In this document: positions 1-56,700 of the stretch, in pieces | Position numbering within the stretch: the first letter of the stretch is position 1 | Layout: the number at the start of each line of letters is the position of its first letter | Assembly (NCBI GenBank): GCA_020053475.1 | Contig: JAGVNC010000019.1 | Coordinates: 1-56,700, forward strand | Direction of reading: 5' to 3' | DNA: 56,700 nt | Origin: Candidatus Omnitrophota bacterium | GTDB taxonomy: Bacteria > Omnitrophota > Gorgyraeia > Zapsychrales > Zapsychraceae | Translations under genes and position numbers: made by a program | Notes under the pieces: model-generated | Seen by the model: only the letters and a program-made list of their open reading frames with translations | Database searches by the model: none | What the model was told of the DNA's origin: nothing

Positions 1-84
1 AAAAGAACGCATTCGTCGCTGGGCTATCTCAGTCCCTTCGATTACGAAAAACGCTCTTTTCCATCTTTACTAACCGTCCACTGA
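1..84 (+). mobile_element. 3' end of an IS3-family transposase gene (partial, runs off the window start)
   Basis: Frame +1 reads KRTHSSLGYLSPFDYEKRSFPSLLTVH*. HSSLGYLSP-x-(D/E)(Y/F)E is the typical C-terminal tail of rve/DDE IS3-type OrfB. Confidence 0.6.
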
Positions 85-264
85 TCTGGGGAAGGTCAGG
101 GGAACAGAAGTTGTTCAGTTATCTTTTGCTCTAATTGAACTCTCCGACCCATCGCACCCTGTGACTATCACCATGGCAAAAATGCAGGAAGTGCCGGAAG
201 TGTCAAGATTATCGAGGGGAGAGAGAAAAATTAAGGAATTTAGAAATAAGTATTTTTAAAAAAT

Positions 265-987
265 ATGCGATCAATTTTTTCATTGTTACCAGATTCAGAA
301 GCTTTATTAGCCTTTGAACCGGAGGAATTAGCGGGATATCTCTTGGAATATCTAAATTTTCTCAGTAATTCAGAAAGGGGGAGCTTGAATAGGTATAATT
401 TTAGTTTGCATGGGGCAGAAGGATACCCGCAACAGTACCGCGAAAGTATTTCTAAGGCATTAATGGAGGCTTGGGTTTGGCTTGAACGTGAAGGTATGAT
501 CGCTCCCAAACCCGGTGAACAAGGTGAGTGGATATTTATCACAAGAAGAGGCCAGCAATTAAAAGGTCACACAGATTTAGAAACTTTTCAGCGAAGCAAT
601 ATTTTACCTAAAAAGTTACTTCATCCTATAATCGCGCAAAAGGTATGGTCGGCATTTATTAGAGGTGAATATGACACGGCCCTCTTTCAGGCTTTTCGAG
701 AAGTCGAAGTGGCAGTAAGAAAAGCTGGCGGATTTTCTCAAGAAGACATCGGTACTAAACTTATGCGAAAGGCTTTTGATACGACCGATGGAGTATTAAC
801 TGACAAATCACTCCCTGAAGCTGAGCGTGAAGCAATGGCACATCTTTTTGCCGGAGCGATAGGGCTTTATAAGAATTCAACCAGCCACAGGCATGTTGTA
901 ATAGCTGATCCATCGGAGGGGGTGGAGGCAATTATATTAGCAAGTCATTTAATGAGGTTAGTGGATTCCTGTGGCCAATCTGCCTAA
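265..987 (+). CDS. TIGR02391 / Hypoth_Ymh family protein (HEPN superfamily)
   Basis: C-terminal block GTKLMRKAFD...EAMAHLFAGAIGLYKNSTSHRH...ILASHLMRLVD matches the Ymh signature (LF.GA.g..RNP.aH...aS.L.rl.d). Visibly lower GC than the neighbouring genes. Confidence 0.65.
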   Translation: MRSIFSLLPDSEALLAFEPEELAGYLLEYLNFLSNSERGSLNRYNFSLHGAEGYPQQYRESISKALMEAWVWLEREGMIAPKPGEQGEWIFITRRGQQLKGHTDLETFQRSNILPKKLLHPIIAQKVWSAFIRGEYDTALFQAFREVEVAVRKAGGFSQEDIGTKLMRKAFDTTDGVLTDKSLPEAEREAMAHLFAGAIGLYKNSTSHRHVVIADPSEGVEAIILASHLMRLVDSCGQSA

Positions 988-1038
988 GGTTAAATCTTTA
1001 AACTTGCTTAATTTTTTTAGAGAAATAGGCATAAAGTT

Positions 1039-2418
1039 ATGAAGAACAATAATTCATCAAAACTCATCGGCTCTAGCGAATCGACTACCATTGAATGGAA
1101 GCCATCGCTGTCGCAAATCCATGAGATCGTCGAGAGCGTCACGGCTTTCGCCAATACTGAAGGTGGACGTTTGTTTGTTGGCGTGTCAAAGCACGGAGAG
1201 GCGATCGGCGTTCAAATCGGTAAAGGCACGGTTGAAGATTTGGTCAACCGTATCGCTCAACATACTGATCCAAAAATCCAGCCGAAGATCACGGTCAAAA
1301 AGATTGAAGGTCAGCAAATTATTGTGATCGAGGTCAAACAGTCCAAGGATAAATTGGTCTTGGCCGACGGCCGTCCATATAAGCGCGTAGGGCCTTCGAC
1401 CCGGCAAATGGGCAAGGATGAATATGAGGGGTTGATTCTTGAAAAGCATAAAGCAGAATTAAATTTCGATTCGCGGGTTTGCAAAGGGGCAAGGATCACG
1501 GATATCAGCAAAGAAAAACTTATGGCATTTGTTAAAAAAGCCAAACAAGAAAGAGGGCTGGATATTAAATCGAATGCCTCTGTTACGGGAATTTTAAACA
1601 GGTTAAAATTAACAAAGGATAAAAAATTTACGAATGCGGCCGTTTTGTTGTTTGGGAAAGATCCGCAAGACTTCTTTTTGCAGGCTGAACTGAAAGCCAT
1701 TCGATTCCGGGGTTATGATGAAACAGGGGAGATGACCGATTTCAAGACAATCGGGGCCGATGCGATCACATTGCTTGAAAGGGCGGAGAATTTTATCTTT
1801 GACCATATCCCCATGAAGGCCTGGATCGAATCGGGGAAACTTCAAAGACAGGAAAAATGGCTTTATCCCCCGAAAGCGATAAGAGAAGCGTTGGCCAACG
1901 CTTTAGCTCACAGGGATTACAAAAGTACGGGAAAAGTTCAGGTTAGAATTTTTGATGACCGGTTAGAGATTTGGAACCCGGGCAGGTTGCCGCCTGAATT
2001 AACGGTTGAGAAGTTAAAAAGAACTCACGATTCGATTCCTCCCAATCCCCTGATCGCCAGGGCATTTTTTTGGATCAGGTATGCCGAAGAAGTCGGGACC
2101 GGAACCAATAAAATCGTTCAATGGTGTAAAGCGTGGGGACTTCCTGAACCGAAATATGAAGAAGCAGGGGGGAGCTTTGTTGTGACTTTCAGGGCATCCA
2201 GATTTTCAGGAGATGATTTGGCATCTATGGGGTTAAATGAACGGCAGATGCAAGCTGTTCAACTGGTCAAAGAGCGGGGCGCCATTAGTGTTATTGACCT
2301 AAAACAGATTTTTGCTGGAGTGACTCGTAAGACACTGTATCGGGATTTACAAATCCTGGTTGAAAAAGGTATTCTAAAAGCACAGGGCACGACGAAAGGG
2401 CGTCGTTATAGTTTTTAA
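1039..2418 (+). CDS. AlbA_2 (Schlafen-like) / HATPase_c_4 / C-terminal wHTH protein, usually annotated as ATP-binding transcriptional regulator (RecG-like)
   Basis: N-terminal ESTTIEWKPSL...AFANTEGGRLFVGV is the AlbA_2 signature. Central ALANALAHRDY...VQVRIFDDRLEIWNPG is HATPase_c_4-like. The C-terminus has an HTH (RKTLYRDLQILVEKGIL). Confidence 0.75.
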   Translation: MKNNNSSKLIGSSESTTIEWKPSLSQIHEIVESVTAFANTEGGRLFVGVSKHGEAIGVQIGKGTVEDLVNRIAQHTDPKIQPKITVKKIEGQQIIVIEVKQSKDKLVLADGRPYKRVGPSTRQMGKDEYEGLILEKHKAELNFDSRVCKGARITDISKEKLMAFVKKAKQERGLDIKSNASVTGILNRLKLTKDKKFTNAAVLLFGKDPQDFFLQAELKAIRFRGYDETGEMTDFKTIGADAITLLERAENFIFDHIPMKAWIESGKLQRQEKWLYPPKAIREALANALAHRDYKSTGKVQVRIFDDRLEIWNPGRLPPELTVEKLKRTHDSIPPNPLIARAFFWIRYAEEVGTGTNKIVQWCKAWGLPEPKYEEAGGSFVVTFRASRFSGDDLASMGLNERQMQAVQLVKERGAISVIDLKQIFAGVTRKTLYRDLQILVEKGILKAQGTTKGRRYSF

Positions 2419-2423
2419 GGATA

Positions 2424-2462
2424 TGGGACATATTTGGGACATTTGGGACATAAAGGGGACAT
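2424..2462 (+). repeat. Four direct (T/G)GGGACAT repeats
   Basis: tgggacat at 2424, 2435 and 2444, and ggggacat at 2455 (spacing 11/9/11 bp). Further GGGGAC copies lie near 2505 and 2575. Confidence 0.8.
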
Positions 2463-2532
2463 CTAAATCAACGTGAGAATTTTAACGTGCCAAGCACTTT
2501 TGAAGGGGACGGTTGGACGGTTGAGCTGAATA

Positions 2533-2560
2533 AAGATTCTCGCCCGCGGGCGAGAATCTT
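2533..2560. repeat. 28-bp perfect palindrome AAGATTCTCGCCCG/CGGGCGAGAATCTT
   Basis: Read directly and exactly self-complementary. No T-run follows, so it is not called as a terminator. GAGAAT boxes recur at about 2474, 2552, 2565, 3658 and 3677. Confidence 0.85.
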
Positions 2561-2603
2561 CCTGTGAGAATTCCGGGGACGCGCACTGATTTCGTTAGAC
2601 GAT

Positions 2604-3005
2604 ATGAAAGGATCCGAAACAATCGAGTTCAAAAAATCCACCGCTGAGCTTAAGGTTGCCGAACAATTTAAACTAAAACCCCGGGTTCCTGTAGCGTTGA
2701 AGGATTTTGCCGTGCCCCGATTGAGAGAAAACTGGATCAAAGAAAAGAATATGAAAGCCTTTACATTGTATAATCCCCAAAATGATGCTGAGCATGTGGA
2801 TATTATTATTGATCATCCGATCGATTTTCAGAAGGCTTACAAAAAAAGGGAACAGATCAAGTCCGGCGGTATGGATATTTCTTTAATTTCTCTTGTGGAT
2901 CTGATCAGGATGAAAAAGGATGCCGGGCGCGAGAGGGATAAAGTTGATATTAAGGCTTTAACTTTTATCAAGGAGTTAAAAAATGATCAAGAAAAAGGGT
3001 CCTGA
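2604..3005 (+). pseudogene. Chimeric ORF: about 18-aa AlbA_2 N-terminal remnant fused to the C-terminal part of a small nucleotidyltransferase-fold-like protein
   Basis: GSETIEFKKSTAELK mirrors the N-terminus of the 1039..2418 family. The remainder (HVDIIIDHP...ISLISLVDLIRMKKDAGRERDKVDIKAL) resembles the helical C-terminal half of MNT/AbiEii-like NTases. An internal ATG lies at 2751. Confidence 0.45.
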
Positions 3006-3153
3006 ATTTAACGAAGAAGAAATACGGGCCTACATGTCCTTTCCGGCCGAGAAAAAACTTCGACATCTCAAAGCAATGAATAGTTTTTTAAGGAAAATTC
3101 GGCCGGCTAAAAGTAAAAATATCGCACGGCTTCTTCAGGAAAGAGGATTTTGA
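2983..3153 (+). CDS. Small hypothetical ORF (56 aa) overlapping the end of the previous ORF
   Basis: Hand translation gives MIKKKGPEFNEEEIRAYMSFPAEKKLRHLKAMNSFLRKIRPAKSKNIARLLQERGF*. It overlaps 2604..3005 by 23 nt. Below the ORF-track cutoff, with no recognisable family. Confidence 0.3.
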   Translation: MIKKKGPEFNEEEIRAYMSFPAEKKLRHLKAMNSFLRKIRPAKSKNIARLLQERGF

Positions 3154-3262
3154 GAGTGCGTATCATTTTTGCCATACACGGAATTCGAAGTCATAAAGAA
3201 CCGAATGAATTACGCCTGCAAATTTTTAAACAATAACTTTAAATTTACGCAGTTTAATCCCA

Positions 3263-3601
3263 GGGGCACGCAAGATTGTGCAGTGGTGTAAGGAGTGGGG
3301 ATTGCCAGAGCCGACTTATGAAGAGGCCGGGGGCAGTTTTGTGACGGTTTTTCATAATTCTAAGCAGGGGGATGGTGGTCAGAAAACTGGGGAGAAAACT
3401 GTGGAGATGGCTGTGGAGAAAACTGTGGAGAAAATTATCGCCATCATCAAAGCGAATCCACAAATTACCCAAAAAGAATTAATGGATAAAACAGGATTGA
3501 CGCGTCGAGGTGTTGAATGGAATCTGAAAAAGCTTAAGACAGAGAAAAGGATCGGGCGTATCGGCCCCGACAAAGGCGGGCATTGGGAAGTGCAGAATTG
3601 A
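3263..3601 (+). pseudogene. C-terminal fragment of a second AlbA_2/HATPase_c_4 regulator (paralogue of 1039..2418)
   Basis: GARKIVQWCKEWGLPEPTYEEAGGSFVTVF aligns with GTNKIVQWCKAWGLPEPKYEEAGGSFVVTF of the intact copy, followed by a wHTH (ITQKELMDKTGLTRRGVEWNLKKLK). No N-terminal or central domains are present. Confidence 0.7.
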
Positions 3602-3894
3602 TGCGTGATGATTACATCTTCTGTAACATTCGCGCATTTTATATGTGGGAGCGAGCGCGAGAATTTTACATAAAATGAGAATCTAGAAGTTGGCCGGAAA
3701 CCTCTTAAATCGATAGATTTTTTCGATAGATTTTTTTCGATTGGATGATATAAAGTTTTTTGTTAGAATGGCATTGCTGTTCAGATGCATCAATGGCGCG
3801 CGTATCGGCAAAAAGATTCAGCAAGAAATCAAACCGGAGGCGCTCGGTGAACTTTTAAATTCCTCGGCCCCTCAAATCATTGTAGGAGTCATTC

Positions 3895-4368
3895 ATGAAG
3901 AAACGGCCCGATTGGGATGAGTATTTTCTTAAACTGGCCATGTTGGCTTCGGAGCGTTCCACATGCCCGCGGATGCATTGCGGGTGCGTGTTGGCGAACA
4001 ATAAGAACGTCATTTCGACCGGTTATAATGGGTCGATTCCCGGCGATGAACATTGCGAGGATGCGGGATGCATGGTCGTTGACAATCATTGTGTGCGCAC
4101 TGTCCATGCGGAAATGAATGCCTTAGTCCAAGCCGCGAAGCGCGGCCATGCCGTGGAAGGGGCGACAGCGTATGTCACCAATATGCCTTGCACGACCTGT
4201 GCCAAGGCCCTGATTACGGCAGGCATTAAGCGGGTCGTTGTCTTCTCTGATTATCACGATACGCTGGCCACTGATTTTTTTGCCAAGGCCGGCGTCAAGA
4301 TCGATAAACATCCGATCCCTTCATTAGCAATTGATTATCACCTGAAAAACTATTCTTCAGCACGTTAA
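3895..4368 (+). CDS. comEB: dCMP deaminase (ComEB-type cytidine/deoxycytidylate deaminase)
   Basis: Zinc motifs HAEMNAL and PCTTCAKALITAGIKRV; 157 aa. Confidence 0.85.
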   Translation: MKKRPDWDEYFLKLAMLASERSTCPRMHCGCVLANNKNVISTGYNGSIPGDEHCEDAGCMVVDNHCVRTVHAEMNALVQAAKRGHAVEGATAYVTNMPCTTCAKALITAGIKRVVVFSDYHDTLATDFFAKAGVKIDKHPIPSLAIDYHLKNYSSAR

Positions 4369-4377
4369 CCAGAAAAT

Positions 4378-5196
4378 TTGTCAGAAGGCATGAAAATTTT
4401 GATCTATTTGATCGTCGCTGTCATTTTGTTTTTGATCTATGTCCGTTATTTGGAAAGCACATCGATCTTTTTCCCTAACCGCGTTATTTTAGCCACACCG
4501 CAAGATGCCGGGATCGCGTATGAAGATGTCACATTGACGGCTCAAGACGGTATTTTGTTACACGGTTGGTTGATGAAACATCCGGGGGCGGTGTCGACGA
4601 TTTTATTATTGCATGGGAACGCCAGCAATGTCAGCGACTGCCTCGAGACGGTGTTGTATTATTATAAGATCGGGCTTAACGTCTTTATCGTCGATTATCG
4701 CGGCTACGGGAATAGCCAGGGAAAACCGAGCGAAGAAGGCATGTACCGTGACACATTGGCCGCTTATGATTATCTGTTAGCCCGCAATGACATCGACTCT
4801 AAAAAGATTATTGTTTATGGTGGGTCATTGGGCGGGGCAGCAGCCATCGATTTAGCGACTAAACGGGATGTCCCATTTTTGATCATTGACTCAGCGTTTT
4901 CTTCAGCGCGCGATATGGCGAAGATCATGTATCCGTATATCCCCGGCTTTTTGATCAGCACGAAGATGGATTCGTTGGCGAAGATCAAACATGTTAAAGG
5001 CGCGAAACTGTTTATGCATAGCTTGGATGACGAAATGATCCCCTATCATTTAGGCAAAAAGTTGTTTGATGCGGCCCTCGAGCCTAAGACAATGATCACG
5101 GTGAACGGAGGGCACAACGACTTGCGGTTTAATGCCGATCCAGGTAAAGTCAAAGACGCCATTATTCGTTTTTTAACAGAGAACCATCTTTTATAA
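4378..5196 (+). CDS. Alpha/beta hydrolase (BEM46/S33-like) with N-terminal TM helix
   Basis: HGN oxyanion region, nucleophile elbow GGSLGG, and later D and H residues. The likely start is the ATG at 4390 (MKILIYLIV). Confidence 0.7.
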   Translation: MSEGMKILIYLIVAVILFLIYVRYLESTSIFFPNRVILATPQDAGIAYEDVTLTAQDGILLHGWLMKHPGAVSTILLLHGNASNVSDCLETVLYYYKIGLNVFIVDYRGYGNSQGKPSEEGMYRDTLAAYDYLLARNDIDSKKIIVYGGSLGGAAAIDLATKRDVPFLIIDSAFSSARDMAKIMYPYIPGFLISTKMDSLAKIKHVKGAKLFMHSLDDEMIPYHLGKKLFDAALEPKTMITVNGGHNDLRFNADPGKVKDAIIRFLTENHLL

Positions 5197-5202
5197 GAAT
5201 CA

Positions 5203-6426
5203 ATGACAAAAAAATTTTTAAAAACGAAAGGGACAAAGATCATTCAGCCGGATGGCCGGCCTCTTTATTTAACCGGCGTTAATTTGGGCGGATGGCTTAT
5301 GATGGAAGCTTATTTTATGCATGCTCCCAATCGCCCGGAAAAGGAATTTAAAGAGGAATTCAGAAAGACATTGGGAGCCAAGGCGCTCCAAGACTTTGAA
5401 GACAGTTTTCGCCGCCATTTTATCCAAGAGAAAGATTTTCAAGCCATCGCCGGTTACGGGTTGAATTGCCTGCGCGTGCCGTTTCATTACAACCTCGTGG
5501 AGAAATCTCCGTATCGTTTTCCATCTGCTGATATCCGTTATTTGGATCAAGTCGTTCGCTGGGCTGAAAAATATAAGATTTGGGTCATCCTGGATTTGCA
5601 CGCGGCTCCGGGTGCCCAGAATCACGATTGGCATTCGGATAGCTCCGGGGAAATAGAGTTATGGACGCGCCTTGCCAATCAAAAAAGAACGTTTGCCATT
5701 TGGGAGTTTTTAGCCGACCGCTACAAGGATAAAGAATGGGTGGCCGGCTACGATGTGTTAAACGAAGCGGTTATCTCTGATCCCCGGCCCTTAAATCAAT
5801 TTTATAAAAAATTGATTAAGGTGATCCGCAGCGTTGATCGCAATCATCTCCTATTCATCGAAGGCAATCATTGGGCGCAAGATATTGCCTGCTTAGATCC
5901 CATTGAAGATGATCATTATGTCTTAAGCGTCCATCATTATGAACCGTTAAACTTTACATTTAATTTTACGTTTCATTTGCATTATCCTGTGGATACAAAA
6001 ATGATCAAATGTAATAAAGACATCTTGCGGGCGCATTTGGAGAAATATTACCTCGAATCGAAAAAACGCAAGGCGCCCATCCTTGTCGGAGAATTCGGGG
6101 TCAATTACCGCAAAGGGTTTTTTAACGAACAGCAATGGGTCCAAGACGCTCTCGCGTGCTTCCATGATTTTGGGTTTCATTGGGCCTATTGGACGTATAA
6201 GGCCATCAAGAATAGTTTTTATCCTGACGGGATATTTAGTTATGAGCCGAATCCACCCTGGGTGAACCGCGGGGGGCCTGTGACCGGATGGAATACATAC
6301 TCGCGGCTTTGGCCGACGCGTAAAAAAGACATGTGTGAATCATGGCACACGGATCAATTTGCTAAAAACGACTTTATCCTGCAAGCTTTACAAAATGCCT
6401 CCAGAAAATATCACGAGTCTAAATAA
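5203..6426 (+). CDS. Glycoside hydrolase family 5 (cellulase-like)
   Basis: Has the acid/base motif DVLNEA and the nucleophile motif ILVGEFG, plus LRVPF and HHYEP blocks typical of GH5. Confidence 0.75.
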   Translation: MTKKFLKTKGTKIIQPDGRPLYLTGVNLGGWLMMEAYFMHAPNRPEKEFKEEFRKTLGAKALQDFEDSFRRHFIQEKDFQAIAGYGLNCLRVPFHYNLVEKSPYRFPSADIRYLDQVVRWAEKYKIWVILDLHAAPGAQNHDWHSDSSGEIELWTRLANQKRTFAIWEFLADRYKDKEWVAGYDVLNEAVISDPRPLNQFYKKLIKVIRSVDRNHLLFIEGNHWAQDIACLDPIEDDHYVLSVHHYEPLNFTFNFTFHLHYPVDTKMIKCNKDILRAHLEKYYLESKKRKAPILVGEFGVNYRKGFFNEQQWVQDALACFHDFGFHWAYWTYKAIKNSFYPDGIFSYEPNPPWVNRGGPVTGWNTYSRLWPTRKKDMCESWHTDQFAKNDFILQALQNASRKYHESK

Positions 6427-7195
6427 TCCCAAGGTTAAATCCCTTGTCCGGTTGCGTGACCGTCGTGCCCGCGAGGAAAGCGGCTTGACGGTGATCGATG
6501 GGACAAGGGAAATTTCGTTGGCGTTAGAATCCGGGGCAAAGATAACGGAATTGTTTGTTTGCCGGGATTTTTGGCAGATGCAAGGGGAAGAAGACATTGT
6601 TCATAAAATATTAACTTTGAAAAAGCCGATCTATGAAACTACTCCTGCTGTCTTTAAGAAAATCGCTTTTGGGGAACGGCAGGAAGGGTTATTGGCAGTT
6701 TGCCAAGTTCCAACGTATACGTTTGAACGCTTGATGGACAAGAAAGGGTCGTTGTATGTTGTCGTTGACAGGGTTGAAAAGCCGGGCAATTTAGGCGCTA
6801 TTTTGCGTAGTTGTGATGCTGCCGGTGTCGATGGGGTGTTTGTCAGTGACGGAAAGACGGATATTTATAATCCCAATGTCATTCGCGCCAGTATCGGGAC
6901 GGTGTTTGGGCTTAATATTCTTTCGGCAGAATCTCAGCCGATCGCTGATTTTTTGAACAAGCAAAATATTCGGATCATTTCTGCTGAACCGAAAGCCAGG
7001 TTAACGTATTCACAGATCGATTGGAAAGGAAAGGTGGCGATTGTGGTGGGAAGCGAACAACAGGGCGTCAGCCCGTTTTGGCACGGGCAGGCAGGCTCTC
7101 GGGTTCGGATCCCGATGTTAGGGAAGGCCGACTCTTTAAACGTGTCGGTGGCCACAGCTCTTTTACTTTATGAAGCCGTCAGAGCACGACAATAA
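6395..7195 (+). CDS. TrmH/SpoU family RNA 2'-O-methyltransferase
   Basis: Contains EKPGNLGAILRSCDAAGV, VGSEQQGVS and IPMLGKADSLNVSVATALLLYE. Start chosen at the ATG at 6395; the ORF-track start at 6335 lies inside the GH5 gene. Confidence 0.8.
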   Translation: MPPENITSLNNPKVKSLVRLRDRRAREESGLTVIDGTREISLALESGAKITELFVCRDFWQMQGEEDIVHKILTLKKPIYETTPAVFKKIAFGERQEGLLAVCQVPTYTFERLMDKKGSLYVVVDRVEKPGNLGAILRSCDAAGVDGVFVSDGKTDIYNPNVIRASIGTVFGLNILSAESQPIADFLNKQNIRIISAEPKARLTYSQIDWKGKVAIVVGSEQQGVSPFWHGQAGSRVRIPMLGKADSLNVSVATALLLYEAVRARQ

Positions 7196-7901
7196 AATCC
7201 GGTTGCAGGTGTTTTTATCGCACAGTGGGGTATGTTCCCGACGGCGGGCGCTTGAAATCATTCAAGAAGGCCGTGTGACGGTTAATCAAAAGATCATCGA
7301 GGAGCCGTCGACACCGGTTGATCCGCAAAAGGATCAAATCACGGTCGATGGCAAGCCCGTTGCGGCAAAGCAGTACGAATACATTCTATTGCATAAGCCG
7401 CAAGGGTATGTGACGACGCGCGCGGACAAATTTGCTAAAAAAACAGTTTACGATTTGTTGCCTGCGGAATTTCATCACCTTGTTCCCGCGGGGCGCCTTG
7501 ACCAAGACACCGAGGGGTTGTTGCTCTTTACCAATGATGGGGATTTGGTTTTTGACCTGACGCATCCTAGCAAGGAAGTATCCAAAACATATTTTGTGCG
7601 GGTGAAGGGGTTGTTAAGTCCGCAAACCGTCAATACAATTCAAACTGGGATTGTCTTGGAGGAAAAGAAAACGTGGCCAGCTCAAATCGAGCATTTGGAA
7701 TGGCGCGCCGGGAACACCGAGTTTTGCATCACCATTCACGAAGGCCGTAAGCGTCAAATCCGCCGGATGTTGGAGGCCGTGTCTTATCCGGTGATGTATT
7801 TACAACGCATTCAAGAAGGATCATTGAAGTTAGGGGCATTAAAATCCGGCCAGTGGCGGCGATTAACGACACACGAAATTCAACGATTGAAGAAGAGATG
7901 A
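7170..7901 (+). CDS. Pseudouridine synthase, RsuA/RluB family (S4 domain + catalytic domain)
   Basis: S4 region RLQVFLSHSGVCSRRRALEII. The catalytic-Asp motif is GRLDQDTEGLLLFTNDG. Confidence 0.85.
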   Translation: MKPSEHDNKIRLQVFLSHSGVCSRRRALEIIQEGRVTVNQKIIEEPSTPVDPQKDQITVDGKPVAAKQYEYILLHKPQGYVTTRADKFAKKTVYDLLPAEFHHLVPAGRLDQDTEGLLLFTNDGDLVFDLTHPSKEVSKTYFVRVKGLLSPQTVNTIQTGIVLEEKKTWPAQIEHLEWRAGNTEFCITIHEGRKRQIRRMLEAVSYPVMYLQRIQEGSLKLGALKSGQWRRLTTHEIQRLKKR

Positions 7902-9865
7902 TTACTTTAAATAACTTGACCATGGGATTTTCGCAGAGGACATTGTTTAAAGATGTGTCCTTAAGCATTTTTCGTAATGAGAAAATCGGATTGACCGGGC
8001 CAAACGGCGCGGGAAAGACAACATTGTTCTCTATTATTCTGGGTGAAACCGAACCGGTGGCGGGAGAAATCCAAATCCAGAAGAATATCAATGTTGGCTA
8101 CTTGCCACAAGAGTCGATGTTTAGTTCGACACAGACCGTATTGGCCGAGTTGACGGAAGGTGATCAGCGCATCCGTAACCTCATGCAGGAAAAACGTAAA
8201 TTGGAGGACGGCAATAAGGCCGATTCCCCGCGTTACGGGGATGTCTTGCATGAACTTGAGCAATTAGGGATTTATGAATTAGAAAATAAAGCGGAACGCA
8301 TTCTCTCAGGGCTAGGATTTAGCCCTTCTGATTTTCACCAACCGATCAATGAGCTGAGCGGCGGCTGGCGGATGCGGACGTTGCTAGCCAAGCTGTTAAC
8401 GTATTCTTACGATGTTCTTCTTCTCGACGAGCCGACCAACTATTTGGATTTAGCGGCCACATTATGGCTCAAAGAGTTTTTGACCAACTATCAAGGCGCG
8501 TTTGTGTTGATTTCGCACGATCGCGTTTTTTTAAACGAGGTTACCAATTATACGATCATCTTGGAAGGGGCGAAGATGACCAAAATCAAAGGGAATTACG
8601 CCTCCTACGAAGAACAAAAAGGGATTGACATTAAAACACTGGAAAAGAAACACAAAGTCATTGAGAAAAAACGCCAGCAATTGGAAACGTTCGCGCAACG
8701 GTTTCATGCCCAACCGAATCGCGCCTCCGCGGTACGCAACAAACGCAAAATGATCGAGCGTTTAGAGAATATCGAATTGCCGACGGATCATTATAGTATG
8801 ACAGACTTTGAGTTTCCTTTAATTGAGCGCAGCGGGTATGTCGTGGCTCAGGTCGATCAATTGAGCAAGTCTTATGGGGACAAGTCGATCTATCAAAATC
8901 TTGACTATGAAATCACCCGCGGACAAAAAGTTTGTCTCGTTGGGCCCAATGGGGCAGGGAAGTCAACGTTCCTAAAAATGTTAGCCGGAGTGCTTCCCCC
9001 GGACAGCGGTCAAATCAAATATGGGTACAATGTGGATCACGGATATTTTTCTCAAACACGCCTGGAGGTCTTAAATCCCCAACGGACTGCGTTTGATGAG
9101 GTGGTGACCTCCGGCCCTCCCGGGACGCCGGCTCAAAATGTCCGTAGCCTCTTGGGCCTTTTTAATTTTCGGGGAGACGATGTCTTTAAATCAGTCAAAG
9201 TATTGTCCGGGGGAGAAAAGAGCCGGTTGATCTTGGCCAAATTATTAATCAACCCTCCGAATCTGATGCTTCTGGATGAGCCCACAACCCATCTTGATTT
9301 AGACGGTGTCAAAGCGTTAACCCATGCGTTTAAGCAATATGAAGGCACACTCATTTTCATCAGCCACGATCTTTATTTTATTAATGAAATCGCGGATTGC
9401 ATTGTTGAAGTTGATCAAGGGCGGTTAAAAACGTTTTTAGGTGGATTAGGATATTATCTGGAGAAAAAAGGGCAAAAACGGTTAACATCTGGTTCTTGGG
9501 AGCCGTCGGAGGGATCTGATCAACAGCCCGAATCCGGATCTCCGGAAGAGAAGTCCTCTCATAAAAAGAAGGGCGATAAATCTGGGCCCCTAGATCCCAT
9601 CGATTCCTTGCATCATCAGCATAAACAAGCGTTAAAACGGTTGGCAGACATCAAAACACAGATTCAAAATTTGGAGAACGAGAAAAAGGAATTAGAGATG
9701 GAGAATTATGTCAAGGCCAGGCACTTGGGAAAATCATTCGATAAGCGTGATGAGCAGACATTGAAAGATTACGGCCAGCGCTTGAAATGGATTCAACGAA
9801 GATTACGGGAGATCGAAACGACGATTAAACAATTGACCGAAGAAAAAACAAGAATCTCGAAATAA
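7898..9865 (+). CDS. ABC-F family ATPase (two ABC domains, coiled-coil C-terminal extension)
   Basis: Walker A GPNGAGKTT and GPNGAGKST; signatures LSGGWRMR and LSGGEKSR. The start ATG overlaps the upstream stop (ATGA). Confidence 0.85.
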   Translation: MITLNNLTMGFSQRTLFKDVSLSIFRNEKIGLTGPNGAGKTTLFSIILGETEPVAGEIQIQKNINVGYLPQESMFSSTQTVLAELTEGDQRIRNLMQEKRKLEDGNKADSPRYGDVLHELEQLGIYELENKAERILSGLGFSPSDFHQPINELSGGWRMRTLLAKLLTYSYDVLLLDEPTNYLDLAATLWLKEFLTNYQGAFVLISHDRVFLNEVTNYTIILEGAKMTKIKGNYASYEEQKGIDIKTLEKKHKVIEKKRQQLETFAQRFHAQPNRASAVRNKRKMIERLENIELPTDHYSMTDFEFPLIERSGYVVAQVDQLSKSYGDKSIYQNLDYEITRGQKVCLVGPNGAGKSTFLKMLAGVLPPDSGQIKYGYNVDHGYFSQTRLEVLNPQRTAFDEVVTSGPPGTPAQNVRSLLGLFNFRGDDVFKSVKVLSGGEKSRLILAKLLINPPNLMLLDEPTTHLDLDGVKALTHAFKQYEGTLIFISHDLYFINEIADCIVEVDQGRLKTFLGGLGYYLEKKGQKRLTSGSWEPSEGSDQQPESGSPEEKSSHKKKGDKSGPLDPIDSLHHQHKQALKRLADIKTQIQNLENEKKELEMENYVKARHLGKSFDKRDEQTLKDYGQRLKWIQRRLREIETTIKQLTEEKTRISK

Positions 9866-9911
9866 TGCGGCTATCGCTTGAAAATTGATTAAAAAAAATT
9901 ATGATAAAGTT

Positions 9912-10334
9912 ATGAGGAAAATCACGGCTGTCATCTCAAGGATTGGTCTTTTTGTTTTCATTCTCAGTTTGGTTGGCTGTGCCAAGTTAGCACATCTGCA
10001 GGAATTGTTGGCCTTAAAATCTTACTCAGAAGAAGGGAGCCGCAATCAGCAATTCGTTGCAGCGCATAACGCAAAATTTGATGCCTTGGTAAAGGCGATC
10101 GAATCTCAAGACATCAAGAAGTACTCAACGCAAAAATCCATTAAGAAAGCATTCGGCCAGCCCATCTTTGTAGGCCAAAAGCAAGTGGGTGATCAAGAGC
10201 AAGAATTGTGGATGTACCGTTACGCGACCAAATATTTTAATACCTCTAAGGTCTATTTATATTTTGACTCGGCCCACAAATTAGTAACGTGGGAATACAT
10301 TCCTGCGTCAACTCCTGCAAAAGAAAATTCCTAG
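9912..10334 (+). CDS. Putative lipoprotein
   Basis: Signal peptide with lipobox LSLVGC. No recognisable family. Confidence 0.55.
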   Translation: MRKITAVISRIGLFVFILSLVGCAKLAHLQELLALKSYSEEGSRNQQFVAAHNAKFDALVKAIESQDIKKYSTQKSIKKAFGQPIFVGQKQVGDQEQELWMYRYATKYFNTSKVYLYFDSAHKLVTWEYIPASTPAKENS

Positions 10335-10362
10335 GACAACTTAAGAAATCATCGCGGATTGG

Positions 10363-10572
10363 TTAGCGAGAGGAATGAATGGCTTCGGAATTTTCTTTAT
10401 TGTGGCCGTGGAGGCGATATTGGAGCCATAGATTGCCGTATTTATTGATCCAGTCAACGGCAGCGGTGGCGAAACCGATTTCATTCCCCTGTTTTTCACT
10501 TTCGATCCATTTGTGTTTTCTGATTTCTTGAATGGCCAGTTCATCTTTAAGGAAAGAATAGCGGATATTCAT
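10363..10572 (-). CDS. Small conserved-looking hypothetical protein (69 aa)
   Basis: The motif IRKHKWIESEKQGNEIGF..AAVDWINKYG looks like a conserved small-protein family. Convergent with the lipoprotein gene. Confidence 0.45.
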   Translation of the reverse strand: MNIRYSFLKDELAIQEIRKHKWIESEKQGNEIGFATAAVDWINKYGNLWLQYRLHGHNKENSEAIHSSR

Positions 10573-10751
10573 GTGTCGTCTCCTTGTTGTTGTAAAGGAA
10601 AGTCATTATAGCAAATTTGTTATCGCAATCAAGTCTATAAAAATAATTTTTTACCGTCGGGAAACAGGGAAAATGACAAACGAAATAAATAATGCCACAA
10701 ATAGGATCAAACAGCATCAGTGATTGAGGAGGAGAGGACTTTACATCAAAA

Positions 10752-10970
10752 TTGATTCAGAGTATAATTAACCAAACAAACTACAGAGGAGAATCTATGG
10801 ACACAATTTGGGCCGGTTGTTTTTATGGAGATAATTTAGGATTAACAGAAAGCATCATCTATTTTGGGATTAAAGTATTTATCTTAATATGGATTATTTT
10901 TGTCCCGATCGCCATTACTTCGCGTTTAGAAAAAATCATTCAACTGCTTAAAGATAAAAACAAGAGTTAA
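10752..10970 (+). CDS. Possible small membrane protein
   Basis: One clear TM segment (IIYFGIKVFILIWIIFVPIAI). No homology recognised, and the start is uncertain. Confidence 0.25.
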   Translation: MIQSIINQTNYRGESMDTIWAGCFYGDNLGLTESIIYFGIKVFILIWIIFVPIAITSRLEKIIQLLKDKNKS

Positions 10971-11004
10971 TGAGAACTCCTGCTTAGTCAATTAGGGAAG
11001 AGAA

Positions 11005-12210
11005 ATGGTTTCTTTAATCATTCTGATTGTCAGCATTGTTAATGTGGCCCTTTTGTTCTTTTTGATTTCTCGAGAAACGAATCGCGGCCGCGAGCAAGAG
11101 AAAATCGAGAGGTTAATCCGCGAAGAAATGGGGCAGAACCGCCTGGAATCTTCCAAGAATTTGGAAGGCTTGACGCAGCATCTCTTGAAGCTGACCGACA
11201 TGAACGAGCAAAAGCTCGAAAAGATACGTGAAGTCGTTGAATTCCGCCTGAAAACGCTGCAGGAAGATAATAATCGAAAATTGGAACAAATGCGCGAGAC
11301 CGTTGATGAGAAACTGCATTCGACATTAGAGAAACGCCTGGGCGACTCGTTTAAAATAGTGAGCGATCTTTTGGGGAAAGTACATCAAGGATTAGGCGAG
11401 ATGCAGACTCTCGCGTCGGGTGTAGGCGATTTGAAGAAAGTCCTCACCAATGTCAAGACGCGCGGGATTTGGGGGGAAATCCAATTAGGCAATTTATTGG
11501 AGCAAATGTTAACCGCCGATCAATATGAAAAAAACGTCGTGACGAAATTGGGAAGCCGTGACCCTGTTGAATTTGCCATTAAGTTGCCCGGCAAAGACGG
11601 CAGTGTCGTTTATATCCCGATTGACGCCAAATTTCCTAAAGAAGATTACGAGAGGTTATTGGCCGCTCAAGAAGAATGTAATATCGCTGTCATCGAAGAA
11701 GCCGGCAAGGCGATTGAAAGCCGGATCAAGCTGGAAGCGAAGAAAATCCGTGAAAAATATATTGATCCACCGCACACAACGGATTTTGCTTTTCTTTATC
11801 TGCCCATTGAAGGGCTTTATGCGGAAGTCTTGCGCCGGCCCGGCTTATCTGATATCTTGCAGCGCGAATACCGGGTCTCTATTGCCGGCCCTACCACGAT
11901 TTCCGCCATTTTAAATGCGTTGCAAATGGGATTTCGCACACTTGCTGTCGAGAAAAGGGCGGGAGATGTATGGCGTAAGTTAGGCGATGTGAAAAATGAA
12001 TTCGGCAAATTTGGCGAAATCCTGCAGAAAACAAAAGAAAAACTCGATTCCGCCAGTAAGAGCATCGACTTGGCTGCCAGTAAATCACGCACCATTGAGC
12101 GTAAATTAAAGGACGTTCAAGACCTTCCTTCGCCGGCGGATCAAATCAATTTAATCGAAGAGCAACCAACTGATCCTTCCCGATCCATCCAAGACGATGT
12201 CCCTGTTTAA
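11005..12210 (+). CDS. rmuC: DNA recombination protein RmuC
   Basis: N-terminal TM segment plus a long coiled coil, then VKTRGIWGEIQLGNLLEQ...AIKLP...IPIDAKFP and FAFLYLPIEGLY. Confidence 0.85.
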   Translation: MVSLIILIVSIVNVALLFFLISRETNRGREQEKIERLIREEMGQNRLESSKNLEGLTQHLLKLTDMNEQKLEKIREVVEFRLKTLQEDNNRKLEQMRETVDEKLHSTLEKRLGDSFKIVSDLLGKVHQGLGEMQTLASGVGDLKKVLTNVKTRGIWGEIQLGNLLEQMLTADQYEKNVVTKLGSRDPVEFAIKLPGKDGSVVYIPIDAKFPKEDYERLLAAQEECNIAVIEEAGKAIESRIKLEAKKIREKYIDPPHTTDFAFLYLPIEGLYAEVLRRPGLSDILQREYRVSIAGPTTISAILNALQMGFRTLAVEKRAGDVWRKLGDVKNEFGKFGEILQKTKEKLDSASKSIDLAASKSRTIERKLKDVQDLPSPADQINLIEEQPTDPSRSIQDDVPV

Positions 12211-12898
12211 CAATTTTTTCTCTCCGGGAGTGGTTACATTTGTTAGTGATCGGACCATGGATTTTTCTCTGCGAAATGGAGAATCATGGCCGACACTCCG
12301 GCACGAACACTATTTAAAAACGCAGCTGGGATTTTCCTTGCCAACAACCGTTGGGTTGCAGCAGGTCCATGGCAATAAAATCGTCACGGCTTTATTGAGC
12401 GATATCCAGAAGACTTCGCCTCGCGAAGCTGATGGTCTTGTGACGAATGAACCTCGCCTGGCATTAGCGATTCGCACGGCGGATTGTTTGCCGATTTTTA
12501 TGCATGATCCCAAACATCATTGTATCGGGCTGGTGCATGCGGGTTGGAAAGGCAGTCAACAACAGATTGTGGCCCAAGCGATTCAAACATTGCAAACTTC
12601 GTTTGGGGCCGATCCACAGGATTTGCGTGTCGCTATCGGTCCGGCCATCCGAGGGTGTTGTTATGAAGTTGGCCCTGAATTCCGCGGCCATTTCCCTCAA
12701 GACGTTGTCGAAAGAAAATCATCGTTATTTCTCGATCTAATTTCTGCGAATAAACGCCAGTTGATGCAGCAAGGCGTTCTGGCGGATAATATTTTTGATT
12801 GTGAGCAGTGCACGTGTTGCCAGGGTAAATACTTTTCTTACCGCCGGGAAAAGGAAAAGGCGGGGCGAATGATTTCATTAATCATGCTCAAGGAGTAA
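12197..12898 (+). CDS. pgeF: Peptidoglycan editing factor PgeF (YfiH/DUF152 laccase-domain protein)
   Basis: Contains QVHG, ADCLPIF, VHAGWKG and CCYEVG motifs. Confidence 0.85.
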   Translation: MSLFNNFFSPGVVTFVSDRTMDFSLRNGESWPTLRHEHYLKTQLGFSLPTTVGLQQVHGNKIVTALLSDIQKTSPREADGLVTNEPRLALAIRTADCLPIFMHDPKHHCIGLVHAGWKGSQQQIVAQAIQTLQTSFGADPQDLRVAIGPAIRGCCYEVGPEFRGHFPQDVVERKSSLFLDLISANKRQLMQQGVLADNIFDCEQCTCCQGKYFSYRREKEKAGRMISLIMLKE

Positions 12899-12903
12899 CG
12901 ATT

Positions 12904-13221
12904 ATGTATATTGTCGTGTTGATTACCGCGAAGAACGTGAAAGAAGCCCAAACAATTGGCCAGGGGCTGGTCAACAGCCGATTGGCGGCTTGTGTGAACA
13001 TTGTGAAGAATGTTCAGTCGATTTTTTCGTGGCAGGGGAAAATCGATCAAGCGCAAGAAGCGCTTTTGATCGTTAAATCAACAAAAAGTCAATTCAGCAA
13101 GATTGTAAAGAAAGTTCATGCCTTGCATAGTTATACGGTTCCTGAAATTATTGCGTTGCCGATTGTGGCGGGAAGTAAGAATTATTTACAATGGATCGAT
13201 GAGGCCGTGAAGGATCATTAA
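12904..13221 (+). CDS. cutA: Divalent-cation tolerance protein CutA
   Basis: 105 aa; LAACVNI...SIFSWQGKI...E..LIVKS..HSYTVPEIIALP. Confidence 0.85.
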   Translation: MYIVVLITAKNVKEAQTIGQGLVNSRLAACVNIVKNVQSIFSWQGKIDQAQEALLIVKSTKSQFSKIVKKVHALHSYTVPEIIALPIVAGSKNYLQWIDEAVKDH

Positions 13222-14699
13222 CGCGCTTGTTTTTCGCGCAGGTTGGTGATATTGTCGATGAGATTGGCTTGAAGACGAAGTTGCGTGACAAAATTTCCAA
13301 ATGTTTCCGTGCGGCGCTGGTTGTAAAGTTGTTGGGCAATCCCTTTTTTCTCCGCTTCATACTGCTCTTTGTCCGGCGGGACATATTGATCTAAATGCAG
13401 AATACTGAATCCCTTCGCTACTTCAACGACATCGCTCAACGAATTTTGTTCATTGAGGCGGAAGGCCGCTTCCTCAAAATCTTTCGAGACCCCAATCTTC
13501 GGTAAATACTGCCCCCGTGTGAACACAGGTGTCTGAAAGACCTCCAGTTTTAAATCTTGAGCGATTTGAGAAAAATTGTTTTGCCCTTGGCTCAATGACT
13601 CTTTGATCGTCTGTAAATATTTTGCCGATTGCTCATGGGCCAGTTTTTTGGCTTCTTGATTCATCAAGGCTTCCTTGACTTTGTCTTGGACTTTGGCAAA
13701 TTCGGGGACAACCGCCTCCTGATGATCTTTCACTTTGACAATCACAATGCCTTGAGGGTATTCTAACGGCTGGCTGATTTCGTTAGGTTGTAGCTGAAAA
13801 ATGGTATTAAAGATGTCGTAAGACCACCCCAGAGAGAGATCGGGGGCTTCCATGCTAAAGAAATCACTGATTTCGACGGTTAATCCTTGTTCCGCAGCGA
13901 TGGCTGCCATGTTGGGATTAACTAACAATTGATCGAAAACTTTTTGGGCTTGATCTTTCAGGGCATCTTTGGCTGCGTCATCCGCCTGTTCAGGAAAACG
14001 AAAGGCGATAGACTCGACATTGATGGAAGGGGGAGCAAGGAATTCTTGGGTGTGCTCTTGATAATAACGGGACATCTGGGCTTCGTCCGGAACAACATCC
14101 TTCTTCAATGGATCAGGATTAATAAAGACATAGCTGGCCTGCACTTTTTCATTTTGTTTGCGGAAGGCTTCCCAGATTTCCTCATCCGTAATGGAGACGG
14201 ATGTTGTCACCTGGTCCAGAAGCTTTTGGATTTTTAGGTTGTCACGGATGCTTTCTTCAAAAGAGCGGGGCGTGACCGTGAAGACGTAGCGCAGGACATC
14301 ATTATAGAGAAGCTGATCGAATTGTCCGTCACGATGGAAAAACGGATAATTCCGGACCGCGTCAACGACTTCTTTGTCCGTGGCGGTGATTTTTCGTTTT
14401 TCGGCCTCATGAAGAAGAATCAGCCGTGTCCAGGCTTCGTTATCAAAATCCAATAGATCTTTGATTTGATTAAACTGATCGCCATAATGCAAAATCAATT
14501 GAATGCGGGCATGGTTAAATGTTTTTTCAAACTGGTCGAATGTGACGTTGCGGCCATAAATTTTCCCCGCATATTGGGATCGGTTGAGGCCCGTTAAGAG
14601 ATAGGCCGTCCCCATAAACCCAAACGAAATAATAATGACGACGGTGATCGTCCAGAGGACTTTGATTTTAAGATCTTTATGGCGAAGTTGTTTAAGCAT
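13218..14699 (-). CDS. ppiD: Periplasmic chaperone PpiD-like (SurA-N + degenerate parvulin domain)
   Basis: N-terminal TM anchor, long helical chaperone region and a C-terminal parvulin-like block (VVEVAKGFSILHL). Its stop overlaps the cutA stop by 4 nt (convergent). Confidence 0.7.
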   Translation of the reverse strand: MLKQLRHKDLKIKVLWTITVVIIISFGFMGTAYLLTGLNRSQYAGKIYGRNVTFDQFEKTFNHARIQLILHYGDQFNQIKDLLDFDNEAWTRLILLHEAEKRKITATDKEVVDAVRNYPFFHRDGQFDQLLYNDVLRYVFTVTPRSFEESIRDNLKIQKLLDQVTTSVSITDEEIWEAFRKQNEKVQASYVFINPDPLKKDVVPDEAQMSRYYQEHTQEFLAPPSINVESIAFRFPEQADDAAKDALKDQAQKVFDQLLVNPNMAAIAAEQGLTVEISDFFSMEAPDLSLGWSYDIFNTIFQLQPNEISQPLEYPQGIVIVKVKDHQEAVVPEFAKVQDKVKEALMNQEAKKLAHEQSAKYLQTIKESLSQGQNNFSQIAQDLKLEVFQTPVFTRGQYLPKIGVSKDFEEAAFRLNEQNSLSDVVEVAKGFSILHLDQYVPPDKEQYEAEKKGIAQQLYNQRRTETFGNFVTQLRLQANLIDNITNLREKQAR

Positions 14700-14845
14700 C
14701 TTTTTCCCTGAGCGATTTTAGGAAGCTGATTATATCTGTGAAAAATCCCTTTGACAAGGGGATTTTCGATTCCGTCAAAATGCCTCTAGGCTTGATAAGT
14801 GGCGAGGAACGTACTATACTCATTCATGCTACCTGAGGAAAAAGC

Positions 14846-14874
14846 TTTACAATAAAAATCGGACTCATTATAAT
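14846..14874 (+). promoter_or_regulatory. Sigma70-type promoter candidate for hisG
   Basis: TTTACA, a 17-nt spacer, then TATAAT, about 50 nt upstream of the hisG ATG. Confidence 0.5.
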
Positions 14875-14925
14875 AATTTTTCCTATTAAGAGTATTTATG
14901 CATACCCACTGACGAAGGATGGCGC

Positions 14926-15804
14926 ATGTCCCAAAAAATTAAATTAGGATTACCCAAAGGAAGTTTACAAGAAGCCACGATTAAAATCTTTGAGCGGGCC
15001 GGTTATAAGATTTATGTCTCGGGGCGTTCTTACTTTCCAACGATCGATGACGAAGAAATTTCGCCTGTTTTGTTAAGAGCTCAAGAGATATCGCGGTATG
15101 TCGAGGAAGAAGCGTTGGATTGCGGCATCACCGGCGCCGACTGGATTTTAGAGAATGGCTCGGACGTCATTTCCCTGGCCGAACTTGTGTATGCCAAGCA
15201 GAGCTCGGTGAAGGTGCGTTGGGTCCTGGCTGTCCCGGAGGATTCCGATATTAAATCCGTCAAGGATTTGCAAGGCAAGCGCATCGCGACCGAAGTCGTC
15301 AACGTGACAAAAAAATTCTTAAAGAAACATAAAGTTAAGGCCCTTGTTGAATTCAGTTGGGGAGCGACGGAAGCCAAAGTCGCTGACGGATTAGTGGATG
15401 CTGTCGTTGAGCTGACCGAGACGGGCAGTAGCTTGCGCGCCCATAAACTGCGGATCATCGACACGATTTGTGAATCAACCACCCAATTCATCTCCAATAA
15501 AAAAGCCGTTAAGGATCCCTGGAAAATCAAGAAAATGGAGCATTTGGTCATGTTATTACAAGGAGCTATTGCGGCCAATAATATGGTTGGGTTGAAAATG
15601 AATGTGCCTGAGAAGAATTTGAAGAAAATCTTGGAAATTTTGCCTTCGCTCCAGAATCCGACGATTTCGACATTAAGCGATCAACGTTGGGTTGCGGTGG
15701 AAACGGTGATTGACGAAGGGACCGTTCGTTCGCTCATCCCGAAATTGAAAGAATCCGGGGCGAGCGGGATTATTGAATATCCGTTAAATAAAATCATTCA
15801 TTAA
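14926..15804 (+). CDS. hisG: ATP phosphoribosyltransferase (long form)
   Basis: Contains [10 protein letters not shown]...F.RAGY, LLRAQEI..YV and [16 protein letters not shown]. At 292 aa it is long enough to include a C-terminal regulatory domain. Confidence 0.9.
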
Positions 15805-15819
15805 CAAGGGAGTTATTTT

Positions 15820-15921
15820 ATGCCGTGCGGCAGAAAACGCAAACGACGTAAAATCAGGACACACAAAAGAAAAAAGATGAGAAAAGCATTACGTCATCTT
15901 AAGAAACGCGCGACAGCTTAA
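15820..15921 (+). CDS. 33-aa highly basic protein, AURKAIP1/COX24-like (bS22-like) candidate
   Basis: Hand translation gives MPCGRKRKRRKIRTHKRKKMRKALRHLKKRATA*, and an SD (AAGGGAG) lies 8 nt upstream. The pattern KRRKI.THKRKK...A.RH.KK matches the small basic ribosome-associated protein family. Not in the ORF track (<60 aa). Confidence 0.6.
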   Translation: MPCGRKRKRRKIRTHKRKKMRKALRHLKKRATA

Positions 15922-15952
15922 CCTTCGTTTAACTGATTTCCTGAGGTGAACG

Positions 15953-16978
15953 ATGCATCAATCATGGGGATTTAACAGATTCCGTATTTGGGGATTGTGT
16001 TTATTTTTTGTGTTCATCATGACATGGAAGGCGGAAGCCTTTGCCCAGCAAGACAGGATTTCCACGTCCAAGAGCTTGGCCCACTATATCATGGGACAAG
16101 TGTATGACTTGTTAGGTTTGACGAATCAGGCCATCATGGAATATGAAAAGGCGATCGAATCCGACCAGGGAAGTTATTTGTTGCATTTACGCCTGGGGGC
16201 CAATTATGCCCGCGTGGGGTTGCTGCCTGAAGCGGTCAATGAATTAGCCATCGTCACCAAATTAAACCCCGAAGACCTGCAATCGCATTACCTGTTGGCC
16301 TTGATTTACTCCACCCAAAAAGATTACGCCAAGGCCGCCGAAGAATACGAATTGATCTTAAAATCGTTTTCAAAGATTGAACCGCAGAATATCGAAATTT
16401 ACGGATATTTAGGGCAACTGTATTATTCGCAGAAGAAATATCATCAAGCGATCGAACAATTTGAGAAAATTTTGACAATCGAATCGCAGAATGCCGATGT
16501 CATGTATTTGTTGGCTTCCCTTTATTTGGAAGTCGATAATAAAAATAAAGCGATTGAACTTTTGCAACAATCGTTGAAGGCCGATCCCCAACACGACGGC
16601 AGCCTCAATACCCTTGCCTATGTTTATGCGGAAAATAATGAAAAACTCGACGAGGCATTAAATTTAATTACCCAAGCCTTAACGATCAGCCCTGACAATG
16701 GTGCTTATTTAGACAGCTTAGGATGGGTGTATTATAAAAAAGGCATGTTTGAACAAGCGTTGGAATCGCTGGAAAAAGCCAACAGTCTTTTAAAAGATCC
16801 CGTCATTTTTGATCATCTCGGAGATGTTTATTTGGCCCTCAACCGTGCGGAAGAAGCGTTGAAACATTGGCAGCTTTCCTTGGATCTCGATCCAGGGCAA
16901 GAAGAGGTCAAGCAGAAGATCAATAATCTCCAAAGCAGCCGCGCGAGCAATGCGACCAACAATCCTAGTAATCCGTAA
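15953..16978 (+). CDS. Secreted TPR-repeat protein
   Basis: Signal peptide (ends AEAFAQ) followed by about 7 TPR units (A..Y.KAI..DP...A...LG.). Confidence 0.75.
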   Translation: MHQSWGFNRFRIWGLCLFFVFIMTWKAEAFAQQDRISTSKSLAHYIMGQVYDLLGLTNQAIMEYEKAIESDQGSYLLHLRLGANYARVGLLPEAVNELAIVTKLNPEDLQSHYLLALIYSTQKDYAKAAEEYELILKSFSKIEPQNIEIYGYLGQLYYSQKKYHQAIEQFEKILTIESQNADVMYLLASLYLEVDNKNKAIELLQQSLKADPQHDGSLNTLAYVYAENNEKLDEALNLITQALTISPDNGAYLDSLGWVYYKKGMFEQALESLEKANSLLKDPVIFDHLGDVYLALNRAEEALKHWQLSLDLDPGQEEVKQKINNLQSSRASNATNNPSNP

Positions 16979-16981
16979 GGT

Positions 16982-17863
16982 TTGTCTCCTATGATGGTCC
17001 TCCAATCTCCTGCCAAGCTCAACCTTTATCTTCGTATTGTTGGGAAAAGAGCGGATGGGTACCACGAATTGGTCACCCTTTTCGAACGTATTGATCTGTG
17101 TGATGAGATTCGTCTAAAACCGTTAAAAGATGGCTCAATCCGGATTCGCTGTTCGCATCCCGATGTCCCTTGCAATTCCCAGAATATTGCTTATCAAGCC
17201 GCCCAATTGCTTAAAAAAGGTCTTAATGTCCCTTCAGGGGTTGAAATCACGATCCGCAAACGGATTCCTGTGGCAGCCGGCTTAGGAGGTGGCTCAAGCA
17301 ATGCCGCAACGGTCCTCAAAGGCCTTAATCAGTTATGGAAATTAAAGTTAAATGTTCCCCAATTGGTGGATTATGCGCGGCAAATCGGTAGCGATGTGCC
17401 GTTCTTTTTATATGACACTTCTTATGCATTAGGAACGTGCCGAGGGGACAAAATTACGAAGGTTTCATTAAGGGCGAAATTATGGCATGTGCTTGTCGTT
17501 CCTCGAGTTAAAATGCTAACAAAGATGGTCTACGGCGAGGTCAAGGCCCCCTTGACCGAGGTCAAATTGTCGTTGACAAAAAAGAACGATAATGTTAATA
17601 TCCTAATCCATCATTTAAGAAATAATGATATAAAAGCGGTGGGTGGAGCTTTTCGCAACGATTTAGAGCCGGCGATTTATCAGCTTAACCCGCGGCTTAA
17701 AGATTTGAAAGAGAAGCTAAAGTTATTTGATATCCAAGGGGTTGCGATTTCTGGGAGCGGTCCAAGCATCTTTGCCTTAACAAAGACATCCTCAGAAGCT
17801 TTAAGAATCAAAAAGCTTCTGACCCAGCATTTTAAACAAGTCTTTGTTGTCCAGACGTACTAG
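16982..17863 (+). CDS. ispE: 4-diphosphocytidyl-2-C-methyl-D-erythritol kinase
   Basis: Contains PAKLNLYLRIVGKRADGYHEL and the GHMP motif PVAAGLGGGSSNAA. Confidence 0.9.
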   Translation: MSPMMVLQSPAKLNLYLRIVGKRADGYHELVTLFERIDLCDEIRLKPLKDGSIRIRCSHPDVPCNSQNIAYQAAQLLKKGLNVPSGVEITIRKRIPVAAGLGGGSSNAATVLKGLNQLWKLKLNVPQLVDYARQIGSDVPFFLYDTSYALGTCRGDKITKVSLRAKLWHVLVVPRVKMLTKMVYGEVKAPLTEVKLSLTKKNDNVNILIHHLRNNDIKAVGGAFRNDLEPAIYQLNPRLKDLKEKLKLFDIQGVAISGSGPSIFALTKTSSEALRIKKLLTQHFKQVFVVQTY

Positions 17864-17946
17864 AGGAAGACTAGATAGTAGCGCGAGAGGGTCATTGATG
17901 CCTTCAAGTGCGGTCAGGAAAAGTCTTCCCGAGGGGCAAAGAGGAG

Positions 17947-18384
17947 ATGGCCATGGAAATTACCGAAATCCGGGTGTTCCCTAAAGAAGGACAAGACAAA
18001 AAGCTAAAAGCTTATACGACGGTCACATTTGATAACGCCTTTGTTGTTAGGAATATCAAAGTCATCCAGGGATCGAATGGGTTGTTTATCGCCATGCCTT
18101 CTCGTAAGATGAAAGATTCTTGTCCGAAATGTCATTTTAAGAATGAAGTGGGAAGCAAATACTGTAATCAATGTGGCGCTTCTCTTCCTTCTATCAACAC
18201 TCAAGCCAGCGTTCCCGATGCAAAAGCCGAACACCGCGACGTCGCGCACCCGATTACCCAAGAATTTCGCGAATATTTGCAATCGAAGATTTTGGAAGCG
18301 TATGACAAGGAAATGGCGCAGGGAGGCGGGTTAGGGGCTTCGTCCGGAGCCAGGCATTCTAACGCCCATTCTGAGGATTTTTAA
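17947..18384 (+). CDS. spoVG: SpoVG family protein with an inserted zinc-ribbon
   Basis: MEITEIRVFP...LKAYTTVTFDNAFVVRNIKVIQGSNGLFIAMPSRK and RDVAHPITQEFR are the SpoVG core. CPKCHFKNEVGSKYCNQCG lies between the two blocks. Start chosen at the ATG at 17947 or 17953. Confidence 0.8.
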   Translation: MAMEITEIRVFPKEGQDKKLKAYTTVTFDNAFVVRNIKVIQGSNGLFIAMPSRKMKDSCPKCHFKNEVGSKYCNQCGASLPSINTQASVPDAKAEHRDVAHPITQEFREYLQSKILEAYDKEMAQGGGLGASSGARHSNAHSEDF

Positions 18385-18414
18385 CCCCCAAAATCTAAAA
18401 TATTCACAGCGTGT

Positions 18415-18488
18415 TGCCCGGTGGTGTAATGGTAACACACGAGAATTTGGATCTCGTTTTCCTGGTTCGAATCCAGGCTGGGCAGCCA
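18415..18488 (+). tRNA. tRNA-Gln (anticodon UUG), CCA encoded
   Basis: Hand fold: acceptor TGCCCGG/CTGGGCA, D stem GTGT/ACAC, anticodon stem CGAGA/TCTCG with loop ATTTGGA (anticodon TTG), T stem CCTGG/CCAGG with loop TTCGAAT, discriminator G, then CCA. Confidence 0.9.
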
Positions 18489-18504
18489 TTATTGCGGGGA
18501 AAAA

Positions 18505-19767
18505 ATGAAAGCCTTACGCACGATTATTTTAGCCGCCGGAAAAGGGGCACGGATGAAATCCGAACTCCCTAAAGTCCTGCATACGGTTTGTGGTAAAACG
18601 CTTTTGCAGTATATCATCGACATCGCCAAGTCGATCGGCTCGGGGAAGATTTTTATTGTTCTGGGATATAAGCGCGATGTTGTTCAAATGACATTGCCCA
18701 AGGATGCAACGGCGGTTCTTCAGAAACGGTTATTGGGAACGGCGGATGCCGTTCGGTGCACTCAAAAGTTTTTTCGAGGATTTCGCGGCGACGTATTGAT
18801 TCTTTGCGCAGACACTCCCTTGTTGCGTAAAACGACCGTCAAAAGCCTTATTCGTAAGCATAAGAAAACAAAAGCCGCTTGCACCGTGTTGACGATGGTC
18901 GTGCACAATCCCGACGGATACGGGCGCATTATCAGAGACGAATCCGGCCGGGTCGTGGCCATTCGCGAAGATAAGGATGCGGTTGGATTAGAGCGCAACA
19001 TCGCGGAAGTCAATACCGGCGCTTATTGTTTTCGAAGTCAGGATTTGTTTTCGTTTCTTAAAGGTATTTCCTTGAATGCGGAGAAAAAAGAATTTTATTT
19101 GACGGATATTATTGCGTTACTGAAAGAAAAAGATTTAAGAGTCGAAACGATCGAAACGGAAGACTCCAAAGAGGCGCTAGGGATCAATACCCGCGAGGAT
19201 TTAGCTGTTGCCGGGGCTGTTTTACGCCAGCGCGTTTTAAAAGAATTGATGGACCAAGGGGTTTCGATTGTCGATCCCCAGACAACATACATCGACGCCA
19301 GCGCGAAAATTGGCAAAGATACGATGATTCGTCCTTTCACGGTGATTGAGAATAATGTCACGATCGGCCGTGAATGCATGATTGGCCCTTTTGCTCGTTT
19401 GCGTGCTGGAACAAGAATCGGTGATGCCGTTGAGGTGGGGAATTTTACGGAAATTTCGCGAACACGGATCGGCCATCGCACGCTCATGAAGCATTTTAGT
19501 TTTTTGGGAGACGCGTTGGTGGGCAAGAAGGTGAATATCGGCGCAGGCACGGTCACGGCCAATTTTGACGGGAAAGACAAGAATACGACACGGATTGACG
19601 ACAACGCATTTATCGGATCGGATTCAGTGTTAATCGCGCCGGTGAGAATCGGGCGCGGAGCGATTGTCGGTGCGGGGAGTGTCGTGACGCGCAATAAACA
19701 TATTCCGGAAGGAAAAGTCGCGATGGGTGTTCCTGCGAAAGTGATTGTCGGAGGAAGAAAAAGATGA
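18505..19767 (+). CDS. glmU: Bifunctional UDP-GlcNAc pyrophosphorylase / GlcN-1-P N-acetyltransferase
   Basis: N-terminal LAAGKGARMKSELPKVLH; C-terminal left-handed beta-helix hexapeptide repeats. Confidence 0.85.
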   Translation: MKALRTIILAAGKGARMKSELPKVLHTVCGKTLLQYIIDIAKSIGSGKIFIVLGYKRDVVQMTLPKDATAVLQKRLLGTADAVRCTQKFFRGFRGDVLILCADTPLLRKTTVKSLIRKHKKTKAACTVLTMVVHNPDGYGRIIRDESGRVVAIREDKDAVGLERNIAEVNTGAYCFRSQDLFSFLKGISLNAEKKEFYLTDIIALLKEKDLRVETIETEDSKEALGINTREDLAVAGAVLRQRVLKELMDQGVSIVDPQTTYIDASAKIGKDTMIRPFTVIENNVTIGRECMIGPFARLRAGTRIGDAVEVGNFTEISRTRIGHRTLMKHFSFLGDALVGKKVNIGAGTVTANFDGKDKNTTRIDDNAFIGSDSVLIAPVRIGRGAIVGAGSVVTRNKHIPEGKVAMGVPAKVIVGGRKR

Positions 19768-20711
19768 ATGGATTAGCGTTATTAACAGGAAATGCCAATC
19801 CTGGATTGGCCAAAGATATCGCCAAGCACCTTCATTCGAATTTAACGGAAGTTCTTGTTTCGCGTTTTAGCGAAGGAGAAATCCGGGTCCAGATTCAGGA
19901 AAATATCCGTGGCAAGGACGTATTTATCATCCAGCCGACATGCCCTCCGGCCAATGACAATTTGATGGAGCTGTTGATCTTGATTGATGCCGCCCGACGG
20001 GCATCGGCCGACCGGATCACGGCAGTCATTCCTTATTATGGGTATGCGCGTCAAGACCGTAAAGATCAGCCGCGCGTTCCGATCACGGCGAAATTGGTGG
20101 CGAATTTGGTTGTTGCGGCAGGCGCCAATCGCGTGCTGACGATGGATTTGCACGCGAATCAGATCCAAGGATTTTTTGATATCCCGGTGGACCATTTGTA
20201 CGCGATTAATGCGCTGTGTGATTATTTCTTGGTGAAGGAGATGAAGAACCTCGTGGTCGTTTCCCCGGATGTTGGGGGAATCAAAATGGCACGGGCTTAT
20301 GCCAAGCGATTGTTGGCTGAATTGGCGATCGTCGATAAACGCCGTTATTCTCCGGAAGAAACGGAAGTCATGCATATCCTGGGGAATGTCAAAGGGAAAA
20401 ATGCCATCTTGATCGACGATATCGTTGCGACGGCCGGGTCCATCATCGAAGCGGTGGAAGCGCTCAAATCCCAAGGGGTCAAAGATGTTTATGCCGCAGT
20501 GAGTCACGGCATTTTATCCGGGACAGCCATTGACCGCTTGAGAAAATGTAAAGAATTGAAAGAGTTGATCATCACCGACAGTATCCCGTTGGACGATTCC
20601 AAAAAATTGTCCACGATTACAGTGGTCACGGTGGCTCCCTTGTTGGCGGAAGCCATTCAACGGATCCATAATGCAGAATCGATTAGTTGTTTATTCGACG
20701 TAACTCGTTAA
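19764..20711 (+). CDS. prs: Ribose-phosphate pyrophosphokinase
   Basis: Contains YYGYARQDRK and the PRPP-binding loop DDIVATAGS. Confidence 0.9.
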   Translation: MNGLALLTGNANPGLAKDIAKHLHSNLTEVLVSRFSEGEIRVQIQENIRGKDVFIIQPTCPPANDNLMELLILIDAARRASADRITAVIPYYGYARQDRKDQPRVPITAKLVANLVVAAGANRVLTMDLHANQIQGFFDIPVDHLYAINALCDYFLVKEMKNLVVVSPDVGGIKMARAYAKRLLAELAIVDKRRYSPEETEVMHILGNVKGKNAILIDDIVATAGSIIEAVEALKSQGVKDVYAAVSHGILSGTAIDRLRKCKELKELIITDSIPLDDSKKLSTITVVTVAPLLAEAIQRIHNAESISCLFDVTR

Positions 20712-20736
20712 AAAAAAGAAAAAGGCGGTAGGTGAA

Positions 20737-21480
20737 ATGGAAGAAATTAAATTGGATGTTCAAATACGCAAAGAGCATGGGACTCGAAAAATTACAAGAA
20801 TTCGTCGGGAAGATTTGATCCCTGGCGTCATTTATGGCGGAAAACAAAAAACGTCGACATTGGTTCAAGTTGATCGTCGCACTTATGAAAAAATTATGCG
20901 CCAGCATCAAGGGCAAAGTGTATTGTTTCACCTCAATGTGTTGGAAGGTGATAAGAAATTGCGCGATTATTCGGCGATCGTCAAAGAAGAGCAGCATCAT
21001 CCTGTGTCGTACAATCTTTTGCATCTTGATTTTAATCGGATTTCGTTAACCGAAGAGATCGAAGTCAAGATCCCTATTGTGGTCAAAGGGGATGCCGTGG
21101 GTGTTAAGCGCGATGGTGGATCGTTGGAGCAGTCTCTTTGGGAATTAGAGGTCAGATGTTTGCCGACCAAAATCCCCCAAAAAGTTGAGGTGGATGTCAG
21201 CGCGCTGACGATTGGTGACTCGATCCATGTCAAAGATATTGTGTTACCTGAGGGTGTGCAGACAAAGCATGATGGGGAAGGCATGGTTGCCAGTGTTGTT
21301 CCTCCGATGAAAGAGGAAGTGGCCGCACCAGCCGCTACGGAAGAAGCCATGACGGAACCGGAAGTGATTAAGAAGAAGAAAGCGGATAAAGAAGGCGAAG
21401 CAGTTGAAGGTGCTGACGCTAAAGCTCCGGAAAAAGCCAAAGCTGCCCCGGAAAAGCCCAAATCTCCAGAGAAAAAGTAA
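20737..21480 (+). CDS. rplY: 50S ribosomal protein L25 / general stress protein Ctc
   Basis: RREDLIPGVIYG... Ctc-type two-domain fold with a Lys/Ala/Glu/Pro-rich tail. Confidence 0.85.
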   Translation: MEEIKLDVQIRKEHGTRKITRIRREDLIPGVIYGGKQKTSTLVQVDRRTYEKIMRQHQGQSVLFHLNVLEGDKKLRDYSAIVKEEQHHPVSYNLLHLDFNRISLTEEIEVKIPIVVKGDAVGVKRDGGSLEQSLWELEVRCLPTKIPQKVEVDVSALTIGDSIHVKDIVLPEGVQTKHDGEGMVASVVPPMKEEVAAPAATEEAMTEPEVIKKKKADKEGEAVEGADAKAPEKAKAAPEKPKSPEKK

Positions 21481-21536
21481 CCCATTGGGCCGCTCGCGGG
21501 ACAGGATGTTTGGTCTTGTGAAAATTAGGTTGAACA

Positions 21537-22130
21537 TTGTCTGATGCGAAATTGATTGTAGGGTTAGGGAATCCAGGCAAGCAGTATGCGTATACACGCC
21601 ATAACCTGGGATTCCTTGTCGGTGAACGCTGCGCTCAGCTATATCGTGGGAAATTTTCTTTGTGTTCTTTCACAAAAGCATTGATGGCGCAAGGCACGAT
21701 CAATCAGACGACCGTCAAGATTGTTTTGCCGACGACGTTCATGAACCATTCCGGATTGGCGGTGAAACAGTCTCTCGACCACGAAAACATCGGTTTACAA
21801 GATCTGTTCGTCGTTTGTGATGACGTGAACTTAGAGTTTGGAAGGATGCGGTTACGGGAGAAAGGCAGCGACGGAGGACATAACGGCTTGGCGTCCATCA
21901 TTGAGCAGTTAGGCACATCCGATTTTGCTCGGTTGCGTTTAGGGGTCGGACAACCGCCGACCAAAGAGCAAATGGTGGATTATGTGTTAGAAGAATTTAA
22001 CAAAGAGGAAAAACGGTACCTCGAAGGCTTTATCGACCAAGCAGCCCAGTGTTGCACGGTATGGCTGAACGAGGGCATTCACAAAGCAAGCGAGTTGTTT
22101 AACAAAAGGGAAAAAAATGGGAAAGACTGA
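21537..22130 (+). CDS. pth: Peptidyl-tRNA hydrolase
   Basis: Contains LIVGLGNPG..Y..TRHN.GF and GGHNGL. The apparent start is TTG. Confidence 0.9.
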   Translation: MSDAKLIVGLGNPGKQYAYTRHNLGFLVGERCAQLYRGKFSLCSFTKALMAQGTINQTTVKIVLPTTFMNHSGLAVKQSLDHENIGLQDLFVVCDDVNLEFGRMRLREKGSDGGHNGLASIIEQLGTSDFARLRLGVGQPPTKEQMVDYVLEEFNKEEKRYLEGFIDQAAQCCTVWLNEGIHKASELFNKREKNGKD

Positions 22131-22422
22131 TGTACTCAACAAGTATGAATTGGTGATGATTCTTGATGCCAAATTAACGGCTGACGAAAAGCAAGGAATC
22201 CTCAACGAAGCGTTAGACGCGTTGCAAAAGGCCGGCGGGGAAGCCATTAACAACCAAATTTGGTTTGAAAAGCAACGGCTGACATTCTCCATCAAAAAAC
22301 GAAATGAAGGGACTTATTACATGGTGAATTTTGCCGCGCCTGGGGAAGCGATCGAAAAAGTTAGGCCTACGTTAACGTTGAATGAAAATATCCTTCGTTT
22401 TGCCATTATGCGAGGAGAGTAA
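22117..22422 (+). CDS. rpsF: 30S ribosomal protein S6
   Basis: YELVMILD...W..QRL.F.I.K...G.Y.MVNF; 101 aa, upstream of ssb and rpsR. Confidence 0.9.
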   Translation: MGKTDVLNKYELVMILDAKLTADEKQGILNEALDALQKAGGEAINNQIWFEKQRLTFSIKKRNEGTYYMVNFAAPGEAIEKVRPTLTLNENILRFAIMRGE

Positions 22423-22452
22423 TTTAACCAAGTTATTGATTTAGGGGAGGTT

Positions 22453-22935
22453 ATGAACATGGCGAATTTAAACAAAGTTTTTTTGATCGGGAATTTAACC
22501 AGAGATCCTGAGTTGCGCTATACGCCCGGGGGGACAGCTGTCGCGAATTTAGGGATTGCTGTGAATCGGCGGTTTAAAGACAGTTCCGGCGAACTCAAAG
22601 AAGAGGTCTGTTTTTTGACGGTCACGGTGTGGGACAAACAAGCGGAAGCTTGCTGCCAGTATCTGCAAAAAGGCCGTCCTGTTTTTGTTGAAGGGGTCTT
22701 ACAATCCCGTTTTTGGGAGACAAGCGACGGACAAAAACGCAGCGCCATTGATGTTCGTGCCGAACGAGTCCAATTTTTAGGAACATATAGTGCTGGCGCT
22801 TCGAAAGAAAAAGAAACCAATAATAACAATAACAATAACAATAACAATAAAACAGAATCAGAGATGGCGGACGTTGTCAGCCAGCAATCCGAGGAATCAG
22901 CTATTAAGCCCGAAGATGTTGCTTGGGACGAATAA
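22453..22935 (+). CDS. ssb: Single-stranded DNA-binding protein
   Basis: OB fold NKVFLIGNLTRDPELRYTP.G.AVANLGIAVNR. The disordered tail contains an Asn run. Confidence 0.9.
   Translation: MNMANLNKVFLIGNLTRDPELRYTPGGTAVANLGIAVNRRFKDSSGELKEEVCFLTVTVWDKQAEACCQYLQKGRPVFVEGVLQSRFWETSDGQKRSAIDVRAERVQFLGTYSAGASKEKETNNNNNNNNNNKTESEMADVVSQQSEESAIKPEDVAWDE
22822..22848 (+). repeat. (AATAAC)4 hexanucleotide microsatellite inside ssb, encoding poly-Asn
   Basis: aataac occurs 4 times from 22822, followed by aat. It is in frame and gives about 10 consecutive Asn. Confidence 0.9.
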
Positions 22936-22950
22936 TCCACATTTCAGGAG

Positions 22951-23220
22951 ATGGAGCCAACAATGAGAGAAATGAATCATCGGGATCGGGAGAATCGCGG
23001 ATATCACAACCGAAAGCCTGTCTTTAAATTTAAAATTCCTAAAAACACGACAATTGATTATAAAAACGTGCCGTTGTTGCAGAAATTTGTTAATGAACGG
23101 GGCAAGATTGTTTCGCAGCGCGTTTCGGGAGTTACATCCAAGCAACAACGACAGCTTTGTGAGGCGATCAAACGAGCGCGATATTTGGCCTTGTTACCGA
23201 CAGGCGGAGTCAAACGATAA
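22951..23220 (+). CDS. rpsR: 30S ribosomal protein S18
   Basis: [22 protein letters not shown]....QQR.L..AIKRAR.LALLP. Confidence 0.9.
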
Positions 23221-23331
23221 AGTTCCCTAGAGGATTTGGGGGTTAATGAAAGTTTGTTAAGCTTGCCTGGCCCGTAGAACGGGCCTGTCACCCGCTGCAA
23301 GAGGTGACCGGCAGGCGCAGGGAGAAAAATC

Positions 23332-23775
23332 ATGGAAGTCATTTTAACGCAAGATGTCCAGCATGTGGGCAAAACAGGCGCTGTTGTCAAAGTCAAAGAC
23401 GGTTATGCCCGCAATTTTTTATTTCCCTCGAAATTGGCTTTTGTGGCCACAGCGACTAACTTAAAGAAGATCGAACAGCAAAAGAAACAACGCGAAGCGT
23501 TGAATGAAGAGCAAAAACAAAAAGCTCAAAAGTTAGCCGAGAAATTAAGTAAAGTTTCTTGTACGGTCAACGTGGAAGTCAACGATTTGGACAAACTTTA
23601 TGGGTCGGTGACGGAGACGGAAATCGTTAAGGCGTTAGAATTAGAAGGATTTTCGCTCGACAAGAAAAATATCTCCATTGAAAAACCTATTCAGGATTTA
23701 GGCATTTTTGAAGTTGGAGTCAAGCTCCATCCGGAAGTCATGGCCAAAATACGCCTATGGGTCACAAAGAAGTAA
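23332..23775 (+). CDS. rplI: 50S ribosomal protein L9
   Basis: MEVILTQDV...G..G..V.VKDGYARNFL.P...A. Confidence 0.9.
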   Translation: MEVILTQDVQHVGKTGAVVKVKDGYARNFLFPSKLAFVATATNLKKIEQQKKQREALNEEQKQKAQKLAEKLSKVSCTVNVEVNDLDKLYGSVTETEIVKALELEGFSLDKKNISIEKPIQDLGIFEVGVKLHPEVMAKIRLWVTKK

Positions 23776-25088
23776 GGATTCCGCCCCAAAACATTGAGGC
23801 CGAAAAATCAGTCTTAGGATCGATGCTCATTGATGAAGAGGCCATCGGTCTGGCCCTCGAAATCTTAGAGGAAGGCTGGTTCTACGAAGATTCCCACCGT
23901 AAGATTTTTAAGGCGATCCTCGAGCTTTATACCGCCCGGAAAAACGTTGATCTGATCACCCTTTCCGATAAATTAAAAAACGACGGGATGCTTGAACAAA
24001 TCGGTGGCGTCCATTATATCACGTCCATTATTGATGAGGTCCCGACCTCGGCCAATGTGGAGCACTATGCGCGCATCGTCAAGGAACGCGGCATTCTTCG
24101 CCGGCTGATTCAAAATGCTACCCAGATTGTCGCCGACAGTTATGAATCGCACGGTAACATCGAAGAGGTGGTCGATAATGCCGAGAAGCTGATTTTTGAA
24201 GTCGCCGATCTCAAGCACGCCCAGCAATCGTTTCATATCAAAGATTTGGTCAGGGACGGGATCGAGACATTGGACCGCCTTTATCAACGCAAAGAACACA
24301 TCACTGGCCTTGCCACGGGATTTGAAAAATTTGATTACATGACGTCGGGATTGCAACGATCCGATTTGGTTATTGTGGCCGGCCGCCCCTCGATGGGGAA
24401 AAGTGCGTTGGCCGTTTCCATCGGGGAATATAGTGCCATCGAGCAAAAGAAATCCGTCGCGTTTTTCAGCTTGGAAATGTCGAAAGAACAATTGGTGCAG
24501 CGCATGCTCTGTTCTGTGGCGCGTGTCGATGCGCATAAGGTGAGGAGCGGGTTTTTAAGCCCTTCTGATTGGCCGAAGCTGACCAAGGCCGCCGGGATTT
24601 TATCCGAAGCCAGAATATTTATCGATGACACGCCTGCCATTTCCGCGCTCGAATTACGCGCCAAGGCCCGGCGTTTAAAAGCGAATTATGGGATTGATTT
24701 AATGATTTTGGATTATTTGCAGCTCATGCGCGGAAGTGTGCGCTCGGAAAGCCGGCAACAGGAAATTTCCGAGATTTCCCGTTCGTTAAAAGCGTTGGCC
24801 CGCGAATTGGACGTGCCGGTGATTGGGTTAAGCCAATTGTCCCGCGCGGTCGAATCGCGCCAGGATCATCGTCCTCAACTTTCGGATTTGCGTGAATCGG
24901 GAGCCATCGAACAAGATGCGGATCTTGTCATCCTCCTGATGCGCGAAGAGTATTATAATCCGACGGAAGAAAATAAAGGCGTGGCGGACGTCATTATCGC
25001 CAAACAGCGCAACGGCCCTGTGGGCACCATCCAGCTCGCCTTTATAAAAGAATACATGCGCTTTGAAAATCTTGCACAAGCTGGTTGA
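23757..25088 (+). CDS. dnaB: Replicative DNA helicase DnaB
   Basis: PPQNIEAEKSVLGSML, Walker A GRPSMGKSA, SLEMS, LSQLSR and QRNGP. Confidence 0.9.
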   Translation: MGHKEVRIPPQNIEAEKSVLGSMLIDEEAIGLALEILEEGWFYEDSHRKIFKAILELYTARKNVDLITLSDKLKNDGMLEQIGGVHYITSIIDEVPTSANVEHYARIVKERGILRRLIQNATQIVADSYESHGNIEEVVDNAEKLIFEVADLKHAQQSFHIKDLVRDGIETLDRLYQRKEHITGLATGFEKFDYMTSGLQRSDLVIVAGRPSMGKSALAVSIGEYSAIEQKKSVAFFSLEMSKEQLVQRMLCSVARVDAHKVRSGFLSPSDWPKLTKAAGILSEARIFIDDTPAISALELRAKARRLKANYGIDLMILDYLQLMRGSVRSESRQQEISEISRSLKALARELDVPVIGLSQLSRAVESRQDHRPQLSDLRESGAIEQDADLVILLMREEYYNPTEENKGVADVIIAKQRNGPVGTIQLAFIKEYMRFENLAQAG

Positions 25089-25142
25089 CAGTAAGAAATA
25101 ATCCCCCTATAATCAGAAAAAATCCCCAACAGATAGGAATTT

Positions 25143-27518
25143 ATGCTACATAAGAGGTTGTTTCTTCTTGTCCTTAATTCCCTTATTCTTTCATTTTTTA
25201 TTTCATTAAGTTTTGCGCAGGATGATCCCCAAGAACCTGCCCGGAATCAAGTTCAGGAAGCTCCTTCCATCGATGTTCCTCCTCCGCCGGTTTCGCAAAA
25301 CGAACGAATCATCAAGGCTATCGAAATCCAGGGGAACAAAACGATCAGCATCGCGACGATTTTATCGAAAATTAAAACGCGCGTGGGGGAAGAATACAAG
25401 CAAATCGTCATTAGCGATGATTTGAAACGATTGTACAATACGGGTTATTTTTCCGACGTCCGTGTCGACCGCCAGGAGCATGACGGCGGCTTGAAGGTCA
25501 TCATCCTTCTCGAAGAGAAATCCATTATCGAAGAAGTCACGTTTTCCAAGACTCGATCCATCAAATCACGTGTATTGGCCAAAAAAATCAATACGCAGGT
25601 AGGGAAATTTTTGGATAAGAAGGAATTAAAGGACGATATCAACACCATGAAAGAATTATACGTTAAAAAAGGGTTCACGCAGGCCGAAGTGGACGTTGAA
25701 ACGTTTATTGATGAAGTCACCAATAAGGCTAGCATCCATTTTGTGATTCGGGAAGGGTTCCGCATTAAGGTCAAGAAAATCAATATTTACGGCAATGACA
25801 CATTCCGCGACAAGAAAATCAAAAAGATTATCAAAACCCGCCCCGATACATTGTTTACGTCCGGTTATTTGAAAGAAGATATCCTTAAGGAAGACATGGA
25901 GAGGATTAAAGCCTTTTATGAGCAGGAAGGGTTTATCGATGTGAAAGCCCAATACACCATTGATTATCTTTATAAGGGGCGCATTGAAATTAATATTGAA
26001 ATCGAAGAGGGCCAGCGTTATTATACTGGGAGCATTGTTTTGAATGGCAATGAAGTTCTTTCTAATAAAGAGATTTCGAAGGCCATGGAGGGAATTCAAG
26101 AGGGAGGCGTTTTTAGCCGGGAAAAACTATCGGTCGATTTGTCAAAGATCCGTGCGTTATATTTTGATCAAGGCTATATTTTTGCCAACGTGCGCGAATC
26201 GACGTCCCTCGATTCCCAGACTGGCCGTGTCGAGGTGCGTCTTGACATTGATGAAGGCGGTCCGGCATTTATTGAACGGATCAACATCCAAGGGAATACC
26301 CGGACACGTGATATTGTTATCCGACGAGAACTGCAGATGCACCCCGGTGATCAATTTGACGGTGCCAAGTTAAAACGCAGCAAGGAGCGTCTAACGAATC
26401 TGGGATATTTTGAAGATATCGGCTATGATATTGAGGACACAGATTATCCTGACCGCAAAAACTTGGTTGTCCAAGTCAAGGAAGCCAAAACAGGAACGTT
26501 TAGCTTTGGAGGCGGGTTTAGCACGGTCGATAAAGTCGTGGGATTTGTGGAAATCGAACAAAAGAACTTTGATTTTACCAACTGGCCCACGTTCACGGGA
26601 GGCGGCCAGGATTTAGTGATCCGCGCAGAAACAGGATCCACGCGCAGCAATTATCGGCTGAGCTTTACCGAGCCTTGGGTTTTTGATCATCCTATTTCCG
26701 GCGGGTTTGATATTTTCCGCCTGGAAAGACAGAGAGAAGAAGATACAGGGTATGCCTATGATGAAAAACGTTTGGGAGGAGACCTTCGTTTAGGGAAAAG
26801 ATTTTCGGATTATGTGTCCGGGAACGTGACTTACAAATTGGAAGAGATCACAATCGGTAATTTGGAAGACAATGCCTCGGCCGATTTGGTGGCTGAAGTC
26901 GGAAAGAACACAGTCAGTTCTTTGGGCTTTGGCTTAACAAGAGATTCACGGGACAACATTTTTAGCCCGACGAAAGGTTGGGTCCTTGGCGGTAATTTGG
27001 ATGTCGCCGGCGGGCCTCTAGGGTTTGATAAAGATTTCTATCGATTAGGCGGGCGGGGCAGTTATTTTGTGCCGCTTGTATTTAATTCAGTCTTAGAATT
27101 TCGTTTGAATACTGGCATTGTCAAAGCCTATGGGGATTCAGATAAAGTCCCTATTTTTGAACGTTTTTTCGCTGGTGGCGCGCGCACCATCCGTGGGTAC
27201 GATGAACGCGAGGTCGGTCCTCTGGATCCTGTGACATTCGATCCTCTGGGTGGGGAAAGCATGGTTGTGGGCACAATCGAATACACCGTCCCGATCATTG
27301 AGTTTGTTAAATTGGCTACCTTCCTGGATGCTGGGAATGTTTGGGAGAAGGTGAATGATTTTGGTCAAGATGAACTAAAAAGCGGCGTAGGGTTAGGACT
27401 GAGGGTCAAGACTCCTATTGGGCCGATTAATCTGGATTATGGTTATCCCTTAAACGATATCCCCACTGAAGAAGAGAAACAGGGTAAATTTTACTTTAGT
27501 GTGAGTCGAGGATTCTAG
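25143..27518 (+). CDS. bamA: Outer membrane protein assembly factor BamA
   Basis: Signal peptide, five POTRA-like repeats (I..I.I.GN...), C-terminal beta-barrel ending ...YFSVSRGF. Confidence 0.9.
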   Translation: MLHKRLFLLVLNSLILSFFISLSFAQDDPQEPARNQVQEAPSIDVPPPPVSQNERIIKAIEIQGNKTISIATILSKIKTRVGEEYKQIVISDDLKRLYNTGYFSDVRVDRQEHDGGLKVIILLEEKSIIEEVTFSKTRSIKSRVLAKKINTQVGKFLDKKELKDDINTMKELYVKKGFTQAEVDVETFIDEVTNKASIHFVIREGFRIKVKKINIYGNDTFRDKKIKKIIKTRPDTLFTSGYLKEDILKEDMERIKAFYEQEGFIDVKAQYTIDYLYKGRIEINIEIEEGQRYYTGSIVLNGNEVLSNKEISKAMEGIQEGGVFSREKLSVDLSKIRALYFDQGYIFANVRESTSLDSQTGRVEVRLDIDEGGPAFIERINIQGNTRTRDIVIRRELQMHPGDQFDGAKLKRSKERLTNLGYFEDIGYDIEDTDYPDRKNLVVQVKEAKTGTFSFGGGFSTVDKVVGFVEIEQKNFDFTNWPTFTGGGQDLVIRAETGSTRSNYRLSFTEPWVFDHPISGGFDIFRLERQREEDTGYAYDEKRLGGDLRLGKRFSDYVSGNVTYKLEEITIGNLEDNASADLVAEVGKNTVSSLGFGLTRDSRDNIFSPTKGWVLGGNLDVAGGPLGFDKDFYRLGGRGSYFVPLVFNSVLEFRLNTGIVKAYGDSDKVPIFERFFAGGARTIRGYDEREVGPLDPVTFDPLGGESMVVGTIEYTVPIIEFVKLATFLDAGNVWEKVNDFGQDELKSGVGLGLRVKTPIGPINLDYGYPLNDIPTEEEKQGKFYFSVSRGF

Positions 27519-27543
27519 AGGGGGTTTAGAAAAGGAGGATGCA

Positions 27544-28047
27544 GTGAATAAGGTCAGAGTTTTCTTTCTAGGATTAAGTTTTGTGTTCTTATTAACGTCG
27601 ATGTCATTGGCACAACAGGCAGGGAAAATTGCCTATGTCAATTTAAGCCGTCTTTTCGATGAATATTCCAAAACCAAGGAATACGATAAAGTGCTTGAGT
27701 CGAAGCATGCTGATTTTGAGAAACAGCGTAATGCGAAAATTGAACAGATCCGCGAAGCTCAGGGGAAATTAGCCCTGCTCAAGGAAGATAAAAAGGCGGA
27801 ACTGGATCAAGGCATTGAAAAAATGAAAGCCGATTTGCTCGAATACGATCGTCAGCAAAAGCAAGACTTGACCAAAGATCGTAATGAAAAGATCCGCGAA
27901 ATTCTTCTCGAGATCGAAAAGATCGTCAGTACTTACGCTAAAGAGCAAAATTATGATTATATCCTCAATGACCGGGTCCTCATTTACGGAAATCCGGCGC
28001 AGGATAAGACAGAGGATGTGTTAAAGATTCTCAACACCGCCAAGTAA
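27544..28047 (+). CDS. skp: OmpH/Skp periplasmic chaperone
   Basis: Signal peptide plus a coiled-coil of about 150 aa, positioned between bamA and lpxD. Confidence 0.8.
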   Translation: MNKVRVFFLGLSFVFLLTSMSLAQQAGKIAYVNLSRLFDEYSKTKEYDKVLESKHADFEKQRNAKIEQIREAQGKLALLKEDKKAELDQGIEKMKADLLEYDRQQKQDLTKDRNEKIREILLEIEKIVSTYAKEQNYDYILNDRVLIYGNPAQDKTEDVLKILNTAK

Positions 28048-28058
28048 TTAGGGATGGA

Positions 28059-29099
28059 ATGCAAAAAACCTTATCCCAGATAGCTCAAATTGTCAAGGGC
28101 GAGGTGGTGGGCGATGAGAATCTGATCATAACAGGCTTAAGCGGGATCCAGGAAGCCCAGTCAGGCGACTTGACGTTTATTGAAAACGAGAAGTACCTGC
28201 CTTTAGTCCAACACACCAAGGCTTCTGCCCTCATCACTCCTCGTCATTTCGAATGCCCGGGGAAGTCCATTGTCCGGACGGAAAACCCTACCCTTGCATT
28301 TTCAGCATTGATCGGTGTTTTTGTGAAGCCTGAACTTTCCTTGTTTAAGGGAATTCATCCCACAGCCCTTATTGGGAAAAAAGTTGATTTAGGCCAAAAT
28401 GTGACGGTAGGCCCTTACACGGTGATTGAGGATCACGGCCGTATCGGTGAGAATACCGTCATTTCGGGAGGATGCTATGTCGGGCATCATACAACAATCG
28501 GCAACAACTGTCTTTTGTATCCTCACGTCAGTGTTCGAGAATACACGCAAATCGGCGACCGCGTCATGATTCATAGCGGCAGCGTTATTGGTTCGGATGG
28601 GTTTGGTTATACGCAAGTCAACGGGAAGCACCAGAAAATCCCTCAAATCGGGATTGTCTTCATCGAAGATGACGTCGAGATCGGTGCGAATGTCACGATT
28701 GATCGCGCCCGTATCAATAAAACGGTGATTGGCCGCGGGACAAAAATTGATAATTTGGTCCAAATCGCCCACAATGTGATTGTCGGGGAAGATTGTATTA
28801 TCATTTCTCAGGTGGGCATTTCAGGCAGTGTGAATATCGGCAAGGGTGTCATTTTGGCCGGCCAGGTGGGTATTGCCGGGCATCTGTCGATCGGCGAGGG
28901 AGCGATTATCGCCGCGAAATCAGGAATTCATAAATCTGTCCCGCCCCATACACAAATTTTTGGTTACCCGGGCCAACCGATGGATAAGGCCAGAAAAATT
29001 AATGCGTGTATTCAACGGCTGCCGGATTATGTCAAAAAGATCCAGGAGTTACAAAAGAAAATCGAAGCGTTAGAAAAGAAAATTTATTCCTCCGATTAA
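28059..29099 (+). CDS. lpxD: UDP-3-O-acylglucosamine N-acyltransferase
   Basis: N-terminal LpxD domain followed by hexapeptide repeats, in canonical genomic context. Confidence 0.9.
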   Translation: MQKTLSQIAQIVKGEVVGDENLIITGLSGIQEAQSGDLTFIENEKYLPLVQHTKASALITPRHFECPGKSIVRTENPTLAFSALIGVFVKPELSLFKGIHPTALIGKKVDLGQNVTVGPYTVIEDHGRIGENTVISGGCYVGHHTTIGNNCLLYPHVSVREYTQIGDRVMIHSGSVIGSDGFGYTQVNGKHQKIPQIGIVFIEDDVEIGANVTIDRARINKTVIGRGTKIDNLVQIAHNVIVGEDCIIISQVGISGSVNIGKGVILAGQVGIAGHLSIGEGAIIAAKSGIHKSVPPHTQIFGYPGQPMDKARKINACIQRLPDYVKKIQELQKKIEALEKKIYSSD

Positions 29100-29113
29100 C
29101 GATTTCCCTAATA

Positions 29114-30442
29114 ATGATGAAACAAAAAACCATTAAAAATGAATTTACCCTTTCCGGCGTCGGGTTGCATACCGGTTCACAGGGGCATGTCCGATTTAAA
29201 CCGGCCGGTGTTAATGCAGGCATCACGTTTATCCGTGTGGACCTGCCGGGGAAGCCGGTCATTAAGGCAGATCCCACCAATGTCTTCGATGAAGAAAAAA
29301 TTTCGCGTTGCACGACAATCGGCAAGGGGGAAGCCAGCATCCATACCATCGAGCATTTAATGGGCGCCTTGGCGGGGCTGGGGATCACAAATCTTACGGT
29401 CGAGATCGACGCCAATGAAGTCCCCGGGCTTGATGGCAGTAGCCTCGAATTTGTCAAGGCGTTGCACAAGGCCGGCATCGTGGAACAAGATGAACTTGGC
29501 GATGTGTTTGCCATCAATGAACCGATCGGCGTTGAACGCAACGGAGCTTCGATTTACGCTTTCCCGTCGGAGGATTTCAAAGTGTCCTATGCGTTGGACT
29601 ACCCTCATTCAATCTTGGGTGTCCAGTATTTCAGCCGCACCATTACTCAAGAGACGTTTGAAAAAGAAATTGCTCCTTGCCGGACGTTTTGTTTGGAATC
29701 GGAAGCTCAAGAACTGAAAAAACAAGGGCTGGGCCAAGGGGCGAATTATCAAAATACATTAGTCGTCGGGGAAAAGGGCGTCATTGACAATCAACTGCGC
29801 TTCGCGGACGAATTTGTCCGTCATAAGGTCCTCGACTTGGTTGGGGATTTATATTTATTGGGTGTCCCTCTCAAGGGGCATTTTTATGCGGTCAAAAGCG
29901 GCCATCGCCTGAATATCCAGTTGTTGCAAAAAATTCATCACCTGAAAAGGAAAATGGACCGCAAGGCCTGTTGCATTGAGGTTTGCTTGGCGGGGAAAAA
30001 AGAAATTGATATCAAAATGATTATGGACATTTTGCCCCACCGGTATCCTTTTTTGCTCGTCGATCGCGTTTATGAAATAGAAGCAGGCCATAAGGCGGTC
30101 GGGATTAAGAATGTCACGATCAATGAGAGCTTTTTCCAGGGGCATTTCCCGACGCGTCCTGTCATGCCTGGGGTCCTCATGGTGGAGGCGATGGCTCAGA
30201 CGGCCGGGGTTCTTATCTTGACGAGCAAAGCGCATCAGGGTAAATTAGCGTTCTTTATGGCGGCGGACAACGTCAAATTCAGAAAGGTTGTTGCGCCGGG
30301 CGATCAATTGGTCATGGAAGTGGAATTGTTGAAAGACAAAGCCAGGACAGCCCAAGTTTACGCCCAAGCCAGGGTCGGGTCAGAAATCGTCGCTCAAGCC
30401 GAGATGGTCTTTTCGTTCGGTGACGATTCCTATTTAGCGTAA
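29114..30442 (+). CDS. lpxC: Bifunctional LpxC deacetylase / FabZ dehydratase
   Basis: The LpxC part has [18 protein letters not shown] and [10 protein letters not shown]. The FabZ part has [13 protein letters not shown] and FFQGHFP..PVMPGVL. Start placed at the ATG at 29114, after the lpxD stop. Confidence 0.9.
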
Positions 30443-30493
30443 CCTATAAAATTGATTCCCTCAGCACGTATTTTCGATTAGAATAAGGTATCG

Positions 30494-31279
30494 ATGGAAA
30501 ATATTCATGTTCATAAAACCGCCATTATTCACTCGGGAGCTCGAATTTCTCCGGGCGTAAGTATCGGCCCCTACTCCATCATTGAGGAGAATGTGTCGTT
30601 AGGCGATAATGTTCGGGTGGGGAGCCACTGCGTCATTACCGGCCAAACCACGATCGGCGCCAATTGCAAAATTTATACGTCTGCTGTCGTCGGAAGTGCT
30701 CCACAAGATAAGAAGTTTTCGGCGGACGACAACGTCTTTTTAAACATCGGCGAAAATAATGTGATCCGTGAATTCGTCACGATTAATCCGGGAACTGTTG
30801 AAGGGGGCGGGAAGACCGTCATCGGCAACAATAATCTCTTGATGGCCTACTGCCACATCGCCCACGATTGCATTGTCGGCAACAATTGCATCCTGGCAAA
30901 TGCCGCCACATTGGCCGGCCACGTCATTTTGGAAGATAGCGCGATCATCGGAGGCTTTAGCGGGATCCATCAGTATTGTCGGTTAGGCCGATTATGTATC
31001 GTCGGCGGTTACTCCAAAGCGGTGCAAGATGTTCCGCCTTTCTCCATGGTTGACGGCCATCCGGCGAAAGTGGTGAACATCAATGCCCTCGGACTCAAGC
31101 GTGCCCAATTTTCGTTGGAAAAAATCCGGGAGCTCAAAAAAGCGTTCCGGATTCTTTTTCATTCCGGGTTGTCCAAGACCAACGCTTTAGAGCGTCTGAC
31201 CAAAGAAGTCGCGATGTCCCCGGAAATTGAGCATTTGATATTTTTCGTCAAAACGACCAAGCGCGGACTTTGCAGTTAA
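30494..31279 (+). CDS. lpxA: Acyl-ACP--UDP-GlcNAc O-acyltransferase
   Basis: Hexapeptide-repeat beta-helix plus a C-terminal helical domain (NINALGLKRAQFS). Confidence 0.9.
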   Translation: MENIHVHKTAIIHSGARISPGVSIGPYSIIEENVSLGDNVRVGSHCVITGQTTIGANCKIYTSAVVGSAPQDKKFSADDNVFLNIGENNVIREFVTINPGTVEGGGKTVIGNNNLLMAYCHIAHDCIVGNNCILANAATLAGHVILEDSAIIGGFSGIHQYCRLGRLCIVGGYSKAVQDVPPFSMVDGHPAKVVNINALGLKRAQFSLEKIRELKKAFRILFHSGLSKTNALERLTKEVAMSPEIEHLIFFVKTTKRGLCS

Positions 31280-31296
31280 TCCTTAGTTCTCATCCC

Positions 31297-32106
31297 ATGG
31301 AATCTCCCACAATCGGACTGATCGCAGGAAGAGGCAAATTCCCATTCCTATTTGCCCATCAAGCCAGAGCCCAAAAACGGCGTGTTGTCACCGCCGCTAT
31401 TTGTGGCGATACATCGATCTTTTTAAAATTTTTTGTCGATCAATGGGCCTGGTTTAAGGTCGGAGAGTTGACGAAGTTATTGGAATATTTTAAAAAGACA
31501 GGTGTTCGCCAGGTCATCATGGCCGGGTATGTCAAGCCGGAAAATCTGTTTGACCCCAACGTGACGTTCGATCCTTTGTCGCAGAAAATTCTTGATGGGC
31601 TCGACAATCAAAAAACGGACACTCTCTTAAGTGCCGTGGCTGAGAAATTCAACGAACATGGGTTGGAGCTTATGGATTCAACCCTTTTGTTAAAAGAATT
31701 TCTGGCTCCCAAAGGCACGCTTACCCGTCGAGGACCAACACTGGTTGAGTTGGATGATATTGCGTTTGGAAAAGAAATCGCCAAGGGGATGGGTGGCTTG
31801 GACGTGGGGCAAACAGTTGTTGTGAAAGAAAAAACAATCATCGCCGTGGAAGCGATGGAAGGCACCGACCGCACGATTATTCGGGCGGGAACAATGGCGC
31901 AAGGCCGCGCGGTGGTGGTCAAAATGAGTAAACCTCAGCAAGATCTGCGTTTTGATGTTCCTGTCATCGGCCCCAAAACCATCCGCACCATGATCAAGTC
32001 GGGTGCTAGTTGCTTGGCAGTTGAAGCCGGCAAAACATTCATCATCGATCGACCTCTCTGCATCAAACTGGCTGATAAAGCCGGAATCTGTATTCTTGCA
32101 GCTTAA
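31297..32106 (+). CDS. lpxI: UDP-2,3-diacylglucosamine diphosphatase LpxI (DUF1009)
   Basis: IGLIAGRGKFP, DVGQTVVVKEKTIIAVEAMEGTDRTIIRAG and KP.QD.RFDVPVIG. Confidence 0.85.
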   Translation: MESPTIGLIAGRGKFPFLFAHQARAQKRRVVTAAICGDTSIFLKFFVDQWAWFKVGELTKLLEYFKKTGVRQVIMAGYVKPENLFDPNVTFDPLSQKILDGLDNQKTDTLLSAVAEKFNEHGLELMDSTLLLKEFLAPKGTLTRRGPTLVELDDIAFGKEIAKGMGGLDVGQTVVVKEKTIIAVEAMEGTDRTIIRAGTMAQGRAVVVKMSKPQQDLRFDVPVIGPKTIRTMIKSGASCLAVEAGKTFIIDRPLCIKLADKAGICILAA

Positions 32107-32141
32107 TCCATTTTAATTAAATAAATTTATATTAGCAGGAA

Positions 32142-32296
32142 GAACGACGGGGCCTGCCGCTCGATATTCCCCATCCGTGCTCGCATTGGCTGCGCACGGA
32201 TGGGGAGGCCCCTTCTCGTCCCTTGAAATCGTAAAACGATTTCAGGGATTTAATCCTGAGAAATGTGAACATTTCTCAGGACGTCACCCGTCGTTC
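32142..32296. repeat. Nested palindromes: 10-bp closing helix enclosing three hairpins (cloverleaf-like, about 155 nt)
   Basis: gaacgacggg (32142-51) pairs with cccgtcgttc (32287-96). Inside are three hairpins: a 12-bp stem ccccatccgtgc/gcacggatgggg; gaaatcg-taaaa-cgatttc; and gagaaatg-tgaa-catttctc. Confidence 0.75.
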
Positions 32297-32310
32297 CAAA
32301 CAATGTGAGT

Positions 32311-32396
32311 TTCAGCGGGTGGCCGGAAACGGGGTGCCCCAATGGCGCGCAGGTAACGAGCACCATTGGGGCTGTTTCCGGACAGGACCCGCTGAA
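32311..32396. repeat. 86-nt three-segment hairpin (28 bp paired)
   Basis: Three paired segments: ttcagcgggt/acccgctgaa, ccggaaac/gtttccgg and gccccaatgg/ccattggggc. Confidence 0.75.
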
Positions 32397-32438
32397 GAAA
32401 GATCTCTCTTATAAAGCCATTTTGACCAACCTCTTTTA

Positions 32439-32467
32439 TTGACACATTTCGGCTTTTTCTATATAAT
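32439..32467 (+). promoter_or_regulatory. Consensus sigma70 promoter for lysS
   Basis: TTGACA, a 17-nt spacer, then TATAAT, read exactly, 55 nt upstream of the lysS ATG. Confidence 0.65.
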
Positions 32468-32521
32468 TAAATGTCTTTTAATAATATTAATATTACATAT
32501 TAACTATATAAGGCGGGATTG

Positions 32522-33967
32522 ATGGAAGTTGATGAAATCAAAAAAGTTAGGTTAGAAAAGCTTAAGCAGCTTAAAGAAGATCTCAAGATTGCGCCTTACG
32601 GTGGTAAATTTGAAGTTTCTTCCAATATCATCCAGACCCTCGATAATTTCACTGAGGAAAAAGACGTGCGCCTTGCCGGCCGCCTCGTTGGGAACCGCAG
32701 CCATGGGAAAGTGATGTTTGGCGATTTGCAAGACCAGACCGGACGGATTCAGCTTTTTATCAAGCTTGAAGACAAAGATTCGAAGATTTTTAGGATCTGT
32801 AAATCGTTAGATATCGGGGACATTATCGGTGTCATCGGGAACCTGTTTATTACCAAAACGGGTCAAAAAAGTGTCCGCGTGAAGGAGATCGTTTTTTTAT
32901 GCAAGTCGCTGATGAGCCTTCCCGAGAAATGGCACGGATTAAAAGATGTGGAAGTGCGTTACCGCCAACGTTACGTTGACCTGATCGCGAACGAAGAAGT
33001 GCGCACTTTGTTCATGAAGCGAAGCCACATTGTGACAGCGATCCGTTCGTATTTGGATGAACGCAAATTTTTGGAAGTGGAAACGCCCATGCTTCAGCCC
33101 ATGGCGGGAGGAGCTCGCGGCCGGCCGTTTAAGAGTAAACACAATGCCTATGACTTGGAAGTTTTTTTGCGCATCGCACCGGAACTGTATTTAAAAAGAC
33201 TTCTCGTCGGCGGATTTGAACGCGTGTATGAAATCAATCGCAACTTTCGTAATGAAGGAATCTCCACACGGCATAACCCTGAGTTTACGATGCTGGAAGT
33301 GTATCAAGCGTACGCCAATTATGAAGACATGATGACATTAACCGAAGAGTTAATTTCCGGATTGGCCAAGGACGTGACGGGGTCTTACAACGTGAACTAC
33401 CAAGGCCAGGAAATTGATTTTACGCCCCCCTGGGGACGCCGCTCCTTTGCCAACATCATCAAAGAAAAATTTGATATTAATGCAACGGACAGCGCCTCAA
33501 CGATGCTTGAGAAGGTCAAGGCCAAGCGAAAAGAAAAGTTTAAATTAGAAAAATTGACGCGCTCGGGGGTCATGAAAATCGTCGAAGAGATGCTGGAAGA
33601 GGAAAAGATCATGAATCCCGTCTTTTTTATTGATTATTTTGCGTTTTTAAGCCCGCTCGCGAAAACAAGGCCCGATAACGACGCGGTTGCCGAACGGTTT
33701 GAATGTTTTATCGGCGGGATGGAAATCGCCAACGCGTATTCCGAGCAGAACGATCCGATTGTCCAGCGCAAAAAATTGATGGAAGATCTGGATGACGATG
33801 TGGAGACAGGTAATCGTGCCGTTGACGAAGATTTTTTGACCGCGTTGGAATACGGGATGCCGCCAGCCGGTGGGCTGGGGATCGGGATCGATCGGTTGGT
33901 GATGCTTCTAACGGATTCGCCGTCAATTCGTGATGTGATTTTGTTTCCGTTGTTGAAACCGCTTTAA
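32522..33967 (+). CDS. lysS: Lysine--tRNA ligase (class II)
   Basis: N-terminal OB domain, YRQRYVDL, class II motifs FRNEG and GLGIGIDRLVMLLT. Confidence 0.9.
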   Translation: MEVDEIKKVRLEKLKQLKEDLKIAPYGGKFEVSSNIIQTLDNFTEEKDVRLAGRLVGNRSHGKVMFGDLQDQTGRIQLFIKLEDKDSKIFRICKSLDIGDIIGVIGNLFITKTGQKSVRVKEIVFLCKSLMSLPEKWHGLKDVEVRYRQRYVDLIANEEVRTLFMKRSHIVTAIRSYLDERKFLEVETPMLQPMAGGARGRPFKSKHNAYDLEVFLRIAPELYLKRLLVGGFERVYEINRNFRNEGISTRHNPEFTMLEVYQAYANYEDMMTLTEELISGLAKDVTGSYNVNYQGQEIDFTPPWGRRSFANIIKEKFDINATDSASTMLEKVKAKRKEKFKLEKLTRSGVMKIVEEMLEEEKIMNPVFFIDYFAFLSPLAKTRPDNDAVAERFECFIGGMEIANAYSEQNDPIVQRKKLMEDLDDDVETGNRAVDEDFLTALEYGMPPAGGLGIGIDRLVMLLTDSPSIRDVILFPLLKPL

Positions 33968-33970
33968 GAT

Positions 33971-34095
33971 GGTCGTAAGGTTAAGGGTTTGGAGGCGAGT
34001 ATAGTTTTAGGGTTTGGTTCTTAGGCAAAAATTTAGCCTAACCCCCAAAACTTATGACCATACTCGTTTCTAAGCCTTATACCCTAAACCCTTTA
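33971..34095. repeat. Long imperfect palindrome, G/T-rich arm then A/C-rich arm
   Basis: The centre is ttaggc-N9-gcctaa. agtttt.ggg pairs with cccccaaaact, and cgagtat pairs with atactcg. AGGGTTT/AAACCCT heptads recur in the arms. Confidence 0.65.
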
Positions 34096-34099
34096 AAAA

Positions 34100-35293
34100 A
34101 TGCACTACGAAGATTGGATCAGTTACCGTTATTTGACAGCGAAGAAAAGCCGCTTTCTTTCGTTTCTTAATTTTATTTCGGTGGCCGGGGTGGCAATCGG
34201 GGTTATGTCATTGATTGTCGTCATCGGGGTCATGGCAGGCTTCGGCAATAATTTGCGGGAAAAAATCGTCGGCACGACACCGCACATTATGATCGAGAAA
34301 GAAATCGGCATTCGCGATTTTGCCAAGATCGAAGACAAAGTCAACACCGTTGACGGCGTGACCAGTGTTTCGGCGTACATCCAGGGAAATATTTTTCTGG
34401 AATCCAACGGCCAAGCCATGGGGGTTGTGGTGCGCGGGATCCAGACGACAAAAGAGGATTCCGTCACTCGCGTGAAACAGTATTTAGTCGACGGAAAAAT
34501 GGATGACTTGCGCGGGGACGGCATTGTCATCGGCAAAGAACTGGCGCGCTATTATGGATTTAAACTGGGAGATCAGGTGTCGTTGATTTCTCCCGGAGCC
34601 GGGATGGCGGGCCAGGCGTGGCGTTATCCGTTAACAATCGCGGGGATTTTTAAAACAGGGATGGCGGATTTCGACATGAATTTGGTCGTCGTGGATTTGG
34701 CCAAGGCCCAACAACTGTTTAATTTAGATCCTAATGAAGCGACAGGCATCGGTGTTAAGGTTAAGGATGTGTATCAGGCTGAAGCGATTAAGACAAAACT
34801 CTATGAACTGTTGGGGTATGGATTTTTGATCCGTACATGGATCGATATTAACCGCAACTTATTTGAAGCGCTGTTTTTGGAAAAATGGGGATTGTTTATT
34901 ATTTTGACGCTGATGGTCATTGTGGCGTCGTTTAATATTATTAGCACCTTGATTGTCACGGTCACCAGCAAGATCCATGACATCGGGATTTTGCAGGCGA
35001 TCGGCGTCCCTCGAGCATCGATCCGAAAAATTTTTACGAAACAGGGCATGTTGATCGGGGTGACAGGGATTTTTTGGGGATTGGCCAGCGGGTTTGGGGT
35101 CTGTTATATCCTCAAAACATACATTCAAGTGCCGGCGGAAATTTATTCGATTGACCACGTTCCGGTGGACATTCAGTTGTCAGATACGATCGCCATTGTC
35201 GTTGCGGCCTTTGTGATCAGTTATTTGGCCACGATTTATCCGGCGAGCCGGGCGGCTAAATTGCAGCCTGTCGAAGCCCTTCGGTACGAATAA
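34100..35293 (+). CDS. lolC: Lipoprotein-releasing system permease LolC/LolE family
   Basis: MacB-like FtsX permease: N-terminal TM, periplasmic domain, then 3 C-terminal TMs ending PVEALRYE. Confidence 0.85.
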   Translation: MHYEDWISYRYLTAKKSRFLSFLNFISVAGVAIGVMSLIVVIGVMAGFGNNLREKIVGTTPHIMIEKEIGIRDFAKIEDKVNTVDGVTSVSAYIQGNIFLESNGQAMGVVVRGIQTTKEDSVTRVKQYLVDGKMDDLRGDGIVIGKELARYYGFKLGDQVSLISPGAGMAGQAWRYPLTIAGIFKTGMADFDMNLVVVDLAKAQQLFNLDPNEATGIGVKVKDVYQAEAIKTKLYELLGYGFLIRTWIDINRNLFEALFLEKWGLFIILTLMVIVASFNIISTLIVTVTSKIHDIGILQAIGVPRASIRKIFTKQGMLIGVTGIFWGLASGFGVCYILKTYIQVPAEIYSIDHVPVDIQLSDTIAIVVAAFVISYLATIYPASRAAKLQPVEALRYE

Positions 35294-35299
35294 CATTAG

Positions 35300-36004
35300 G
35301 TGGATTCATTGATTCTTGAAGCGCTCAACATTCATAAATCGTACGGTGACGCGAATAGCAAGCTGCATGTGTTAAAAGGTGTTGATTTGACGATTACGCC
35401 GGGTGAATTTTTGACGATTATCGGGCCTTCAGGCGCGGGGAAGTCGACACTGCTGCACATTTTGGGTGGATTGGATGTTCCCGATCAAGGAACAGTGTCG
35501 ATCGAAGGCCAAGATATTTACCGGTTGAAAGACGACCAGCGAGCGAGGTTGCGCAACGAAAAGATCGGATTTGTGTTTCAGTTTTATCATCTTCTCCCGG
35601 AATTTACGGCATGGGAAAATGTGGCCCTGCCGATGATCGTTAAAGAAGATTATCGGGACATCAAGCGTTCTAAGGACCAGGCGCTCGCTCTTTTAGGCCG
35701 CGTCGGATTGTCAGCCCGCGCCATGCATAAGCCGCAGCAGTTATCCGGCGGCGAGCAGCAGCGGGTGGCGATCGCCCGGGCACTCATTAACCAGCCGCGG
35801 ATGATTGTTTGCGATGAGCCGACAGGAAATTTGGATTCAGCCAGCGGGCAGGAGGTTTTACGTTTACTGATGACGCTCAATCAAGAGAACCATCAAACAT
35901 TGGTCGTTGTGACCCATGATGAGCGCATCGCAGAAGTGTCGCATCGCAGTATTCATATGCGCGACGGATCTTTAGTTTCGGCAACAGTCAAACAGGAGCA
36001 ATAA
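35300..36004 (+). CDS. lolD: Lipoprotein-releasing system ATP-binding protein LolD
   Basis: Walker A GPSGAGKST, signature LSGGEQQRVAIARAL, Walker B MIVCDEPTGNLD. Confidence 0.85.
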   Translation: MDSLILEALNIHKSYGDANSKLHVLKGVDLTITPGEFLTIIGPSGAGKSTLLHILGGLDVPDQGTVSIEGQDIYRLKDDQRARLRNEKIGFVFQFYHLLPEFTAWENVALPMIVKEDYRDIKRSKDQALALLGRVGLSARAMHKPQQLSGGEQQRVAIARALINQPRMIVCDEPTGNLDSASGQEVLRLLMTLNQENHQTLVVVTHDERIAEVSHRSIHMRDGSLVSATVKQEQ

Positions 36005-36868
36005 ATGAAAATATATTTAAACGGTCAATTTGTGGAAAAACATGAAGCCAAAGTGTCAGTGTTTGACCATGGGCTCCTTTATGGAGACGGGGCATTTGAA
36101 GGGATCCGTTCGTACAACAGCCTTGTTTTTAAATTAAAGGAACATGTGGCCCGTCTTTACGAAACGGCACACACGCTCATGATCAAGATCCCTCTCACGC
36201 GCCAACAGATGATGAACGCGGTTGTGGATACGCTTAAAGCCAACAATCTCAAAGACGCTTATATCCGGGTGGTCGTGACGCGCGGGGAAGGCGACCTCGG
36301 CCTTGATCCCAGAAAATGTAAAGGGCAGGCAAATATTATAATAATTGCGGATAAAATTACGCTTTACGCGAAGGAATTGTATAATAAGGGCATGGAAATT
36401 ATCACGGTTCCGACGCCTCGCAATTCGCCGGAAGCGATCAATCCTTTGCTCAAATCGCTCAATTATTTGAACAATATTCTGGCCAAAATCGAGGCCAACA
36501 ATGCCGGATATTCGGAAGCGATCATGCTCGACCATTTAGGGTACGTGGCCGAATGCACCGGCGATAATATTTTCATCGTGAAAAAGGGTGTTTTGTCGAC
36601 ACCCAGCCAAGGACGGTTGGAAGGAATTACGCGCGATGCGGTATTGGCGTTGGCTCAAAAAAATAAGATCGAAACGAAAGAATGCTTGATAACTCGCCAT
36701 GAAGTGTATACGGCGGATGAATGTTTCTTAACCGGCACGGCGGCGGAAATTATCCCTGTCGTGAAGGTGGACGGCCGCGTGATTGGCGAGGGAACGCCGG
36801 GGCCGGTCACCAAAAAAATGATGAAAATGTTTCATGAAACAACAGCTAAAGATGGTGTGAGATATTAA
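36005..36868 (+). CDS. ilvE: Branched-chain amino acid aminotransferase (fold type IV)
   Basis: Contains DHGLLYGDG.FEGIR.Y, the catalytic-Lys region and EGITR; 287 aa. Confidence 0.85.
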   Translation: MKIYLNGQFVEKHEAKVSVFDHGLLYGDGAFEGIRSYNSLVFKLKEHVARLYETAHTLMIKIPLTRQQMMNAVVDTLKANNLKDAYIRVVVTRGEGDLGLDPRKCKGQANIIIIADKITLYAKELYNKGMEIITVPTPRNSPEAINPLLKSLNYLNNILAKIEANNAGYSEAIMLDHLGYVAECTGDNIFIVKKGVLSTPSQGRLEGITRDAVLALAQKNKIETKECLITRHEVYTADECFLTGTAAEIIPVVKVDGRVIGEGTPGPVTKKMMKMFHETTAKDGVRY

Positions 36869-36873
36869 AATAG

Positions 36874-36890
36874 AGTGATCAGTGATCACT
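36874..36890. promoter_or_regulatory. 17-bp perfect palindrome AGTGATCA-G-TGATCACT upstream of mcsA
   Basis: It can also be read as a tandem heptad GTGATCA GTGATCA. It lies 26 nt upstream of the mcsA ATG and is a candidate operator. Confidence 0.5.
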
Positions 36891-36915
36891 GAACACTTTA
36901 ATCAGGGAATTCATC

Positions 36916-37419
36916 ATGCAATGTGATATTTGTGGAAAAAAGAAGGCCACCGTCCATTTGACGGAGATCCTCGATGAGCAGATGACGGAAATGCATCTGT
37001 GCGAGGAATGCGCCCGCGAAAAGAGCGTCAAAATGGAACAGCAATTTGGGCTCGCCGACCTTTTGGCGGGGTTGACCGATTTCGGCAAACAGATCAAAGA
37101 TGTCGAGAAGGTCAAGCTCAAATGCGCCGGTTGCGGGATGAACTACGATGATTTCCGCAAATTCGGCCGCTTGGGATGCAGTGAATGTTACGACACGTTC
37201 CAAGCGCATTTAGCAACGTTATTAAAAAAGATTCACGGCAGCAACCACCATTTCGGGAAATCCCCGATGAAAATTTCGCAAGGAGAAAAGGAAAAAATCA
37301 TCACGTTACAAGAATTAAAAAATCAGTTAAATGAAGCGATTCAAATGGAAGATTTTGAAAAAGCCGCCGGATTGCGCGACAAGATCCGGCAATTGGAAAA
37401 AAAGGAAGAGCCCTCATGA
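36916..37419 (+). CDS. mcsA: McsA (UvrB/UvrC-motif, zinc-finger activator of McsB)
   Basis: N-terminal CxxC pairs (CDICGKK...CEECA; CAGCG...CSECY) and a C-terminal UVR motif (EDFEKAAGLRDKIRQLE). Confidence 0.85.
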   Translation: MQCDICGKKKATVHLTEILDEQMTEMHLCEECAREKSVKMEQQFGLADLLAGLTDFGKQIKDVEKVKLKCAGCGMNYDDFRKFGRLGCSECYDTFQAHLATLLKKIHGSNHHFGKSPMKISQGEKEKIITLQELKNQLNEAIQMEDFEKAAGLRDKIRQLEKKEEPS

Positions 37420-38468
37420 GTGTCGATGATTTTATCAATCAAACAGGAGAATGGCTCAAAGGGACGGGGGCCCATTCGAACATTGTCATGTCATCGCGTG
37501 TTCGCTTGGCCCGTAATTTAGCCAAGGTTCCTTTCCCGAACAAAGCCCGCAAGAAAGAATTAACAGACGTCTTGGAAACGGTCTTGGCCGCGATCAATGA
37601 GACGGAATTTTTTAAGAAATCCTATATTTTCAAAATGACGGAGTTGGATAATGTGGATAAACAATTTTTGATCGAACGCCATTTGATGAGCCATGAGCAC
37701 GCCACCCAGCCGGACGGTAAAGCGTTGGTTGTGTCCCAGGAAGAAGTCTTGGCACTCATGATCAACGAAGAAGATCATTTGCGCATCCAGGTCATGCAAT
37801 CGGGATTTAACTTGGATGAAACATGGCAGATCATTAACCGCATTGATGACGGCCTCTCCGAGAAACTCGGTTACGCCTATTCGATCAATTGGGGGTATTT
37901 GACCGCTTGCCCGACGAATACGGGAACGGCCATGCGCGGGTCGATTATGTTGCACTTGCCCGCGTTAGTCATGACCAAGCAAATCAATAAAGTGTTGGCA
38001 GCCATCGCTAAGTTGAGTTTTGCCTCCCGGGGGTTTTACGGAGAGGGGACACAGGCGAGCGGGAACTTTTATCAGATCTCCAATCAAGTCTCGATGGGCC
38101 AGCGCGAAGAGGACGTCATTCAAAATATCAACGGCCTGATTCGCCAAGTGATCGAGCAGGAAGAGCAGGCACGCCAGGCGTTATTAGTGCAGAATAAATC
38201 GATGTTGGAAGACAAAATTTTCCGTTCGTACGGAACGTTAAAAAGTGCTCACATTATTTCAAGTCAGGAAACGGTGGAATTATTGTCGATGGTTCGTTTA
38301 GGGGTCGACCTGGAAGTCCTCAAAAACATTGATCGGAAGTCCATTAATGAACTGTTCATTATGATCCAGCCGGCCCACTTACAAAAAATTGAAGGGAAGA
38401 AATTAACAGCTTCGGAACGAGATGCTCGACGGGCAGCTTTGATCCGACAAAAGCTAGGAGGATATTAA
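37416..38468 (+). CDS. mcsB: Protein arginine kinase McsB
   Basis: Phosphagen-kinase core: [26 protein letters not shown]. Confidence 0.9.
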
Positions 38469-38469
38469 G

Positions 38470-40887
38470 ATGTTTAACCGATTCACAGAACGAGCCAGGA
38501 AAGTCATCGTCTACGCCAAAGAAGAGGCCCGACGATTTAATCACGATTACATTGGGACCGAACACCTTCTGTTAGGGTTGGTCCGCGAAGGCGAAGGGGT
38601 CGCGGCCGCGGTCTTGCAAAAACTCGGCCTTGATCTAGAGACCATCCGTATTGAAGTCGAGAAATTGGTGCAACCCGGACCGCAAACTCAAGTGCTTGGC
38701 GACATTCCGTTTACGCCGCGCTCCAAAAAGGCGTTGGAACTGTCCGCCGAGGAAGCCCGCGCGTTAGGCCATAATTATATCGGCACCGAACATCTTCTGT
38801 TAGGGTTGGTCAAAGAAGGTGAAGGCATGGCTTATCGGGTTCTATTAAACTTAGGATTAGACTTGGGCAAATTACGTAACGAAGTCATGGACCTTCTAGG
38901 TTCAGGGATCCCCGGATTCAGCAATCAAGAACCTGTGAAGTCCGATAAAACTCCGGCCATCGATGCGTATGGACGTAACCTCAACAAGCTAGCCAAAGAA
39001 GGGAAGCTTGATCCGGTGATCGGCCGCACAGACGAGATCGAACGGATTCTGCAGATCTTAAGCCGGCGCACAAAAAACAATCCTGTCTTGTTGGGGGACG
39101 CGGGTGTCGGGAAAACCGCGATCGTCGAAGGATTGGCCCAGAAAATCATTAAGGGTGAGGTGCCGGAAATCTTGCGCGAGAAAAATATCATTGTCTTGGA
39201 TTTGGCGCTCATGATCGCCGGGACCAAATACCGCGGACAGTTCGAAGAACGCATCAAAGCCGTCATGGATGAGCTCAAACGTTCGGGGAAAATCATTTTG
39301 TTTATCGATGAATTGCACACCCTCGTCGGTGCAGGAGCTGCCGAAGGCGCCATCGACGCGGCCAATATCTTAAAGCCCGCATTGGCCCGCGGGGAAATCC
39401 AATGCATCGGCGCCACCACCCTTGATGAGTACCGCAAGCACATCGAAAAAGATGCGGCCCTGGAACGACGGTTCCAGACGATCATCGTTGATCCTCCTTC
39501 GGTCGACGAAGCGGTCCTGATCCTTAAGGGGTTAAGAGATAAATATGAAGCGCATCATCGGGTTAAATATTCCGATGAATCCTTGGATGCCGCGGTGCGA
39601 TTATCGGACCGTTACATTTCCGGGCGTTCGTTGCCGGATAAAGCGGTCGATATTTTAGATGAAGCCGGAGCCCAGGCCCGTTTGAAAGCGATGGTTGTTC
39701 CCGAAGGGTTGAAGGAATTGGAATCGGAGATCGAAAGTTTAAAACAAGAAAAAGAAGCTTTTATTAAGAGCCAGGATTTTGAAAAAGCCGCCAAGATGCG
39801 CGATAAAGAACGAGACGCGCGCCAGAAATTGGAAAAATTGAAAAGTCATTGGGCGGAAGAGCGCGATAAAGTCTCGATCACCATTGGCTATGAAAATATT
39901 GCCAAGATCGTTTCGCAGTGGACGAAAATTCCGCTGGTGCGTCTCGAACAAAAAGAGACCGAAAAGCTGTTGAAGATGGAAGACCAGATGAAGAGAATGG
40001 TCGTTGGTCAAGACGAAGCCATCAGCGCCATTGCCCGTGCGGTCCGCCGTTCACGTGCCGGGATCAAGAATCCTCGCCGGCCGATCGGGTCATTTATTTT
40101 CTTAGGACCGACCGGGGTCGGCAAGACCCTCTTGGCCCAAGTGTTGGCCGAAGTCATGTTTGGTGACAAAGACGCCCTGATCCAAATCGACATGTCGGAA
40201 TACATGGATAAATTCAATGTGTCGCGTCTGATCGGTGCTCCTCCCGGGTATGTGGGCTACGAAGAAGGCGGACAATTAACCGAAAAGGTGCGGCGTAAAC
40301 CGTATTCAGTTATTTTGCTCGACGAAATCGAAAAGGCCCACACGGATGTGTTTAACATCCTGTTGCAAGTGTTTGAAGAAGGCCGTTTGACCGATAGCTT
40401 GGGCCGCAAGGTCGATTTTCGTAACGCCATTATCTTTATGACATCCAATGTCGGGGCAGACTTGATCCGTAAACAAGGCTCATTGGGGTTTGTGTCTCTT
40501 AAGGAAGATGTCTCGTATGAAGACATGAAAAATCGGCTGTTGGAAGAAGTAAAGAAAACATTTAAGCCGGAATTCCTCAACCGTGTGGACGACATCATTG
40601 TCTTCAAGTCGTTGACCAAAGATAACTTAAAAGAAATCATCAACTTGGAACTCAAAGAATTCGCCAATCGATTGAAAGATAAAGGCATCGAAATCGAAGT
40701 ATCCCAAGACGCAGTCGACTTCTTGATTGAAAAAGGATTCGATCCCCTGTACGGGGCCCGGCCGTTGAAGCGCACGATCCAACGGTATCTCGAAGATCCG
40801 TTGGCGGAAGACATTATCTCCGGCGAATTTAAGGAGGGCAGTAAAGTCAAAGTCGAACGCAAAGAAGAGACATTGGCTTTTGTCTAA
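38470..40887 (+). CDS. clpC: ATP-dependent Clp protease ATP-binding subunit ClpC
   Basis: Two Clp_N repeats, two AAA modules (GDAGVGKTA; GPTGVGKT) and a UVR linker ([11 protein letters not shown]). Confidence 0.9.
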
Positions 40888-40891
40888 CCGC

Positions 40892-41875
40892 ATGTCCTTA
40901 TTGAAGACATATACAGCGATGTTCTTCTTGGCCCTGGGGCTTCTGTGGCCACCGCCCGTCAAGGCCATGGTCACCGAGATCCCGTTCCAGGGAGAGTGGG
41001 ACATCCCTAACAATAAATTGGAATTTCTATTTGATCTAGGTGATAAGAGAAGCGTTTCTGGGAACGTAACACAACTCACCGCGGATCGATATCATCTTTA
41101 TTTGAACGTCGATCATGTGAAGTTGTTTAAGTACGATTACTCCAGCGAGATCGATGCGCAGATCGAGGTTAAACGAAGCAATGTCCCCTCCGAACCCTAT
41201 GTCTCCGGCACGATCGCCAGCCAGTATTCGCTATTGAACTATAAGCCCGTCCGTGATTTGGAAGGGCAATGGGCGTATCACGACAAAAAAATCTATATTC
41301 AAGACCTCTCGATGGGGAATGTGGCTTGCCAAGGCACCATCGATCTGGCTTATCCTTACAGCGCTGACTTAAATGTGAAGCTTGCTTCCGTTGAAATGGA
41401 TGATTTTTTGAATTTTTGGGTCAAGAGCGACATCAACAAGCAATTGGCCGGGCTTGTGTCGGGAGACATTAAGGTCATGGGAACCGCCGATCGACTTTAC
41501 CTCAAAGGCAGCTTGGAAAGTGATCAAGGCCAAGTCGGGAAACTTCAATTCGATAGCATCTCGTTAAATATCGAAGGGATTTATCCTTACCTGAATATCT
41601 CCCGCTCGATGATTTCAGAAACAGATGGGTTGAGCTTTAATGTGGAAGGGCCCTTGGCGCTCAATGATCATGAAAATTTTGCCAAACAAATCAAAGAGCT
41701 TAATTTGTCTCCTGTCGTCAACACTAGCCAAGATGGGTCGGAATGGACGTTAAAGGAAACAAAAGAAGGCATGCAAACACGAGCGTTTAAACATATTTAT
41801 CATAAAGACAATAGCCTTCCATCCGAGCAAGAAAATCCTGATTTGATCGGGTTTGAGAAGTCCATGCAGTTTTAA
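40892..41875 (+). CDS. Secreted protein of unknown function
   Basis: Signal peptide MSLLKTYTAMFFLALGLLWPPPVKA, beta-rich with no recognised motif. The alternative TTG start at 40880 overlaps clpC. Confidence 0.5.
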   Translation: MSLLKTYTAMFFLALGLLWPPPVKAMVTEIPFQGEWDIPNNKLEFLFDLGDKRSVSGNVTQLTADRYHLYLNVDHVKLFKYDYSSEIDAQIEVKRSNVPSEPYVSGTIASQYSLLNYKPVRDLEGQWAYHDKKIYIQDLSMGNVACQGTIDLAYPYSADLNVKLASVEMDDFLNFWVKSDINKQLAGLVSGDIKVMGTADRLYLKGSLESDQGQVGKLQFDSISLNIEGIYPYLNISRSMISETDGLSFNVEGPLALNDHENFAKQIKELNLSPVVNTSQDGSEWTLKETKEGMQTRAFKHIYHKDNSLPSEQENPDLIGFEKSMQF

Positions 41876-41880
41876 TTAAG

Positions 41881-43242
41881 ATGAAAACAAAGACCATGTA
41901 CGTTTGTCAGGAATGCGGGGCCCAGGCCACCCGATGGGTGGGCAAGTGCCCAAGCTGTAACCAGTGGAACACCTACGTCGAAGAAAGTGCAGCCCCAGCA
42001 ACGAGCCAACGGGGCGGAATTGTGTTTAAAGACGGGCCCGTTTTATTGGCCGACGTCAAAGCCACGCACGAAAAACGTTATTTGACAGATATTCAGGAAT
42101 TGGACAGAGTGTTGGGCGGCGGGATCGTGCGCGACTCGGTAATTTTGATTGCAGGAGACCCGGGCATCGGCAAATCCACGCTGGCCATGCAGATTGCGCT
42201 GGCCATCAGTCAAAAGGGGAGCAAGGTCCTGTATGTCAGCGGAGAAGAATCCGTGCAGCAGACCCAATTGCGCGCGCAGCGGCTCAACCCTGCGGGGAAT
42301 CGCTCGCTCTACATCGTTAATCAGGTTGATCTCGAGACGATTGTGGAATACATCAAAAAGATGCAGCCGCAGGCTGTTATCATTGATTCCATTCAAGTCT
42401 TGTACAGCCAGGCGGTCGAGTCATCACCGGGCAGTGTCAGCCAGGTCCGAGAATGTGCGGCCATCTTAACGCATTTAGCCAAAACAATGGGCGTGTGCCT
42501 GTTTATCATCGGCCATGTTACCAAAGAAGGAATGATCGCCGGGCCGCGCGTTTTAGAGCATATTGTTGACACCGTTCTTTATTTCGAAGGCGAGCGTTAT
42601 TCGTCGTACCGCATTTTGCGCAGCATGAAAAACCGTTTCGGCTCCACCAATGAAATCGGCGTGTTTGAAATGAACACCAGCGGATTAAAAGAAGTCTCCA
42701 ATCCGTCGGAAATTTTTTTGGCGGAACGCCCTCAGAAAGCCACGGGATCGGTGGTGGTCCCGATTTTGGAAGGGACGCGTCCTTTCCTCGTTGAGGTGCA
42801 GGGGCTGGTCAGCCGTTCGACGTTTGGAGTGGTACGCCAAAAAGCCCAAGGGTTTGATGCCAACCGCTTGGCGTTGTTGATCGCCGTCTTGGAAAAGCGC
42901 TTGGATTTAAATATCCAAGACAAAGACGTGTTTCTCAACGTTGTCGGCGGGGTGAAGGTGATGGACCCGGCCGCGGATTTGGCCGTTGTGTTGGCGATCG
43001 CCTCCGCGTTGTTGGATAAAGCGATCGGTTACGATACGGTTGTCTTGGGAGAAGTTGGATTGTCATCAGAGGTCAGGAGTGTCAGTCAAATCGCGCTACG
43101 AATCAATGAAGCGGAAAAATTAGGATTTAAAAAATGCATTATGCCTAAAAACAATTTGAAGATGGACAACAATTTTAAAACAAAATATATTCAACTAATC
43201 CCGGTCGAAACCGTCAAAGAAGCCTGGCAAGCATTGGCTTAA
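41881..43242 (+). CDS. radA: DNA repair protein RadA (Sms)
   Basis: N-terminal zinc finger C.ECG...C..C, Walker A GDPGIGKST, KNRFG, and a Lon-like C-terminal domain. Confidence 0.9.
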   Translation: MKTKTMYVCQECGAQATRWVGKCPSCNQWNTYVEESAAPATSQRGGIVFKDGPVLLADVKATHEKRYLTDIQELDRVLGGGIVRDSVILIAGDPGIGKSTLAMQIALAISQKGSKVLYVSGEESVQQTQLRAQRLNPAGNRSLYIVNQVDLETIVEYIKKMQPQAVIIDSIQVLYSQAVESSPGSVSQVRECAAILTHLAKTMGVCLFIIGHVTKEGMIAGPRVLEHIVDTVLYFEGERYSSYRILRSMKNRFGSTNEIGVFEMNTSGLKEVSNPSEIFLAERPQKATGSVVVPILEGTRPFLVEVQGLVSRSTFGVVRQKAQGFDANRLALLIAVLEKRLDLNIQDKDVFLNVVGGVKVMDPAADLAVVLAIASALLDKAIGYDTVVLGEVGLSSEVRSVSQIALRINEAEKLGFKKCIMPKNNLKMDNNFKTKYIQLIPVETVKEAWQALA

Positions 43243-43294
43243 CAAACCAAAGTCCCGACGCTCTCGTAAACTCGAGGCAGGGATCTGGAGAACG

Positions 43295-44275
43295 ATGATG
43301 ACACTCTCATTTATCCGCTGTTTTTTTGTCCTGATCAGCACGGCCGTCGGTTATTTTGTCGGCGATCTTGTGCTGAGGCCCTTAACGGGAGCGCAGATCG
43401 GCTGCTTAAGTGGATTGGTCCTGATTTTCATTGAGAACCGTCTTCACCGGGCGTCGGTGCGCGGACTTTCCAGCATGGTGTTTGGGCTGGTTTTAGGGAT
43501 CATTTTGGCAAAGTTATTAGCGGACATTATGTCGCTCTTGCCTTTAGGGGATGTGTTCCTGTCGATTTCGCGGGTCGTGTTAACACTGATCTTTTCTTAT
43601 TTGGGGGCGGTCATGGCGTTGCGCGGGAAAGACGAGTTCAATATTATTATCCCTTACGTTCAATTCCGCCGGCAAGATATGAAAGAAGGGATCATCCTCC
43701 TTGATACGAGCGCTATTATTGACGGACGGATCGTGAACATTTATAAATCGAATTTTTTGGACGGGCGATTGGTCGTCCCCCGGTTTGTTTTGCAGGAATT
43801 ACAAAAGTTAGCCGATTCCTCGGATGATCTCAAGCGCCAGAGGGGACGCCGCGGAATGGACTTGCTGCACGAAATGCAGGCCGATGACACAATCGACATC
43901 CGGATCCACGAAGACGATTTCCCGGGCGCGGAAAGTGTCGATGGAAAGTTGATCATGCTGGCGAAACTAATGGACGCGAGCCTTTGCACGACGGATTATA
44001 ATTTGGGCCGTATCGCTGCGCTGCAAAGTATTAAGGTCCTTAACATCAACGATTTATTGAGCTCGGTGCGATCAACCATTGTGAACGGTGAATCATTAAG
44101 GATCAAACTCGTTAAGGAAGGCAAAGAACACGATCAGGCGGTCGGGTATTTGGAAGATGGGACGATGATCGTTGTCAGTAACGCCCGCAAATCGATCGGT
44201 GAAGAGGTCAATGTGGTGGTTTCCTCTATCTTGCAGACGCCCTCGGGAAAAATGATTTTTGCAAAGTTACCATGA
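43295..44275 (+). CDS. yacL: PIN/TRAM domain membrane protein (YacL-like)
   Basis: Four N-terminal TM helices, a PIN domain (ILLDTSAIIDGR...TTDYNL) and a C-terminal TRAM domain. Confidence 0.8.
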   Translation: MMTLSFIRCFFVLISTAVGYFVGDLVLRPLTGAQIGCLSGLVLIFIENRLHRASVRGLSSMVFGLVLGIILAKLLADIMSLLPLGDVFLSISRVVLTLIFSYLGAVMALRGKDEFNIIIPYVQFRRQDMKEGIILLDTSAIIDGRIVNIYKSNFLDGRLVVPRFVLQELQKLADSSDDLKRQRGRRGMDLLHEMQADDTIDIRIHEDDFPGAESVDGKLIMLAKLMDASLCTTDYNLGRIAALQSIKVLNINDLLSSVRSTIVNGESLRIKLVKEGKEHDQAVGYLEDGTMIVVSNARKSIGEEVNVVVSSILQTPSGKMIFAKLP

Positions 44276-44985
44276 AACCTATTGTCATGAAAACGCAGGC
44301 CATTATTGTTGCTGCCGGCCAAGGCACACGGTTTAAGACAAAGATCCCGAAGTCGTTAGTCCTTCTGCGGGGCAAACCGATTTTTGTTCATACGCTGGGC
44401 GTTTTTGCCAAGAGTTCGTTGATTGACAAGATTGTGTTGGTCGCTCATCCGAAATATTTGTCGGAGTTCAAGAACCATGTGGCCTCGTTTCTTGGGTTTC
44501 ACAAAATCGAGATTGTTCCCGGCGGAGCGACACGGGCCGATTCGGTGGCGCGCGGATTGACAAAAGTGGACGCCGACACCCGGATCGTCGTGGTGCATGA
44601 CGGAGCGCGGCCGCTTCTGTCAAAGGCGATTTTGGAAGGGACGATTCGTCAAATTTCTTTTCGCTGCCCGGCGGTAACCGTGGGCGTCCCCATGAAACAG
44701 ACGGTCAAGAAAGTGGCCCGCCGATCGTTAAACGTGCGCGAAACGTTGAATCGTGACGAACTCTGGGAGATCCAAACCCCCCAAGCCTTTCGATTGGATG
44801 TATTACGCCGGGCCCATCGTCAGCATTATCAGAAAACATTTACCGACGATGCGGTGATGGTCGAGGCGTTAGGCATCAGGGTGAAAGTGTTTGAAGGGGA
44901 TTATCGCAACATTAAAATTACAACACAAGAAGATTTGTTGATCGCCGAAGCGTTCTTTGCCGAAGGCGCGCCCCCGGCATCTTGA
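44272..44985 (+). CDS. ispD: 2-C-methyl-D-erythritol 4-phosphate cytidylyltransferase
   Basis: AIIVAAGQGTRF, VVHDGARP, ETLNR..LWEIQTPQ.F. Confidence 0.9.
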   Translation: MKPIVMKTQAIIVAAGQGTRFKTKIPKSLVLLRGKPIFVHTLGVFAKSSLIDKIVLVAHPKYLSEFKNHVASFLGFHKIEIVPGGATRADSVARGLTKVDADTRIVVVHDGARPLLSKAILEGTIRQISFRCPAVTVGVPMKQTVKKVARRSLNVRETLNRDELWEIQTPQAFRLDVLRRAHRQHYQKTFTDDAVMVEALGIRVKVFEGDYRNIKITTQEDLLIAEAFFAEGAPPAS

Positions 44986-44990
44986 TTCTC

Positions 44991-45053
44991 CCGTGGAAGG
45001 CAAAGCCTTCCCGGGATTTTAAATCCCCGAAATCGCGAAGCGATTTCAGGAGA
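44991..45053 (-). repeat. REP/MITE-like double-hairpin element (copy 2; inverted relative to the 52476 copy)
   Basis: The element reads ccgtggaaggc-aaa-gccttcccgg, then gggattttaaatcccc, then gaaatcgc-gaa-gcgatttc. It is about 88% identical to the reverse complement of 52476..52536. A partial third arm tcccgtggaaag follows. Confidence 0.8.
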
Positions 45054-45153
45054 TCCCGTGGAAAGTAAAGTAAAAGAGTTTAAACTCCCTATTATCAAAA
45101 CATTTTTATCGCAACCCAAAACGCTTTCGATGGACGACTACTTAAAGTAAACG

Positions 45154-46101
45154 ATGCATAACGATAATCTTCATTTATGGCAACATGCGCATACGTTTGG
45201 CCAGGAACATCAACGTTCAGGGGAACGCCGGACGACTCTTGTGATTGCCATTACAGCGACGATGATGGTGGTTGAAATTGTTACCGGCATCATCTTCGGG
45301 TCGATGGCCTTGCTGGCCGATGGTTTGCACATGGCTTCTCATACAACGGCCCTTTTCATCAACGTCTTTGCCTACATTTATGCCCGGCGCCACGCTCATG
45401 ATCGGCGATACAGTTTTGGTACTGGGAAGGTCAATGCTTTGGGAGGATTTTCGGGGGCTGTCCTGCTTGCGGTGTTCGCCCTGATGATGGTATGGGGAAG
45501 TGTTGAGCGCATCATTCATTCTGTCCTGATTGCGTTTAACCAAGCCATTTTTGTAGCCGTTATCGGATTAATGATTAACGGAGCTTCGGTATTTATCCTA
45601 GGGCATGACGACGATCATCACGACACGCGCGCCCCTTCCGACCATCACCATGACCACAATTTAAGGTCAGCTTATTTTCATGTGATGGCCGACGCCCTTA
45701 CATCCGTCCTGGCGATTATGGCTCTTGTCGCAGCAAAATATTTTGGTCTCATTTGGATGGACCCTTTGATGGGCATTGTCGGCGCTATTCTGGTGTGCCG
45801 GTGGGCATGGGGACTTTTGCATGTAACCAGTTCTATTTTGCTTGATAAACAGGGATCGGGTCAAATCATCACAGAGATCAAGGAACGGATTGAACGTGTC
45901 GGCGATAACCGAGTTGCTGACCTTCACCTCTGGGTGATAGGCCCGGATATTTACGGTGTGATCATTTCGGTTGTTACTCATCATCCCGAACCACCCGAGT
46001 ACTACAAGAAGCTACTTCCTTCCGATTTGGGGCTGGTTCATGTGACGATAGAGGTTCATCAATGCCCTGAGAAGGAAGATTCTAGATTAGTCAGTCGATA
46101 A
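45154..46101 (+). CDS. Cation diffusion facilitator (DmeF/CzcD-like metal efflux)
   Basis: His-rich N-terminus (H.H.FGQEH), six TM helices with the HMASH and HVMAD motifs, and a His-rich loop (DDDHHDT...DHHHDH). Confidence 0.8.
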   Translation: MHNDNLHLWQHAHTFGQEHQRSGERRTTLVIAITATMMVVEIVTGIIFGSMALLADGLHMASHTTALFINVFAYIYARRHAHDRRYSFGTGKVNALGGFSGAVLLAVFALMMVWGSVERIIHSVLIAFNQAIFVAVIGLMINGASVFILGHDDDHHDTRAPSDHHHDHNLRSAYFHVMADALTSVLAIMALVAAKYFGLIWMDPLMGIVGAILVCRWAWGLLHVTSSILLDKQGSGQIITEIKERIERVGDNRVADLHLWVIGPDIYGVIISVVTHHPEPPEYYKKLLPSDLGLVHVTIEVHQCPEKEDSRLVSR

Positions 46102-46119
46102 AGAAAAGATGGAGAAAGA

Positions 46120-46596
46120 ATGGAAAGAATCGGCATAGGATTTGATATTCATCGCCTGGTCAAGGGGCGGAAACTCATTTTAGGGGGGGTGGAGATTCCC
46201 CACCCCGTCGGTTTAGAAGGGCATTCAGATGCGGATGTTTTGTTGCACGCGGTGTGCGACGCGCTTCTAGGGGCCATGGGCAAGGGGGATATCGGTGAGC
46301 ATTTCCCCAATACCGATAAAGCCTTGAAAGATATTTCCAGCATGGCCTTGTTGGGGAAGGTCAATGATCTTTTACAGCAGGAAGGCTACGCGGTCGTCAA
46401 CGTCGACGCGGTCATTCACGCCCAGGAGCCAAAGTTGAGCGCGTATAAATCGCAGATGCGGGTTCATCTCGCGGATACATTGGCCATCGATGAAACAGCC
46501 GTGAACATTAAAGCCACGACGCATGAAGGACTGGGCTCGATCGGAAGTAAGCAAGGCATTGCCGCTTCCGCCGTTGCGTTAATCAGAAAAATTTAA
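46120..46596 (+). CDS. ispF: 2-C-methyl-D-erythritol 2,4-cyclodiphosphate synthase
   Basis: IGFDIHRL, GHSDADVLLHA..DA.LGA and ATT.E.LG..G. Confidence 0.9.
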   Translation: MERIGIGFDIHRLVKGRKLILGGVEIPHPVGLEGHSDADVLLHAVCDALLGAMGKGDIGEHFPNTDKALKDISSMALLGKVNDLLQQEGYAVVNVDAVIHAQEPKLSAYKSQMRVHLADTLAIDETAVNIKATTHEGLGSIGSKQGIAASAVALIRKI

Positions 46597-46694
46597 GTCC
46601 TTCGATGCCACTCCCCGGCCCGAGGCAACGGTTGCGGTGGGTGAATGAGTAGAGTCAAACCCCTGAAGAGTCCAAAAGGAGCAAGGAGTACATT

Positions 46695-47381
46695 ATGGAA
46701 TTATTAAACGGATTATTTACATTGTTTTTATTTGTGGCAGGGTTTGTCCTGGTGGTCGCTGTGTTTTTCCAGGAGGAAATTAAATCCACCAAAGAACGCG
46801 ACCCGGCGGCTACGGGATATTTACAAATCATCCTGTTGTATGCCGGATTGCACGCGCTGATCGGCTATAAAATTTCCAGCGCGTTATGGAAGGCCAATTT
46901 GAAACTGTTGGCACGGGCCGTGTCGCAGTTCACGCGCTTTTTGACCGGCATTGAAATCCATCCCGCAGCCGTGATTGGCCGCGGGTTGTTCATCGATCAC
47001 GGAATGGGCGTTGTCGTCGGAGAGACATCCATCATCGGAGAAAATGTGACCTTGTTCCAAGGCGTGACGCTCGGGGGGACAGGTAAGGAGACGGGCAAGC
47101 GCCACCCCACACTGGGAAATAATATCGTGGTCGGGGCCGGGGCCAAGATTTTAGGCAATATTGTGATCGGGGACAACACGTATGTTGGGGCCAATGCGGT
47201 GGTGTTGCGCGATATTCCGGCCAATTCAACGGTCGTGGGCGTTCCCGGGCACATCACCAAGCAAGACGGCAAGAAAATCGATATCATGCTCGACCATGCC
47301 CAGGCATCGGACCCGATTATGCAGCATTTGAAAGATTTACTTGTCCGCATCAAAACGTTGGAAGATAAGGATAAACATTAA
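46695..47381 (+). CDS. cysE: Serine O-acetyltransferase
   Basis: IHPAA.IG.G.FIDHG.GVVIGET..IG, with hexapeptide repeats. Confidence 0.85.
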   Translation: MELLNGLFTLFLFVAGFVLVVAVFFQEEIKSTKERDPAATGYLQIILLYAGLHALIGYKISSALWKANLKLLARAVSQFTRFLTGIEIHPAAVIGRGLFIDHGMGVVVGETSIIGENVTLFQGVTLGGTGKETGKRHPTLGNNIVVGAGAKILGNIVIGDNTYVGANAVVLRDIPANSTVVGVPGHITKQDGKKIDIMLDHAQASDPIMQHLKDLLVRIKTLEDKDKH

Positions 47382-47387
47382 ATCATT

Positions 47388-47458
47388 CCTGGATTGTCCG
47401 CTGGCCTTTCCGCTCAGGCGCTTCGCTAATTCGCGGCAAGGCCACCAGCCAATCCAGG
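47388..47458 (+). repeat. Hairpin unit 1 of the cysE-cysS array (core in + orientation)
   Basis: Stems cctggattg/caatccagg, tggcctt/aaggcca and ccgc/gcgg enclose the core tccgctcaggcgcttcgctaattcgcg (47409-47435). Confidence 0.85.
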
Positions 47459-47471
47459 ATGTTATTTAATA

Positions 47472-47556
47472 AATCTTGGTTTTTATTGGCCTTTCGGCTC
47501 AGGCGCGGGCAAAAAGCGCCCGCTAATTCGCCTCAAAGCCAATAAAAACCAAGATT
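47472..47556 (+). repeat. Hairpin unit 2 (core in + orientation, apex expanded)
   Basis: Perfect 19-bp stem aatcttggtttttattggc/gccaataaaaaccaagatt. The core is tcggctcaggcgc[gggcaaaaagcgcc]cgctaattcgcc (47494-47532). Confidence 0.85.
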
Positions 47557-47568
47557 ATCAATTTTAAT

Positions 47569-47634
47569 GTGGATTTTTTTAGCCTCGACGCGAATTAGCG
47601 AAGCGCCTTGAGCGGAGAAGCTAAAAAAATCCAC
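47569..47634 (-). repeat. Hairpin unit 3 (core inverted)
   Basis: Perfect 15-bp stem gtggatttttttagc/gctaaaaaaatccac. The core at 47589-47616 is the reverse complement, tccgctcaaggcgcttcgctaattcgcg. The unit is followed by gttgatatttttt. Confidence 0.85.
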
Positions 47635-47654
47635 GTTGATATTTTTTCCTGATC

Positions 47655-49061
47655 ATGGCACTTTATATTTATAATTCTCTCACCAAGCGCAAAGAGGCCA
47701 TTCCTCCCGCCAAAGAGCAAAAAACCATCAAGATGTATTCGTGCGGTGTCACGGCGTACGACCGTTGCCACATTGGCCACGCCCGCAGCCTGTACGTGTT
47801 CGACGTGATCCGTCGGTACTTAAAATTTAGCGGATACAACATGAATTTTGTGCGCAACATTACCGACATCGATGACAAAATCATCAACAGAGCCAACGAA
47901 TTAAAGAAACGTTTTGAAGTTGTTGTCAAAGAGAACATCGACGCCTACTATCAGGATTTGGAAGCGCTGGGGATCGCCAAGGCCGACATCGAGCCGCGCG
48001 CGACCGAGAACATCCCGGAGATGGTTGCCCACATCGAGGCCTTGATTAAGAAAGATTACGCGTACGAGATCGGGGGAGACGTGTATTTTAGCGTCCGCCA
48101 ATTCAAGAATTACGGCAAGCTTTCGCACCAAAGCATCGATCAAATGAAGGAAGCCACGCGCATCGATGCCGATCCGCGCAAAAAAGACCCCCTGGATTTC
48201 GCGTTGTGGAAAAAATCCAAAGACGGCGAGCCTTCTTGGAAAAGTCCGTGGGGACAAGGACGCCCGGGTTGGCACATCGAATGCTCGTGCATGAGCATGA
48301 AATTTTTAAAGACCCATACATTGGACATCCACGCCGGCGGACGGGACCTGATTTTCCCGCACCACGAAAACGAGATCGCCCAGTCCGAGGCCTTGACCGG
48401 AAAACCGTTTGCCAAACATTGGATCCATCACGGGTTGCTCACCATTAACGGCCAAAAGATGGCCAAGTCGTTAGGGAATTTTATTACCGTTCAGGACGTG
48501 TTAAAAAAATATCCCGTCGATACCCTCAAAATGTTTTTTTTAGCGTCGCATTACGCGAGCCCCATTGATTATAGCGAAGAAAAAATCCAGGAAGCGGGCA
48601 AGGCCCTGCAAAAATTTGATATTCTCTTTTGGAAGGCCGCCGGATTGATCCAGGACGAAACAATCGAAGGCTGCAACGCGGATTTCATCGAGCGCGCGGA
48701 AATAAGTTTTACCAAAGCAATGGACGATGATTTTAATACGCCTCAGGCGTTAGCGGCGTTGTTCGATCTCGTCAATGACACCAACAAATTCATCGATGAG
48801 GAAAAGAAAGATCCCCGTTACCAGGAAATCATTTTCCAAGCGGTCGAGACGCTGGAAACGTATTGCCGGGAAGTGTTCGGGCTCTTTACGAAAGAGCCGC
48901 AAAAAGAATTACCGCCGGCAACCAAAGAGTTACTCGATCAGCGCGCCCAAGCCAGGCAAAAGAAAGATTTCAAGCGGTCCGATGAGATCCGTGCGTTGTT
49001 ACAGGCCCAAGGTGTTGTCGTTGAAGATACCAAAGAAGGCCAAACGTGGAGATGGGCGTGA
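47655..49061 (+). CDS. cysS: Cysteine--tRNA ligase
   Basis: Contains CGVT.YD..HIGHAR, the zinc-site CH motifs and the KMSKS variant KMAKS. Confidence 0.9.
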   Translation: MALYIYNSLTKRKEAIPPAKEQKTIKMYSCGVTAYDRCHIGHARSLYVFDVIRRYLKFSGYNMNFVRNITDIDDKIINRANELKKRFEVVVKENIDAYYQDLEALGIAKADIEPRATENIPEMVAHIEALIKKDYAYEIGGDVYFSVRQFKNYGKLSHQSIDQMKEATRIDADPRKKDPLDFALWKKSKDGEPSWKSPWGQGRPGWHIECSCMSMKFLKTHTLDIHAGGRDLIFPHHENEIAQSEALTGKPFAKHWIHHGLLTINGQKMAKSLGNFITVQDVLKKYPVDTLKMFFLASHYASPIDYSEEKIQEAGKALQKFDILFWKAAGLIQDETIEGCNADFIERAEISFTKAMDDDFNTPQALAALFDLVNDTNKFIDEEKKDPRYQEIIFQAVETLETYCREVFGLFTKEPQKELPPATKELLDQRAQARQKKDFKRSDEIRALLQAQGVVVEDTKEGQTWRWA

Positions 49062-49645
49062 GGATTCCCAACGTTTATATTATTGCCGGGCCTAATGGAG
49101 CTGGGAAAACAACGTTTGCTAAACAATATTTACCTTTATATGCTAAATGCAAAAATTTTGTAAACGCTGATTTTATTGCGCAAGGGTTGGCGCCGTTTAC
49201 ACCAGAATCGGTTGTCATTAAAGCAGGTAGGATTCTTTTAGAACAAATTGATGCTTTAGCTAACCAAAATGTTGATTTTGCCTTTGAGTCTACTTTGTCA
49301 GGTAAAGCATATATCCCCTTTCTCAAAGAATTAAAATCGAAGGGTTATATTATTCATATTTTCTTTTTATGGATTCCTACCGTCAATCTTGCTTTAGCCA
49401 GAATTAGAGAAAGAGTAGAACAAGGTGGGCATAACGTTCCTGCCAAAGATGTTCGTCGGCGTTTTGTAAAAAGTTTGAATAATTTCTTTAACGATTATAA
49501 ACTGCTTACTGATCATTGGTGTATCCTTGACAATTCTACCATCCCGCCTCGATTACTTGCTGAGGGAAAACCTGGTAAAATTGATATTTTTGATGCTGAG
49601 GTTTATAAAAACATTTCAAAAGGAAGGGATAAAACCCATGATTAA
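49052..49645 (+). CDS. Zeta-toxin-like / COG4185-type P-loop ATPase
   Basis: Walker A IIAGPNGAGKTT and a zeta-like layout (FAFESTLSG; GGHNVP..DVRRRF). The start overlaps the cysS stop. AT-richer than its neighbours. Confidence 0.65.
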   Translation: MGVRIPNVYIIAGPNGAGKTTFAKQYLPLYAKCKNFVNADFIAQGLAPFTPESVVIKAGRILLEQIDALANQNVDFAFESTLSGKAYIPFLKELKSKGYIIHIFFLWIPTVNLALARIRERVEQGGHNVPAKDVRRRFVKSLNNFFNDYKLLTDHWCILDNSTIPPRLLAEGKPGKIDIFDAEVYKNISKGRDKTHD

Positions 49646-49802
49646 AGTGAAAAAAATTAGAAATCAGGCTGAAAAAGCCATGCGAGAAGCCGTAAATAAA
49701 GTTGTTGAAGAGAGTAAGAAATCTGGAATTCTTTTACCTGTCTGGAAAAACGGCAAAGTGGCTTATATTAGAGCCAAAAATATTCGCAAAACGGGACGAT
49801 AA
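49638..49802 (+). CDS. 54-aa basic protein translationally coupled to the zeta-like gene
   Basis: MIKVKKIRNQAEKAMREAVNKVVEESKKSGILLPVWKNGKVAYIRAKNIRKTGR*. Its ATG overlaps the upstream stop (ATGATTAA), and an SD (AGGAAGGG) lies about 10 nt upstream. Confidence 0.5.
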   Translation: MIKVKKIRNQAEKAMREAVNKVVEESKKSGILLPVWKNGKVAYIRAKNIRKTGR

Positions 49803-49807
49803 CGCAG

Positions 49808-50440
49808 ATGAAGGGTAAATTCATTACATTCGAAGGATCGGAAGGGTCGGGGAAGTCGACGCAGATTGCGTTGCTGCATAAATATTTGAAACGCAAAGGC
49901 AAGTCGATTGTCTTTATCCGCGAGCCGGGGGCCACCAACATCGGCGAGAAAATCCGCCAGGTGCTCCTTGACGTCAAGAGTGCGGGGATGAATGATATTT
50001 GCGAAACGTTTCTCTACATGGCCGCGCGCGCGCAGTTGGTCGAGGAAGTGATTCGCCCCGCGCTCGCCCAAGGCAAAATTGTGTTGTGCGACCGATTTTT
50101 AGATTCCACATCTGTTTACCAGGGTTACGGCAACGGCGTTGATTTAAAATTGATCGAATCAATGGGCAAGGCCGCCACACAAGGCGTTAATCCGGACATT
50201 ACGTTCTTTTTTGATTTGGATGCGGGCAAAGGATTGTCGCGACTGAAACGAAAGAAGGACCGCATCGAACGCCGCTCGCTCGCGTATCACCGTCGGGTGC
50301 GTGCTGGTTACCAGGCGCTGGCGAAGAAGGACCCGGAACGTATTAAATTAATCGCTGTCGATGGATCGATTGAAGAGATCCACGGGAGAGTAGTGGGATA
50401 TATTGATCAATTATTAAAAATCCAAAACTCAAAACACTAA
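49808..50440 (+). CDS. tmk: dTMP kinase
   Basis: FITFEGSEGSGKSTQ, DRF.DST.VYQG and the lid region RLKRKKDRIE. Confidence 0.9.
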   Translation: MKGKFITFEGSEGSGKSTQIALLHKYLKRKGKSIVFIREPGATNIGEKIRQVLLDVKSAGMNDICETFLYMAARAQLVEEVIRPALAQGKIVLCDRFLDSTSVYQGYGNGVDLKLIESMGKAATQGVNPDITFFFDLDAGKGLSRLKRKKDRIERRSLAYHRRVRAGYQALAKKDPERIKLIAVDGSIEEIHGRVVGYIDQLLKIQNSKH

Positions 50441-50543
50441 ATCCAAAATAAACTCAAAATACAAAATACAAAAGTACGAAATTGTTTGGATCATTTGAAT
50501 TTTGGATTTGTTTAGGATTTTGGGTTTAGAGTTTTGAGTTTAT
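50416..50543. repeat. About 128-nt imperfect palindrome (A/C-rich arm then G/T-rich arm) built from degenerate AAAYYCAAAAY units
   Basis: Arm pairings: actcaaaac.ctaaa with tttagagttttgagt, taaatccaaaat with attttgggttt, and aaactcaaaat with aattttggattt. The element overlaps the last 8 tmk codons and ends at the stop codon that opens the holB frame. Confidence 0.7.
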
Positions 50544-50549
50544 AAAAAT

Positions 50550-51554
50550 ATTACAGAAGACATCCTAATCCACAACGACGTTCTTCAAAGATTCGCTCAG
50601 CTCCACCAAGCCCAGCGCCTGGCGCACGCGTACCTGTTTGTGGGGGCGCTCGACATCGGCAAAAGCGAGACCGCCTTAACGATCGCCAAGCTCCTTAATT
50701 GTACGGCTCCTAAAGACGGCATGTATTGCAACACCTGCGCGACGTGTTTGAAAATTCAGTCCGGCAATTACCCCGACATTCACCGCATCAGCAGTGAAGA
50801 GGGCGAGGCCATTAAGATTGAGCAGATCCGCGATCTGTTGAACCAAAACAAACTGCGCACTTATGAAGCCGCTGTCAAGGTGTTCATCATCAAGAACGCC
50901 GAGAACATGACGACCGAGAGCGCCAACGCCTTCTTAAAGACGCTGGAGGAGCCTTCGGCCAACAGCCTGATTATCTTGACTACGTCAGTGCCGGAAAAAA
51001 TCTCGGCCACGATCCGTTCGCGCTGCCATTTCGTGTATTTTCGTAGCCGACCCAAAGAGATGCTTGTTGGCATGCTCGCCAAGACCTATTCAATGGACAA
51101 GCCCCAAGCCCAATTCCTGGCGTCGTTCGCCGAAGGGTGCTGGGGGCGCGCCAAAAAGTTGGAACAAGAAAAGTTTTACGACACCAAAAACGAAATCATC
51201 GACCGGTTTATCTTAGGCCGCCACCCCGCCCGCGGCGTTGGCCGCGAAGCGGCGGGGCCAGTTGGCGAGGCCTACATCAAAAGCATTTTGGCCGACAAAA
51301 AGCAGCTCAAGGAACTCTTAAACGTTGTCTTAAGCTGGGTCCGCGATTGTTACCTCATTAAAAATGGAGTGCCCGAAAAAGACTGGATGCACAATGACCG
51401 TTCCGACGATCTCATGCAATTTCAGCAACAGTACTCTTTCGGCGATTTAACGGCGCTCAAGGAAGAAGTGGTGGGCACCATGAATTTGTTAACAGAAAAC
51501 CTGAATGTGAAGATTCCTTTAATGATTATTCAGGAAAGGATGTCTCATGGATAG
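50550..51554 (+). CDS. holB: DNA polymerase III delta' subunit (start codon uncertain)
   Basis: ILIHNDVLQRFAQLHQAQRLAHAYLFVGALDIGKSETA...LLNC...C..C..C is the delta' N-terminus. Homology extends upstream of the first canonical start (GTG 50640). The frame opens at 50538, and only ATT/ATC/CTG codons lie before 50640. Confidence 0.75.
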   Translation: MTEDILIHNDVLQRFAQLHQAQRLAHAYLFVGALDIGKSETALTIAKLLNCTAPKDGMYCNTCATCLKIQSGNYPDIHRISSEEGEAIKIEQIRDLLNQNKLRTYEAAVKVFIIKNAENMTTESANAFLKTLEEPSANSLIILTTSVPEKISATIRSRCHFVYFRSRPKEMLVGMLAKTYSMDKPQAQFLASFAEGCWGRAKKLEQEKFYDTKNEIIDRFILGRHPARGVGREAAGPVGEAYIKSILADKKQLKELLNVVLSWVRDCYLIKNGVPEKDWMHNDRSDDLMQFQQQYSFGDLTALKEEVVGTMNLLTENLNVKIPLMIIQERMSHG

Positions 51555-52422
51555 AGTGGTTCAAATACAGCTGGGTGAATACCGGCCGGTTGGGTTGTTT
51601 GATATCAACTCAATCGAGGTGTCCCGCGGCGATATTGTGATTGTGGAAGTGGAACGCGGCTCCGAATTCGGCCGGGTCGTGTCGGTCACCGCCGGGGGCT
51701 GCAAAAGTAAGGCCGATGCCATCCTAGGCAAGATCCTTCGCAAGGCGACGGAAGGCGACCAAAAGCAAATTGAGAATAACCGCATGAAGGCGCAGGACGC
51801 GCTCAACAGCTGTGTGCGCAAAATCAGCGAGCGGGAACTCGACATGCAAATCATCAAGGCCGAGTACACATTCGACAGCAGTAAAATCATCTTTTCATTC
51901 ACATCCGACGGCCGTGTGGATTTTCGTAACCTTGTTAAAGACTTGGCTAAGATTTTTCGTGTCAGGATCGAGCTCAAGCAAATCGGCGTGCGCGACAAAG
52001 CCAAGATCGTCGGCGGCTACGGGGTCTGCGGCCGGGAGCTGTGCTGCTCCTCGTACATGAAAGGCTTCCACGCGCTGTCGATCAAGATGGCCAAAGAGCA
52101 GGGCCTGCCCTTAAACCCTTCGCGGATTTCCGGGGTGTGCGGACGGATCAAATGCTGCATGGCGTACGAATTTAGCGTGTACAAAGAATATGCGAAAGCC
52201 CTCCCGCACGTCGGGGACAAGCTGAGTGTCGGCGAGGAGAGCGGCAAGGTCGTCATCGTCAATATTTTAAAAAAATATGTCAACGTGGACTTAGGCGAGG
52301 GACGCATTGTCAAAGTCCAATGCGACACCCAAAGCCCGCGGATTGTGGAGAGCGCAGCTGTCGCCACCAAATCGAAGGATATGGATGACTCTGACCATCT
52401 TCACGAGATGGAGGATCATTAG
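51547..52422 (+). CDS. ricT: PSP1 domain protein (RicT/YaaT)
   Basis: GDIVIVEVERGSEFGRV, a PSP1 C-terminal domain and a Cys cluster (CGRELCC...CGRIKCC). Confidence 0.85.
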   Translation: MDRVVQIQLGEYRPVGLFDINSIEVSRGDIVIVEVERGSEFGRVVSVTAGGCKSKADAILGKILRKATEGDQKQIENNRMKAQDALNSCVRKISERELDMQIIKAEYTFDSSKIIFSFTSDGRVDFRNLVKDLAKIFRVRIELKQIGVRDKAKIVGGYGVCGRELCCSSYMKGFHALSIKMAKEQGLPLNPSRISGVCGRIKCCMAYEFSVYKEYAKALPHVGDKLSVGEESGKVVIVNILKKYVNVDLGEGRIVKVQCDTQSPRIVESAAVATKSKDMDDSDHLHEMEDH

Positions 52423-52475
52423 GAATGTTTATTAATGTCGCCAGCCGCCAGTCTCTGGTGACCGGCGACTAGCGA

Positions 52476-52536
52476 TCCTCTGAAATCGCTTTACGATTTC
52501 GGGGATTAAATCCCGGGAAGGCGAAGCCTTCCACGG
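52476..52536 (+). repeat. REP/MITE-like double-hairpin element (copy 1) flanked by a 9-bp direct repeat
   Basis: The element reads ctgaaatcg-cttta-cgatttcgg, then ggggattaaatccc, then cgggaaggc-gaa-gccttccacgg. gactagcga occurs at 52467-75 and again at 52537-45. Confidence 0.8.
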
Positions 52537-52548
52537 GACTAGCGACTT

Positions 52549-54045
52549 ATGAAAAAATTTTTTGTAACTACTCCAATTTACTACGTCAACGACAAGCCGC
52601 ACATCGGCCACGCGTACACAACCATCCTCGCCGATGTCTTGAGCCGCTTCCACCGCCAGCAGGGAGACGATGTCTTTTTCTTGACGGGATTGGATGAGCA
52701 CGGACAAAAAGTCCTGCAAGCCGCCGAGAAACGCGGCGTGTCCCCCCAACAACACTGCGACGAACTCGCCCCGCGCTTTTTGCAGTTGTGGGACAAGTTA
52801 GAAATCGGTTACAGCGACTTTATCCGCACGACCCAGTTGCGCCACGTCAAAGTCGTCCAGGATGTGTTGCAAAAAGTGTACGACGCCGGCGACATTTATC
52901 AGGATGAGTACACGGGCTGGTATTCCGTGGCCGAGGAGCGCTTCATCACCGCAACCGAAAAAGAATCGGGGCAGTTTCGCGACGTCAAAGAGCTCAAAGA
53001 AAAGAATTGGTTTTTTAAGATGAGTAAGTATCAGGCGCAGCTCATCAAAACCATCGAAGACAATCCCGGCTTTATCCAACCCAGCCATCGACGTAATGAA
53101 ATCCTTGGGTTTTTAAAGCAACCGTTGGGTGATTTGTGTATTTCCCGTCCCAAATCACGGATGAGTTGGGGGATTGATTTGCCCTTCGACAAGGATTACG
53201 TCACCTACGTCTGGTGGGACGCGCTGGTCAATTACATCACCGCTCCCGGTTACGGCGTCGATGAGAATAATTTCAAGAAATGGTGGCCGGCCCAAGTGCA
53301 TTTGATCGGCAAAGATATTCTAACGACCCACGCTGTGTATTGGCCCACCATGTTATTTTCGTTGGGGCTCCCGTTGCCGCAAACGATTTTCGCGCACGGC
53401 TGGTGGCTCATCGGGGAATCCAAAATGAGCAAGTCGGTGGGGAACGTCGTCAATCCTCTGGATTTGGTCGACAAGTATGGGGTTGATCCGGTGCGTTATT
53501 TTTTGATGCGCGAGATGATTTTAGGCCAGGACGCGAATTTCACGCTCGATAGTTTTATCAAACGCTACAATTCGGATCTTGCCAATGATTTTGGGAATTT
53601 GCTCAATCGTGTCGGGGGGCTCATCACGAAATTGTTTAATGGAGAAGTGCCCAAGCCCGGAAAATCCGAAGCCACTGAAACCGAAATCCACAATATCGTC
53701 AATGCGTTGCCTGAGAAAATCAATAAATGTTTAAGCGAATGGAGTGTCAATGGCGCGATTGAAGAGGCAATGAACCTCGTGCGCCACACCAATAAATATA
53801 TTGAATCGCAAGCCCCCTGGAAGGTCGCCAAAACCGATATGGAGCGCACCGCCACCATCCTCTACACAGCCACCGAAGCGCTACGCGCCGCCACTGTTCA
53901 CCTTGCCGCGGTCATGCCAGCGAAAACCAATACCGTTTTAGCAATTTTAGGCGCCAAAGGCACCGGCCCGTCGTGGGGAGGGCTCAAGCCCGGCACCAAA
54001 CTCCCCAGCCATGAAGCGTTGTTTCCGAGGTTGGAGGTGGAATGA
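52549..54045 (+). CDS. metG: Methionine--tRNA ligase (short form)
   Basis: Contains TTPIYYVNDKPHIGHAY and KMSKSVGN; 498 aa with no C-terminal tRNA-binding domain. Confidence 0.9.
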   Translation: MKKFFVTTPIYYVNDKPHIGHAYTTILADVLSRFHRQQGDDVFFLTGLDEHGQKVLQAAEKRGVSPQQHCDELAPRFLQLWDKLEIGYSDFIRTTQLRHVKVVQDVLQKVYDAGDIYQDEYTGWYSVAEERFITATEKESGQFRDVKELKEKNWFFKMSKYQAQLIKTIEDNPGFIQPSHRRNEILGFLKQPLGDLCISRPKSRMSWGIDLPFDKDYVTYVWWDALVNYITAPGYGVDENNFKKWWPAQVHLIGKDILTTHAVYWPTMLFSLGLPLPQTIFAHGWWLIGESKMSKSVGNVVNPLDLVDKYGVDPVRYFLMREMILGQDANFTLDSFIKRYNSDLANDFGNLLNRVGGLITKLFNGEVPKPGKSEATETEIHNIVNALPEKINKCLSEWSVNGAIEEAMNLVRHTNKYIESQAPWKVAKTDMERTATILYTATEALRAATVHLAAVMPAKTNTVLAILGAKGTGPSWGGLKPGTKLPSHEALFPRLEVE

Positions 54046-54059
54046 TGAATTATGCTTCC

Positions 54060-54121
54060 ATAATCGTGAAAGATGTGATTATTTCGTATGTTTTCACGAT
54101 TATATTAACAAAATCGTGAAA
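54060..54121. promoter_or_regulatory. Three copies of AATCGTGAAA (direct, inverted, direct)
   Basis: ataatcgtgaaa at 54060-71, its exact reverse complement at 54092-54103, and aatcgtgaaa at 54112-21. Confidence 0.6.
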
Positions 54122-54189
54122 ATAAGGGTTGTTTGGCCATATGGTCAAGGCGTTCGAGCGCGCCACAGAAGGTGATGCTCTGCACTGTC

Positions 54190-54266
54190 ATTTGCGAACC
54201 ATCGGCTGTGGTTCGCAAAATCCACTTGTTTTCAGGCCCGATCAATGGTATATTATTTGCGAACCA
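54190..54266. promoter_or_regulatory. Three copies of (A)TTTGCGAACCA: an inverted pair plus one copy abutting the -10
   Basis: tttgcgaacca at 54191-201, tggttcgcaaa at 54209-19, and atttgcgaacca at 54255-66. Confidence 0.6.
54226..54254 (+). promoter_or_regulatory. Candidate promoter of the fic gene
   Basis: TTGTTT, a 17-nt spacer, then TATATT. Operator-like repeats lie immediately upstream of the -35 and downstream of the -10. Confidence 0.4.
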
Positions 54267-54308
54267 ACACGAGTAATTCGATCAATTTTATGTGGAAAAT
54301 GAGGTCTT

Positions 54309-55367
54309 ATGGTTCGGAAAGTTCGATTAACTAAGTCCCCCGATTTGAAGTCCCAGGTCCAACAGCTGCGTTCCCAGTTCGGTGATGTGATCAATGTCAC
54401 CAACGCCGAATGGTATTCTTTATTTAAAGATGAAATCCGCAATTCGATCGCGATTGAAGGTGTTTTCACCAACCGCCAGGACCTCTTAGATGTCCTTGAA
54501 CATAACAAACGCACGGACAAGCAAAAGGCGGCGGCAATTTTGGGTTACTACGAAGCCGCCAGTGCCATGTATGAATACGCCAATAATCAATTTAAAGAAA
54601 ATGAGTTTATGCTGCGCATGGCCGATATTAAGCAAATCCATACGCTCTTGATGCGTTATGAAAAAGATCTAGGAACATATATTGGCGCGATTGGGGATTT
54701 CCGCAAAAATAATATCCAGGTGGCCCAGGCCACATTTCGCCCTGTGGATGTTTTTTACGTGCGCCAGGCCATGGAATTGTTCATTAAATGGTTTAATGAA
54801 AATCTAAAAAAGAAACATTATGACGGCATCACGTTGTCCGCCATCGCCCATGTCTGGTTCGAGACCATTCATCCCTTTAGCGACGGCAACGGGCGGGTGG
54901 GGAGGATCTTATTGAATTATGCCCTCATTGGGCAGGGGTTGATGAATGTGGCGATTAAAGGCGTCGCCAAGAATGAGCGTGAGCAATACTATCATGTCTT
55001 GGAGAAAGCGGACCGCTCGTTTGAAGACATTCATCGTCGGATCGAGGGGGGGAAGAAAATCCAACCCGCCGATCTCGCCCGATCAATCCGCCAAGAAGAT
55101 GTCCAGCCGTTTGTTGTCATGATTACCGGGTTGCTCAAGGAAGCAATCAACCGGCTGAAAGGCGGGAAGCTAACGAATTTAAGCCAGGAAGCGCTTGTGC
55201 CTTTACGCGATCTCGCCCGTGTGTATGACTATTCGCAGGATTATCTGCGCAATTTGATCAATCGCGGCCAGTTGAAAGCTCAGAAAAAAGGGAAGCTGTG
55301 GTACGTCCGTGTGCGCGATTTAGCGCGGTACGTGGAGAAGGCGGGGAAAAGTGCGCCACACCAATAA
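54309..55367 (+). CDS. fic: Fic/DOC family protein with N-terminal inhibitory helix motif and C-terminal excisionase/MerR-like HTH
   Basis: Fic motif HPFSDGNGRVGR. The sequence SIAIEG fits the (S/T)xxxE(G/N) auto-inhibition motif. The C-terminus LVPLRDLARVYDYSQDYLRNLINRGQLKAQKKGKLWYVRVRDLARYV is HTH_17-like. Confidence 0.8.
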   Translation: MVRKVRLTKSPDLKSQVQQLRSQFGDVINVTNAEWYSLFKDEIRNSIAIEGVFTNRQDLLDVLEHNKRTDKQKAAAILGYYEAASAMYEYANNQFKENEFMLRMADIKQIHTLLMRYEKDLGTYIGAIGDFRKNNIQVAQATFRPVDVFYVRQAMELFIKWFNENLKKKHYDGITLSAIAHVWFETIHPFSDGNGRVGRILLNYALIGQGLMNVAIKGVAKNEREQYYHVLEKADRSFEDIHRRIEGGKKIQPADLARSIRQEDVQPFVVMITGLLKEAINRLKGGKLTNLSQEALVPLRDLARVYDYSQDYLRNLINRGQLKAQKKGKLWYVRVRDLARYVEKAGKSAPHQ

Positions 55368-55508
55368 ATATATCGAATGCCAGCAAAAACCAATACCGTC
55401 TTAGCAATTTTAAGCGCCAAAGGCACCGGCCCGTCGTGGGGTGGGCTAAAGCCTGGTACCAAATTACCCGCGCACGAAGCATTGTTCCCGAGGTTGGAGG
55501 TGGAGTAG
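55351..55508 (+). pseudogene. Second, internally deleted copy of the metG 3' end
   Basis: 55351-78 matches 53779-53806, and 55379-55508 matches 53916-54045. A 109-nt internal deletion causes a frameshift. The last 43 codons differ at 17 of 129 nt, mostly synonymously. Confidence 0.85.
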
Positions 55509-55512
55509 AAAA

Positions 55513-55977
55513 ATGACTAATCAAAATAGATTTTTAAGCTTCTCAGATGAATATAGGGAATGTGTAGCTAATTGGCGATTTATAATTGGTACTCGTTTTA
55601 CAATTTTAGGTTTTTATTTAACATTTAATGCTGCATTTTTATTCCAGGTGTTAAGTCCAGAAATAGAAAATTTATATGCTAAATTAATTATTTCATTAGT
55701 AGCCTTAGGTACTTCAATGTTCATACTTTGTCTTCAGATTAGAAATCGAGAACTTTATTTTCAGTGCGTTGAAAGAGCTAAGCAAATTGAAAGTAATAAG
55801 GAAAGCATGCAGACCCTAATGGTATTAATGGATGATCCTAAGATTATTCATAAGTCTTCTGGTTATGGACTTCATACAGTAGGATTATACGGCTTGCATT
55901 GGCTTGGGATTATAATTTGGTTAATTTTAGCCTTCATATATTCGTTCCAGTTTTTTTCATGCCCATGCTTAAAATAG
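55513..55977 (+). CDS. Hypothetical multi-pass membrane protein (AT-rich)
   Basis: 3-4 predicted TM helices with no recognisable family. The start lies 5 nt after the pseudo-metG stop, so the SD GGAGGTGGAG comes from the metG tail. Confidence 0.5.
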   Translation: MTNQNRFLSFSDEYRECVANWRFIIGTRFTILGFYLTFNAAFLFQVLSPEIENLYAKLIISLVALGTSMFILCLQIRNRELYFQCVERAKQIESNKESMQTLMVLMDDPKIIHKSSGYGLHTVGLYGLHWLGIIIWLILAFIYSFQFFSCPCLK

Positions 55978-56045
55978 AAGAATATGAGAAATAGATATGA
56001 ATTTCGAGACCACCCGAACTCGTAGCATACGTTCCCTCATTTAAA

Positions 56046-56498
56046 ATGAAAGAAATAAAACAAGCAAAATCAGGTTTAGGTTATTTAGATATCAATCTAT
56101 CGCAGAATAGCTTATCCATCACTAAAGCATTTTTCTGGCAGATTAAACATAACTCCGGCCAGATAGAAGTTAGTCTTAAAATAGGGAGATATAAAAAGAA
56201 TGCAAAAGTAATTTGGTTAGTTGATGGGCCAGTTTGTAGTGATCCAAAAAGCGAAATCACATTAAATGAAAAAGAATGGAAGGCTATGGTAGACTTTATT
56301 TCCGAAAATCATCAACCAATAAAAGACAATGTAAAATATTATATCCCGTTTAATGAGAAATTTGATGCTACGAGTATTAAGCATTTAAAAGCAATTTTTA
56401 ACAATGAAGAGAAGAAAACAGTGCTAGATTTTATTACTCCCCGAAGGGGCAGAATACCACGGGCTTGCCCGTGGATGAATGTTGAGGAGCCGATATGA
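56046..56498 (+). CDS. Hypothetical protein (AT-rich); 3' end probably read-through into an IS end
   Basis: No recognisable family. The last ~20 codons are encoded by GC-rich hairpin DNA (56439-56474). Confidence 0.4.
   Translation: MKEIKQAKSGLGYLDINLSQNSLSITKAFFWQIKHNSGQIEVSLKIGRYKKNAKVIWLVDGPVCSDPKSEITLNEKEWKAMVDFISENHQPIKDNVKYYIPFNEKFDATSIKHLKAIFNNEEKKTVLDFITPRRGRIPRACPWMNVEEPI
56439..56474. repeat. Two short GC hairpins upstream of the tnpA fragment (candidate IS200/IS605 left-end structure)
   Basis: cccc-gaa-gggg at 56439-49 and ccacgggc-tt-gcccgtgg at 56457-74. Confidence 0.5.
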
Positions 56499-56510
56499 TA
56501 GAATGTGGGA

Positions 56511-56654
56511 ATGGAAAATCGATTTTCTGGGCACGGTGTATATCGAGCGCAATATCATATCGTTTGGGCAACAAAATATCGGCGACGAATCCTGAATCCT
56601 GGGATGATCTTCCCCCGAAAAAGTGGACACTATGAAGAGTTGGTGTTAGGGTAA
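56511..56654 (+). pseudogene. tnpA: Truncated IS200/IS605-family (Y1) transposase TnpA
   Basis: Hand translation gives MENRFSGHGVYRAQYHIVWATKYRRRILNPG. The segment YHIVWATKYRRRIL is the N-terminal TnpA signature. Similarity then stops and a stop codon follows after 47 aa. Confidence 0.6.
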
Positions 56655-56700
56655 AAGCCAGCTCAGAAGGGGGTGTCCGATGGTAGGAGAAAACGGAAAA

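Follow-up and report, generated by a model that had tools for sequence, protein, structure and literature searches.

Three hairpins between cysE and cysS of an Omnitrophota bacterium are diverged copies of one imperfect palindrome

In the 56.7-kb stretch of DNA analysed here (the window), the spacer between cysE and cysS is 273 nt in length and is almost wholly made up of three hairpins, Unit 1 (U1), Unit 2 (U2) and Unit 3 (U3). All three go back to one imperfect palindrome of ∼75–90 nt, from which they have diverged. Homology and covariation extend to their stems, the array is specific to its lineage, and other hairpin repeats are present in the same genome. The array belongs with the ordinary hairpin repeats found between bacterial genes, as a lineage-specific case, and is no new kind of element. 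With evenly balanced confidence, we regard it as a private repeat of REP/BIME- or MITE-like nature, which may have been inserted into a tight junction and multiplied locally, and which would be transcribed as intercistronic hairpins. A first-pass annotation of the spacer had described the hairpins, the core that they share and the inverted orientation of the third core, all of which were confirmed; its claim that the stems are without common sequence could not be upheld. Its interpretation fared in a similarly mixed way, repeated DNA and read-through into cysS being retained and the mechanisms proposed for core and stems being abandoned.

The window is gene-dense and nearly all of its genes are located on the plus strand. 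The gene order is ispD, CDF transporter, ispF, cysE, cysS, one zeta-toxin-like ORF, tmk and holB; cysE and cysS are both cysteine-related. The CysE protein of the window is identical to that of locus L028, which was the sole match in an exact-protein look-up; the same look-up with CysS gave no match. CysS shares 98% identity with that of one Candidatus Omnitrophota MAG (P0001, GCA_030648475.1), the next relatives being 65–69% identical. L028 was taken from GCA_030648475.1, a second and independent assembly, and its spacer is the same as that of the window except for one substitution (T>C at 47543, in U2). The presence of the array in an independent assembly, with one substitution, indicates that it is not an assembly artefact. 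The near-identity of the two spacers does not point to purifying selection, since cysE itself has 0 differences in 687 nt. ispF has 2 differences, and only in the 3′ two-thirds of cysS, beside one 756-bp indel, do the two loci diverge; this pattern is that of a recombination mosaic.

Promoter scanning found no sigma-70-like promoter within the cysE-cysS spacer, there is no Shine-Dalgarno-like purine run upstream of cysS, and no regulator gene adjoining cysE-cysS was identified by Pfam. Owing to the lack of a spacer promoter and of a Shine-Dalgarno-like run, cysS is presumably transcribed by read-through of the three hairpins. The first-pass annotation had also noted that cysS has no obvious promoter of its own after the array; its proposal of read-through is a reasonable inference from the promoterless spacer and from relatives in which cysE and cysS are 0–3 nt apart. 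On inspection of the sequence by eye, a cysS promoter or leaderless start inside U3 was rejected, as no -35 match is present; a leader peptide was rejected as well, as the 29-codon ORF that runs through U2 is without Cys codons.

Table 1. Features of the cysE-cysS junction and of the second hairpin repeat in the window
Feature	Position	Strand	Basis and remarks
cysE (serine O-acetyltransferase-like, hexapeptide repeat)	46695..47381	+	ORF; Pfam Hexapep; upstream gene
ATCAT, left copy of the 5-bp direct repeat flanking the whole array	47382..47386	+	flush with the array end
U1, imperfect hairpin, 10 + 7 + 4 bp and 4-bp tip	47387..47459	+	inverted repeat; fold
U1 core, TCCGCTCAGGCGCTTCGCTAATTCGCG	47409..47435	+	core pattern match
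U2, hairpin, 19-bp perfect outer stem; core tip GCGGGC-AAAAAGC-GCCCGC	47472..47556	+	inverted repeat; fold
U2 core, compensatory C-G to G-C flip in the 4-bp core helix (pair 24/61)	47494..47532	+	pattern match; structural alignment
U3, hairpin, 14-bp perfect outer stem, core on the minus strand	47569..47634	-	inverted repeat; folds
U3 core, TCCGCTCAAGGCGCTTCGCTAATTCGCG	47589..47616	-	pattern match; inverted repeat with U1 core
T6 run	47642..47647	+	directly 3′ of the extended U3 stem, 8 nt 5′ of the cysS ATG
ATCAT, right copy	47652..47656	+	overlaps the cysS start codon
cysS (cysteine--tRNA ligase)	47655..49061	+	ORF; Pfam tRNA-synt_1e; downstream gene
Second repeat, copy A	44989-45049	+	88.5% identity to copy B over 61 nt
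Second repeat, copy B	52480-52538	-	88.5% identity to copy A over 61 nt
Second repeat, partial copy	32224-32256		all-against-all spacer comparison

The positions of the units are given in Table 1. U1 folds with −36.4 kcal/mol on the plus strand and −42.4 kcal/mol on the minus strand; the corresponding values of U2 are −43.1 and −51.5 kcal/mol. Compared to shuffled sequences, the whole spacer folds with z = −10.2 (plus strand) and −13.0 (minus strand), and it contains each of the four longest inverted repeats of hairpin type in the window. The pattern GCTCA-N0-1-GGCGC-N3-25-GCTAATTCGC has exactly three matches in the 56.7 kb, all of them in the spacer, with 0 expected; the orientations of the cores are + + −. 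The shared core is 27–28 nt in length. As stated at first pass, the cores of U1 and U3 differ by a single 1-nt indel (one inserted A), and the GCG-CTT-CGC tip of U1 and U3 is replaced in U2 by a longer GC hairpin, GCGGGC-A5GC-GCCCGC. The U3 core is 93% complementary to the U1 core across 27 nt. The first-pass annotation was right that the inverted third core speaks against a single RNA motif on the sense strand and for repeated DNA.

By folding, the stem of U3 can be extended to 47556–47645. The T-run that had been noted after U3 is the T6 run in Table 1, which may be the tail of a weak terminator. No stem other than the extended one of U3 ends at T6 and, unlike in intrinsic terminators, the base of this stem is A/T-rich; a terminator scan called nothing in the spacer, T6 run included.

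Like the cores, the stems of the three units are related to each other. U1 and U2 share TGGCCTTT...CAARGCCA outside the core as first drawn, in two direct repeats, one of 20 nt (95%) and the other of 21 nt (86%), and the conserved block common to the two units reaches 47402–47444 around the U1 core. TGGWTT/AAWCCA is present in all three units at equal distance from the core. The outermost arm blocks are in register, with TGGATT/AATCCA in U1 and U3 and TGGTTT/AAACCA in U2; in shuffle tests, the similarity of the arm blocks gave p values of about 0.01 for U1–U3 and 0.06–0.08 for the other pairs. Pairwise alignments of the three units run on through the arms and, when read outward from the 4-bp core helix, the stems correspond position by position over their full length, with one 2-bp indel in U1.

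Structural alignment of the three units revealed that 13 of the 25 main-stem pairs are invariant, and that 7 of the 25 have undergone compensatory double changes; as many were seen in only 5 of 500 shuffles. All four tip pairs are invariant. Over 29 pairs taken from the MAFFT alignment and the structure, 92.3% of the cells are paired, compared to at most 48% when the partners were slid. U1, U2 and U3 also have in common one T×C mismatch adjoining the core helix. Unrelated stems were the premise of all three mechanisms offered at first pass, and this premise fails with stems that are homologous and covarying; by the criterion for refutation set at first pass, the units form an ordinary repeat family, whose stems are conserved and covary.

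The best-conserved part of the units is the centre, where TCAG lies opposite TAATTC in one asymmetric internal loop between two short helices. The cores of U1 and U3 are conserved to 96–100%, whereas the identity of the arms is only about 60–70%. Such a difference is not accounted for by simple neutral decay after duplication; it calls for constraint on the core whichever way it is oriented, or for gene conversion from core to core. The inverted core of U3 needs no insertion that is free of orientation, because the unit is almost symmetric and its centre can also flip by recombination of its own inverted arms. Outside the core a single mismatch is informative: on the plus strand, stem position 7 is C×A in U2 and likewise in U3, a slight hint, from one site, that the centre of U3 alone was flipped.

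We compared the junction with that of six relatives, in which CysS is 65–69% identical. The cysE-cysS spacer is 0 nt in L070, 3 nt in L066, 64 nt in L073, 79 nt in L071, 82 nt in L029 and 93 nt in L069, and the units are absent from all six. In several relatives, the ispD-ispF-cysE-cysS-tmk-holB genes run on with overlaps or nearly so. Given these spacers of 0–93 nt, the array is a lineage-specific gain inside an operon. The 0–3-nt junctions of L070 and L066 are those of distant relatives, and not empty sites of the same species. Four of the six spacers each consist of one long hairpin of unrelated sequence, so that hairpins are recurrent at the cysE-cysS junction of the clade. Three of these four hairpins are much more stable on the sense strand and contain 3–6 G-U pairs; the L071 hairpin, for example, has 6 G-U pairs and folds with −44.5 kcal/mol on the sense strand versus −21.9 kcal/mol on the other.

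The whole array is flanked by the two ATCAT copies of Table 1. Removal of the array together with one ATCAT leaves TAA-ATC-ATG, which resembles the 0–3-nt junctions of L070 and L066. The ATCAT pair is a weak hint of a target-site duplication, the probability of its occurrence by chance being roughly 0.01–0.05. TTTAAT is located near both sides of U2; both TTTAAT and ATCAT are short enough to occur by chance.

To our searches, the repeat looks private to this Omnitrophota species. Exact scans with the core pattern gave 26 matches in species-representative genomes, 35 in metagenome contigs and 1 in viral contigs (IMG/VR); those of the first two collections are all single, and none in the three has an extended core or a flanking hairpin. 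These counts are about those expected by chance for 20 specified bases, and, as the species-representative genomes and the metagenome contigs did not return the spacer itself, they are informative on other species only, none of those represented there having the core. nhmmer (--max) with a profile of the units detected no further copy in the window and 74 loci, BLAST of the spacer against plasmids and phages returned nothing, and the core does not recur elsewhere in the 56.7-kb window. The first-pass annotation had looked to core copies elsewhere and to a Y1/HUH or other single-stranded DNA transposase. No such copy was found in any collection searched, and no transposase, HUH enzyme, integrase or other recombinase was identified among the 48 window ORFs scanned with Pfam, a set that leaves out the McsA, McsB, ClpC, RadA and PIN-domain genes, which were named from the maps of relatives.

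With Rfam 15 at the gathering score, nothing was found in the spacer, the only match in the window being one tRNA at 18415; a permissive scan of the spacer gave sub-threshold generic hairpins only (miRNA precursors, and Phe_leader with 27 bits versus a threshold of 55). An integron attC site was rejected, since neither of the two flanks, GTTATTT and GTTGATA, conforms to the R′ box GTTRRRY and no integrase was found among the scanned ORFs of the window. A K-turn and mimicry of the tRNA-Cys anticodon arm, both compared by eye, were rejected on sequence.

Every spacer of 45–420 nt in the window was folded. In addition to the cysE-cysS spacer, four spacers have z below −4 (32107–32518, 33968–34099, 44986–45153 and 52423–52548); the first of them is 412 nt in length and contains at least four hairpins. 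One hairpin of about 117 nt spans the tmk stop codon. A second repeat is present in three spacers (Table 1). It is composed of two short hairpins, GGAAGGC-NNN-GCCTTCC and GAAATCG-N5-CGATTTC, which are joined by GGGATTT(T)AAATCCC. Copy B of this repeat, here taken as 52476–52536, is flanked by the only two GACTAGCGA 9-mers of the window, and this 9-bp direct repeat looks like a target-site duplication. Small hairpin elements thus appear to have moved in this genome. All-against-all comparison of the spacers detected no sequence shared between the cysE-cysS units and the other hairpin repeats of the window.

From these observations we infer mobility of the repeat, an order of events and an effect on the RNA. 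The repeat would have entered a cysE-cysS junction that was ancestrally tight (0–3 nt, or with one short hairpin) and would have multiplied there to three units. The third core may have become inverted when one nearly symmetric unit was copied as a whole in reverse, or when the asymmetric centre flipped by recombination of the inverted arms around it, as in flip/flop. The arms would then have diverged, with their complementarity held by compensatory changes, while the central internal loop and the two small helices stayed nearly unchanged; this would imply that single-stranded folding and the core sequence are constrained or homogenised. Being promoterless within the operon, the array would be transcribed with cysE and cysS, and its intercistronic hairpins most likely protect the 3′ end of cysE, damp read-through and uncouple cysS from cysE.

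The REP/BIME elements of Proteobacteria are palindromes of about 20–40 nt with one GTAG foot; they are present in tens to hundreds of copies per genome, are mobilised by RAYT Y1 transposases and stabilise upstream mRNA, for example at malE-malF. Like them, the units are imperfect palindromes of species-specific sequence in an extragenic spacer of co-transcribed genes, they are clustered in mixed orientation (+ + −), and they would be transcribed as intercistronic hairpins. Different from REPs, the units are 66–85 nt in length (up to about 90 when extended), their 5′ ends are TCCTGG, AATCTTGG and GTGGAT, with no GTAG, and they are conserved most at the centre and not at the foot of the stem. 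The array also occupies only one locus of the window, with no RAYT gene among the 48 scanned ORFs.

The likeness to bacterial MITE or foldback elements (Correia/NEMIS, RUP, ERIC/IRU, BOX) lies in long-hairpin units of 60–150 nt, located between operon genes in either orientation, in the second repeat family of the window with its 9-bp flank resembling a target-site duplication, and in the 0–3-nt junctions, comparable to empty sites, of the distant relatives L070 and L066. In MITEs it is the terminal inverted repeats, being bound by the transposase, that are conserved. The arms of the array are inverted repeats sharing TGGWTT/AAWCCA, yet their termini vary and the centre is conserved; moreover, target-site duplications of the units are no more than hinted at by ATCAT and TTTAAT, and the copies are at one locus. 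The terminal repeats of AAV and other parvoviruses (flip/flop) and the small inversions of loops at plastid hairpins resemble the array in having one asymmetric centre between inverted arms, found in both orientations. By analogy with these established systems, flip/flop would be a simple route to the inverted third core, although the array has neither terminal hairpins nor rolling-hairpin replication. CsrB/RsmZ, the cuckoo RNAs and guanidine-II mini-ykkC also contain adjacent hairpins with one conserved motif and stems of variable sequence. In these families, which are widespread, all hairpins lie on the same strand and have the motif as their apical loop, whereas in the array one unit is inverted, the stems are homologous and the repeat is private.

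Several observations count against the REP- or MITE-like reading. In the window and the collections searched, all copies are in one spacer, whereas dispersal is the hallmark of REPs and MITEs. No transposase was found among the scanned ORFs of the window, the units exceed classical REPs in length and are without the GTAG foot, conservation is far stronger in the core than in the arms, and pairing is better on the minus strand.

The main alternative, which we consider unlikely but a serious contender, is that an ancestral, functional hairpin or terminator of the cysE-cysS junction was duplicated in tandem and one centre flipped, with no mobile element involved; selection would keep the three hairpins for a role in the processing or stability of the mRNA, or in partial termination. 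Such a history is consistent with the single long hairpins at the same junction in four of the six relatives, three of them favoured on the sense strand, with the confinement of all copies to one spacer, with the covariation of the stems and with the T6 run directly after the extended U3 stem. However, two relatives have only 0–3 nt at the junction and the hairpins of the others are unrelated and of very different sizes, so that inheritance is no likelier than independent gains. The window hairpins, in addition, pair better on the antisense strand, and the same genome has one dispersed hairpin repeat with a flank like a target-site duplication.

The strand preference itself raises a function of the minus strand, by way of antisense small RNAs or of structures in single-stranded DNA, which we regard as improbable. 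All three units pair better on the minus strand (8 versus 4 G-U pairs), where the C×A mismatches of the plus strand become G-U pairs; the whole spacer folds with −140 kcal/mol on the minus strand compared to −123 kcal/mol on the plus strand. The only L028 polymorphism, T>C at 47543, gives an A×C mismatch on the plus strand and one G-T wobble on the minus strand. Such better predicted pairing of the antisense strand is not what a function of the sense RNA would lead one to expect. Furthermore, the tip on the strand opposite to the core (minus strand in U1, plus strand in U3) is GCGAAGC, an exceptionally stable DNA mini-hairpin that occurs at phage and plasmid priming sites (PMC13037366). Nevertheless, the wobble asymmetry concerns about 5 sites only (p about 0.06), and scanning found no minus-strand promoter upstream of the array. 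The window shows no enrichment of GCGAAGC (13 copies versus 8.8 expected), and in U1 and U3 the mini-hairpin is on opposite strands.

It is also highly improbable, in our view, that the spacer is an array of double-stranded DNA operators, in which the quasi-palindrome CGCTAATTCGCG (CGC-N-AATT-N-GCG), present three times, would be a putative site for one dimeric regulator of cysS. This 12-mer is the same in U1 and U3, with one base changed in U2 (CGCTAATTCGCC), and it is nearly symmetric, so its orientation would be of little weight. Binding to double-stranded DNA, however, needs no hairpin arms and leaves the 7 compensatory changes of the stems unexplained; the non-palindromic remainder of the core is conserved equally well. 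The spacer offers no detected promoter to regulate, and no regulator gene is adjacent.

The chance that the array is an RNA switch of cysS is very small. U1 and U2 would be sensors and U3 the platform, which forms either a local terminator hairpin or, for read-through, a pairing with the U1 core. In a more specific version, to which we give an even slimmer chance, the UCAG/UAAUUC loop of a switch of new type would bind some cysteine-related signal, and U3 would toggle between its U6-tailed hairpin and the 27-bp pairing with U1; to our knowledge, no cysteine-responsive riboswitch is known. On the sense strand, the three local hairpins (−120.0 kcal/mol) and the nested fold with paired U1 and U3 cores (−122.8 kcal/mol) are nearly iso-energetic, the two-stranded internal loop is conserved between covarying helices with a variable tip, the U6 run follows the extended U3 stem, and both flanking genes are cysteine-related. 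But because U3 is an inverted copy of U1, energies this close arise automatically. The element was found in one species only and is absent from all relatives, its sense-strand mismatches turn into G-U pairs on the antisense strand, U3 has an A/U-rich stem base that the terminator scan did not call, and Rfam gave no match at the gathering score.

Least credible of all is the first-pass model of a core that inserts in either direction into the loops of unrelated palindromes, or whose arms are made from the target: it fits the core identity of 96–100% against about 60–70% in the arms, and the two core orientations, but it is contradicted by the homology of the arms, which holds in register and leaves 13 of 25 pairs invariant. 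Also against it are relatives whose junctions of 0–93 nt are too small for three pre-existing palindromes, and a core found nowhere else in the window or the collections searched. The related proposal, a core presented on cruciforms, is unfavourable, as 19–20 central bases of U1 and U3 are unpaired.

The array would carry more weight if the conserved asymmetric core were the recognition site of a mobilising enzyme, or if it were a ligand-sensing or protein-binding RNA loop that controls cysS. For the annotation of repeats it holds one caution, namely that stems which seem unrelated may be homologous, with compensatory change. If the REP- or MITE-like reading is true, the array is a small piece of natural history: species-specific hairpin repeats would loosen the streamlined, co-directional operons of Omnitrophota, and such repeats could sit as close as 8 nt before the gene of an essential aminoacyl-tRNA synthetase.

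Besides the cysE-cysS units, the window contains a second, dispersed repeat. In it, one short hairpin, GGAAGGC-NNN-GCCTTCC, is connected to another, GAAATCG-N5-CGATTTC, by a GGGATTT(T)AAATCCC linker. The copy at 44989-45049 and that at 52480-52538 are opposite in orientation and share 88.5% identity across 61 nt. The minus-strand copy, here delimited as 52476-52536, is flanked by the 9-mer GACTAGCGA (52467-52475 and 52537-52545), which has no other occurrence in the window; the paired 9-mers look like a target-site duplication.

Coordinates of the repeat copies, the duplicated segment and the spacer hairpins of the relatives
Feature	Position	Strand
Second repeat, copy	window 44989-45049	+
Second repeat, copy	window 52480-52538	-
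Second repeat, partial copy	window 32224-32256
Further duplicated segment, metG 3' end region	window 53779-53806 and 55351-55378
cysE-cysS spacer hairpin	L029 9958-9986
cysE-cysS spacer hairpin	L071 2922-2992
cysE-cysS spacer hairpin	L073 2950-2982
cysE-cysS spacer hairpin	L069 1710-1787

Strong or long hairpins also occur at several other sites in the window (z, folding energy against shuffled sequence). The lpxI-lysS spacer (32107-32518) is 412 nt in length and folds at -157 kcal/mol (z = -9.6); it forms at least four strong hairpins, the partial repeat copy among them, and Rfam gave no match in this spacer at the gathering score. The lysS-ftsX operon spacer (33968-34099) forms one single long hairpin (z = -5.8). 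Another single long hairpin, likewise at an operon spacer, A/T-rich and ~117 nt in size (50425-50541, z = -5.9), spans the stop codon of tmk, and the sense strand is the more stable one.

Among the more distant relatives (CysS identity 65-69%), the non-trivial cysE-cysS spacers, those of L029, L071, L073 and L069, each carry a long hairpin of their own. The hairpin of L029, GTAGAGACGA...TCGTCTCTAC, has a GTAG foot and is REP-like in this respect, while that of L071 has a 31-bp stem with six G-U pairs in the sense strand. In L029, long hairpins were also observed in the radA-PIN spacer (6774-6882; nested palindromes GTGTCATTGCGAG...CTCGCAATGACAC) and in the ispD-ispF spacer (8609-8703; made up of AGTATGA repeats).

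A cation-efflux (CDF) gene (45154-46101) lies between ispD and ispF, and ispF directly follows ispD in four relatives (L029, L066, L071 and L073); the CDF gene is an apparent insertion, and a copy of the dispersed double-hairpin repeat occupies the ispD-CDF spacer at its edge. Two copies of the metG 3' end occur (53914-54041 and 55377-55504, 128 nt at 88%), one on either side of a Fic/DOC + HTH_17 gene (54309-55367), which looks as if it was inserted with an accompanying target duplication.

The genes at the left end of the window (265-2418) are accessory and defence-like: one codes for Hypoth_Ymh (PF09509), another for a Schlafen AlbA_2/HATPase_c_4 protein. Four to five 12-nt tandem repeats, CTGTGGAGAAAA, are located at 3375-3431, within a stretch of 889 nt (3006-3894) where no ORF of at least 120 aa was called.

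Compared to the close relative L028 (GCA_030648475.1, CysS 98% identical), the window has an insertion of 756 bp in the cysS-tmk interval (49063-49818), which is absent in L028 (2812-2819) and codes for one zeta-toxin-like P-loop ORF (49046-49645, PF06414, E = 1.4e-8). From ispF through the first 400 nt of cysS, the two sequences differ by 0-0.6%; beyond this point the divergence climbs, with a dense cluster of synonymous changes directly before the indel. The divergence pattern from ispF to the cysS-tmk indel is that of a recombination mosaic.

Follow-up and report, generated by a model that had tools for sequence, protein, structure and literature searches.

Two metG ends around a Fic gene in a groundwater Omnitrophota bacterium: a horizontal-insertion footprint and possible CIME-like remnant

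CIMEs and their tandem accretion have been described for the ICESt1/ICESt3-related islands of Streptococcus thermophilus, where the protein gene fda is targeted at its 3' end (PMC5704250). In the Tycheposon islands of Prochlorococcus, successive integrations leave partial tRNAs (10.1101/2020.12.28.424599). With respect to cargo, SoFic is a single-gene anti-phage defense (PMC11514479). These are the closest described systems for the locus analyzed here, in which two ends of metG stand around a Fic islet, a pattern that clearly, if in an ordinary way, marks DNA inserted horizontally. The host is Candidatus Omnitrophota, an uncultivated groundwater bacterium, and the window, the whole stretch of DNA that was analyzed, is an entire contig of 56,700 nucleotides. 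The way in which the event ran, the place of the crossover, the involvement of a recombinase, and the defense function of the cargo are inferences.

The repeated metG end

The metG gene, encoding a methionine-tRNA ligase of 498 amino acids (52549..54045, forward strand), is intact and full length (Pfam tRNA-synt_1g, E value of 9e-103, plus Anticodon_3), and on its upstream side it stands in the conserved housekeeping synteny tmk-holB-PSP1-metG. The encoded MetRS aligns end to end with other Omnitrophota MetRS proteins at up to 75% identity, and the alignment reaches the C terminus of the homologs, indicating that the target gene is undamaged. The best match among 5.8 billion proteins is also only 75% identical, and there is therefore no conspecific assembly among them. 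Exact-protein look-ups with the Fic and MetRS sequences of the window found no other contig carrying either.

The end of metG is present twice. Tail copy A (53779..54045, forward strand, 267 nt) is the working 3' end and the attL-like side, and tail copy B (55351..55508, forward strand, 158 nt) is an orphan metG end and the attR-like side; both were delimited by blastn, a repeat search, and codon comparison, and dN/dS was used as well for tail B. A blastn of 55300-55560 against 53700-54100 gave 115/129 identities (E value of 7e-44) between 55377-55505 and 53914-54042, with a second piece pairing 55351-55384 with 53779-53813. The repeat search returned 53914-54041 and 55377-55504 (D1, 88% identity) and 53779-53806 and 55351-55378 (D2, 27 of 28 positions identical). 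Given the lengths of the two tails, 109 nt are absent from tail B; the deletion, at 55377/55378, shifts the reading frame, and its junction shows a 2-nt (AT) overlap. A repeat of the metG tail with a 109-nt internal deletion had been proposed from the letters of the DNA, and the blastn match confirms it. The longest perfect match between the copies is 23 nt. Block 1 of the repeat (53779..53806, forward strand), with the near-palindrome CAATAAATATATTG inside it, is a candidate crossover region; it shows 1 difference in 28 nt from 55351-55378, versus 12% elsewhere in the repeat, which is not significantly fewer (an estimate, P of ∼0.13).

A codon-by-codon count over the 43 shared sense codons (129 nt) gave 16 nucleotide differences, one fewer than the 17 counted in the sequence-only reading, whose two amino acid changes (G to S and S to A) and preserved stop both stand. 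The stop codons, TGA and TAG, add 2 further nucleotide differences at an unchanged position. The differences fall at codon positions 1, 2, and 3 in the proportion 3/1/12 (P = 8e-4 versus equal thirds), and the Nei-Gojobori method gave a dS of 0.51 and a dN of 0.046 for the two tails. With a dN/dS ratio of 0.09 and third positions accounting for 12 of the 16 differences, the synonymous bias holds. It supports the earlier suggestion that tails A and B diverged under purifying selection, each while serving as a functional metG end in a separate genome.

Related genomes show the site without the islet. In 16 of 24 related Omnitrophota species, metG is followed within ∼25 nt by an IF-2B/MtnA-type gene, a gene absent from the window, and a second copy of the own metG tail was found at 0 of 78 related loci. 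Four related runs (X1 to X4) were found, and a near-conspecific strain present in groundwater runs X1 and X2, 99.6 to 99.7% identical over 46276-48383, served for comparison. The X1 contig that contains the metG end differs from the window starting 6 nt past the stop codon, and no match to the Fic gene was found among the X1 contigs. An orphan metG tail does occur in X1, on a separate 592-nt contig and in yet another context; its last part matches tail B at 28 of 30 positions and tail A at 20 of 30. With metG adjoining the IF-2B gene in relatives and a different X1 junction after the stop, empty sites do exist. These comparisons support the view that the DNA between the tails is foreign and strain variable.

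Between 48.35 kb and the end of metG, the identity of the window to conspecific strains is a mosaic, with stretches at 99 to 100% alternating with stretches at 91 to 94%, which points to frequent homologous exchange there. The window metG is 92 to 94% identical to X1 and X2 from well 5' of 53779, with no identity step at the repeat boundary. The divergent tract begins at least 550 nt upstream of that boundary, so that homologous recombination in the flanks must have had a part in shaping the locus as well.

The Fic gene, its surroundings, and related loci

The sole real open reading frame between the two tails encodes a 352-amino-acid Fic protein with an HTH_17 domain (54309..55367, forward strand; Pfam Fic, 7e-18; HTH_17, 1.5e-7). 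No integrase lies there, in agreement with the sequence-only reading. The protein combines, in a single chain, the motif HxFx(D/E)GNGRxxR, present as HPFSDGNGRVGR, with the N-terminal inhibitory motif (S/T)xxxE(G/N), present as SIAIEG, and is a class II Fic. Its match to the PADLOC SoFic model (E value of 3.7e-35) covers positions 49-245 of the 361 in the model, and it scores 50.5 bits with the NCBIfam SoFic equivalog, for which the cutoff is 550. The gene is SoFic-like and probably an anti-phage gene. The Fic stop codon (55365-55367) lies inside tail B, which supplies the final 5 Fic codons along with the stop.

Two regulatory-looking segments precede the gene. The spacer directly after metG (54046..54190, forward strand) holds three AATCGTGAAA motifs (at 54062 on the forward strand, 54092 on the reverse strand, and 54112 on the forward strand), including the palindrome TTTTCACGATTATATTAACAAAATCGTGAAAA; 0.4 matches would be expected. 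The same spacer module is found 5' of the Fic gene at another locus (L110) and, with other flanks, on several contigs from runs X1 to X3. The promoter/operator region that follows (54191..54325, forward strand), recognized by its conservation across 26 aligned Fic loci and by a promoter scan, contains the palindrome TTTGCGAACCA-N7-TGGTTCGCAAA (54191-54219), a promoter-like site (54229-54256), a second, degenerate palindrome, and a half-site over the ATG. Homology shared by the 26 loci starts exactly at the first palindrome. The palindromes stand on either side of the promoter and resemble operator sites to which the HTH_17 domain would bind. An Xer/dif-like reading of these palindromes and the 28-nt block, which may resemble dif, was dropped, as the palindromes are 11+7+11 and flank the promoter. 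No sequence conserved 3' of the Fic stop was found across loci, and an Rfam search of 52300-56700 gave no matches.

Downstream, tail B directly heads another AT-rich islet, consistent with the earlier option that the Fic cassette is the first unit of a tandem array. The first gene of this next islet, orf154 (55513..55977, forward strand, 31% GC), begins 4 nt past the tail B stop and encodes a predicted membrane protein with only a subthreshold 8xMP match. It is followed by an N-terminal fragment of a Shedu SduA (DUF4263) defense gene (56046..56498, forward strand, 31% GC), which matches the PADLOC SduA model at an E value of 5.4e-24 over positions 1-123 of 319. This open reading frame is cut at an IS200-like remnant and does not encode a full-length DUF4263 nuclease. 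The remnant (56431..56700, forward strand) consists of IS200/IS605-like hairpins and the first ∼32 amino acids of a Y1 transposase (Pfam Y1_Tnp, 2.3e-4, below the family cutoff), truncates sduA, and terminates the contig; its depth in run X2 is 174x, and it is therefore a repeated element. No integrase was found in the 1.2 kb between tail B and the contig end. The cargo looks foreign and defense related as judged from these matches, with a SoFic-like Fic first and 31%-GC DNA with a Shedu fragment behind it.

The same Fic module was found in more than 20 other contexts. Module pairs of 86 to 91% nucleotide identity are homologous exactly from the first palindrome to the stop codon and have unrelated flanks; the C-terminal tails vary once past the conserved YIN-type ending, and at three independent loci translation stops at a codon that belongs to the flanking DNA. 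Many homologs lie on contigs of 1.2 to 1.9 kb. Directly 3' of the Fic stop, orphan gene ends occur at several loci, namely, the 3' half of a tRNA-Met (L082), the tail of a regulator gene (L115 and L117), and three epimerase tails (L103). Some related loci lie at tRNA-Met with an orphan half (L082 and L098), and the orphan of L082 begins in the anticodon loop. The anticodon loop is a classic place of integrase crossover. Flanking repeats range from 18 to 267 nt and the target gene varies, and most Fic loci are without a flanking repeat. No integrase was seen near the repeats, either among the annotated genes within 6 kb (L082) or among the larger open reading frames within ∼4 kb (L103 and L115). 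In the Fic neighborhoods, covered by a regex screen and a Pfam scan of 102 proteins with the 25 commonest families listed, the one placeable integrase was at L093. There, the Fic module forms the end of an AlpA-integrase-relaxase element and adjoins a palindromic site; at L091 and L094, a solo Fic cassette of 1,248 nt, 99.4% identical and with unrelated flanks, lies between copies of that same site. The site, TGTAAT-N-RTTACA, which bounds the L091, L093, and L094 cassettes, is absent from the window. A scan of viral contigs for the 23-nt core, the tail end, and Fic relatives found nothing.

Origin of the islet

On balance, we lean toward reading 53779-55350 (1,572 bp) as a horizontally acquired, integrase-less, CIME-like islet within a tandem array at a metG 3' hotspot. 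This islet comprises metG tail A, the regulatory spacer, and the SoFic-like Fic-HTH_17 gene, which would regulate itself. Incoming DNA with its own metG end may have recombined with the resident gene, with the crossover probably falling within or close to block 1, so that the imported end A became the working metG end and the former end B was displaced 1.57 kb downstream, where 109 nt would have been lost later. Tail B would still head the former metG-downstream DNA, that is, an older AT-rich islet with orf154 and a Shedu gene broken by the IS200-like element. Since tail B heads this older islet, the locus would be a tandem array of defense islets extending from metG to its native IF-2B/MtnA-type neighbor, which would have to be past the contig end. 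A site-specific recombinase, acting in trans or since lost, is the most likely agent of the crossover and would have left a CIME-like remnant built by accretion, and the array may later have been shuffled between strains via homologous recombination in the flanking core genes.

The sequence-only reading had seen here an integrative element that targets the 3' end of a gene, with an attL and an attR. The repeat, the intact metG, and the empty site bear this out. A site-specific integrase as the agent of insertion would be a presumption: none lies within the element or near the site on the contig, which stops 1.2 kb downstream. Against the favored reading stand the lack of an integrase between the copies or in the downstream 1.2 kb, the lack of an identity step at 53779 versus X1 and X2, and the near-identity of block 1, which is statistically indistinguishable from the rest of the repeat. 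Furthermore, the repeats differ in length and target gene between Fic loci, and many integrase specificities would therefore be needed.

Homology-driven insertion, without a site-specific recombinase, is a possible though doubtful alternative. By one route, a related strain would have supplied circular or linear DNA in which the Fic module was accompanied by a captured metG end, and this DNA would have entered by a RecA-type single crossover of the Campbell type. By the other, it would have entered through homology-facilitated illegitimate recombination, joined by homology inside metG and by microhomology where the Fic 3' end meets resident position 53779. The long homology (267 nt) and absent integrase agree with this, as do the varying orphan lengths and target genes at other loci, the mosaic identity to conspecific strains, and a divergent tract that starts upstream of the repeat boundary. 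The extension of the Fic open reading frame a few codons into the orphan is also what an arbitrary join would be expected to give. However, a longest perfect match of 23 nt at 88% identity is marginal for RecA, and the origin of a molecule ending exactly at the Fic C terminus with a gene tail is left unexplained. The anticodon-loop start of the L082 orphan and the site-flanked cassettes of L091, L093, and L094, with their matching integrase-bearing element, further argue against homology alone.

We give little credence to a third reading, in which Fic-HTH_17 would be a discrete unit mobile in its own right, by a route that is host encoded or acts at the palindromes of the module, with occasional imprecise excision capturing the upstream host gene end and re-entry into relatives occurring via the captured homology. 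The exact limits of homology in module pairs with unrelated flanks, the variable C-terminal tails with flank-supplied stops, and the many homologs on short contigs would suit such a unit. Yet sharp boundaries may just mark where selection ends, the palindromes flank the promoter and look like HTH_17 operators, the flanking repeat is missing at most loci, no catalytic candidate was identified, and Fic domains are not known to act as recombinases.

A duplication made in tandem at the site, with one copy dead and then diverging, is the simplest origin of a direct repeat and would accommodate the frame-shifting deletion of copy B, but it is highly improbable: a neutral copy would gain mostly non-synonymous changes (when half of the changes were simulated as neutral, the probability of ≤2 amino acid changes was 0.007), and the intervening DNA is foreign and missing from the conspecific strain, with the duplication in no related species. 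An assembly chimera of two strains, conceivable for a metagenome contig that ends in a repeated element and comes from samples in which related strains co-occur, is hardly credible when the copies share ≤23 identical nt, the Fic-to-orphan and 2-nt deletion junctions are not producible by k-mer overlap, an independent run has the orphan metG tail in a relative, and other genomes have the same architecture.

Comparison with known systems

The locus offers an example, from an uncultivated phylum without genetics, of small defense genes inserted behind an essential gene that stays unbroken. The synonymous-biased divergence of gene ends assigns parts to different genomes from one contig alone, and in groundwater Omnitrophota the metG-MtnA junction can be used to mark how islands turn over at the strain level. 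The Fic-HTH_17 module, sharply bounded and present in many contexts, is a tractable candidate for SoFic-type defense and for integrase-less cassette movement. As a speculative and rather improbable extension, Omnitrophota defense islands might be built from integrase-less, gene-sized cassettes such as Fic-HTH_17, with a captured host gene end, that re-enter relatives by that homology or by a host recombinase. If so, the ends of core genes (metG, tRNA-Met, and the epimerase gene) would be exchangeable landing pads.

Integron cassettes resemble the islet in being gene-sized units without their own recombinase, with a recombination site at the 3' end of the open reading frame and an arrangement in arrays, whereas the Fic islet is without an attC-type site, IntI, or attI, has its own promoter, and is flanked by repeats that are host gene ends. 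Like SoFic, the window Fic is a stand-alone class II protein with SxxxEG and HxFxDGNGRxxR motifs at varying genome positions; unlike SoFic, it carries an HTH_17 domain at the C terminus and putative palindromic operators of its own, its score of ∼50 bits is compared with a cutoff of 550, and its defense role is predicted. As in Tycheposons, each new integration at the same gene end would displace older elements inward, and partial gene copies and degenerate, integrase-less remnants lie in a strain-variable island; however, the targets of Tycheposons are tRNA genes and their defining feature is a tyrosine recombinase, whereas the metG islet has a protein gene as its target and no recombinase was seen.

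CIMEs share several features with the locus. Direct repeats bound the metG islet on both sides, and the intact target gene ends in one of them. The islet lacks its own integration and transfer genes, and a second islet follows it at the site, so that the two are arranged in tandem. It differs in its target, metG, in its Omnitrophota host, and in a repeat of 267 nt that is 12% diverged, versus a short identical att core, and no parent element with an integrase was found for the metG site. A possible analog of derivation from an ICE or IME is seen elsewhere, where L093 is an IME with a terminal Fic and L091 and L094 are solo cassettes between the same sites. The structure of the metG islet fits a CIME, in which the two metG ends would have a putative att role.

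A Fic gene between two metG ends

The intact metG gene (52549-54045, 498 aa) is followed by a spacer of 145 nt with three AATCGTGAAA motifs, by a promoter region that carries the palindrome TTTGCGAACCA-N7-TGGTTCGCAAA, a second degenerate copy of it and a half-site spanning the start codon, and then by an ORF of 352 aa (54309-55367, forward strand) with Fic and HTH_17 domains. The three AATCGTGAAA motifs (54062-54121) form a palindromic, operator-like module round a TTAACA/TTGACA box. This module also lies 5' of the Fic gene in L110 (1925-1990), a locus with a related Fic gene, and on several unrelated contigs of the metagenome runs X1 to X3, the flanks of which hold further such motifs. Two motifs mark the Fic protein, SIAIEG (inhibitory, class II) and HPFSDGNGRVGR (catalytic). 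A defence function is predicted from a PADLOC SoFic match (3.7e-35), and the protein falls below the NCBIfam equivalog cutoff.

The last five codons and TAA stop of the Fic gene are supplied by the first block of an orphan metG end, tail B (55351-55508, 158 nt), the counterpart of the working end, tail A (53779-54045, 267 nt). The sequence-only reading had described tail B as a repeat of the metG tail with a 109-nt internal deletion, and this was confirmed by blastn, which aligned 55377-55505 with 53914-54042 (115 of 129 identical, E 7e-44) and, as a second piece, 55351-55384 with 53779-53813. A repeat search likewise paired 53914-54041 with 55377-55504 at 88% and 53779-53806 with 55351-55378 at 27/28. 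There is a 2-nt AT overlap at the deletion junction, and the loss of the 109 nt shifts the frame.

Over the last 43 sense codons the tails differ at 16 nt, plus 2 in the stop codon; the original count of 17 of 129 nt was thus amended, while its two amino acid changes (G to S and S to A) and retained stop stood. Twelve codons differ synonymously, the stop position is the same in both tails, and the differences at codon positions 1, 2 and 3 number 3, 1 and 12 (P = 8e-4). Nei-Gojobori analysis gave a dS of 0.51 and a dN of 0.046, a ratio of 0.09. When half of the changes were placed at random on a dead copy by simulation, the probability of two or fewer amino acid changes was 0.007. By these results, each tail took shape as a functional gene end, and the two did so in different genomes, as had been proposed from the synonymous bias. 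The Fic gene, foreign and self-contained, is enclosed by two metG ends that come from different genomes.

A second foreign islet lies directly behind tail B. Its orf154 (31% GC) begins four nucleotides past the tail B stop and is followed, from 56046, by a truncated sduA ORF (Shedu SduA model positions 1-123 of 319, E 5e-24), which is cut by an IS200/IS605-like remnant where the contig ends (56700), the window being the entire contig. The sduA gene is broken off after about 130 codons, and the remnant has hairpins and the start of a Y1 transposase; the depth of this element in run X2 is 174x.

The metG site in related species and strains

Across 80 related loci, nearly all from Candidatus Omnitrophota or neighbouring lineages, the upstream synteny tmk-holB-PSP1-metG is kept. 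In 16 of the 24 relatives inspected, no more than about 25 nt separate the metG stop from a gene starting MAIETIKW..IIDQTKLP, which is of the IF-2B family (MtnA-type) and absent from the window. No second metG tail was found in the relatives, either with the window's tail or with each locus's own tail as the query, and no Fic, orf154 or sduA gene was found near metG in the related loci. The duplication, for which an ancient fixed repeat had been weighed against empty sites, is accordingly no long-fixed feature.

Two groundwater metagenome runs, X1 and X2, hold a near-conspecific strain. Its contigs are 99.6-99.7% identical to window positions 46276-48383, and from 48354 to the metG end identity falls to a mosaic of 92-98%, a pattern that points to recurrent homologous exchange in the flank of the island. 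Segments of 99-100% are mixed with segments of 91-96% across 48354-54048, beside the variable site. There is no identity step at 53779 against X1 and X2, and the change from 99% to 92% in X2 falls upstream, between 52907 and 53236, so flanking homologous recombination also moved the region between strains.

A 279-nt X1 contig spans 53826-54048 at 92% and, past TGATGA, reads TGAGGCCAGGCCATTTATTCC and not the window's spacer. An orphan metG tail is present on a separate X1 contig (592 nt), with homology beginning near 55389 and preceded by sequence that does not code for MetRS; the last 30 aligned nucleotides match tail B at 28/30 and tail A at 20/30, and the tail has its own stop, followed by a different gene (MKKFVIVV...). 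The different junction and the orphan tail mean that the site is strain-variable, with metG tails recurring in different contexts. With likeness set at 85% or higher, no X1 contig matched the Fic gene, and such contigs can show presence and cannot prove absence. The insertion site is empty in related species and otherwise filled in the conspecific strain.

Directly 3' of the cysS stop, a 756-nt insert (49063-49818, 36% GC) encodes a P-loop protein of the Zeta_toxin family (49046-49645) and, downstream of it, a small ORF. This insert is strain-variable, since in X1 and X2 contigs 49062 is joined to 49819 through the letters AGGACG; no duplication was observed at its flanks. A 67-nt inverted repeat pair (52474-52538 and 44989-45055, 87% identical), with one copy forming a GC-rich hairpin in the PSP1-metG spacer, looks like a REP- or MITE-like element. 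Long AT-rich inverted repeats cluster in the tmk-holB spacer (50418-50543), and their depth, 71x in X1 and 134x in X2 where the neighbouring sequence has about 5x, suggests a dispersed repeat.

The Fic-HTH_17 module at other loci

Relatives of the Fic-HTH_17 protein number in the hundreds, and about 100 have 71-79% identity and a length of 344-363 aa; many relatives lie on contigs of merely 1.2-1.9 kb. The contexts examined all differ, and include a type II secretion operon, eno-divIC-tRNA-Met, cytochrome c biogenesis, sugar epimerases, tRNA-Ser and msrA. Homology between loci extends from the first palindrome to within a few codons of the conserved ...KLWYVRVxDLAxYIN end, limits that hold even in pairs at 86-91% nucleotide identity. 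A cassette of 1,248 nt, 99.4% identical, is common to loci L091 (2542-3788) and L094 (3845-5092), where it has unrelated flanks and lies between copies of the palindromic site cctGTAATtgtaGTTAC. That site also follows the Fic gene in L093 (1-5098), closing an element that encodes an AlpA-like HTH protein, a tyrosine integrase (PF00589, 8.6e-27), a relaxase and Fic. In this group of loci the Fic cargo is seen to travel on integrase-bearing elements, at their att-proximal end, and to persist as solo cassettes.

Orphan gene pieces lie beside other Fic genes. In L082, tRNA-Met stands upstream, and a degenerate 3' half of tRNA-Met, starting in the anticodon loop, lies directly at the Fic stop; this half (7054-7210) is broken up by several GC-rich hairpin-forming insertions, reflecting either decay or a structured element. 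In L098 the orphan tRNA-Met half occurs alone, upstream, and at the Fic stop of L115 and L117 lies an 18-nt fragment from the tail of an upstream regulator gene. The epimerase gene end occurs three times in L103 (2369-2517, 5365-5421 and 5922-6070), around an islet of a DUF4143 ATPase and Fic. The working epimerase gene there has lost its own stop and extends 16 codons into the insert, and both orphans retain the native ...GIKETVK stop. A 22-nt direct repeat (21/22; 821-842 and 2599-2620) flanks the msrA and Fic unit of L100, with the right copy being the 5' start of the downstream gene, a duplicated gene start and not a gene end. No integrase was found within 6 kb of Fic in L082; in L103 and L115, where the larger ORFs were inspected over about 4 kb, none was found either.

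Origin of the insertion

The best-supported reading, which we hold with modest confidence, is a site-specific insertion like that of a CIME, a cis-mobilizable element that is flanked by att sites and lacks its own integration or transfer genes. A crossover between the resident metG and incoming DNA bearing a replacement metG end would have made tail A the working end and displaced tail B. The result would be the attL/attR picture of the sequence-only reading, here CIME-like, lacking an integrase and followed in tandem by an older islet. The replacement-end structure and the empty sites bear that picture out, and the integrase does not; because an integrase was sought and was absent between the tails and in the 1.2 kb up to the contig end, the metG islet is not an integrative element in the strict sense.

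That same absence fits the main rival, in which homology alone drove the insertion by Campbell-type or homology-facilitated illegitimate recombination. The long homology, the varying targets and orphan lengths and the recombination evident in the flanks also fit it, and we consider it possible, if rather unlikely. It is improbable that such cassettes capture the ends of host genes and, by carrying these, move with no integrase dedicated to them. In-place duplication and an assembly error are both very improbable.

The structure favored here, a CIME-like insertion, works like the CIMEs and the arrays built by accretion at the 3' ends of genes (PMC5704250) and like the tycheposon islands with their partial tRNAs (10.1101/2020.12.28.424599). 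The metG islet is unlike the known systems in its target, metG, in its host phylum, and in the length and divergence of its repeats.
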